Of a DNA stretch of 64,000 nt, positions 1 through 64,000 are shown in pieces (the first letter of the stretch is position 1; every line of letters starts with the position of its first letter). The notes under the pieces are model-generated. The model was not told the origin of the DNA, did not search any database, and saw nothing but the letters and a program-made list of their open reading frames with translations. Both the position numbers and the translations under genes were made by a program. The DNA lies in contig CM035357.1 of the NCBI GenBank assembly GCA_020137815.1, forward strand, positions 6,386,001 to 6,450,000. Direction: 5' to 3'. This DNA is from Hormiphora californensis (lineage: Eukaryota > Animalia > Ctenophora).

Positions 1-916
1 GAATGGTACTGCTCCGGGGAAACCGGATAAAAAGCCCGGTTTATAAATTCCTGCTTTCCCTTGGGTTTGTTTTCCGGTAAAGGTTTTAGTCGGATTTAAC
101 CTTGCATGCATTTCACCTGTGGGTGTTTTTTTCCATTAAATGGTTTTCCGCCCTTTTTATAGAAAAGGTTTTTTTTGTTTTCAAACAGATCCTTCCCCCA
201 AAGACCTTTTGGGACCGGACCAAAAAAACCTCAGGACCCCAGGGGATTTCAAAAATTTTGACTTCTTTTTAAAACCCCAAAACAACTTTTGGGGAACTGG
301 TCCCAACACCCCTGTATAATTCGCTCCCTAGAACTGTGTCGTTCAGCTGCAGTATAACTTCTTGTGACTACCCTCGTACTGTGTTTGTTGTTAGTGCACG
401 TGTATACTATAATGGTGTACGTGATGTGATGTATATATCCTGTCCTTTCTATGCCACTAGAATTCTCTATCTTTGTGTCACAAAGTCATTCCCTTCATGT
501 CAATCTCAAGAAAAAATGATATTTAAACTCAGCTGAATAAAATGACATGACACAGCTTCCAGCTGGGGGAGTTTAGCAAATATTCTTTCCCAGTATTGTC
601 CAGTTCTCTCTCATTTCTCAACCCACCCCTTTATTTAGGCATTTTAATCTTGACGTTCATTCATTCTCCCATTCATTCATCCTTTCCAGTTCCTTCAGTT
701 TTATTCTCCATGACAACCGTTTTGGCATCTCCCTAATTCAGTGCCCCTCTTCAGTCAGTTTTCTCTTTCAGTCCCCTTCTTCAGTCAGTTTTCTCTTTCA
801 GTCCCCTTCTTTAGTATGCTTTCCAGCCTTCCCCCACTCTATATAAGCCCCCTTCCCAAACTCTATATAAGTCCCATTCCCCCACTCTATTATATAAGCC
901 CCCTTCCCCCATCTAG

Positions 917-3900
917 GAAGACCCCCTGGGCGGTGGTTCTACACCAGGGTCCGATACTGTCGCTGCCCTTCTTTCCTCCGCGGATCATAAAGTTATAGTC
1001 AAGACACCCTCATTTAAAAGGAAAACTAAACCGAATCTTGTCAGTCCCATGCGGAGTAGCATCTCGCCCGGGGTCTGGCAGAGGTCCAATGGACTGAGTC
1101 CGGGGAAGAGCCCGGTAATAATAGCACCGGGGGCTTTATATAATTAGTAGCACTGTGTCCTTGGGTGATTGGGCTTTAGCACGCCGAGTAGGCCACTAGG
1201 CATATTATGATCGAATTGGGATTTAGCACAGATGTACTGGCATTTTACCAGACTGTCACTGATTGTGGTGTTCAGTTGGCCATTAACAGGGCATTATTTG
1301 GTTTTGGTTTTTGATTCCGTCTTCCCGATCCCCATGCACCTCATAGAAACAAGTTTAACTTTTCTTTGTCACATATCATGGCTTCCATGAATCCCTGTAA
1401 AATGTAGTCTCTAGACCAAATACTATAATGAAAACTCAGCTCTTTTTATCCTGACGTCACATACAAAAATGACGTCACAATGACGTCACAATGTGACGGT
1501 TATACTCTGGCACCTTCTTAGCAGCTAGCCCCCACATGGAACCCCTATCCATCGTGTCGTTTTGTGTGTGTGAGACTGTGCAGCAAACTATCCCAGCAAG
1601 CATATGGTAACCATGGTAACAACCACATTCTACTGCTCTGTTACCATGGTGTTAACACTTCACATGTTAACCCCTCAATATATATCTCTAGACGGGTGGA
1701 ACAAATGACGTTAACATGAACAGAATGCCAGGAGGAAGGGTGGGAGCAAAAGAGAGTGTGGAGGTGAAGACAGAGATTAACAACTACTACACCATCGCTG
1801 AGATTCAGGTATTTTATTGTCTCATGTAACTGTAAGACTGTCCTCTCTGCACCGGGCTGGGACACGCCCCTTTTTTTGTATCATGTCCTCTCCGTACCGG
1901 GCCGAAATTACCAAACTTTTGTAATGGTAGTGGTGAGAGAGAGGAAATATAACAGTCCATTTTACAAAGGATAAAACTAAAATAGATAAATATTGAACGT
2001 TTGAAAGAATCATAAGACAGCACAAACGTTTGCCGATTGGGGACATTTGTACTGTATTTTGATTCTTTCGAATACATCTCTTGAGATACCACTATTAATA
2101 ATTCATTCAGTCAGTATACTACCATACTGTACTGTCATTCATTTCAATTGTACTGAGGTTGAGTGTGGATATATCTTCTTCATAAAGCTTCATAGTGCAT
2201 CATTCCAGCACAGTCATTTCCACAACAGGCCCCACACCACTCTGATCACCAGTATTGTCCGGTCTTTTCACAGAGGCCAGCATCTTCCGCACTTCACGAC
2301 TGAGTCCCCTTTTCCATAACTATTAGAACAACTGCAGTGTAACTCGCCTGGAAACACTGGAATAAACAAGCATCCGTTACAGCATAATATGGGCTAAGGT
2401 ATAAAAATGGAACATAGCTCCCACTACTCAGGATTGCTTGCACGATCTGCCCTCCAACCAGGACTAACACCATCTTAACACCATTCCTCCGCTGCTCTCT
2501 GGTCTCTGCGGGTGTATCATCTGCCTTCCGCAGCAACTTAATAGTCCGCCATGTGTGTTCCAGAGATGATACCAGGAGAGCAATCGTCAGTAGTTCAATG
2601 GCAAAATACCATGGAGTCTCAACAAGCGGACTAAATTTGAAGACCCGATCACTCTTTGCAGTAATGAAAGTAAGAGAAGCTGCAACCAGGCATATAACTT
2701 AGGGCGCCAAAACCAAAACCAATTACTTTCCTCAGGATCTCTTTGTATGGGATAGCAGTCAAACGGATCAGCGATTGCTCGATACCGGGAGAACGCCATT
2801 AGATACAGGAGGGCAACAGCATAGAGATTTCCCTGAGCGGTAGACAAGGGTGTAGACCTGATCAAATACAGTTGCATTATGAAAATCTGAGTCCTGATGA
2901 TGGGGTGTTTTTAATAATAGAATAGGTCCAGCTGGTAGAAATGAACACACCGAGGACAAGGTACACCCCACAAAGACAGGTTGTCAGTAGAGCCGGAATT
3001 GAGTTGGAGATCCGGGCAATCCGGGACTTGATTACAATTGGGTTGAGGAGAATACCGGGCAGGGACAGGAGGACGACCAGAGTAAGGAAGAGGGGGTCTA
3101 CATAGGATGGGAATGTCCATATGACCTCTTCTGGAGAGGTCGAGTTGTACGTATCAATAAAAACTCCCATATCAACCTAAGTAGTAGCCAAGTAGAAGTA
3201 GATACAGATCTATCTATTAGGGGACACGTGCAAGAAGGAAGACAAGATATAATGTCTCTCGAGCTCGATCTAGGACGCTAAGTGTTTGTTAGAAGCTATT
3301 TTTCACTCAGATCATAGCTTAACACACACTGCACCTGCTTAAAACAATTAAGAGCTTGGGAGAGAGAGAGCGAGAGAAATGTTATTTTGACTACGAATAT
3401 CTCCAAAATTATCATGTCCCTCAAATCCCATCCCTCCAGGCTGCACAGGAGAAGTTATCTTGTTCTCTGACGCCCGGTGCTGACCTGAGCTCAGTGCCAA
3501 TAAAGGACAGTGTAACGGGGGTGATTCTAACTAGGATCGACCAACTATCTCACATCAACCAGTTGGTGCTGAAATCAGCTGCTGTGCTGGGAAGGAAGTT
3601 CCACTTTGAGACGTTACAGGTACTTATAGTGCTAGATATGTTAGACCGGGGGGCGTTAGATCATTCCAGTTTTAGCTGTTCTATATTATTGTTTTGATTG
3701 ATAGCTGTATTTCACAGTGCTCTACCACATTGTTGTGGGCTACTGAGCTAGGTATCAAGATCAAATCTAAATAAATTCATTGTTCGTTCTATACTTCCAT
3801 ATGTTAATCACCCCGTTATCCAGGCTATCACCCCGAATATGAGTGAAAGTGCCCTTGAGAAAGCCCTGACAGAGCTAGTAGCGGCCAAGATTGTCGAGAG

Positions 3901-6900
3901 GTGCCAGGAAGACCGGCTTAGTGTGGCATTCTTCAGAAATCGCAGGCACGAGAGCCTACACCAACAACGAAACCTTAGAAACATGTCATACACGTACGTT
4001 GGGGTGGCATCAAATACTGAGTAATGTGCTTTCAGCAGAGCTGTTGATCATATATATATATATCTGTTTGGATGGTAGTCCATCTCGTTTCTCTCTATAT
4101 CTGTTTGGATGGTAGTCCATCTCGTTTCTCTACTTATATCGGTTATTTCCCCACCTATAGGTTTACTCACTCGATCCTACAAGAAACAACCTACGGTATT
4201 CTGTGTGCTGACCAGAGGAGAGTGCTTCATGAGGGCGCTGCAGAGCATCTTCAACTACGGTAGGAAGGAGGTTTTGAGAGGGAGGGAGATAGAGGGGAAG
4301 GGTAGGACTGGTAGTGGTAAAACTAAACTGAGATTCAAGTTCACATTTGAAACCCCTGAGATTCTAATCCCCCTCTTTACTAGGTTCCACAAGTGTGGGG
4401 AATGTGGTTGTGGCAAGTTCCTTCAGAACCCTCTGGGACCGCGGAACCCCTCTTCCGGGGTGGCATTCATTGGAGCGGCTCACGGGCTTAGTCTACTTGG
4501 CCGGTCCCAGCTGGAGACCTATGGAAGTGAGTTTGACACGATGGTTCCGTTTTAGCGCGGTTACCCACTTGGTATGGGCTGGGAAGGAGTTACAAGATTT
4601 ATCGAATTGTCTAGCTCACACCGCATTTCATGACATCATCTGCACAGCGCACTTCGGTAGAGCAAAAATCGAGACATGGAATCTAGATAACTTTTAATTT
4701 GTCTGGAGCTACTTGGGATTGAATATTAGATAGTAGTGCTCTGCACTAGCTAGCGTCCTCGTAGAAGAAGAAGAAGATTAGATAGTCTGGCGGATAAAAC
4801 TATGATAAAGACCTGTCGGTCTACAGACAGATATATTTTATAGCTGTCAGTGCAATGCCAAGGATCACTCTCTCTCTTTCTCAACAACTATCATTACTTC
4901 ATCGATAAAATCAGAGCTACCAGAAACTTAGGAACCTCTTGTTGACCCCTTACTCAACAATTGGTCCCTCGGTTAGCCCCCCCCCCCCCCCCCCCCCGGT
5001 TAGGTTGTCAATACCTTGAACTGTTCGCACGGTGTAGTCAGAACATGTCAGTTGTCTGCAGTGACAGGTGACTGTTCTTTCCTCTCTTTCCTTTCTCCTT
5101 CAGTCTTTCCCACTGCGACCCTTACTCAACAAACTACGACGCGGTTTAACCCCCGTTTGTTTTTCTTTTTCTCTTTCCCACTGTGACGCGGATTCACCAT
5201 CCCACCCCCTCCCTCAGACAGCCCCACCCCCATCCCCCTCCCTTTCAGACAGCGGTTTCACCCACCCCCTCCCTTCCTCAGACAGCGAAGAAGAGGATGA
5301 GAGTGAGGATGAAGAGGAAGAGGGAGACGGTCAGTTAACTAGACATGTGTGTGACAGTGTTGTGACAGTATGACAGTATGACAGTATATGACAAAACATA
5401 CAAGACAAAACCGAGACAGTAAGTTAGACTAATAGAACTTAATTGTACGACTGGACAACTTATACGTATAATAGTGAGTTGTGACATTGAGAAATAAAAT
5501 AAATTAATGCCCCCCTCCCTCCTCGTTAGATGGTTCCCAGTACTTCTCCAAGAAGGTTACAATAGGCAAGACAACAGAGATAGACCTTCCATTTAATGCC
5601 AGGAGGACTACTTTATTGGGGGCACCCTGTGTTGATGATATGAAGAAACTGCACAGGTCATCACTCGCTAATGTAAAACTGAAATTACAGGTTCGTGTCA
5701 ACTGGTGTGTTCTTGCCCTACGCGGTGAGGGAGATGGTAGAGCAACGCAACAACTAGTATGTTTTTTGGTTTTATAAACCCTTGTGAACGGAATTACTGA
5801 CTAAAATAGTTTTCTCCCCCAAAAATTTTAATAACATTCCCCACACAGAGCGCCAAGATGGAGGACAACAACAGGACTCTGTTAGAGTACAAGATGAAAC
5901 TAGTACACAAGGTCGAGGAGATACCGCCCTCTCCCCCACCACCCTCACCGCCACCACTAGCCACCACCACCGCCAGCTATTATACCGGGTGTCACCTGGA
6001 GATATCTGATCAGGACAGGTATGTGTGTGACGTCACGTGATACGCACATGTGACGTCACTGTGTGACGTCACTGCAAATCTTAATACTGTTACCTACGTA
6101 GTGTTGGTAGTACTTTCAATTTCTTTGACAAACCCTTTCTCTCTCTCACTCCTAACCCCATCCTAACCCCATCCTAACCCTATCCTGACCCCATCCTAAC
6201 CACCTAACCCCATCCTAACCTCCCTTCCTAACCCTCTCTCCTCAGTGGTACGGGTTCAGGTGTCTGCAGTGAGGAAGACAGCGACTGTTCCTCCCCTGAC
6301 ACTCCGGAACCCTCCAAAAAGAGACGTGCCACCTCGGAGAGCAATGTGTTCACTAACAGCTCCAGTTCGGATAACAACAAGAGCTCTCCAACAGCTGATG
6401 ATTCTGATATTGGGAGTATGACGAGTGTAGACCTTTCCAACATGCAGAAGGTAATAAGATTTTTTAAAGAATAGATTCAGAGTAAAACAACTTGGATGTG
6501 ATCTTGGAAAGCTGGCCAGCTCGGTCTAAAGACCGGCGAATAAGAACCTATTATAGAGAGGAACATGAGACATAATAACCCCACTAACACGCCTGACCAG
6601 CTCTACTTCTCTCTGGTAGATTGACGAATGGGTGCTAAACAAGGACCGATGTCACTGTCGAGTTGTCATCAGAGAGTTAGTTCCCTCGATAGTGAGGCAC
6701 TGGAGGGCGGCAGAGAGTTTTGAGAATCTGATGAATGTGATGATAGAGGCGGTGGGTGCTGCTGTGTATATGGGGGATAGTGAGGAGGCGTTCCATTGGA
6801 TCGAGGAGATAAACCGGAGATTAGAGGACAAGACGGTAAGGGGGCAGGGGGGGGTCTAGGGGAGGGTGGGGGTGTTGTTCTGAGTTACAGATCAATATAG

Positions 6901-9900
6901 CACGAACAGTATTACCTGCAGTAGTGGCATGGGAAGTTTTGTCTTGCATTCTGGACCCTCATAATATCCCCTCCTCCCTCTCTTCAGATAGTTTTATCAA
7001 GAACACAAGATGCAACTGTGATGTTCCTACAGGGTCAGGCTCACTTTAAAAATGGACAGATAAACGACTCAATAGACTGCTACAGGCGATCCCTCAAACT
7101 TTTAGGTAGGTGTTACTAGGTACAAGATTTTTATATTTGGCGATCGCCTTTTCTTTTTCATCTTTACCATGTTTAGTGTTTACTATCATGATATTTGCTA
7201 TGTTCTAACCCTCTATTACATTTGTTTCGCCATGTAGGGCGCGGTGAAATAGCAAGCTGCAACAACATCCTGTTCTGATCCCCTCTCTCTCCAGGTGCCC
7301 CACAACCCACATCCAAGCTAGAGGCACACATGAACCTCTCTTTGTTTGTTATGAAGCAAGCCTTTGAAGAGAAGTTTAAACCTACACCAACTTTGGAGCG
7401 GGCCCCTTTCAACTATGAGGAGGCGGAACGGTTCCACATTATTGTTCAGTGTTTGGGTGAGTGACTTGGCCTGGAAGACAGTTCTCGGTGTGTGTCTCTC
7501 TCTCTGTCTCTGTTTCTTGTCAACCGTTTCCGTTTCCCAGCGACTTCCACTGGCAACTACCTAACCACTGAGTCTTAATGGTTACCTCAGTAAGCTGAAT
7601 AGTATACGGAATTATAATGAACGTCGCTCCTCTATCCATCAAATTCGTAGAAATGTCCACTCTAATTAACCAGCCTTCTGTCTCAACTATCTGCAACTTA
7701 GTCTCAACGGGTGGTCTGGGTCAAACTAGCCCCCCCCCTTGCGCTCCTATAAACTAATTAGACTCTACTTACAGGTCGGTTAAGGGTGGCATTGGAAGTT
7801 CAATATAAGAACGTTCTGGCGTACTCTGCAGCTGTTGACCAATACAAATGGTGGATTACTAGTTCTCTAGAGCATAACTGAACATACGGCGTTAGTGCCA
7901 TGGAAGTTCCAATATAAAACGTTCATGCGTACTCTGCACTGTTGTATTAGAAATGTTTGATTGAAAGTAATCTAAAGGCACTTCCCATTTGTAGATCCTG
8001 AAAGGCTAAAATGCCACTTCACCAGACAACCAGGATGTACAGCTTCAAGCTGTCCTTTAGCGAGTAGTGGCTGAACTTTTTTAAATACAAATCAATATGT
8101 TTTTCAGCGTGAATTAAATCAGAAGGGTCCCTCAAAAGGCGACTTTAAACAAGTTTTTACGTCGGGGTTTTTAGGGTCCTTTCGAATTGTTAAATTTTGT
8201 TTCTACCTATTCTACAACTGATTGGATAATGGAAACTTGGTTGTAAAAAGTGTTTCTATTTGTATTAAAATTCCAAATCAAAATGAATGGATACATCTAT
8301 TGAATTCGGTCTTAAATTTTTTAAGACCTGTTGATGTAATATACATAAAGTTAAGTGAGCGTATGTCCATATTAGGATACATGTTTCCACCTGCCCACCC
8401 CTCAACTCAACAACTCATTACAGGGTGGAGGCTCGACTTGTACGGGCCATGGACACTGAAGCCCTCTCTCCCGACAACTCAATGGCCATATTTTACTGCT
8501 ACCTCCTTCTCACAGAAACTAAAATATCTGAAGGCTCCATATCAGCCGGTAAGAATAAAAAGAGGGGCTTCATTCTATAAATGGGATACTTAAATATGTA
8601 TCTTTCATTGTTATTTTTTTGTTATTTCCTTACCAGAACCCAAGTTATCACGCTTGGAATAGGGCACAAAACCTCACGCAGCTTATACTTTTTCCCTCCC
8701 CCTCCCCCGTCCTCTCAACCCCCTTCCCCCGTCCTCCCAACCCCCTGTCCTGTCAACCCCCTCCCCCGTCCTCTCAACCCCCTCCCCCCGTCCTCTCAAC
8801 CCCCTCCCCCCGTCCTCTCAACCCCCTTCCCCCGTCCTCCCAACCCCCTATCCTGTCAACCCCCTCCCCCAACCTCTAAACCCCCTCCCCCACTCCCCCA
8901 GGTGTTGAGCATGGTAGCAGTTACTTGTTGTTATCAACCCCCTCCACTCCCCCAGGTGTTGAGCATGGTAGCAGTGCCTTGTTAACCCCCTCCCCTCCCC
9001 AGGTGTTGAACATGGTAGCAGTGCCTTGTTGTTATCCGACAGCATGAAACACAGACTGCTGTTTGTATCAGCCTGTCCCTCTCTGGTCCTGGGGCACCTA
9101 CTCTCCAACGATAAGGATCAACTGTGCTACGTGTTACGGAACATGAACCGGTTCGCTGACGAGGTAATATCTGTGATAGAGAGTGATGGGGTATAGTGAA
9201 TTACATTGTTACCAATGTTCATACCAGGTGTTGCAATGTTGCACTTTACCTCACACACGGATATTGGGTGACGTATTCTAACACAGGTGGCTGGGTGGGT
9301 TGTTGTCAGACTCTCTCACAATATATATATACACGTGGTTCCCCTATTTCAACCGAGCCCTCGAGACCTCCAATTATAGTAGTCCTCTATTATGAGTTAG
9401 ATAGCTGTACTGGTCTGGAGGGTTTCTAGAGGACGGTTAATTAACACATCCCTCCCCCTCCGCAGATATCAGACTACGAGGGTCAAGCCTGGTTTGTTGC
9501 ATTTGCCCTGTTTCTCGAAACAGAGATTGACGAGCACCTGGAGAACTCCCTCATGTATAGAGAGTACATTTTCAGCAGTGTCAGTAGTGGAGATTTTACC
9601 AATGATTCCATTGCTAGGTGAGTGCTCCTAGTGCAGGCTCGATATTACCATGGCTACCTAGAATGCTATGTGAGAGAGCTCGCACCCTATCTAACCCCCA
9701 CCCCTATCTCCAGATACTGTATGCTGATATCTCTGGCACTGAGTTTTGCACGTGCTGGTAATGGTCAGCGTGCCACGTCATGGGTAACGGTAGCGCGGAC
9801 CCTGGCTCCCCCTGTCGTCAGCTCCCTGACCTGCGCCTTCTTCAGAACCCTCCTTCTGGAGACACTCATCCTGCTAGAGCAGCTGGGGTATAATGTGAGA

Positions 9901-10524
9901 AAGAGGGTTAGGACATTGTTGAAGGAATGTTTGAAACTGATTACTGTGTATCACTGTCTCAAACCAAGGGTACTCAGTTACCTTGCTTATGTTAAGTTAT
10001 CTGAGGGTCAAGAGAACGAGGCGACTGCTGCCCTGGTCAGGGCTCACCACTTTTCTACCACTTACAACCAACACCATGACACGATGAGGATCAAGATGTG
10101 TAGACGGAGTTGGATGGGTGTTAGTAGACCTAAAACCCTTCTTACTAGAATCCTCTCCAGCCGGAAAATACACACCATGTTCGAGAATGAAAGGGAGGAA
10201 GAGGAAAATAGAAGTGATAAGAGTGGAAATGAGGGTAACAAGATTTATATCCTGCCAATAACGTTCGAGTTGAACGCAGAGGATGGAGGTGCAAGATCGG
10301 TGGCGTATAGTGTGGTAGATATGTCAAGGACTTCTGTTGTAAGCAATAAATCAAATGAAAGTTCAGGGAACGCAGTTTCAAACAAACGCGAACCTGAGTT
10401 TTCAGATATTAGTGATGGTACGAGGAGACCGATGTCAACCATTACCGAAGAGAACAATAACAGTGTTACAGTTGGTGAGAATTTGCTGAGAACTCGAGAC
10501 AGTAATACGACATTGAAAGAGTGA
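917..10524 (+). CDS. ADCY10: Soluble adenylyl cyclase type 10-like, 3' part (post-P-loop, helical and TPR-like regions); 5' exons lie upstream of the window
   Basis: Phase-compatible GT-AG exons: 917-1114, 3440-3619, 3824-3993, 4161-4259, 4384-4526, 5282-5329, 5530-5690, 5849-6018, 6246-6450, 6620-6835, 6988-7105, 7295-7456, [garbled exon(s) ~7770-8100], 8424-8548, 9003-9163, 9466-9617, 9714-10524 (TGA). sAC-like motifs: VILTRIDQLSHINQLVLKSAAVLGRKF, FTHSILQETTYGILCADQRRVLH, HKCGECGCGKF, CHCRVVIRELVPSIVRHWRAA, LQGQAHFKNGQ...RRSLKLLG. Catalytic domains are not in the window. Confidence 0.85.
2200..3170 (-). CDS. Intronless rhodopsin-like 7TM receptor (~320 aa), nested antisense in ADCY10 intron 1115-3439; about 5 single-base frameshifts (sequencing error or pseudogene)
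   Basis: Stitched frames give an N-glycosylated N-terminus (NST), TM1 LFLTLVVLLSLPGILLNPIVI, TM2, ECL1 NATVFDQVY, TM3 end MAFSRYRAIADPF (DRY-like), TM4 VIGFGFGALSY..LVAASLTF, TM5 FAIELLTIALLVSSL, TM6 GVKMVLVLVGGQIVQAIL, TM7 ASYTAVVLIV, tail ...VEMTVLE* at 2200. Confidence 0.7.
6150..6232 (+). repeat. ~11-bp tandem repeat (CCTAACCCCAT)n immediately upstream of the 3' splice site at 6244-6245
   Basis: About 7 imperfect copies, most containing the branch-point-like CTAAC. Confidence 0.85.
8690..9030 (+). repeat. 20-bp C-rich minisatellite followed by a triplicated intron-end/exon-start unit
   Basis: (CCCCTCCCCCGTCCTCTCAA)~9, then CCCCAG|GTGTTGARCATGGTAGCAGT with exon-like starts at 8902, 8956 and 9003. 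Confidence 0.85.
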
Positions 10525-11099
10525 ATATATTTTGTTTGTGCGTGCGTGACCTATATAATAGTTAAACAGATTGCTTTCCAGTTTCCACTTTCGGATTATT
10601 TGTGAGAGCTTGAATGAGAGAGGAAGATAAAACCTTTCTCTCACATGTTAATTGTTTTTAATTTTTACCATTTTTGTATAGGAGTGTGTACAGAGAGATA
10701 TTTTTTTTTTGTTTGAAATGAGACAGGCCGTTTTGAGTGTATATGGCACCAAGGTGTTGTCAGACAGACAGATCTGTTATTTTGTACATCTCCCCATTTT
10801 GTGTACTGTTCTCTTTTTCAATGTTTTAGCGGAGTTCCCGTACTCCGAACCAGAAAGTCGACCGTGTTTAAATTTGAATTGCTAGAGAGATCTAGAACAA
10901 TCAGCGTCCAGCAACCTAGTAGAACTGGAGTTAGATATTAGCCTCATATCCATATCATGAGGAGGGTCAACTGCTGTCTGGCGGCACCGACAGTTGCCCG
11001 TTTGGTCTACTATTTTGCTGCGCGCGGTCTCTTTTGCGCAAATTCATCTGATCTGACCTCTTCGCGCGCTACGTCCTGTTTGTTTGAAGCGTAAAATTA

Positions 11100-11285
11100 G
11101 AGACGGTCAAGCATTGTCTCATATAAGACCGTCCTCTCCGCACCGGGCCGAAGGCCCGGTGCGGCTACGTGAGGCCGCGTAGCGGCCTCGCGTAGCGAGG
11201 TTGCATCGAGGTTGCATCGAGGTTGCATCGAGGTTTGCATCGAGGTTGCGCGATGTACAGTCAGTGTCTGACAAGTCAAGCAGGG
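11100..11285. repeat. Hairpin-rich short interspersed repeat (possibly Helentron/HINE-like non-autonomous element); partial copy at 1824-1910
   Basis: Perfect stem CCGCACCGGGCC-GAA-GGCCCGGTGCGG, a second stem CTACGTGAGGCCGC...GCGGCCTCGCGTAG, and (GAGGTTGCATC)~4. TAAGAC(C/T)GTCCTCTC(C/T)GCACCGGGC is shared with 1833-1858. Confidence 0.55.
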
Positions 11286-11747
11286 CATACAATAATAAAA
11301 AGTTGTTTGTCGTTTGTTGTCCTTGCCTTCACCTTGACCTACAGTGGGTCTGTGTTTGGGCTATAAACATATTACTTTTTGAGAGAGAGGAGAGGTCATG
11401 CTATGGCTGAGAGACGGATATCATAACACGCCATATCGACTGTCGCCAGTACCAAATTGACAAAATGATGACTCCGTGTTTTAAACAAGAGAAGAATATC
11501 AGCGAACCCCGAGAAAAATACTCGGGGCTAAAAACATTAAACAATAAATAAATCAAATTCAATCTAATTTGTAAAAACATCATGAAAGCATCGCGAAATG
11601 GGGCGAAATACTCAATGATGATGTATTATAAGGGTTTGTTAATCCTTGTTGTTAGTTTACATTAAAGCATAAAACAGACTGTCTACATTAGGAAAGTTGT
11701 TTTATGAGTGTGACACCAAATCAGTCCTTAGTTTGCCAACTCATATT

Positions 11748-23346
<11,599 letters not shown>

Positions 23347-23671
23347 TCGCTAAAGGTAGGTAGAAACATCAAGTGTCGTATTATACACATTATACATAGA
23401 ACAAATCCTTGTGTTTTAGTAGCACTAAATTACGCGGAATTGTGCGCCACACGGTTCCTGAAAACGTGTCAATACTCAATAAAGTGGTTTATGAAGGAGC
23501 AGTTTGTTGTTGTGTGCACTGTGCACGACTCCAGTTGCTACACGTTGTCCCTCGCAACTGAAACGGGACATCTTTGCTGGTCTTGCTATACATATTCACT
23601 ATGTCCGTTACAGATTTCTAAACCCCTATGTCTTTTTGCAAAAGGCACCCGGGTGAAGGCCTTCACTCGAG

Positions 23672-24478
23672 GGGGCGCCGTTACGATCTGGGTGGTTGGT
23701 GGCCTGTTAACAGGTGCACGCTGCCAAAAAAGTACGCTGCACTAGTATGGCTCTAACCGCCAAACCACTCAACCGTTTTGGCTAATCCAAAGTTTATCTG
23801 GTAGGAAATATCAAGGCCTAACCCCAACCCAAATCTAACCCCAACCGGCAACCATACTTTAGCCCTAACCCTAAAAAACGAAAAATCGTGAGTGCTGATA
23901 CTCCAACCACCCAGATTTGCACACGCTGGCCGCCCAACAAGGGCACGATTATAATCTGGGTGCCTTGCGGCCTGTTTACAGGTGCGCACTACCAAAAGAG
24001 TACACTTACACCGACTTTTTTCAAACGGCTATAGTCACGCAACCACATGGCCAATTTGAGTAAACTAAACGGTAACTGATAGAGAATCGATAGCCCTAAC
24101 CGATAACCCCAAACCAAACCCTAACCAGACCCTAACGGATAGCCCTAACCCGTCGCGTGCGCTAAAACTACGAATTGTTAGCAATGAAAGGCGGCCAGCG
24201 TTAAAATCTGGGTGTTTTGGGAGTGCTGACAAACGGTTTTTTAGGGTTAGGGCTAAAGTAGGGTTAGGGTTAGGGTTGGGGTTTGGGTTGGAGTTAGGCC
24301 TTGACATTCCCTACCAGATAAACTTTGAATCAGCCAAAACGGTTGAGTGGTTTGGCGGTTAGAGCCATTTTAGTGAATCAACTTTTTTGGCAGCGCGCAC
24401 CTGTAAACAGGCCTCCAAACACCCAGATCGTATAACGGCGCCCATGAAAGGCAGATTTTAACGTTTTCCGCCCAACAA
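23672..24478. mobile_element. Cluster of three MULE-type MITEs: A 23672-23931; B 23941-24469; A' 24193-24443 nested inside B
   Basis: Subterminal ATCTGGGTG...CACCCAGAT inverted motif; 9-bp TSDs GCCCAACAA (23932-23940, 24470-24478) and ATGAAAGGC (24184-24192, 24444-24452); internal (CCCTAA)-like repeats. Relatives at 50440-50495, 50521-51290, 55068-55292, 63290-63525. Confidence 0.8.
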
Positions 24479-24874
24479 GATCTTTGATTTTTTATTTAAT
24501 TTGAAACATCGCGCGCGCTCGATCAATATTTTTCAATTGCGCGCCACTATGTACCACGTATAAAGCAAAATAACCGCCAAGGCTGTTTTGTATTAATATT
24601 TGGACAGCACAAAAGGCAGAATTAAAACTGTACAAATTCTAAATTTACAAACATCAATAAATCAATAAATAAATTGTTTTTTTTCATTATTCAGTCTCTC
24701 CAGTAAGCGAGTAAAGGGCATATTGTGCCTCCAGACACATAGGTCCAGTACCCCTAGCTCTTTCTCTTAGCAGCCTCACTACTCTCCTGTCCCTCATTCG
24801 CAACTCTTTTACAGCCCTCATTACCTGAAAGGAAGGATAGAGTGGTAATACACATTTAGTGATTCTTAATGCAA

Positions 24875-26027
24875 CAACTACTTTAAACACTACTTTAAAC
24901 AAATTAATTTGAGGCTCTAGCCATGCCAGATATGACAAATATGGCTACACCTACTGATGACAAAAGTGATGGCAATGCCCTTGCCGTTGGAAATCTTGTA
25001 AACGCAGCAGATCCCCTTACCAAAAAGATCCTGTCTGCCTACCGCCATGATGTGGATTACACCAAGAATCTAGACATCATCCGCACATTCAACTGTGCTC
25101 ACCTGGAAGCCGCTGCATCGTTTTTCGGTGCATCCCCCGGCTCACATGCAGATAAAACTAAGCGGTACCAGAACCGCACTACACTAGCCGACTACATCAT
25201 CATTCAGCTGGAAAGTCATTTTCCTTGTGACTGTGAGGGCTGTGGCGAAGGGTATGCAGTTAAACCAGGTGAATCTCCTCGTGTCCGCTGTTTTCTTTGC
25301 CAGCAGGGGTCTCATGATTGCGAGGCTATGGATGGCACCCTTGGGTCATTGACGGGGTCGGTCTGGTTGTGTCTGCCGTGCAAGGACAAAAACAACAAAA
25401 TTGAAACCTTCATGTGCAACCGAAGTGCTGAAGATCCAGAATCAGTGTTATCTGATGAGGAATACGAGTTCAAAATCAGTACACCCGTAAGATCGTTGGT
25501 CTCAAGGGGCTGAACTACTGGCAACGTCTTCAAACCCTGGGACTTTTGTCGCTTCAGCGCCGACGAGAGAGGTACACTATGATTCTTGTGTGGAAAGTGT
25601 ACAACAATGAGATACCCAACAGTACTGACATGTGTTTCGTCGACAGTCACCGCTCTGGCCCTAGAGCTGTCGTCCCTCGATACTCGTACGAGGCTCAACG
25701 ATCTATCTTGTCGCTATATGAACAATCATTTGCGGTACTGGGGGCAAGGTTGTGGAACACTTTGCCTCGATCTGTAAAGGAGGCCCCAACTCTTTATCAG
25801 TTCAAATCTCAGCTAGGTAGTTTCCTCTCTACCATTCCGGATACACCCCCCATCAGCGGTTATCCTGCTCAAGCAAACAGCAACTCAATACTAGAGTGGT
25901 GTCCATGATGCGTGTTAGTGTGTTATGTGTCGCTGTGCTGTGAGTGTACTGAGTATTGACTCTTTTTAGGAGGTTTATCTTTTTAAATATCCTGTGTGTT
26001 ACGCAAATTTATGAATTTGAATTTGAA
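24875..26027 (+). mobile_element. Internally deleted CR1/L2-superfamily LINE copy: spliced leader + ORF1 N-terminus (PHD finger) joined to ORF2 C-terminus + 3' UTR with GAATTT tail
   Basis: ORF1 24923-~25478 has C-x2-C...RCFLCQQGSHDC...WLCLPC. From ~25483 the frame reads TRKIVGLKGLNYWQRLQTLGLLSLQRRRERY...SFAVLGARLWNTLP...FKSQLGSFLSTIPDTP...SNSILEW* (25908). Empty site GATGCAAGAGACATG at 29222-29236 in the other copy; AA duplicated at both ends. Confidence 0.8.
24886..24913 (+). other. Ctenophore-type spliced-leader exon sequence captured at the LINE 5' end
   Basis: AACACTACTTTAAACAAATTAATTTGAG matches the 3' part of the Pleurobrachia/Hormiphora SL as I recall it (to be verified). It is followed by GCT, not by a GT donor, and is preceded by a partial repeat CAACTACTTTA. 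Confidence 0.75.
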
Positions 26028-26272
26028 GAGACATGTGCTGTTTCTAGTGGTGTTTCTCAATAAGTTACAAAATCAGGAACAGAAGAATGGATTTTCACTC
26101 CTCCCCTTTTTTGACGATCTGGGCTCACCTGTATTCGTACGAAAATTGAGGAGTCCAATTCGAGGATATCAAGTAACTGATTCAGTAGACTCTTTCCCTT
26201 GATCCCTAGTACAGATATTGACATTACCCCTTGGGCCCTGACATCCTCATTAATATCGTCCAACTTCCTGCA

Positions 26273-27560
26273 GGGTGAGGGGTAAAAGTGAGACGTGTGT
26301 GGGGTAATGAGGTAAGGGGAGTGGGGTGGGGGTAAAGGTGAGGTGTGTGGGGTAATGAGGTATGGGGAGTGGGGTGAGGGGTAATAGTGAGACGTGTGTG
26401 GGGTAATGAGGTAAGGGAGTGGGGTGAGGGGGGGGGGTGTGTGGGGGTAATGAGTATGGGGAGTGGGGTGAGGGGTAATAGTGAGACGTGTGTGGGGTAA
26501 TGAGGTAAGGGAGTGGGGTGAGGGGGGGGGGTGTGTGGGGGTAATGAGTATTGGGAGTGGGGTGAGGGGTAAAGGTGAGGTGTGTGGGGGTAATGAGTAT
26601 GGGGAGTGGGGTGAGGGGTAAAGGTGAGGTGTGTGGGGGTAATGAGGGAGTGGGGTGAGGGGTAAAGGTGAGGTGTGTGGGGGTAATGAGTATGGGGAGT
26701 GGGGTGGGGGGGGGAGTAAAGGTGAGGTGTGTGGGGTAATGAGTATGGGGAGTGGGGTGAGGGGTAAAGGTGAGGTGTGTGGGGCAATGAGTATGGGGAG
26801 TGGGGTGAGGGGTAAAAGTGAGGTGTGTGGGGGTAATGAGTATGGGGAGTGGGGTAAAGGTGAGGTGTGTGGGGGTAATGAGGTAAGGGGAGTGGGGTGG
26901 TGGGGGGTAAAGGTGAGGTGTGTGGGGGTAATGAGTATGGGGAGTGGGGTGAGGGGTAAAGGTGAGGTGTGTGGGGGTAATGAGTATGGGGAGTGGGGTG
27001 AGGGGTAAAGGTGAGGTGTGTGGGGGTAATGAGTATGGGAGTGGGGTGGGGGGTAAAGGTGAGGTGTGTGGGGGTAATGAGTATGGGGAGTGGGGTGAGG
27101 GGTAAAGGTGAGGAGTGTGGGGTAATGAGTATGGGGAGTGGGGTGAGGGGTAAAGGTGAGGTGTGTGGGGGCAATGAGGTATGGGAGTGGGGTGAGGGGT
27201 AAAAGTGAGGCGTGTGGGGCAATGAGTATGGGGAGTGGGGTGGGGGGTAAAGGTGAGGAGTGTGGGGTAATGAGGTATGGGAGTGGGGTGAGGGGTAAAA
27301 GTGAGGCGTGTGGGGTAATGAGTAAGGGGAGTGGGGTGAGGGGACGGTAAAGGTGAGGAGTGTGGGGTAATGAGGTATGGGAGTGGGGTGAGGGGTAAAA
27401 GTGAGGCGTGTGGGGTAATGAGTAAGGGGAGTGGGGTGAGGGGACGGTAAAGGTGAGGAGTGTGGGGTAATGAGGTATGGGAGTGGGGTGAGGGGTAAAA
27501 GTAAGCTGGGGGATGAGTAAGGGGAGTGGGGTGAGGGGGACAAAGTGAGGTGTGGGGTAA
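26273..27560. repeat. ~48-bp G-rich minisatellite (~27 copies) abutting a minus-strand 3' splice site; counterpart 29752-30500 (~16 copies)
   Basis: Unit GGGGTGAGGGGTAAAGGTGAGGTGTGTGGGGTAATGAGTATGGGGAGT. Confidence 0.95.
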
Positions 27561-28617
27561 GAGGTATTTTTGGGGTGGGGTGGCCGTGGGTTAAAAAATG
27601 AGGGGTGCGGGAATAGTGAGGGGACTGGGGTAACAAAACTAAAAGGGAGACGCTATTATAGTTTAAATGAGGTATGCCTACATATGGCACCTTATTAACA
27701 ACAGATACGAGCCGTATAAGAGGTGTGCCATAGGTGCTTATAATTTCCTAACATGATGTCCTTATAGCAACCAGTAGATCTTTGATAATTCCCAATTAAA
27801 TTGCCTTCGATACCGACTCCCTTTCCAAAGGGGAAACCAGATATTAATTTATTTTTTTAAATATTTAATTTTAATGCAGGAACCGACCAAACCAAAAACC
27901 AATCAACTCGTTATTTTGGTCAGTGACTGGTTTATCAGCCAATAAGGGAACACGCTCATATTATCCAGTCTATAATAATGAGGTATGTCCTATATGGCGA
28001 GTACCTTATTACAACAGATAAATGAGCCTATAAATGAGGTGTGTCCTAATATGGTGAGTCCTAAATTGTCCTAATATCATGAATATGGTGTACCTTATAA
28101 CAACAGATAGCATCTTCTGATAGAGTCCACTTTATCACACCGGATCTTCCCTCCCTGGACAGCTACTAAACACATTACTACCTTTGGTACGTATTTGTTC
28201 TGAAAATCGGCATTTTCTCACCACCCACCCTCCCTGCAGGGAGTGGTACTGGTTATGGGAGTGCGAACGAGAGACCCGATATTTGACGAATGAAACACTA
28301 ATCCGTGCCGACGATGCACAGGCGCCCTTAGTAAGGGCCCCTTACTGATACCAAATCAAGCGTTCTGGACTTTTGTATGATCGGGGGCTAATTTATTAAC
28401 AATTTAATTTATTCTTTTTTAGTGTTTTTTATAAGTTGTGTTTTGAAGTTGCTCCGGTTGTTGCGAGCAAAATTGCGTTAAGTTCATATAGACAATGTTA
28501 TCCACTTGAGAAAGTGATACTTTAGAGAGTGCGTTGGCACCATTTTTCTGGGTATATATTCACTATTGAGTGGGATATTAAGTGCATAATTTACATTTAC
28601 ATTTACATTTACATTTA

Positions 28618-28800
28618 CTAACAACTGGTGAAAGAATCAAGTCAAACGGACTTCAGGAGCCAAAGTTATAAGCACCGCCGTTTTTTCGACCGCAAAGTTA
28701 TCTTCGACCCAGCCGGGATCAGGCCAAACGCGCGCGCGGCATTCCCTCCAGTCCCCTCGTTGCGGGGGTGCGCGCATGAGGGGGCTGCAGCGCATTCCAA
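28618..28800 (+). repeat. GC-rich interspersed repeat; inverted copy at 53717-54129, interrupted by a TA MITE
   Basis: GTGAAAGAATCAAGTCAAACGGACTTCAGG...GCTGCAGCGCATTCCAA is near-identical at both loci. Confidence 0.75.
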
Positions 28801-29040
28801 CCCAGATTTTAACGCTGGCCCACAACAACAAGATCTTTGATTTTTTATTTAATTTGAAACATCGCGCGCGCTCGATCAATATTTTTCAATTGCGCGCCAC
28901 TATGCACCGCGTATAAAGCAAAATACCGCCAAGGCTGTTTTGTATTAATGTTTGGACAGCACAAAAGGCAGTTTTAAAAACTGTACAAATTCTAAATTTA
29001 CAAACATCAATAAATCAATAAATAAATTGTTTTTTTTTCA

Positions 29041-42413
<13,373 letters not shown>

Positions 42414-43077
42414 CTATAATAGAGATTAGAGAGATATTGATAGAGAGATATTTGGCACAAGTCCAAAGAGTATAATAGAGGGGTTACATATAGTGAGGGA
42501 CAATGGACAGGGGAGTAGATTCTAGAGAGATATGTTGTGGTAATGATATTTGGTAATAAAATATCGATTACTTATGTAAGTCTGTAGACGTGTTTGTATG
42601 CAGTAGTACTATAGGGGTCAGGGATAAGGGGATCGAGTGTAGGACCAATTCATAAGGTCACGTGCACGTGCCATGTGATTTTGCCCTCTTTTCTGCCCGA
42701 AATTCTTATAGCTTCTCTGCAGTTCAAGGTCTCTATCTGTATGTCTGGCCGACTGTAACGGTGGTGTTTCCGGTTGTCATTGTCATTTTCTTTTGTCTCA
42801 TATTATGATATAGGGAGAATCTCTCTCTCTGTATCTATCGCTCTCTACCTCTCTCTCTCTCCCTTTCACTACGAATTTCTATAATATAATAATATAATGT
42901 GTCTGCTACAACATATAAGTTATTTTTCACCGGCGCTGAATCTGTGAATGTGTGAGATTTTTATAGTTTTTGATAAATAGGATTTAGGGCTAAGCATTTA
43001 AATACACGTATCTTGTAACTAATTCGGCAATTTCCTACTTTGTTGCTATATCAGGAAAGGTTTAATTATTGTGAAGT

Positions 43078-43115
<38 letters not shown>

Positions 43116-43490
43116 GGAGGGATAAAAATGGGGGAAGGGAAGAGAGAAGGGGGAAAAATTTTAAACTTTTTTTTTGGGGGGAAAAAGGGGGGAAAATTTG
43201 GGGGGGGGGAAAAGGGAAGAAGGTTTTAAAAAGGGGGAAAAGGGGTGCCCCCCAAGGGGGGCTTCCCTTTCTTGGGAGGTTGCTTTTGGGAAATTTTTTT
43301 GGTTCGGGAGTTTTGTTTTTGGATGTCGAGTTTTAAAAACTTTTTCCGTTCAACTCTTTTGATAGAGAAAAATTGCATTTCTTCTTCCAATTTGACATCC
43401 CTTTTCCCTGGGCCAAAACCCTGGAAGCCCTTTAGCTAGTCAATGATCTGCGTAACTTACAGACTGTGTTTGCCATTAAGTGATCAGTTA

Positions 43491-44366
43491 CTAGATCCAA
43501 AAACCAAACAAGTTTGGTGGATAGCCGGGGCCGCAGAAATTAAAAAACATGCGAAAGTTTTGATACATGAACTTTCGGGGCCTGGGGTGCTGTTAAATTC
43601 GCGTTTCCATGATTATAACCAGCAACATTTTCAAACTATACGCCAGGAAAACTATCGCAATGATCAAATTATCGTTATTTTTTTATTCACATTATCATAC
43701 GTACATATCCACATGTATGTGTCAAATATAATGTGGGTTGTTTTACAGAATAATGGTGTGTTTTAAAAGAACGGCTGACTATCATGGAAACGTGAATTTA
43801 AAGGTTGACAAGACACCTAAAACTTTTCGTATATCGTCTTATTTTGATTTATCATTAATTTTCAGCATTTTTTCAGAATTTTTTGTCGGCTAGAAATATG
43901 TGCAAAATAGGGGGTCTACTGACAAATGAGTGTGCCTTTTTTAAAATTGATACCGTAATATTATTAATATCTCCGGTTCCTGATGAGATACAGAAACCGT
44001 TTTGGTAGCGTTGGAAAGGTCTTATTGAGATCAATCCAACGCAACCAAGATCAAGTCTTTATCTTTTGAGGAACCGGAAACGTGAATTTCAATTTGCGAG
44101 ACGCAGTGAGTGTGCCCAGTAAAACCAGTGCTGACAATATCGGTAGACCCCCTATTTCGAATTTTTTTCTAGCCGACAAAAAATTCTGAAAAAATGCTGA
44201 AAATTAATGATAAATCAAAATAAGACGATATACGAAAAGTTTTAGGTATCTTGTCAACCTTTAACAGCACCCCAGGCCCCGAAAGTTCATGTATCAAAAC
44301 TTTCGCATGTTTTTTAATTTCTGCGGCCCCGGCTATCCACCAAACTTGTTTGGTTTTTGGATCTAG
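43491..44366. mobile_element. TA-flanked long-TIR MITE with a Kolobok-type element inserted in its right TIR
   Basis: CTAGATCCAAAAACCAAACAAGTTTGG... mirrored at 44265-44366; TA at 43489-43490 and 44367-44368. Confidence 0.85.
43802..44260. mobile_element. Kolobok-type MITE (TTAA TSD, AGG...CCT termini)
   Basis: TTAA|AGGTTGACAAGA(C/T)ACCTAAAACTTTTCG ... TTGTCAACCT|TTAA with ~95-bp TIRs; TSD at 43798-43801 and 44261-44264. Confidence 0.85.
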
Positions 44367-44384
44367 TATCAGGCATTTTGTTAT

Positions 44385-45100
44385 ACATACTTATCGCGAT
44401 AACTAATCGCGATAAAAATTATAACGGATTCGTGATTATTTAGTTATCGCGATTAGCTATCGCGATTACCTATCGTGATTAGCTATTGCAATTAGCTATC
44501 CGCGATTAGCTATTGCAATTAGCTATCCGCGATTGGTTATTATCATATTACTTATTACTTATTCACGATAAGTTATGGTGGTTATAAGTTATCCGCTATT
44601 ACTATTATTCATTAGTTATCAGCGATTGATATCCGCGATTGGTTCTCCGAGATTGTTCTATGATTTTGATCATAAGTTGCACGGATAATTATCACGGATA
44701 AACATTGATAATCAGATATATCTGATACAATCAAGTTCTAGATGCTAATTCGCTCTTTTCTCGGTGGTTTTTAAAATCGTCTTATATTTAAGACAGTCAT
44801 AATTCTAGATATTACTAACAATTATAACTGAAAATGCGGCAGTAAACCTAGTTTAATAAAATATATCTGATTCAATGTTAATTTAGACTCTGAATCGCTC
44901 CTTTTTAGGCGTTTTTAAAATCGTCTTAAATTTAAGACAGTCATACATCTAGATATGACTACCAATTATACCTCAAATTACAGCAGTTGACATACGTTGG
45001 CAAAATATATATGATAAAATCATGATTTATAGTTAAATTTGCTCTTTTCTAGGTTTTTTTGAAAATCGTCTTAAATCTTAATACAGTCATATGCCTATTA
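44385..45100. repeat. Degenerate (TATCGCGATTA)-type short tandem repeat followed by three ~150-bp diverged direct repeats
   Basis: GCTATC(C)GCGATT units at 44390-44720; AAAATCGTCTTA(T/A)ATYTAA.ACAGTCATA at ~44772, 44917 and 45062. Confidence 0.7.
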
Positions 45101-47376
45101 TAACTGAAGAACCGTAACTCGGATTTTGAACGTGTGTTCAAGATGTCAAGGCAATACCACGTACCAAGCGGCGTATTTGTAGAACAACGGGAAGGCTGTC
45201 TTAAACGCCAAAGAAAACTTAAGACTGTCATAACTTTTGTTATGACTGTCCGTTTATTCTGTCCAAGCTTTAATACAAGGTTCACCACTAGACCTACCGA
45301 CTCCCAAAGTTTCATGGCGATAGCTTTAAAACTGTGGCCCCCATCGTGTACGCAAAAAGGTCGTTACTTTACGGTCGTTCGTCACGCTAAAAACGGATAT
45401 TTTGTCCAAAACACGACCCTGTGTAGCGCAAAAACCGTAACTCCAATTTGCATGAAATTTTGAACGTGTCCTCTAGGTGTCAAGGCAACACGAACTACCA
45501 AGCGGCATGTTCGTAGGACAACGGGAAGATTGTCTAAAACAAAGTTGAAATTGCCGATTTCAGACAATAAGTATAGTAGCGCTGTCAGAATTTTCAAAAA
45601 TTTTCAAAAATTTTCAAAATTTTTTTTTCGTAATTTCGAATTTTTATTTACTGGAAGGAAGAATGGTTGGAAGAGGGATATTTTTAGGGGAAGTTTGGTT
45701 GGGGGGGAGGGAGGATTGGGCCCCGGGCGCTTGCCAGCGCTATGATGCCCGAGACGGCCAATCGGATACCAAGAAATGTGATTGGATGTTTTATGTGATC
45801 GACTTAAAGCTGTATTGGTTTTATGAAGGAGTAGCGTTTACTGTCCAGAAACTTAGCTTTTCATCAAATACTTTGCTTTGTTTTTCAAAGGCTCGTTTCA
45901 ATGAAGTCTACCTGCTTGGTTTTACTTGTGTGGCTCACACCGTCACTTTATTTCATCTGCGACGGTTGGGTATATCAAGGTTTTACCAGCTGTTTACATT
46001 TTTTTCAGATCATCACTCAGGTCTTTAGTCTGCCCCCTTTTTTTGTATCACCTCGTCTACATGAGTCCTAGATATTAATTCTACCTCCTCTCTTCTGTTT
46101 AAATGTTCTACTATTACACTATAAAGCCTAGTTTTGACCCCCCCCCCCCCGGCCCCATTGGTACTACAAGTGTGCAGCAGCTGTTGTAACAACGCCATTA
46201 CTACAGAGATATCTGAGATAGTGATGGCGTAAACTCTGCTGCTGCAGTTTCAGACACTCAGACAGAGCTCTAGAAAACATCAAACCTGGCTCCCCACCTG
46301 CCGCAGTTTCAGACACTCAGACAGAGCTCTATAGAAAATATCAAACAGCTCCCTGCACCTGCTGCAGTTGTATCATTCCAGCTACTCCCTGTTCCGACTT
46401 AGTGTTGTTGCAATAAAGTTTACTAAATAGAGCTGTAACTTTCACGGCATATAACTGTAGTAGACTGCACCGGAATGTATGACTAAATATTCTTCCACTG
46501 AGGCGACTATCTGACTACATAACATGTTTGTTGAGACCCCTACACTCACACTTTTCAGCAGCCTCATAGCTTACTGTGTTAGGCAGCTATTATAGTATAT
46601 AGTGATGACACACACTCAGGCATTTAATATGCTTGTTTATTTGGTTGTTCCTATCTCTGTCATGGAAATGTATAGTGCAGTTGATGTCGCTTTACTTTCT
46701 TTGCTCAGACCCTATTCTGTTTTCTGTAAGATTGTAAGAAAGCAATTTAACATTCGATTTAGTTTCTGGGTATACAGAGTGTGTATCCAGTGTCTGGGTA
46801 ACTTCTAAATAGGTTGAGTGTGTATGACTCTATTGCATTAGATATTCCGAACAATGTGCCTGAGTTGTGGACAAATTGAGTTTTCTATTGTGTACATTTT
46901 TAGTGCTATATTCTCTCCTTCCTTCCCTCATTCTCTCATTCTCTCTCTTTCTTTTTTCTCTAAATCTCTCTACCTAATATTTCTCTCACCTTCCTTGTGC
47001 CATATTCGTGTCTGATAACCCAGCTGTCTAGTGGTCAGTCCTGCGTGTGTATTGCGTGTTGTTTGTTTTGTTAGTGCTATGCAGGTGTATATACTGTTGG
47101 ATTAGTATTGATTTAATGCAATTGAAACCAGAAACGCTAATTACAAATAGAACGAACATGTGTATTTACATATATTTATTATACAGCCTGAAAGTTGCCA
47201 GCCACATTAGCACTCATAAAAATTCACTGAAACTGAAACATATATTTTCTCCTGGCTCCATCTTGCTCTGTCCCTCTGTCTCTTATTTATTCTCTTTCCT
47301 GTTCAATTTAGCACGGTCCAGCGCATGCCATAAGTTATTTAATAACTTAGTTATGTCTCTTGGTATTCAACTCCTT

Positions 47377-48350
47377 CTATTGCTGCTCCTGCGCAAACGC
47401 TGTCCTGGGTGGCGGGGGTTTAGGAACCAGAGAATCTCTCACCGTAAAGTCTCTCTTGAACAGATTGTCATTGTGTGATGTTGTTGCTCCTGGCATGTTT
47501 ACCTTTTTGAGAGTTCTCTGTCTCCATGACAACTGTGATCTGTGTGCCGTGGTAACGGGCAACTCTGGAAGTTGTTTGTTGGCGGGTCGTGATGGCTGCT
47601 TTAGAGATGATGATGGTGATGATTTCAGCCCGGGTTTATCTGGGAGAGACGCTAACTTTGGAGAACTTGGTTTCTTATCCTTGATGCTAGCAAACACCGG
47701 TTGGGACAAATCCAGGACTTTCTTTTCCAGCTCATTGACAAATACCTGTAACTCCCCAATAGATGGCTCACACACGGGCTGGTCCCTGTCCTCATGCTGT
47801 TGGGATATAGCCTCGTGCAGGAAATCAATATCCTCCCTGAGTAGTTTGTGCTCCTCGGAAAAAGCAGCCCGGATATCCCACACAATTCGGTCGATCTTGA
47901 ATGCCGAGATGTTGTCCCGATAGCTGGTGATGTCAGGAGTGGAGGCTGTGGAGCGGGATGCCGGTCTGGATGGCGTTGAACAGCCACTGCTAGAGTTAGC
48001 CGTGCTGGGTCGGCTAACTGCGTAGTCGTAAACCGTCTTGCGGTCGTTTAGAAATCCTTGAAGCATCCTGTTCTTGGTAGCATCGAAATTATTTACAAAT
48101 TGCTGGATTTGAGCTACAACCTGCTCCCTCAGATATGGATTCTCTGGGAGGGCGTTTTGCCGCTGAGGTGCCGGGGTTGAGTGAGCTTCCAACTCCCAGA
48201 TGCGAGGAGCATTTGTACCTCCGCAAACAACTCGTTACTCTGTTCAACCAGGTCATCTCCAATAATGTACTTGATCTCAGAGAGCTCTACAGTAGGGGCG
48301 TAGAGTTCTATAACTGTCCAAAGGCTTTCTGGGGCGTGTAGGGAGTCCAT
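47377..48350 (-). CDS. CCDC24: Coiled-coil domain-containing protein 24-like, intronless, one frameshift near 48200
   Basis: PESLWTVIELYAPTVELSEIKYIIGDDLVEQSNELFAEVQMLL, then after a 1-nt shift IWELE...LPENPYLREQVVAQIQQFV...ISAFKIDRIVWDIRAAFSEEHKLLREDIDFLHEAI...EPSIGEL; these match the conserved CCDC24 blocks as I recall them. Minus-strand AATAAA at 47175-47180. Confidence 0.75.
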
Positions 48351-48908
48351 TGAACCATCCTGGCCATGTCATATGTGGCAGGATATATGCTATACATCGG
48401 GAGAGAGAATGTTAGTTTAGGTCAGTGATTTGATATGGGAGAGAGGGAGAGAGAGAGAGAGATAGTGGTATAAGACGAAAGTTAAATCGGGGGTGGACAG
48501 TGATTCGATATAATGTCACTGTGGTTACAGATTGAATCTATATCATAGCACGACCAATGACCATTCTGTTAAAGTTATCTTAGCTGGTCTATTGAAATTT
48601 AATCCAATGTTTTCGATTTAATAAGGCCTTTCGATCGACAGTGCTGCAGTGTAGGTACAGTGTACACTGTACATGTATTGAACTGCATAGCTCTCAATAT
48701 TTTGCCAACTTGCTTGACTATCGCATGCACACAGCTCACTGTATCTTCGTGGTAGTTAAAAGCTCTAGTGAGTGTTTTGTGAAACGTTTAAAATTCAAAC
48801 ACGTCTGTTGAAAATACTGTTGTCTTTTAACAAGTTTTTCCCTAATCCCAAACTAGCAACAACTGATCTCTGTAACATATTCTTATTCCCTGTTTTAGCG
48901 CAAACACG

Positions 48909-50084
48909 ATGGCCAGATTGGGCTTTCGGTTGTCCCTCCGCTTGGCACGAGCCCTGTCAGCCGCTCGACCCCAGTTAATAGTTGCTGGGGGAGTAACTGT
49001 AGCTGTAGCCAGTCTTACCACCTACAACACCATGGCCACTGCCCAATGTAAGAAGAAGGTATCGGGAGTGAGCTACAAATCATCCCGACTTCGGGAGAGT
49101 TTCACAGCCCGCGCCTCCATCGAGTACCAGGGGGAGTATTTCATGACAGGAAGGGACTTCCTCGAGGCATGGACTTCTGATGAGTTTTACGAAAAACAAA
49201 AATTAGAGCTCTATGACTTGGAGTACGATACAATGATTGAAACGTCCAACAGAGATAGCGATTTCAATACCTTGTTCACTGCCACCTCCCTCATCTCCTA
49301 TCCAGACTACGTTTTTCTCCGATCAATTCTTCTTCGTCCGGATGACTTGTCAGTGCAAAGTTTCCAAATGATAGATCTAAACCTGGACGGCCAGGTGACT
49401 CTGGAGGAGTTTTATGATATGTATAGGATGTTCACTAAAAATGATGAAACCTCAGATCCCAGTGCTCATCTAAGCACCACCCTCCGGGTCTTGTTGTTTG
49501 GGAAGAACGATGATGGAACAATTGATTTGGAGAAATTTACACGCCTCCTGTCTGACGTACAGACAAACTGTCTTAGAGCGGAATTTAACCGGTTTAGAAG
49601 AAAGGACAGAGAGGATGACTCGATTTCTGTTCAAGGATTTATGAGAGCCGTGCTACGCCGTACAAAGGTGACATCGATCCAACGAGCTCGGTTTATCGAC
49701 AAAACGGAGGCTTACAAGTCCTTGGAGGACGTCTCATTCGAACAGTTTAAATCAATGATCGCACTGTTGAACAACTTCAGTGATTTTGAGGTCGCAGTTC
49801 GGATGTACCAGATAGCAAAGAAACCACTTTCTAAAGTTGTATTTAAAAGGGCAGCCTTCATTTCGTCTGGCGAGGAGATTCACGATGATGTTCTCGACTT
49901 GCTGTTTTATGTGTTCGACGAGGCTGGAGATGGACATTTGTCGCATTCAGAGTTTGTGAATGTCATGAAGACTGGTGTTGAGACGGGGGTTAGTTCCTCT
50001 CAGAAACCGAAGGATGACACTTCAAATTTATCAGTGGGATCGTATTTTAGGAAGTGCATCAGAAGCGAAATGATAAAATCGTAA
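48909..50084 (+). CDS. Mitochondrial calcium uptake protein, MICU2/MICU3-like EF-hand protein, intronless, 391 aa
   Basis: Arg-rich presequence; ASIEYQGEYFMTGRDFL; LISYPDYVFLRSILLRP; EF-hand FQMIDLNLDGQVTLEEF; TTLRVLLFGK; second EF-hand VFDEAGDGHLSHSEF; C-terminal FRKCIRSEM with the Cys typical of MICU dimers. Paralog assignment (MICU2 vs MICU3) not resolved. Confidence 0.92.
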   Translation: MARLGFRLSLRLARALSAARPQLIVAGGVTVAVASLTTYNTMATAQCKKKVSGVSYKSSRLRESFTARASIEYQGEYFMTGRDFLEAWTSDEFYEKQKLELYDLEYDTMIETSNRDSDFNTLFTATSLISYPDYVFLRSILLRPDDLSVQSFQMIDLNLDGQVTLEEFYDMYRMFTKNDETSDPSAHLSTTLRVLLFGKNDDGTIDLEKFTRLLSDVQTNCLRAEFNRFRRKDREDDSISVQGFMRAVLRRTKVTSIQRARFIDKTEAYKSLEDVSFEQFKSMIALLNNFSDFEVAVRMYQIAKKPLSKVVFKRAAFISSGEEIHDDVLDLLFYVFDEAGDGHLSHSEFVNVMKTGVETGVSSSQKPKDDTSNLSVGSYFRKCIRSEMIKS

Positions 50085-50603
50085 CTTTTATTTTGACAGT
50101 GCGAGCAGGAAACAATATACTTTCGTTTTGAGGTTTTCAAGAACATGTAAGCAGAGACATTGTGTAAATATTAATTGAAAGTTTTGTATGGCATTATTTG
50201 CTGACTTATGACTTGTCTGTATCTAGCCACCCTTCAAAACAAAGTTTACGCATCAACATGGATCAAGGATCTTGGTTAGAGTATGGCAATCGAAAAAACA
50301 ATTTTCTTCCTGCGATGGGTCAAGAAAAAAAATCAGGAGACCCAGGAGGGGATTCACTACCTGAGACTGAGCTTCACTGAGGTGATGGTCTATCACTGTT
50401 TCTATCGAGGGATTTGAAGGGCGCAGACCGCAGTAACGATACCTAAAAACCGTGAGTGCTTATACTCAAACCACCCAGATTTTAACGCTGGCCTGCTGAC
50501 TGCACTTCAAGTGTAAAGAACGGACGCCGTTATGATATGGGTGTTTGCTGGCCTGTTTACAGGTGCGACTGCGTGCTGCCAAAAAAGTACCATGCACTAA
50601 AAT

Positions 50604-51129
50604 AATAACAATAACAATAACATTTAACATTTATAAATCGCTTTTGAGCGAAAAGTGTTTATCTCGATCGACTTATACTAAAGCGTCCTTTCGATCAAAA
50701 CTCGCTTTCTAAAGCGCATCTTCGTATCAATGTCCTTCCGAAAGTCCTCGTTGTCATATAATTAAATACATAGTTAATAAGTTAATTAAAAAACAGCATA
50801 AACTGTCACATATAATTAATAAATAGTTAATAAGTTAATCAAAACAGCATAAACTGAACACTGAATATCCACAAGATAGAATCAAACAAAAGTCTAGAAA
50901 AATATAGCGCAACAGAGGCCATAGATCTCAACGTAAAAATTACTACACCAGTCTCAATAAGGAACTTGAAAGGTCAAAGGTGTGCCCGTCATGGAAAAAA
51001 TGAGGTCTTAATCAGGTAATGTTGAGCTTGGTCTTGAAAAATGGTGTACTCGTGTCTTGCAGAGTATGATAGTGAACGATAGGACTTCAAATCCCTTTTG
51101 GCAACATTGTGATGTGATATCCTGTGAAT
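50604..51129 (-). mobile_element. 3' fragment of an L2-type LINE/SINE inserted into a MULE-type MITE (50521-51290)
   Basis: Minus strand ends ...CGCTCAAAAGCGATTTATAAATGTTAAATG(TTATTG)n, with a degenerate FKTKL-like ORF2 end. The MITE sequence CACTAAAAT|GGCTCTA is split around it. Confidence 0.55.
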
Positions 51130-51367
51130 AGGCTCTATCCGCCAAACCACTCAACTGTTTTGGCTAATCCAAAGTTTATCTAATAGAAAACTTCAACCCC
51201 TAATCCAAACCCAAACCTCAGCCCTAACCCTACTTTAGCCCTAGCCCCAAAAACCGTGAGTGCTGACACTCCAAACACCAAGATTTTTAAAGATCAAGAA
51301 ACGACGCGATCCGAAAATAAAGATTGCGCGGCTTTCTGCAGCGTTTTCGGCAAACTTTTTAAAGTCC

Positions 51368-51793
51368 GTTTCAAGCGACTTGACCTGTAATTCTTGGAAT
51401 TTGGCGCATAAGGAACCATAATAAAGTTCAAGAGCCTCCAAGAGCACACCACAATCAAGAGAGACCAAATCAAGAGCGCACCACAATCAAGAGAGGCCAA
51501 ATTCAAGAGCGCACCACATCTGGTATCTTCTGGATAGGGAGCTCTCTTGATTGTGGTGCGCTCTTAATTTGGTCTCTCTTGATTGTGGTGTGCTCTTGAT
51601 TTTGGTCTCTCTTGATTGTGGTGTGCTCTTGATTTTGGTCTCTCTTGATTGTGGTGCGCTCTTGATTTTGGTCTCTCTTGGATGGGGTGCGCTCTTGGAG
51701 GCTCTTGAACTTTATTATGGTTCCTTATTGCGCGTGTATTTACAAAGGGGAAATCGTGAATTTCCAGGAATCTCAGGTCAAGTCGTTTGAAAC
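51368..51793. mobile_element. Foldback element whose arms contain 33-bp tandem repeats
   Basis: TTTCAAGCGACTTGACCTG...AAGGAACCATAATAAAGTTCAAGAGCCTCCAAGAGC is mirrored at 51690-51793; ~2.5 vs ~4.5 copies of CTCTCTTGATTGTGGTGTGCTCTTGATTTTGGT. Confidence 0.7.
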
Positions 51794-51817
51794 GCACTTT
51801 AGCCGCGGCACTCATAT

Positions 51818-52040
51818 TAGTGGAAGCTCTTACGGTATTTCCCACGCCCCGTGGGAAAGTTTTTCGACCGTGGGAAAATGTTCGAACCGTGGGAAAAGAG
51901 AGATACATACAATAACTATAAAAATAAATTGTTTTTTATTAGTTATTGCATGTATCTCTCTTTTCCCACGGTTTGAAAACTTTCCCACGGTCGAAAAACT
52001 TTCCCACGGGGCGTGGGAAATACCGTAAGAGCTTCCACTA
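51818..52040. mobile_element. Academ-type palindromic MITE
   Basis: TAGTGGAAGCTCTTACGGTATTTCCCACGCCCCGTGGG ... GCTTCCACTA; 3-bp TSD TAT (51815-51817, 52041-52043); TAG...CTA termini. Confidence 0.75.
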
Positions 52041-52051
52041 TATCAATTTGA

Positions 52052-53700
52052 TTTTTTTTTTTTTTTTTTTTTAAATTCACTAACCCCAACACCGATTGGC
52101 ATCACTTTCCAACAGCCGAAGAGAAGCTGCCGAAGAGAGAAAGGGGGTAACCATATGAAGAGTTAATCGCGATGAGTCTCATTCACATTGGGTTCGATCA
52201 TTTGCCCCCGGTGTTGGGGTTAGTAATAAATAAATCTTAAAATCACTCAAATATTACAATACATAAATAAAATCTCACACATGTTTCAAATATTGAAGTC
52301 CATGTTTTCCAATCCTGTTGGGGCGTACTTTGTACGGCATCCTCTCAGTGACCTCAGGGTGGCTACCAGTAGGCAGAACCTGAGCCGCCTTCTGATTGCC
52401 GCCAAAGCCTCACTGTAGATTTCTCCGTGTTTGTTTTCAATCAGTTTGGCTGTCTTCTTAATCGCTCTGTCCATTTCAGGGCCAACACCACCTGTTGTGG
52501 TAAACACTAGTGGAGAAAAGGTCCCACCCTCGACAATCTGGACTCGTCTCATGTAACATGTCTTCTTGGACTTCTCGTGGTTTTTGTACAGAGATGATGG
52601 CTTGATGTTGAGATAAGAAGCTGCCATCGGGTGACAGACTCTGACATCCATGTAGGACATCTGGTCAGGAGCCCACAATCCCATGCATACGATGTCCATA
52701 CGGGCGTCTCTATCTGTATTTGCCCAAGGATACTTGCTGCATTTCTTGGTCGTAATCCTCACATGGTTGTAGGAGTTTTTCAGTTTCTATAGACCTGACA
52801 CCAGCGTAGGATAAGATATCAGCAAAGTTGTCTCTCAGGCGGTCGTGTCTGTAGATTGTGTAACCACCTTTGTGACAGGACAATGCGTGATCGGCACTGT
52901 TACTGGACCCACATGGGCATTTGGCGGGGAGATCGAGAAACGGTAATCCAAATCGAAGGTGCATCGCATCGACAAACTCTTGTTTGGTCAGGTGATGTCC
53001 ATGTGCTTCGATGGGTCTTGCTGTCAGCCAAGAGGATGCCCCAGGTTCTTGGTTTAGTGATTGTAACCGGTTTTCCGTGTCAGTCATCCTTGCTTTCAGG
53101 GATTTCATCTGGACAAGATGTCTTTCGATTGTACTTTCTTCGCATTCCTTGGTTCTCTCTCTGGTGATCTTTTCGATTTTGTCTATGGTAGGACCATCCA
53201 GTTCTTCATCTGAGAGAAGGTGCTCCACTAATGGGCCTGTGCAGTGGAGAGAATGCTCGTATGCAGTGTCAGCCGAGAGCATTGGGTTTTCAATTCCTAG
53301 ACCCCCCATCTTGACAGGTAGAGCGATAAGTTCCCGTTGCAGATCCGTTACATGTGAGCCGAGCAGAGATGGAATGAATTCGTGGCGGATGATGTTCTCC
53401 AGGGGTTCAAAGAGTAATCCGATTCCAGGAACTGTGCGTTGCATATAACTCCATTTGAATTTGAAGCTCCTTGTGTGGTTTGCATAAGCAACGTGTGGGT
53501 CAGTCTTGGCGATTGTCACTAGGTTTTGAAGAGCTTCGGCCCACTTGGTCACTTCACCAGATACATATTCCTTCTTGTAGGTTTCCGAACCTATGACCGC
53601 CCCAAGATGGCGATTGCCTGTTGTAGTAATAGTCACTCCTGTATCACTAAACATATCCTCAGCTTCACTCAGATGTTCGAGTTTTACAATCAGCACACAA
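52052..53700 (-). mobile_element. 5'-truncated RLE-type non-LTR retrotransposon (CRE-clade-like): end of RT, CCHC knuckle, restriction-like endonuclease, 3' UTR and poly(A)
   Basis: ORFs 53696-52710 and 52762-52286 (one frameshift): GNRHLGAVIG, LPVKMGGLGI, SSWLTARP, CPCG..HALSCHKGG..YRHD, DARMDI..MDVRV..HEKSKK..Y, FSPLVFTTTGG. T-run at 52052-52072 is the poly(A) tail. Confidence 0.85.
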
Positions 53701-53889
53701 TTTAAAATTTTCCCTTGGAATGCGCTGCAGCCCCCTCATGCGCGCACCCCCGCAACGAGGGGACTGGAGGGAATGCCGCGCGCGCGTTTGGCCTGAGCCC
53801 GGCTGGGTCGAAAATAACTTTGCGAGCGAAAAAACGGCGGTGCTTATAACTTTGGCCCCTGAAGTCCGTTTGACTTGATTCTTTCACTA

Positions 53890-54119
53890 TAGTATGATTT
53901 TAAATAACTGTCGTTTTTACCGCACTCGATTTTGCTCTATTATTACAATAACTCCGGTTCCTGATGAGATAAAGACTTGAACTTGGGGGTTGCGAAGAAC
54001 ATGCTAAGTTCTTCCTAACCTCCAAATTTCAAGTCTCTATCTTATCAGGAACTGGAGATATTGTCGTAATAGAGCAAAATCGAGTGCTGTAAAAACGACA
54101 GTTATTTAAAATCAGACTA
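53890..54119. mobile_element. TA-site palindromic MITE inserted in the GC-rich repeat
   Basis: TAGTATGATTTTAAATAACTGTCGTTTTTAC... mirrored at the right end. Flanks rejoin to TAACAGCTAGTGAAAG (minus strand), matching the uninterrupted copy at 28619. Confidence 0.8.
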
Positions 54120-55067
54120 TAGCTGTTAGATCTGACAATTATCTACCTTGCTGTTTTTGAGAGGAGTTAATTGGACTTCAGGAGGCTGAGTTGGGCACGT
54201 CGCGCCCTCTTTTTTCGCGCGCGATTTTTCGCGAACCCCTCACACAGAGGGCACAGTCACGACTAGAGCACTCGGAAAGTCCTTAGCTTTGCTAAACGGC
54301 GCTAGTTAGCGCTTTAATTTTTGGTTTTTCTGATCGGCACTATCTCAAACTGGTGCAACGTATTTGTCTCGATCTATAACTCTCAAAAACAGTGGCGTAA
54401 TCGCCGATTTCTGTATACAGTTTTTTGGCGATTACGAGAGATTGAGGGATCTGACAAACACAAAATTCTGGATTTATAAACTTCAGACAATTTGCCACCT
54501 TCCTACCAAAGGATTTTGTCTGGGGACTTCTGGCCTTTGATTGACAGCCAATTAAAAATAGTTGTCCTGAATTTAGTGGGGCTTAGTGTGGCTAAACCAT
54601 GGCCATAGCATAACCATCTTTTTTTTGCAGGTAGAGGTACTGAACGTGGCAACGTGTAGGTGGCCAGGTCTGAAACGATTTCTAGGCTGATGAAAGACTC
54701 TTTAACTTTTGAGTTGAAAAACAGGTTTTGGGACAAAATGGACACTTTTCCTTGTCCAATTGGAGAACTCTTGACATTTTCTGACTTATTTGTACGTTTT
54801 AATGAAATATTGTGTCTAAATAGCCTCTAATCACTTAATTAAGTGTGTTGCACGCGCAAATATAAAGCCGCGCCTATTTTTTGAAAACATTGCGCGCGTT
54901 TTGAAATTAAAAAAATCTTTGCTGAGCTCAGCAAAGATTTTTTTTAATTTCGAAAGCAAACTCTCAAACAAACTTTCCACTTTCCACTTTGAAAAGCGCT
55001 GCCATATCCCGGGCCAGCAACGTTTGCCAACTTTCCACTCAAACCACAGAAAGATGAGGTAAATAAA

Positions 55068-55292
55068 GGCGGGATTATAATCTGGGTGCCTTGCAACTGT
55101 TTACAGGTGCACGCTACCAAAATATAGTACACTTGGATCGACTTTTTCAAAGTTCAAACACGCAACCACATGGCCGATTTGAGTAAACTAAACGGCATCT
55201 GATAGAGATTCGATAGAGCTAACCTACCCTAACTGGCGCGCCCGAACGACGAATCGTTGGTAATGGAAGGCACCCAGATTTTAACGCCGGCT
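55068..55292. mobile_element. MULE-type MITE (family B)
   Basis: Homologous to 23941-24469 minus the nested copy; 9-bp TSD GTAAATAAA / GTAAAGAAA. Confidence 0.75.
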
Positions 55293-55539
55293 GTAAAGAA
55301 AGACAAAGCTAAGCTATGAATTAACATCGCGTAACTAAAACAACTAGCGAATTTGGCTGCGAAGCAGCCTCCACAGGGTGTGAGGGTTTCGCGAAAAAAG
55401 AGGGCGGACGTGCCCCATTATTGTGTGTGCTAGAGTTCAACTATTTCCTCAAACATACATGATACATCACTACCAGTACCTATCTACTACTTTACCTAAC
55501 CCCTCCCTTACCACATTACTAACCACACACCACTCCCAG

Positions 55540-58062
55540 GTGTTACTGCGACCAGTGTATGGATGGCTACTACTACAGCGGTTCCGAATGTGTGCCGTGT
55601 GAGTGTGTCCCCATTGGTAGTGCCTCGGAGGTATGCAACAAGCGAACTGGGCAGTGCCCCTGTACCGGATCTGGGTACCTGACACCCCGGACTTGTTACA
55701 GCTGCCCAAGTGGTACCTACCAGAGGAGCGGCAGGTGTATCGGTACGTGTTAACTATGGAGAGCTCCACACCTCGTTCGGCAAGATCAGATCTGTGCTCC
55801 TCTCAATGAGAGTCTCATTCTAAATCCTCTCAATTCTACAGACTGCAATTCTAGATCCCCCACTCCATTTTATTATCCCAATCCCACTCTCATCTCTACA
55901 GATTTCAATTCTAATGCCCCTCTCATTTCATTATCATCATCCCACTCCCATCTCTACAAATTGCAATCCCCCACTCTCACCTCTACGATTGCAACTGGGT
56001 GCGGGAGCGGTGGGGGGAGTGTGACAACAGGGAAGGTGCACGTGCGCTCCAAATGTCCCGGACACGGTGTGACAGATGTAGAGAGGGGATGTGGGGTATC
56101 AGTTCCCGGGGATGCAGGCGTGTGATGTAACGAGTATGGAGTCATTGGTAACCGGTAGATGATAATCTGGGACTGAGGATGAACCGTGAGTTATTAGTTT
56201 AATTAGGTTATGTAATACGTAATTAGTTGTCATTAATCCCCTCTCCCTCCCCAATACTAAAAACAAACACCTATAAAAAAAAAAGAATATAATCTATAGC
56301 ATAATATAAAGACAAACAGACTCATATACACAAACAAACAGAACCACTAAACCACAAACCATACTAATAAACAAAAAAAACACACAAAAAAAAAGAAATA
56401 AAATAAAAAAAAAAAAACAAAAAAAAAAAACCTCAAAACACAAAGAAAAAAAAAACAACAAAACAAAAAAAAAAAAAAAAAAAAAAAAAATAACAAAGTC
56501 AAAATAGACAGTAAAAAAAAAAAGAAGAAGCAGAAAAGACGACAGAAGAACAAAGATCAAAAAAGAAAGAGCCAAACAAGTAGTCGAAAAAAACCAAATA
56601 AAAAAAAAGTAGAAATTACAACAAATTATTTCAAAAATGCAGTTGGCAGTCGTCTAAACATAAAATAAATTGAAAAATATACTCAATAGTGAAGTCTGCC
56701 TGTAGTGGTACTGTAAGGAGATAGGGGTTGTTTTGTTGTTTACATGTCAGGAGATAGAAGATTTGAGAAGATGGAGTGGGGGGGGACTGTACTAGCTTAC
56801 TACCAAGATTAGGATTACAAGAAAGGATAAAAAGAACGGAGACCAACGGCAGTGGGCTACAGTGGGCACAAGAGAGGATCAATAGCCCCAGGACAGCCAA
56901 CCCTAACGAAAGAAGAACAGGGGACAGAAAAAAGTGAGAAAGATAGACCACACCCCCAAACACAAGAAGACAGAAGAAGAAAACACCCGAAGGCAACAAG
57001 GGGGATAAAAAGACATAGGCAGCCCCCGGACAATTAACCCTACCTGAGGATCAACAAGCTTAAGGCGTTGTTGTTAACTGTAAGGAGCTAAGAAGGATGG
57101 CAAGGGGGCGGCAGTGGTGCTTACAAGATCTAGGGCTGCTACAAGATAGGTAGTAGATACAATAGCGACAGTTGAGGGGGTGCCACTCTCGATTGGTAGG
57201 ACGTCTGTTAACTATACGATGAGGATACCTTGGAGTGTTACAGGTAAAAAATGGGCAAGGAAATACTTTTTTACCCCAAAAACTGCCCTATTAGATTCCC
57301 ATCACTCCAACAGGTTAACTAATTAGTTAGTTAGTACTAACACATCACCCTCTCTCCCAGAGTGTCAATGTCACCCTAACACATCACCCCTCCCTCTCTC
57401 CCAGAGTGTCATGCCAACCCTCAAGGAGCGAGGGACCAGGGAACGTGTCACCTTACACGGGGACAATGCGAGTGTAGGGAAGTCACTACACAGGCATACT
57501 GTGACATAAGTAAGTGGAACATTTCCCCAGCTCTCAGTTTACTGACAAAAATACCCCTCAGTTCTCTATCGATCACCTTCCCACATCTATATTCATCCCT
57601 ATTATCAGCTCTAAAAACCCCCTTCTCCTCCAGGTGGTACCCCGTAACCTGGTTGCCTCTGAGGTCTCCTTTAAACTACGGTGCCGGAAGTGCCAGTGTT
57701 CCCCAGGGAGCCAACCTGGTTGCCATGCCTGCCGGAGGTGCGCCCGAGGTTTTGAGGCCGTCTGCTCCATCAACGGACAGCAGTGTAAAGAGACACAACC
57801 TCCCCTTGTGAGTAAAGGGTGGACTTAGCTGGGGTCCAAACTACTCAACAAACTCCGCAATATTTACAACAAGTTGTGTTTTATCGAGCTCTACATTTGA
57901 AGCCATTCAAGAACTCTATCCCCTTCCTCTCTAACTCCCCTCCTCTCTAACCCTCCTCTCTCTGCAGGTTTCTGTTCCCCGAAAGCCACATGAGGGCCAG
58001 TAACAGCCGACCGGCCACATGGTAGTCAAGTACGGTGTAACACACTCACTTGGTCGCCGCTA
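55540..58062 (+). CDS. 3' exons of a laminin-type EGF (LE) repeat protein; sequence error-ridden, 5' part not located
   Basis: Exon 55540-55742 CYCDQCMDGYY...CECVPIGSASEVCNKRTGQCPC...TCYSCPSG. Further Cys-patterned exons at ~55987-56150, 57405-57508 (QGARDQGTCHLTRGQCECRESHYTGILCD), 57634-57808 and ~57968-58062. Confidence 0.7.
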
Positions 58063-59309
58063 ACGCCAATGATGATGCGATCCTGCTAAACTGTCCAATA
58101 TGTCCAAAATGAGAGAGAACTGTCCATGATGATTTGCCCAATATTTTTGTTTTCCAGAATTAAAAGACTGATATTTGCGCTTTGTGACCCCAATATATTA
58201 TTTTCCACATGACCTATTCGAGAGAGAGGATCCTTTGTTAAATTCACATTACATGTATGTATATTAACGTTATAACAGATTCAGAATAGTATGTGTGGTG
58301 TGTGTGTGTGTGTATTTGATAATTCATTAGTTTCCTTTAATTATTTCACCATCTCCTTATCCGAGATGTTTTGAACTTTGAATGGACTGGGACAGGGAGA
58401 CCGAGACGTGCCACGTGCCCAATTCTGGGAAGGGGGTAGCGCCAGACCGTGTACCATTTTGGGTACTTTAGGGACCATTTTTCGGGAATTGTTCACATGG
58501 AGATGCCAGAATCCAGATTCTCCAGTGTCATATAGCAGCCAGATGAACATCCCAAGTATTATATATAGTCCTCCCAGGACCTGCAAGCCGCTTCCTAAAG
58601 CAATTTGGGGCTGTCACCGAAAGGATATCGGCCGCCGGAGACAGTACTGAAAATGGGAAAGGCTTATCTTGGAGGTGTTGGACTACTCCCTGGACCCCCC
58701 CCCCTGGCGACGGTTCTTCATGCCAGATACCAAAATATCATAGAACATGAAATAGATGTCAGGCAGTCTGCTCTTTCTAGGTAATAATAATAATAATACT
58801 CAAACTTATATCCTGCCCATATTCTACAGGGACAGCAGAGCTTTACAGATGCTGCCACTGAAAGAAACTCAGAGCAGTTAACTAACACTTGACCCAATTT
58901 AATAGACAACTAAAAAACGGTGGAAAATCCAATTATCCGGCTCACATATGGTGGGAAAACAGAGTTAGGCTCATAACAGACAAATTAGAAAAAAAACTCG
59001 AAAAAGGTCCACAGGTTAATTGTCACCACTGCACTTGATCACTCCATATATATAGACACAGATGAAATGTTCAGAGAACAGATTCTGAAACACTGGGAAA
59101 ACTGAAAAACGGAAAAATATTACACACTCGTGTTCACTCATGCTGCAAACTCAAAGAATAAAGCTAAGTTAAAAACTTGTCACGAGGTGAAGATACAGAC
59201 CTAAGTCACAATACTTACGCTAGACAGTACAGCGTGATGGGAGGAGTACATGCAGTACCGGAAAAAGAGAAAGTAGGCTGATATAAAGGAGAAAATAACC
59301 GGAAACTAG

Positions 59310-60292
59310 CCTATCCAAAGGCATCCACAAACATCTTGTCTTTAACCCGTTTTGAAAGATTCCGCAGTAGCCGGAGATCGCAAACTCAAGGGGGAGTGCA
59401 TTCCACGATCTGGCAGGAGAACAGATGGTCTCCTTTCTTCCTCAGTTTTAGAATTGGCATAATGCTCACAGCTTCGGGTACTGGAGCTTATAAGGGTCTG
59501 GAACAGCAGTCGATCTGGTACGGCAAGTAACACTCAACGATATCTGTAGGTATTTTGCTCGATGAGGTAACTGGAGCACTTCCATGTCAATCTTATAGGC
59601 CATGAGACAGGCCTTAAAGATCACTCGTTGCTCCACGGAAGAATGTGGGTTTCTCTCATGTAAGGATGGGTTAGTCCTCTTGATGACCGTGGAGTCCATA
59701 GATAACCTATTAAGAAGTTGATCACTTTCTGTAGACGAGAATGAGCTTCATTGGCAAACCTCGTAGAGGACATTGCAGTAATCCAAGCGGGATATAACCA
59801 GCTGCTTAAACAAAGAAGGATTCTGTAGAGAAGTCTAAGCATCGGTTGGACCTGCCACAAATTCCTCGAACATTCCACAGTTTCTTTTGACACTGTTCAC
59901 TGACGTTCCAATGTCAGTTCTCATCCATATAATACCCAGAGTCTTTCCGGTAGTACCTGTGAAGTCAACTGGGTAGATATCTGCATCTCCAAACCTATAC
60001 GGGTTCAAAAGCCAGCTTGTCAATTGCACTGCTCTTCCCTAGAAGAAGGAGCTCCGTCTTCGACTCATACATTTCAGCCAATGCTGAACCATCCAAATCT
60101 TGATCTGATCAGACACCTTCTTCACTTTCCCTTGTGATTATTCCATCCACTTTCATCAAGAGGGACTAGACTCACATATATTTGAGAGTCATCTGCATAG
60201 AGCTTGATTTTGAGTCCATATTTGTACAGATCCTGTAGTTCCTCAACATATAAAAAAAACAAAACCGGTCCAAGAAGGACCCTTGGGGCACT
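59310..60292 (-). mobile_element. Degenerate L2-clade LINE reverse transcriptase, C-terminal part
   Basis: VPQGSFLGPVLF, KLYADDSQIY, WMVQHWLKM, RLDYCN, RVIFKACLMAYK, RSWNALP..LRS..ESFK, with many frameshifts and stops. Confidence 0.8.
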
Positions 60293-60399
60293 CACACAAT
60301 GAGGTAGATAATCTTCGAAAGGTAAATATAATATATTTTCTCAGACATATACGATGGACTCCAATCTAGATTGGTCGTCACAGTTTCATTCCATTCCTT

Positions 60400-61885
60400 C
60401 ATCCATCCCTCCCTGCGAGAGACTTTGAGGGACAGACGAGAAAGAGAGAAGACGCCGGGAGAGAGAGAGCAGCAGGCAGAGGAGAGGAGCAGAGAGCGAC
60501 GAGAGCCGGAGGGAGAGGGACGCGGACGGAGAGTGTCGAGAGGAGAGCACAGAGGACAGAGGGCGCCGCCACGGAGCAAGGAGACCTAGACACCGAAAGA
60601 GAGGGCCGAAAGACGCAAGGCCATCGCCGGAGAGCGGAAAGCGCGAGAGGCAGAAGCGGACGAGACAGACCGACGACTAGGAGACGAAAGGGACGAGAAG
60701 GGAACGAGAGAGAAGGAGCCAAGCTGACGAGGCAAGGAGAGAGGAGAGGAGAGTGATGAGATGAGGAGGGGCGACCGACGAGCGAAGGAGAAAGAGAGCA
60801 ACGAGCCGAGCAAGACGAGCAGAGTCCGAGACACCCACCCGAGCGCCCCCGAGGAGGAGCGAGACGAGACGAGAGCGAGAGAGGAAGACAGACAGACCGA
60901 GAGCAGACGCGAGAGAGAGAGACCAACGATGCGAAAAGCGCACGAGAGAAGAGAGAGGAGAACGAGAGAGAGAAAGAGAGGAGAGAGAGAGCAGACGAGA
61001 GAAGACGGGATAACCGAACCGAAGAGATCGACGTCAACGAGAAAGAAGACCTGAAGGAGGGAAAAGAAGAAGAGGAGAAGGACGGAGACGACCGGCGAGG
61101 GCAGGAGACAGAGACGAGGAAAGGAGCGGAGCGAAGACCGAGACCCGACCGGAGGAGGAGAGGAGAGAAGGAAAGATGGAGAGAAATAAGAAGAGGGACG
61201 GACGAGAGAAGGAGACCAAGAGATGCCCACGGAGAGAGACGAGAGAGAGAGGCGAGACCAGGAGAACCGAGAGACGAACCGACGCGAAGAGAGCCGAGAG
61301 AAGAAGAGAAACGAGAGGAGAGGTGGATGAGAGAGAGAGAGAGAGAGGAGAGACGAGCACAACGGAGAAGCGAGGAGAGAAGAGGAGAGGAGAAGAGAGG
61401 GAAGAGAGACGGAGAGACGAGAGAGCCGGAGAGAGAGAGAGAAGAGAAGCGATAAGGAAGGGAAGAGACGAGAGGTGGAGAGAGAGGGGAGAGAGGAGCG
61501 AGAAAAGAGAAGGAGAAGAGAGAGACAGAGACGGAGAAGGAGAGAGAGAGAGAGAGAGATGAGAGAGGGAGAGGAGAGAGGAGAGAGAGAGAGAGAGAGA
61601 GAGAAGAGAAGAGAGAGAGGAGAGAGAGAGAGGAGAGAGAGGAGAGAGATTGAGAGCGATCAAAAGACACTTGAAAAGCATGTGACCACTGAGAAAGTAG
61701 TATAATAAAAAAACCAAAAACAAAAAAAACCACACCCCAAAACACAACCAACAAACACCCCCACCAAAAACACCCCAAAAACCCACACCCCCCCACCCAC
61801 CACCCCCCCCACACCCACCACCCCCCCCCCCCCCCCACCCCCCCCCCCCACCCCCCCCCCCCCCGCCCCCCCCACCCCCCCCTTA

Positions 61886-61920
<35 letters not shown>

Positions 61921-61964
61921 TTATCTATAATATAAAGGAAACCCCCGATATACCGTGCAAAATG

Positions 61965-62005
<41 letters not shown>

Positions 62006-62010
62006 ATGGA
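60400..62010. repeat. Garbled GA-rich and poly-C low-complexity tract, probably low-quality sequence; similar tracts at 16130-16570, 17430-18050, 43080-43340, 56260-56620
   Basis: Extreme purine skew and no coherent period. Confidence 0.8.
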
Positions 62011-63363
62011 TCCTGGTATATCGGGGTGGAATGTGATGAAGTAGTATCTCCACAAAACCTCCCATTCATATTTGTCCTTAACCGTTTTATTTTCATCCAG
62101 ACGTTTCTACGAGATCATTTGGATCGGCCTTCCAGTCTCTTCGATAATATGTCTCCTTCCGTGAGATTGAAAATACAAGGTATAAAATGCTTTATATGGC
62201 AGTAGGAATTAATTAAAAAATAAATACATGCATATTAAGAACAAATTATCTCAGTTTAGTTCATTGTCACAGTTAGTTACTCATACTTTAGTGATAGTTC
62301 ATTCTTAAAATGTCCATAACTTATATATATTACCACCCTTTCTATTTAGGTACTGGAGTTATCCTTGTATGGGTCACTTTCTTGAGCCTCTACAGTGTAG
62401 AGTCTACACCTCCCCCTCCCCCATCCCTTCCCACTCTGTTCATGTTCACAGTCCGAGATATGAGGCTCCACCCTCGGGATAGCCGTCAGTCCGCCAGGTA
62501 TTTTCTACCCACTCTCTTTAGTATTATACTTCAATTTCCGTGACGAGGCTTTTACAGTATTTTACTAGCCTTCTATCAGGTTTTCAGGGCCCCTTAGCTG
62601 CAGCAGACGCGGTGTGGGGTCCCTAGTGTGTACGGATTTTATGTGTGTATTGAATTCCTTACCTTTGTATGTACATTGTATGTACATTGTACACCTAAAA
62701 TAGTTCTTCCCAGTAAATTCTGCCGCCAAAATCAGGAGCGGGGTGCGCGGGGCGCGCGCAATCTATAGTAAGTAGATACTCAAACTGTCAGCATTTGGTC
62801 TCGCGCATACCACGCTATGCATTTTTCTTATCATGACTACAGCCCCTCCTGCGGAGGGGCTGCTTCGCAGCCAAGAGGCTGAGCAATAACCGTTCAAAGA
62901 TTGGTTGTTTTCAAAAAGTGACGTCACAGGTCCATGCAGGGACACTTTGTTTCAAATTTGAATTAAATCTCGAATTTTTTTATTTTACCGCACTCGATTT
63001 TGCGGAGTTTGGTTCATATCTTTCTGTTCTGATAAGATAGAGACCTGCAACCGGTTGCATTTGAAAGCTGTATCTTTCTCTTTCCAACGCTACCAAAACG
63101 ATTTCTGTACCTTATCTGGAACCGGAGATATGATTGATTATGTATTCCCCCCTAGCGCGGTATTCCCTCCAGGCCCCTTATATTATATTATAAGGGGCCT
63201 GCAACGTATGCCAAATAAAAATTTTCCCGAAAAAATCCGCACCGCGCCGGCCGCCGACGCCGACGCGGCCGCTCAGTGATGTGTTCGTCAGGCCAGCGTT
63301 AAAATCTGGGTGTTTCGTGAGTGCTGACAAACGGTTTTTCAGGGTTAGTGCTAAAGTAGGGTA

Positions 63364-63514
63364 AAGTCGGATTTTTTGAAGTTGTCACCCCCCTTCTCGT
63401 GCGCGGAATGTTTTTGCGCGTCACATCACATGTTAACGTGTGGTGTGCGCGTCAAAATTGATAAATTTCACATGCGCGGTCATTTTGGGGTGACAACTTC
63501 AAAAAATCCGACTT
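63364..63514. mobile_element. TA-flanked MITE nested in a MULE-type MITE remnant
   Basis: AAGTCGGATTTTTTGAAGTTGTCACCCC ... GGGGTGACAACTTCAAAAAATCCGACTT; TA at 63362-63363 and 63515-63516. Confidence 0.85.
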
Positions 63515-63538
63515 TAAGGGTTAGGTTTTTTTGAAAGC

Positions 63539-63890
63539 CAGGGCTGATGTTTTTAGCACCCACGTCACACTGCAGGGGCGGTGCGCGGCTTTCACCCGCT
63601 CTGGTCAAAATGCGGCCGAAACATTTTTAACTCGCGCGTTCCGTCGAAATACCCAATGCGGACGATCCGCATTGGCTATTTTGACGTAGCGCGCCGATCA
63701 AAAATACTGCGAGCAAAAAAACCTGTGTGCGCGGCGCGGATCACTAAAAATCTCATTTGAAACATCAAATTTGGAGAAAAATTGACCCTTTCCTTGAATT
63801 TTTTCTTTTCTCTCCGTGATCCAAAGTAAAAATGCGGACGCGTCCGCATCGTCCGCATGGCAGAGCCGCCACGTGCTAAAAAGATCATTC
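63539..63890. mobile_element. hAT-like non-autonomous element
   Basis: CAGGGCTGATGTTTTTAGCAC at the left end and GTGCTAAAAAGATCA at the right end (inverted); right terminus incomplete. Confidence 0.45.
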
Positions 63891-64000
63891 AGGGTTTAGA
63901 AATCAGCAGCTCGTGTCCGTCTGTCTGTCGGTCCACCGTTACCGGCACAGCGCACATGACAACGCTCCTTGAAAGAGTCAGTCGTCCGCAAAGTTATCCC

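Follow-up and report, generated by a model that had tools for sequence, protein, structure and literature searches.

Host spliced leader sequence at the 5′ end of a LINE insertion in Hormiphora californensis and at the head of further ctenophore LINE loci

How can a LINE carry, in genomic DNA, the leader that its host splices onto messenger RNAs? A LINE must rebuild its 5′ end and its promoter in each round, and trans-splicing strips everything upstream of the acceptor, so that the two should be in conflict. The question is raised by a stretch of 64,000 nt from the ctenophore Hormiphora californensis (assembly GCA_020137815.1, contig CM035357.1, positions 6,386,001 to 6,450,000 of the forward strand; hereafter the window), in which a first-pass annotation had pointed out a LINE insertion that begins with what appeared to be the host spliced leader (SL). 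The LINE RNA was proposed to have been trans-spliced and then reverse-transcribed through into the leader, and the captured leader was moreover proposed to act as an acceptor in an SL-dependent, self-renewing life cycle.

The insertion, its empty site and its leader

The insertion spans 1153 bp (24875..26027), and a duplicated copy of the same host segment without the insert lies within the 64-kb window. The features of both sites are as follows (window coordinates, strand, description, with the evidence in brackets).

24692..24824 (duplicate 29046–29178), minus strand: host exon downstream of the LINE-holding intron, open up to a stop (open frame, with AG/GT at the ends)
24873..24874, no strand: AA common to both insert ends, left side, a 2-bp duplication or microhomology (sequence, and a DNA-run joint with two letters fitting either side)
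24875..24885, plus strand: 11 extra nt that repeat, imperfectly, the initial 12 nt of the truncated leader (12-mer seeds found again 12 nt upstream)
24886..24913, plus strand: 3′-terminal 28 nt of the ctenophore SL, which ends in GAG at the splice-donor position (sequence match)
24914..24922, plus strand: LINE 5′ UTR of 9 nt, with a TAG two bases before the ATG (sequence)
24923..25480, plus strand: N-terminal 186 codons of ORF1, Cys-rich, the fused frame stopping at 25513 (88% to the 469-aa protein P0001)
25479..25481, plus strand: internal deletion junction with 1–2 nt of microhomology (loose ends on both sides in DNA runs)
25480..25908, plus strand: ORF2, its C-terminal 142 codons (100% identity with the RT-bearing P0176 and 78% with the 942-aa APE- and RT-bearing protein P0177)
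25909..26011, plus strand: 3′ UTR (sequence)
26012..26027, plus strand: 3′ tail made up of 2.7 TGAATT units, the final AA being the base pair common with the target (sequence)
26129..26267 (duplicate 29561–29699), minus strand: host exon upstream of the LINE-holding intron (AG/GT ends and open frame)
29220..29236, no strand: empty site in the duplicated host segment, with AA at 29227–29228 and no leader (sequence; empty form also in DNA runs X4 and X5)

The duplicated host segment covers 24452–24874 versus 28803–29228 (95%) to the left of the insert, and runs from 26066 onward versus 29498 onward to its right. With one AA common to the filled and the empty site, the insert comes to 1151 nt when counted between two AA, or to 1153 nt if a 2-nt ambiguity is allowed for. 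The empty form was also recovered from two of three DNA runs (X4 and X5) as a joint that skips 1153 nt and has two letters fitting either side, X5 being the independent run as X4 may be the window's own source; the third DNA run held only a wider joint (24827–26042). The LINE sits 50 nt from the acceptor of the host exon at 24692..24824 and, since the flanking exons are on the minus strand, it is antisense to them, so that sense LINE RNA is not expected from host transcription.

The tandem duplication as a whole (24452–28129 / 28803–30979) has an offset of 4354 nt to the left of the LINE site and of 3432 nt to its right. Its unit comprises two minus-strand coding exons, the second ending in a stop, with the same translation in both exon copies, and a G-rich 48–49-nt minisatellite is present in each copy of the duplication. 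A MITE-like, hairpin-type insertion (29279–29494; related sequence at 53887–54122) occurs only in the intron of the "empty" copy. Elsewhere in the window are a 1.3-kb foldback element (21645–22967) with arms that are 95–98% complementary, an inverted-repeat element with TTAGGG-like runs (23673–24446; relatives at 50522–51287, 55062–55224 and 63291–63362), an uninterrupted 391-aa EF-hand ORF (48909–50084, plus strand) and a CCDC24-family ORF (47377–48066, minus strand).

The order of parts described in the first-pass annotation (i.e., stutter, SL 28-mer, 9 nt and ORF1 ATG, with a leader-free empty copy of the intron) agrees with the sequence, and its assignment of the 28-mer to the host leader was borne out. 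Specifically, positions 24886–24913 are identical to the 3′-terminal 28 nt of the 44-nt leader published for Hormiphora (compared by eye; PMC8527503), and exactly match the last 28 of 43 exon nt at the SL-gene locus L088 (see below). The 28-mer occurs once in the window, with a chance expectation of 9e-12 for the window and of at most 4e-7 in 110 Mb. The leader stops 15 nt short of the full SL, and the 11 extra nt preceding it (24875–24885) are, by their sequence, likely the product of a reverse-transcriptase jump at the 5′ junction. The possibility that these 11 nt represent an SL variant was rejected, as they were found in none of 20 loci with at least 8 nt upstream of the search motif.

That the insert is neither an SL RNA gene nor an insertion into one had also been claimed, and both points hold. 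The terminal AG of the leader is followed by GC and not by GT, whereas the true SL gene at L088 has GTAAG and a donor hairpin; the match to the start of the SL-gene intron past the window leader amounts to 1 nt, and the SL intron is absent elsewhere in the window. The empty site, moreover, is intron sequence with neither SL nor SL intron. No independent contig bridging the SL–LINE junction of the window was present among the best 32 of 1145 pieces. With an SL exon at its 5′ junction that is cut at the donor, and a pre-insertion site free of SL, the insert is well supported, on these sequence grounds, as an SL-tagged LINE retrocopy.

The ORF1 piece of the window copy aligns with the first 186 residues of a 469–475-aa protein (88% to P0001) and belongs to a family of 2178 representatives (E ≤ 0.001; 50% identity), in which a Cys-rich N-terminal domain is combined with CCCH-like fingers. 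The domain of the window ORF1, for which Pfam gave no match above threshold, is presumably PHD-like. An internal deletion of about 3.3 kb has fused 186 of the approximately 475 ORF1 residues to the last 142 of 942 ORF2 residues, with the order of ORF1 upstream of ORF2 being kept. Since both intact continuations appear as loose ends at approximately 25480 in DNA runs, full-length copies exist. Splicing as the cause of the deletion was rejected because no AG precedes the ORF2 side. P0177 carries the domains PF00078, PF14529 and PF03372, and the APE and RT domains themselves are deleted in the window copy, which, being internally deleted and antisense to host exons, is dead.

APE-type LINEs (CR1/L2 group) have a 3′ tail of short tandem repeats and a short target duplication or none. 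The window copy fits this type with its 2.7 TGAATT units, the 2-bp AA common to both ends and its relatives with APE and RT, and we take it to belong to the CR1 group.

The leader motif and further leader-headed LINE loci

An exact 22-mer of the SL was used to scan metagenome contigs, yielding at least 121 loci in the 56 of 64 parts scanned (approximately 140 estimated in all); the DNA or RNA nature of each assembly was inferred from its contents, as it is not recorded. In 108 of the 121 listed loci the contig start falls inside the leader, after which come 107 different sequences with the first ATG at a median of 12 nt. Leaving out 41 short loci, and six LINE-type loci among the 80 with long flanks, 74 SL-headed ORFs could be compared with Pfam, and 65 of these matched cellular families while none matched an RT or transposon family. 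Because of this predominance of contig ends within the leader and of SL-headed ORFs matching cellular Pfam families, the motif is, as far as sequence can tell, a working leader. It had no matches in viral contigs or in genome contigs.

Two of the loci, L088 and L089, are SL genes located 778 nt apart on one contig, with GTAAG following the exon. Both (280–420 in each locus) have the appearance of ctenophore-type SL RNA genes, with a 43-nt exon, the GTAAG donor in a predicted hairpin and an Sm-like T-run at a distance of approximately 97 nt from the start; the SL gene has no match in Rfam. AG occurs in the SL exon only at positions 1–2 and 42–43, positions 3 to 41 being free of it. In the DNA runs for the window itself, many different sequences adjoin the SL on both sides (5–12 contigs per end and run, agreement 0.44–0.58), as expected for dispersed copies. 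Leader copies number 718 in Hormiphora and 491 in Mnemiopsis according to the Hormiphora genome paper, the available part of which makes no link to LINEs (PMC8527503).

Sequence beyond the 5′ end of the SL was present in 13 of the 121 listed loci, consisting of six LINE heads, the two SL genes, three host mRNAs with few extra 5′ bases (L017, L060 and L090), L067 and L086. Of these, L067 was discarded as a hairpin artefact of assembly. L086 (150–486) has a genomic-type SL copy, exact over 35 of 43 nt, with a short 5′ stutter like that of the window and T-rich sequence thereafter. Among the matches listed, none of the 13 flanked loci was a host-gene retrocopy with a real flank. It should be noted that the SL itself served as the query for these loci, so that families or copies without SL could not appear in the sample, and that L039, L043, L065, L082 and L086 are known here without their contig 3′ ends and RT cores.

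The six LINE heads (L028, L039, L043, L065, L082 and L072) match the SL exactly over 40–43 of its 43 nt, although the search demanded only 22. L028, L039, L043 and L065 encode a 413–431-aa ORF1 with Cys/His knuckles, overlapping an APE-type ORF2 that passes the Pfam cut-off in three of the four (L028 itself being cut short). L082 has an ORF1 akin to the window family (hhalign 94.5%), and L072 is a relative of L015, a further LINE-type locus with the SL at the contig start in an mRNA-like assembly (for which a DNA origin or a genomic SL is possible); no ORF2 was seen for either. The ORF of L015 obtained no identity from a PDB sequence search or from Atlas and was identified by folding: human L1 ORF1p accounts for the first 11 Foldseek matches of its model (pLDDT 68) and also for the best VIA match (Z 10.0, rmsd 2.7, 86 aligned). 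Pfam named none of the ORF1 proteins of the SL-headed LINEs, and ORF1-based locus scans retrieved no relative from metagenome, viral or genome contigs. The SL head is carried by three ORF1 types, with the L015/L072 type being assigned from its predicted fold. The expectation in the first-pass annotation of multiple independent SL-headed copies was thereby borne out by six LINE heads and L015 among the 121 listed loci. A 13-residue tandem repeat in ORF2 before the RT domain of L043 (2700–3048) is an insertion or an assembly artefact.

The ORF1s of the SL-headed LINEs are 43–59% alike, and the ORF2s of the window type and the L028 type approximately 22%. UTRs next to the SL are 48–61% alike versus 46–52% for shuffles, the pair L028/L043 reaching 80%. 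In all eight LINE-type cases only the exon part of the SL gene is present (0–2 nt of its intron following the leader), set before an intact ORF1 start, and within each clade the SL–LINE junction is in register. The flanks of the LINE loci match neither one another nor the region upstream of the SL genes, with at least 20 nt to compare in six of the nine LINE-type or unassigned heads, and the same SL-headed design recurs in three separate assemblies. The SL-to-ATG spacing is only 9–12 nt in the window family, and the UTRs of the L028 group measure 145–188 nt.

Acceptor-like sites were also observed around these heads. Right before the ORF1 ATG, 145–188 nt past the SL, the L028 group has a strong and conserved acceptor-like site (TTTTAG in L028, L039 and L043; TTACAG in L065), and TTTYAG directly follows the SL at L072 (96–101) and L082 (296–301, minus strand), i.e., in two of eight LINE heads versus 0 of 110 host-type loci. 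YAG is located at most 12 nt before the ORF1 ATG in seven of eight LINE heads versus 35 of 109 host-type loci (p = 0.003, in a post hoc comparison with three independent clades). YAG just after the SL was rejected as a LINE-specific trait, as it is found in the first 7 nt past the SL in four of eight LINE heads and in 35 of 110 host-type loci (p = 0.44). With regard to the opposite end, L043 and L065 are contigs of approximately 5 kb that start 5–6 nt before the SL, and L082 is an SL-headed copy with at least 279 nt of upstream flank in an assembly in which 62 of 63 SL loci are at contig starts, and may be read-through RNA.

Origin of the leader heads

Since the SL stops at the splice donor while the adjacent UTRs have diverged, trans-spliced LINE RNA is the likely template of these copies. 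In agreement with the first-pass annotation, and given the exact SL up to the donor and the SL-free target, we consider it very probable that an SL-trans-spliced LINE RNA was reverse-transcribed at least once per lineage. Fresh addition of the leader each time is the simplest account, because the leader is perfect beside diverged UTRs.

For the window copy, a parent would have been transcribed together with upstream sequence and an AG acceptor located 9 nt before the ORF1 ATG, and the spliceosome would have added the SL as it does on host mRNAs, as suggested by a junction that lies exactly at the donor. ORF2 protein would then have primed at the target on the TGAATT tail, as expected from LINE biology, and have copied the RNA into the leader; the tail, the common AA and the empty site can be seen directly in the window. 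Reverse transcription would have halted 15 nt short of the leader start, with a small jump, and approximately 3.3 kb would have been lost during or after insertion. The same route was likely taken in several ctenophore LINE lineages, with a fresh leader each time. The resulting SL-headed daughters would do without whatever lay upstream of the acceptor and would probably be mostly dead ends, with the lineage being carried on by copies made from unspliced RNA that retain the acceptor.

That SL-headed daughters are thus a frequent and mostly dead by-product of parents that keep their own acceptor is, on balance, the version that we consider probable. One contig of run X10 (a relative's DNA) begins precisely at the AG (24912), a hint of two upstream forms, i.e., the leader and a native acceptor, although a variant at 24942 would explain this contig start as well. 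It is the only trace of a native acceptor with its upstream sequence, which was read in no copy. In C. elegans, the genomic RNA of Cer1 escapes SL1 splicing and a shorter RNA receives SL1 (PMC3315495), and by analogy this split between spliced and unspliced RNA may hint in the same direction. The only RNA run, X16, covered the SL and the 3′ part of the element with no contig bridging SL and ORF1, and thus says nothing on the 5′ end. Should L043 and L065 be collapsed multi-copy assemblies, SL heads would be the norm in those families, which would speak against a by-product.

The self-renewing cycle of the first-pass annotation would make every active copy SL-headed: RNA initiated upstream or read through from the flank would be trans-spliced at the terminal AG of the captured leader, rebuilding the same 5′ end each round with no promoter of the element's own. 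A perfect SL next to a diverged UTR, the mere 9–12 nt from SL to ATG in the window family, the long upstream flank of the possible read-through contig L082 and the starts of L043 and L065 just before the SL all fit such a cycle. It also keeps some probability at the level of the families, as AG is absent from positions 3 to 41 of the SL exon and occurs only at 1–2 and 42–43. However, the leader would have to work with GAG, the least preferred acceptor (CAG > TAG > AAG > GAG, in human data; PMC2699507), and the YAG at most 7 nt downstream in four of eight LINE heads should compete with it and erode the head. Moreover, the window copy is internally deleted and antisense to host exons, and the X10 contig starts at the AG itself. 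The cycle is therefore not supported so far, and we regard it as rather unlikely. In its widest form it would mean that ctenophore LINEs of at least three ORF1 types gave the making of their 5′ end over to host SL trans-splicing, with every full-length copy being SL-headed, the captured leader serving as outron and acceptor on read-through RNA in place of an own promoter, and most of the 718 and 491 leader copies in Hormiphora and Mnemiopsis being LINE heads and not SL genes; this we hold to be similarly doubtful. If the captured leader were indeed reused as an acceptor, LINEs would have a further route to define their 5′ end, besides internal promoters and ribozymes.

Alternatively, the SL could have been captured once per lineage and now be inherited as the element's first bases, kept by selection along with an internal promoter, with the YAG near the ORF1 ATG being the trans-splice site of the translated RNA. 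The enrichment of YAG within 12 nt of that ATG (post hoc and in three clades) and the TTTYAG directly after the SL in two heads would agree with this, as would the UTRs of the L028 group, which offer room for a promoter, and the promoter role proposed for dinoflagellate SL relicts (PMC5585692). Such inheritance nevertheless demands selection on all 40–43 nt of the head while the UTRs are otherwise near random similarity, and host mRNAs, too, often have a YAG in the first 7 nt past the SL; we regard it as improbable that the head is inherited.

A chimera, in which reverse transcriptase jumped from LINE RNA to SL RNA or to an SL-capped mRNA, or in which RNAs were ligated, would resemble the U6/L1-type fusions that are common in mammals (PMC13174262), and the 11-nt stutter at the window 5′ end does suggest a jump. 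Yet the foreign sequence breaks off at the SL donor, followed by 0–2 nt of SL intron, in eight of eight LINE-type cases, the ORF1 5′ end is complete and the junction is in register within clades, leaving this origin very improbable. Finally, an assembly chimera or an insertion beside or into pre-existing SL sequence (NeSL/SLACS-like) is the least probable of all, despite the unbridged window junction and the chimeric assembly that the Schistosoma authors raise for their own cases (PMC5832876), given an empty site free of SL in the window and two DNA runs, the absence of SL-intron sequence from the window, LINE-locus flanks unlike each other and unlike the SL-gene upstream region, the same design in three separate assemblies, and relatives that encode APE and not a restriction-like endonuclease.

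SL-headed LINEs could account for some of the hundreds of leader copies that are scattered through the Hormiphora genome and left unassigned in the available part of the genome paper (PMC8527503), and copies of this kind can confound SL-gene annotation and Iso-Seq mapping. As several lineages of ctenophore LINEs carry a leader that is fresh and nearly whole, the conflict between LINE propagation and trans-splicing becomes testable in existing long-read genomes.

Comparison with known systems

NeSL, like SLACS and CRE, is an RLE element that inserts into SL genes. In common with the ctenophore element, these three are non-LTR elements beside SL exon sequence (PMC4640811); in contrast to such RLE elements, which target SL genes, the ctenophore element is of the APE type, entered a target free of SL and contains the SL within its own insert. 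Chimeras of LINEs with U6 or other small RNAs (e.g., U6/L1) also attach a short host RNA, in sense orientation, to the 5′ end of a LINE within a single insertion (PMC13174262), but consist of a whole small RNA and a variably 5′-truncated LINE, whereas in ctenophores only the exon is present, cut at the donor, and the ORF1 5′ end is intact.

Host trans-splicing is likewise used by Hydra TEs, of which approximately 30% of the Iso-Seq reads carry an SL (PMC12220107), and by C. elegans Cer1 (PMC3315495), in both cases at the RNA level only. The full-length template of Cer1 is not SL1-spliced, whereas for the ctenophore LINE an SL-spliced RNA evidently served as template. Dinoflagellate retrogenes with DinoSL relicts have a leader that was likewise written into DNA via reverse-transcribed trans-spliced RNA (Song 2017, PMC5585692), and both promoter and acceptor roles have been proposed for these relicts in the same work. 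Such relicts tag host genes by the thousand and occur in tandem stacks, whereas host-gene retrocopies are absent from the 13 flanked ctenophore loci and full leaders in tandem were not observed.

In the open-access literature, we found no report of SL-headed LINEs in ctenophores, and the available parts of PMC2861651 (Hebe), PMC12460157, PMC7986045 and PMC7653826 do not mention SL-headed elements. The closest parallels come from flatworms. Six cases in Schistosoma of an SL exon merged with retrotransposons were read as integrated trans-spliced RNA (Boroni 2018, PMC5832876), and the same reading is given for 597 loci with partial leaders in parasitic flatworms (Calvelo 2025, PMC12582326). Like the ctenophore loci, they have a genomic SL exon joined to LTR or LINE elements with no other SL-RNA features; in the available text, however, they form a side remark with no analysis by family or junction, whereas the ctenophore leader is nearly complete in six loci, ends at the donor and stands in register before ORF1. 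SL-tagged retrotransposons were thus already suggested for flatworms, and the loci described above are evidence that leader heads recur across ctenophore LINE lineages.
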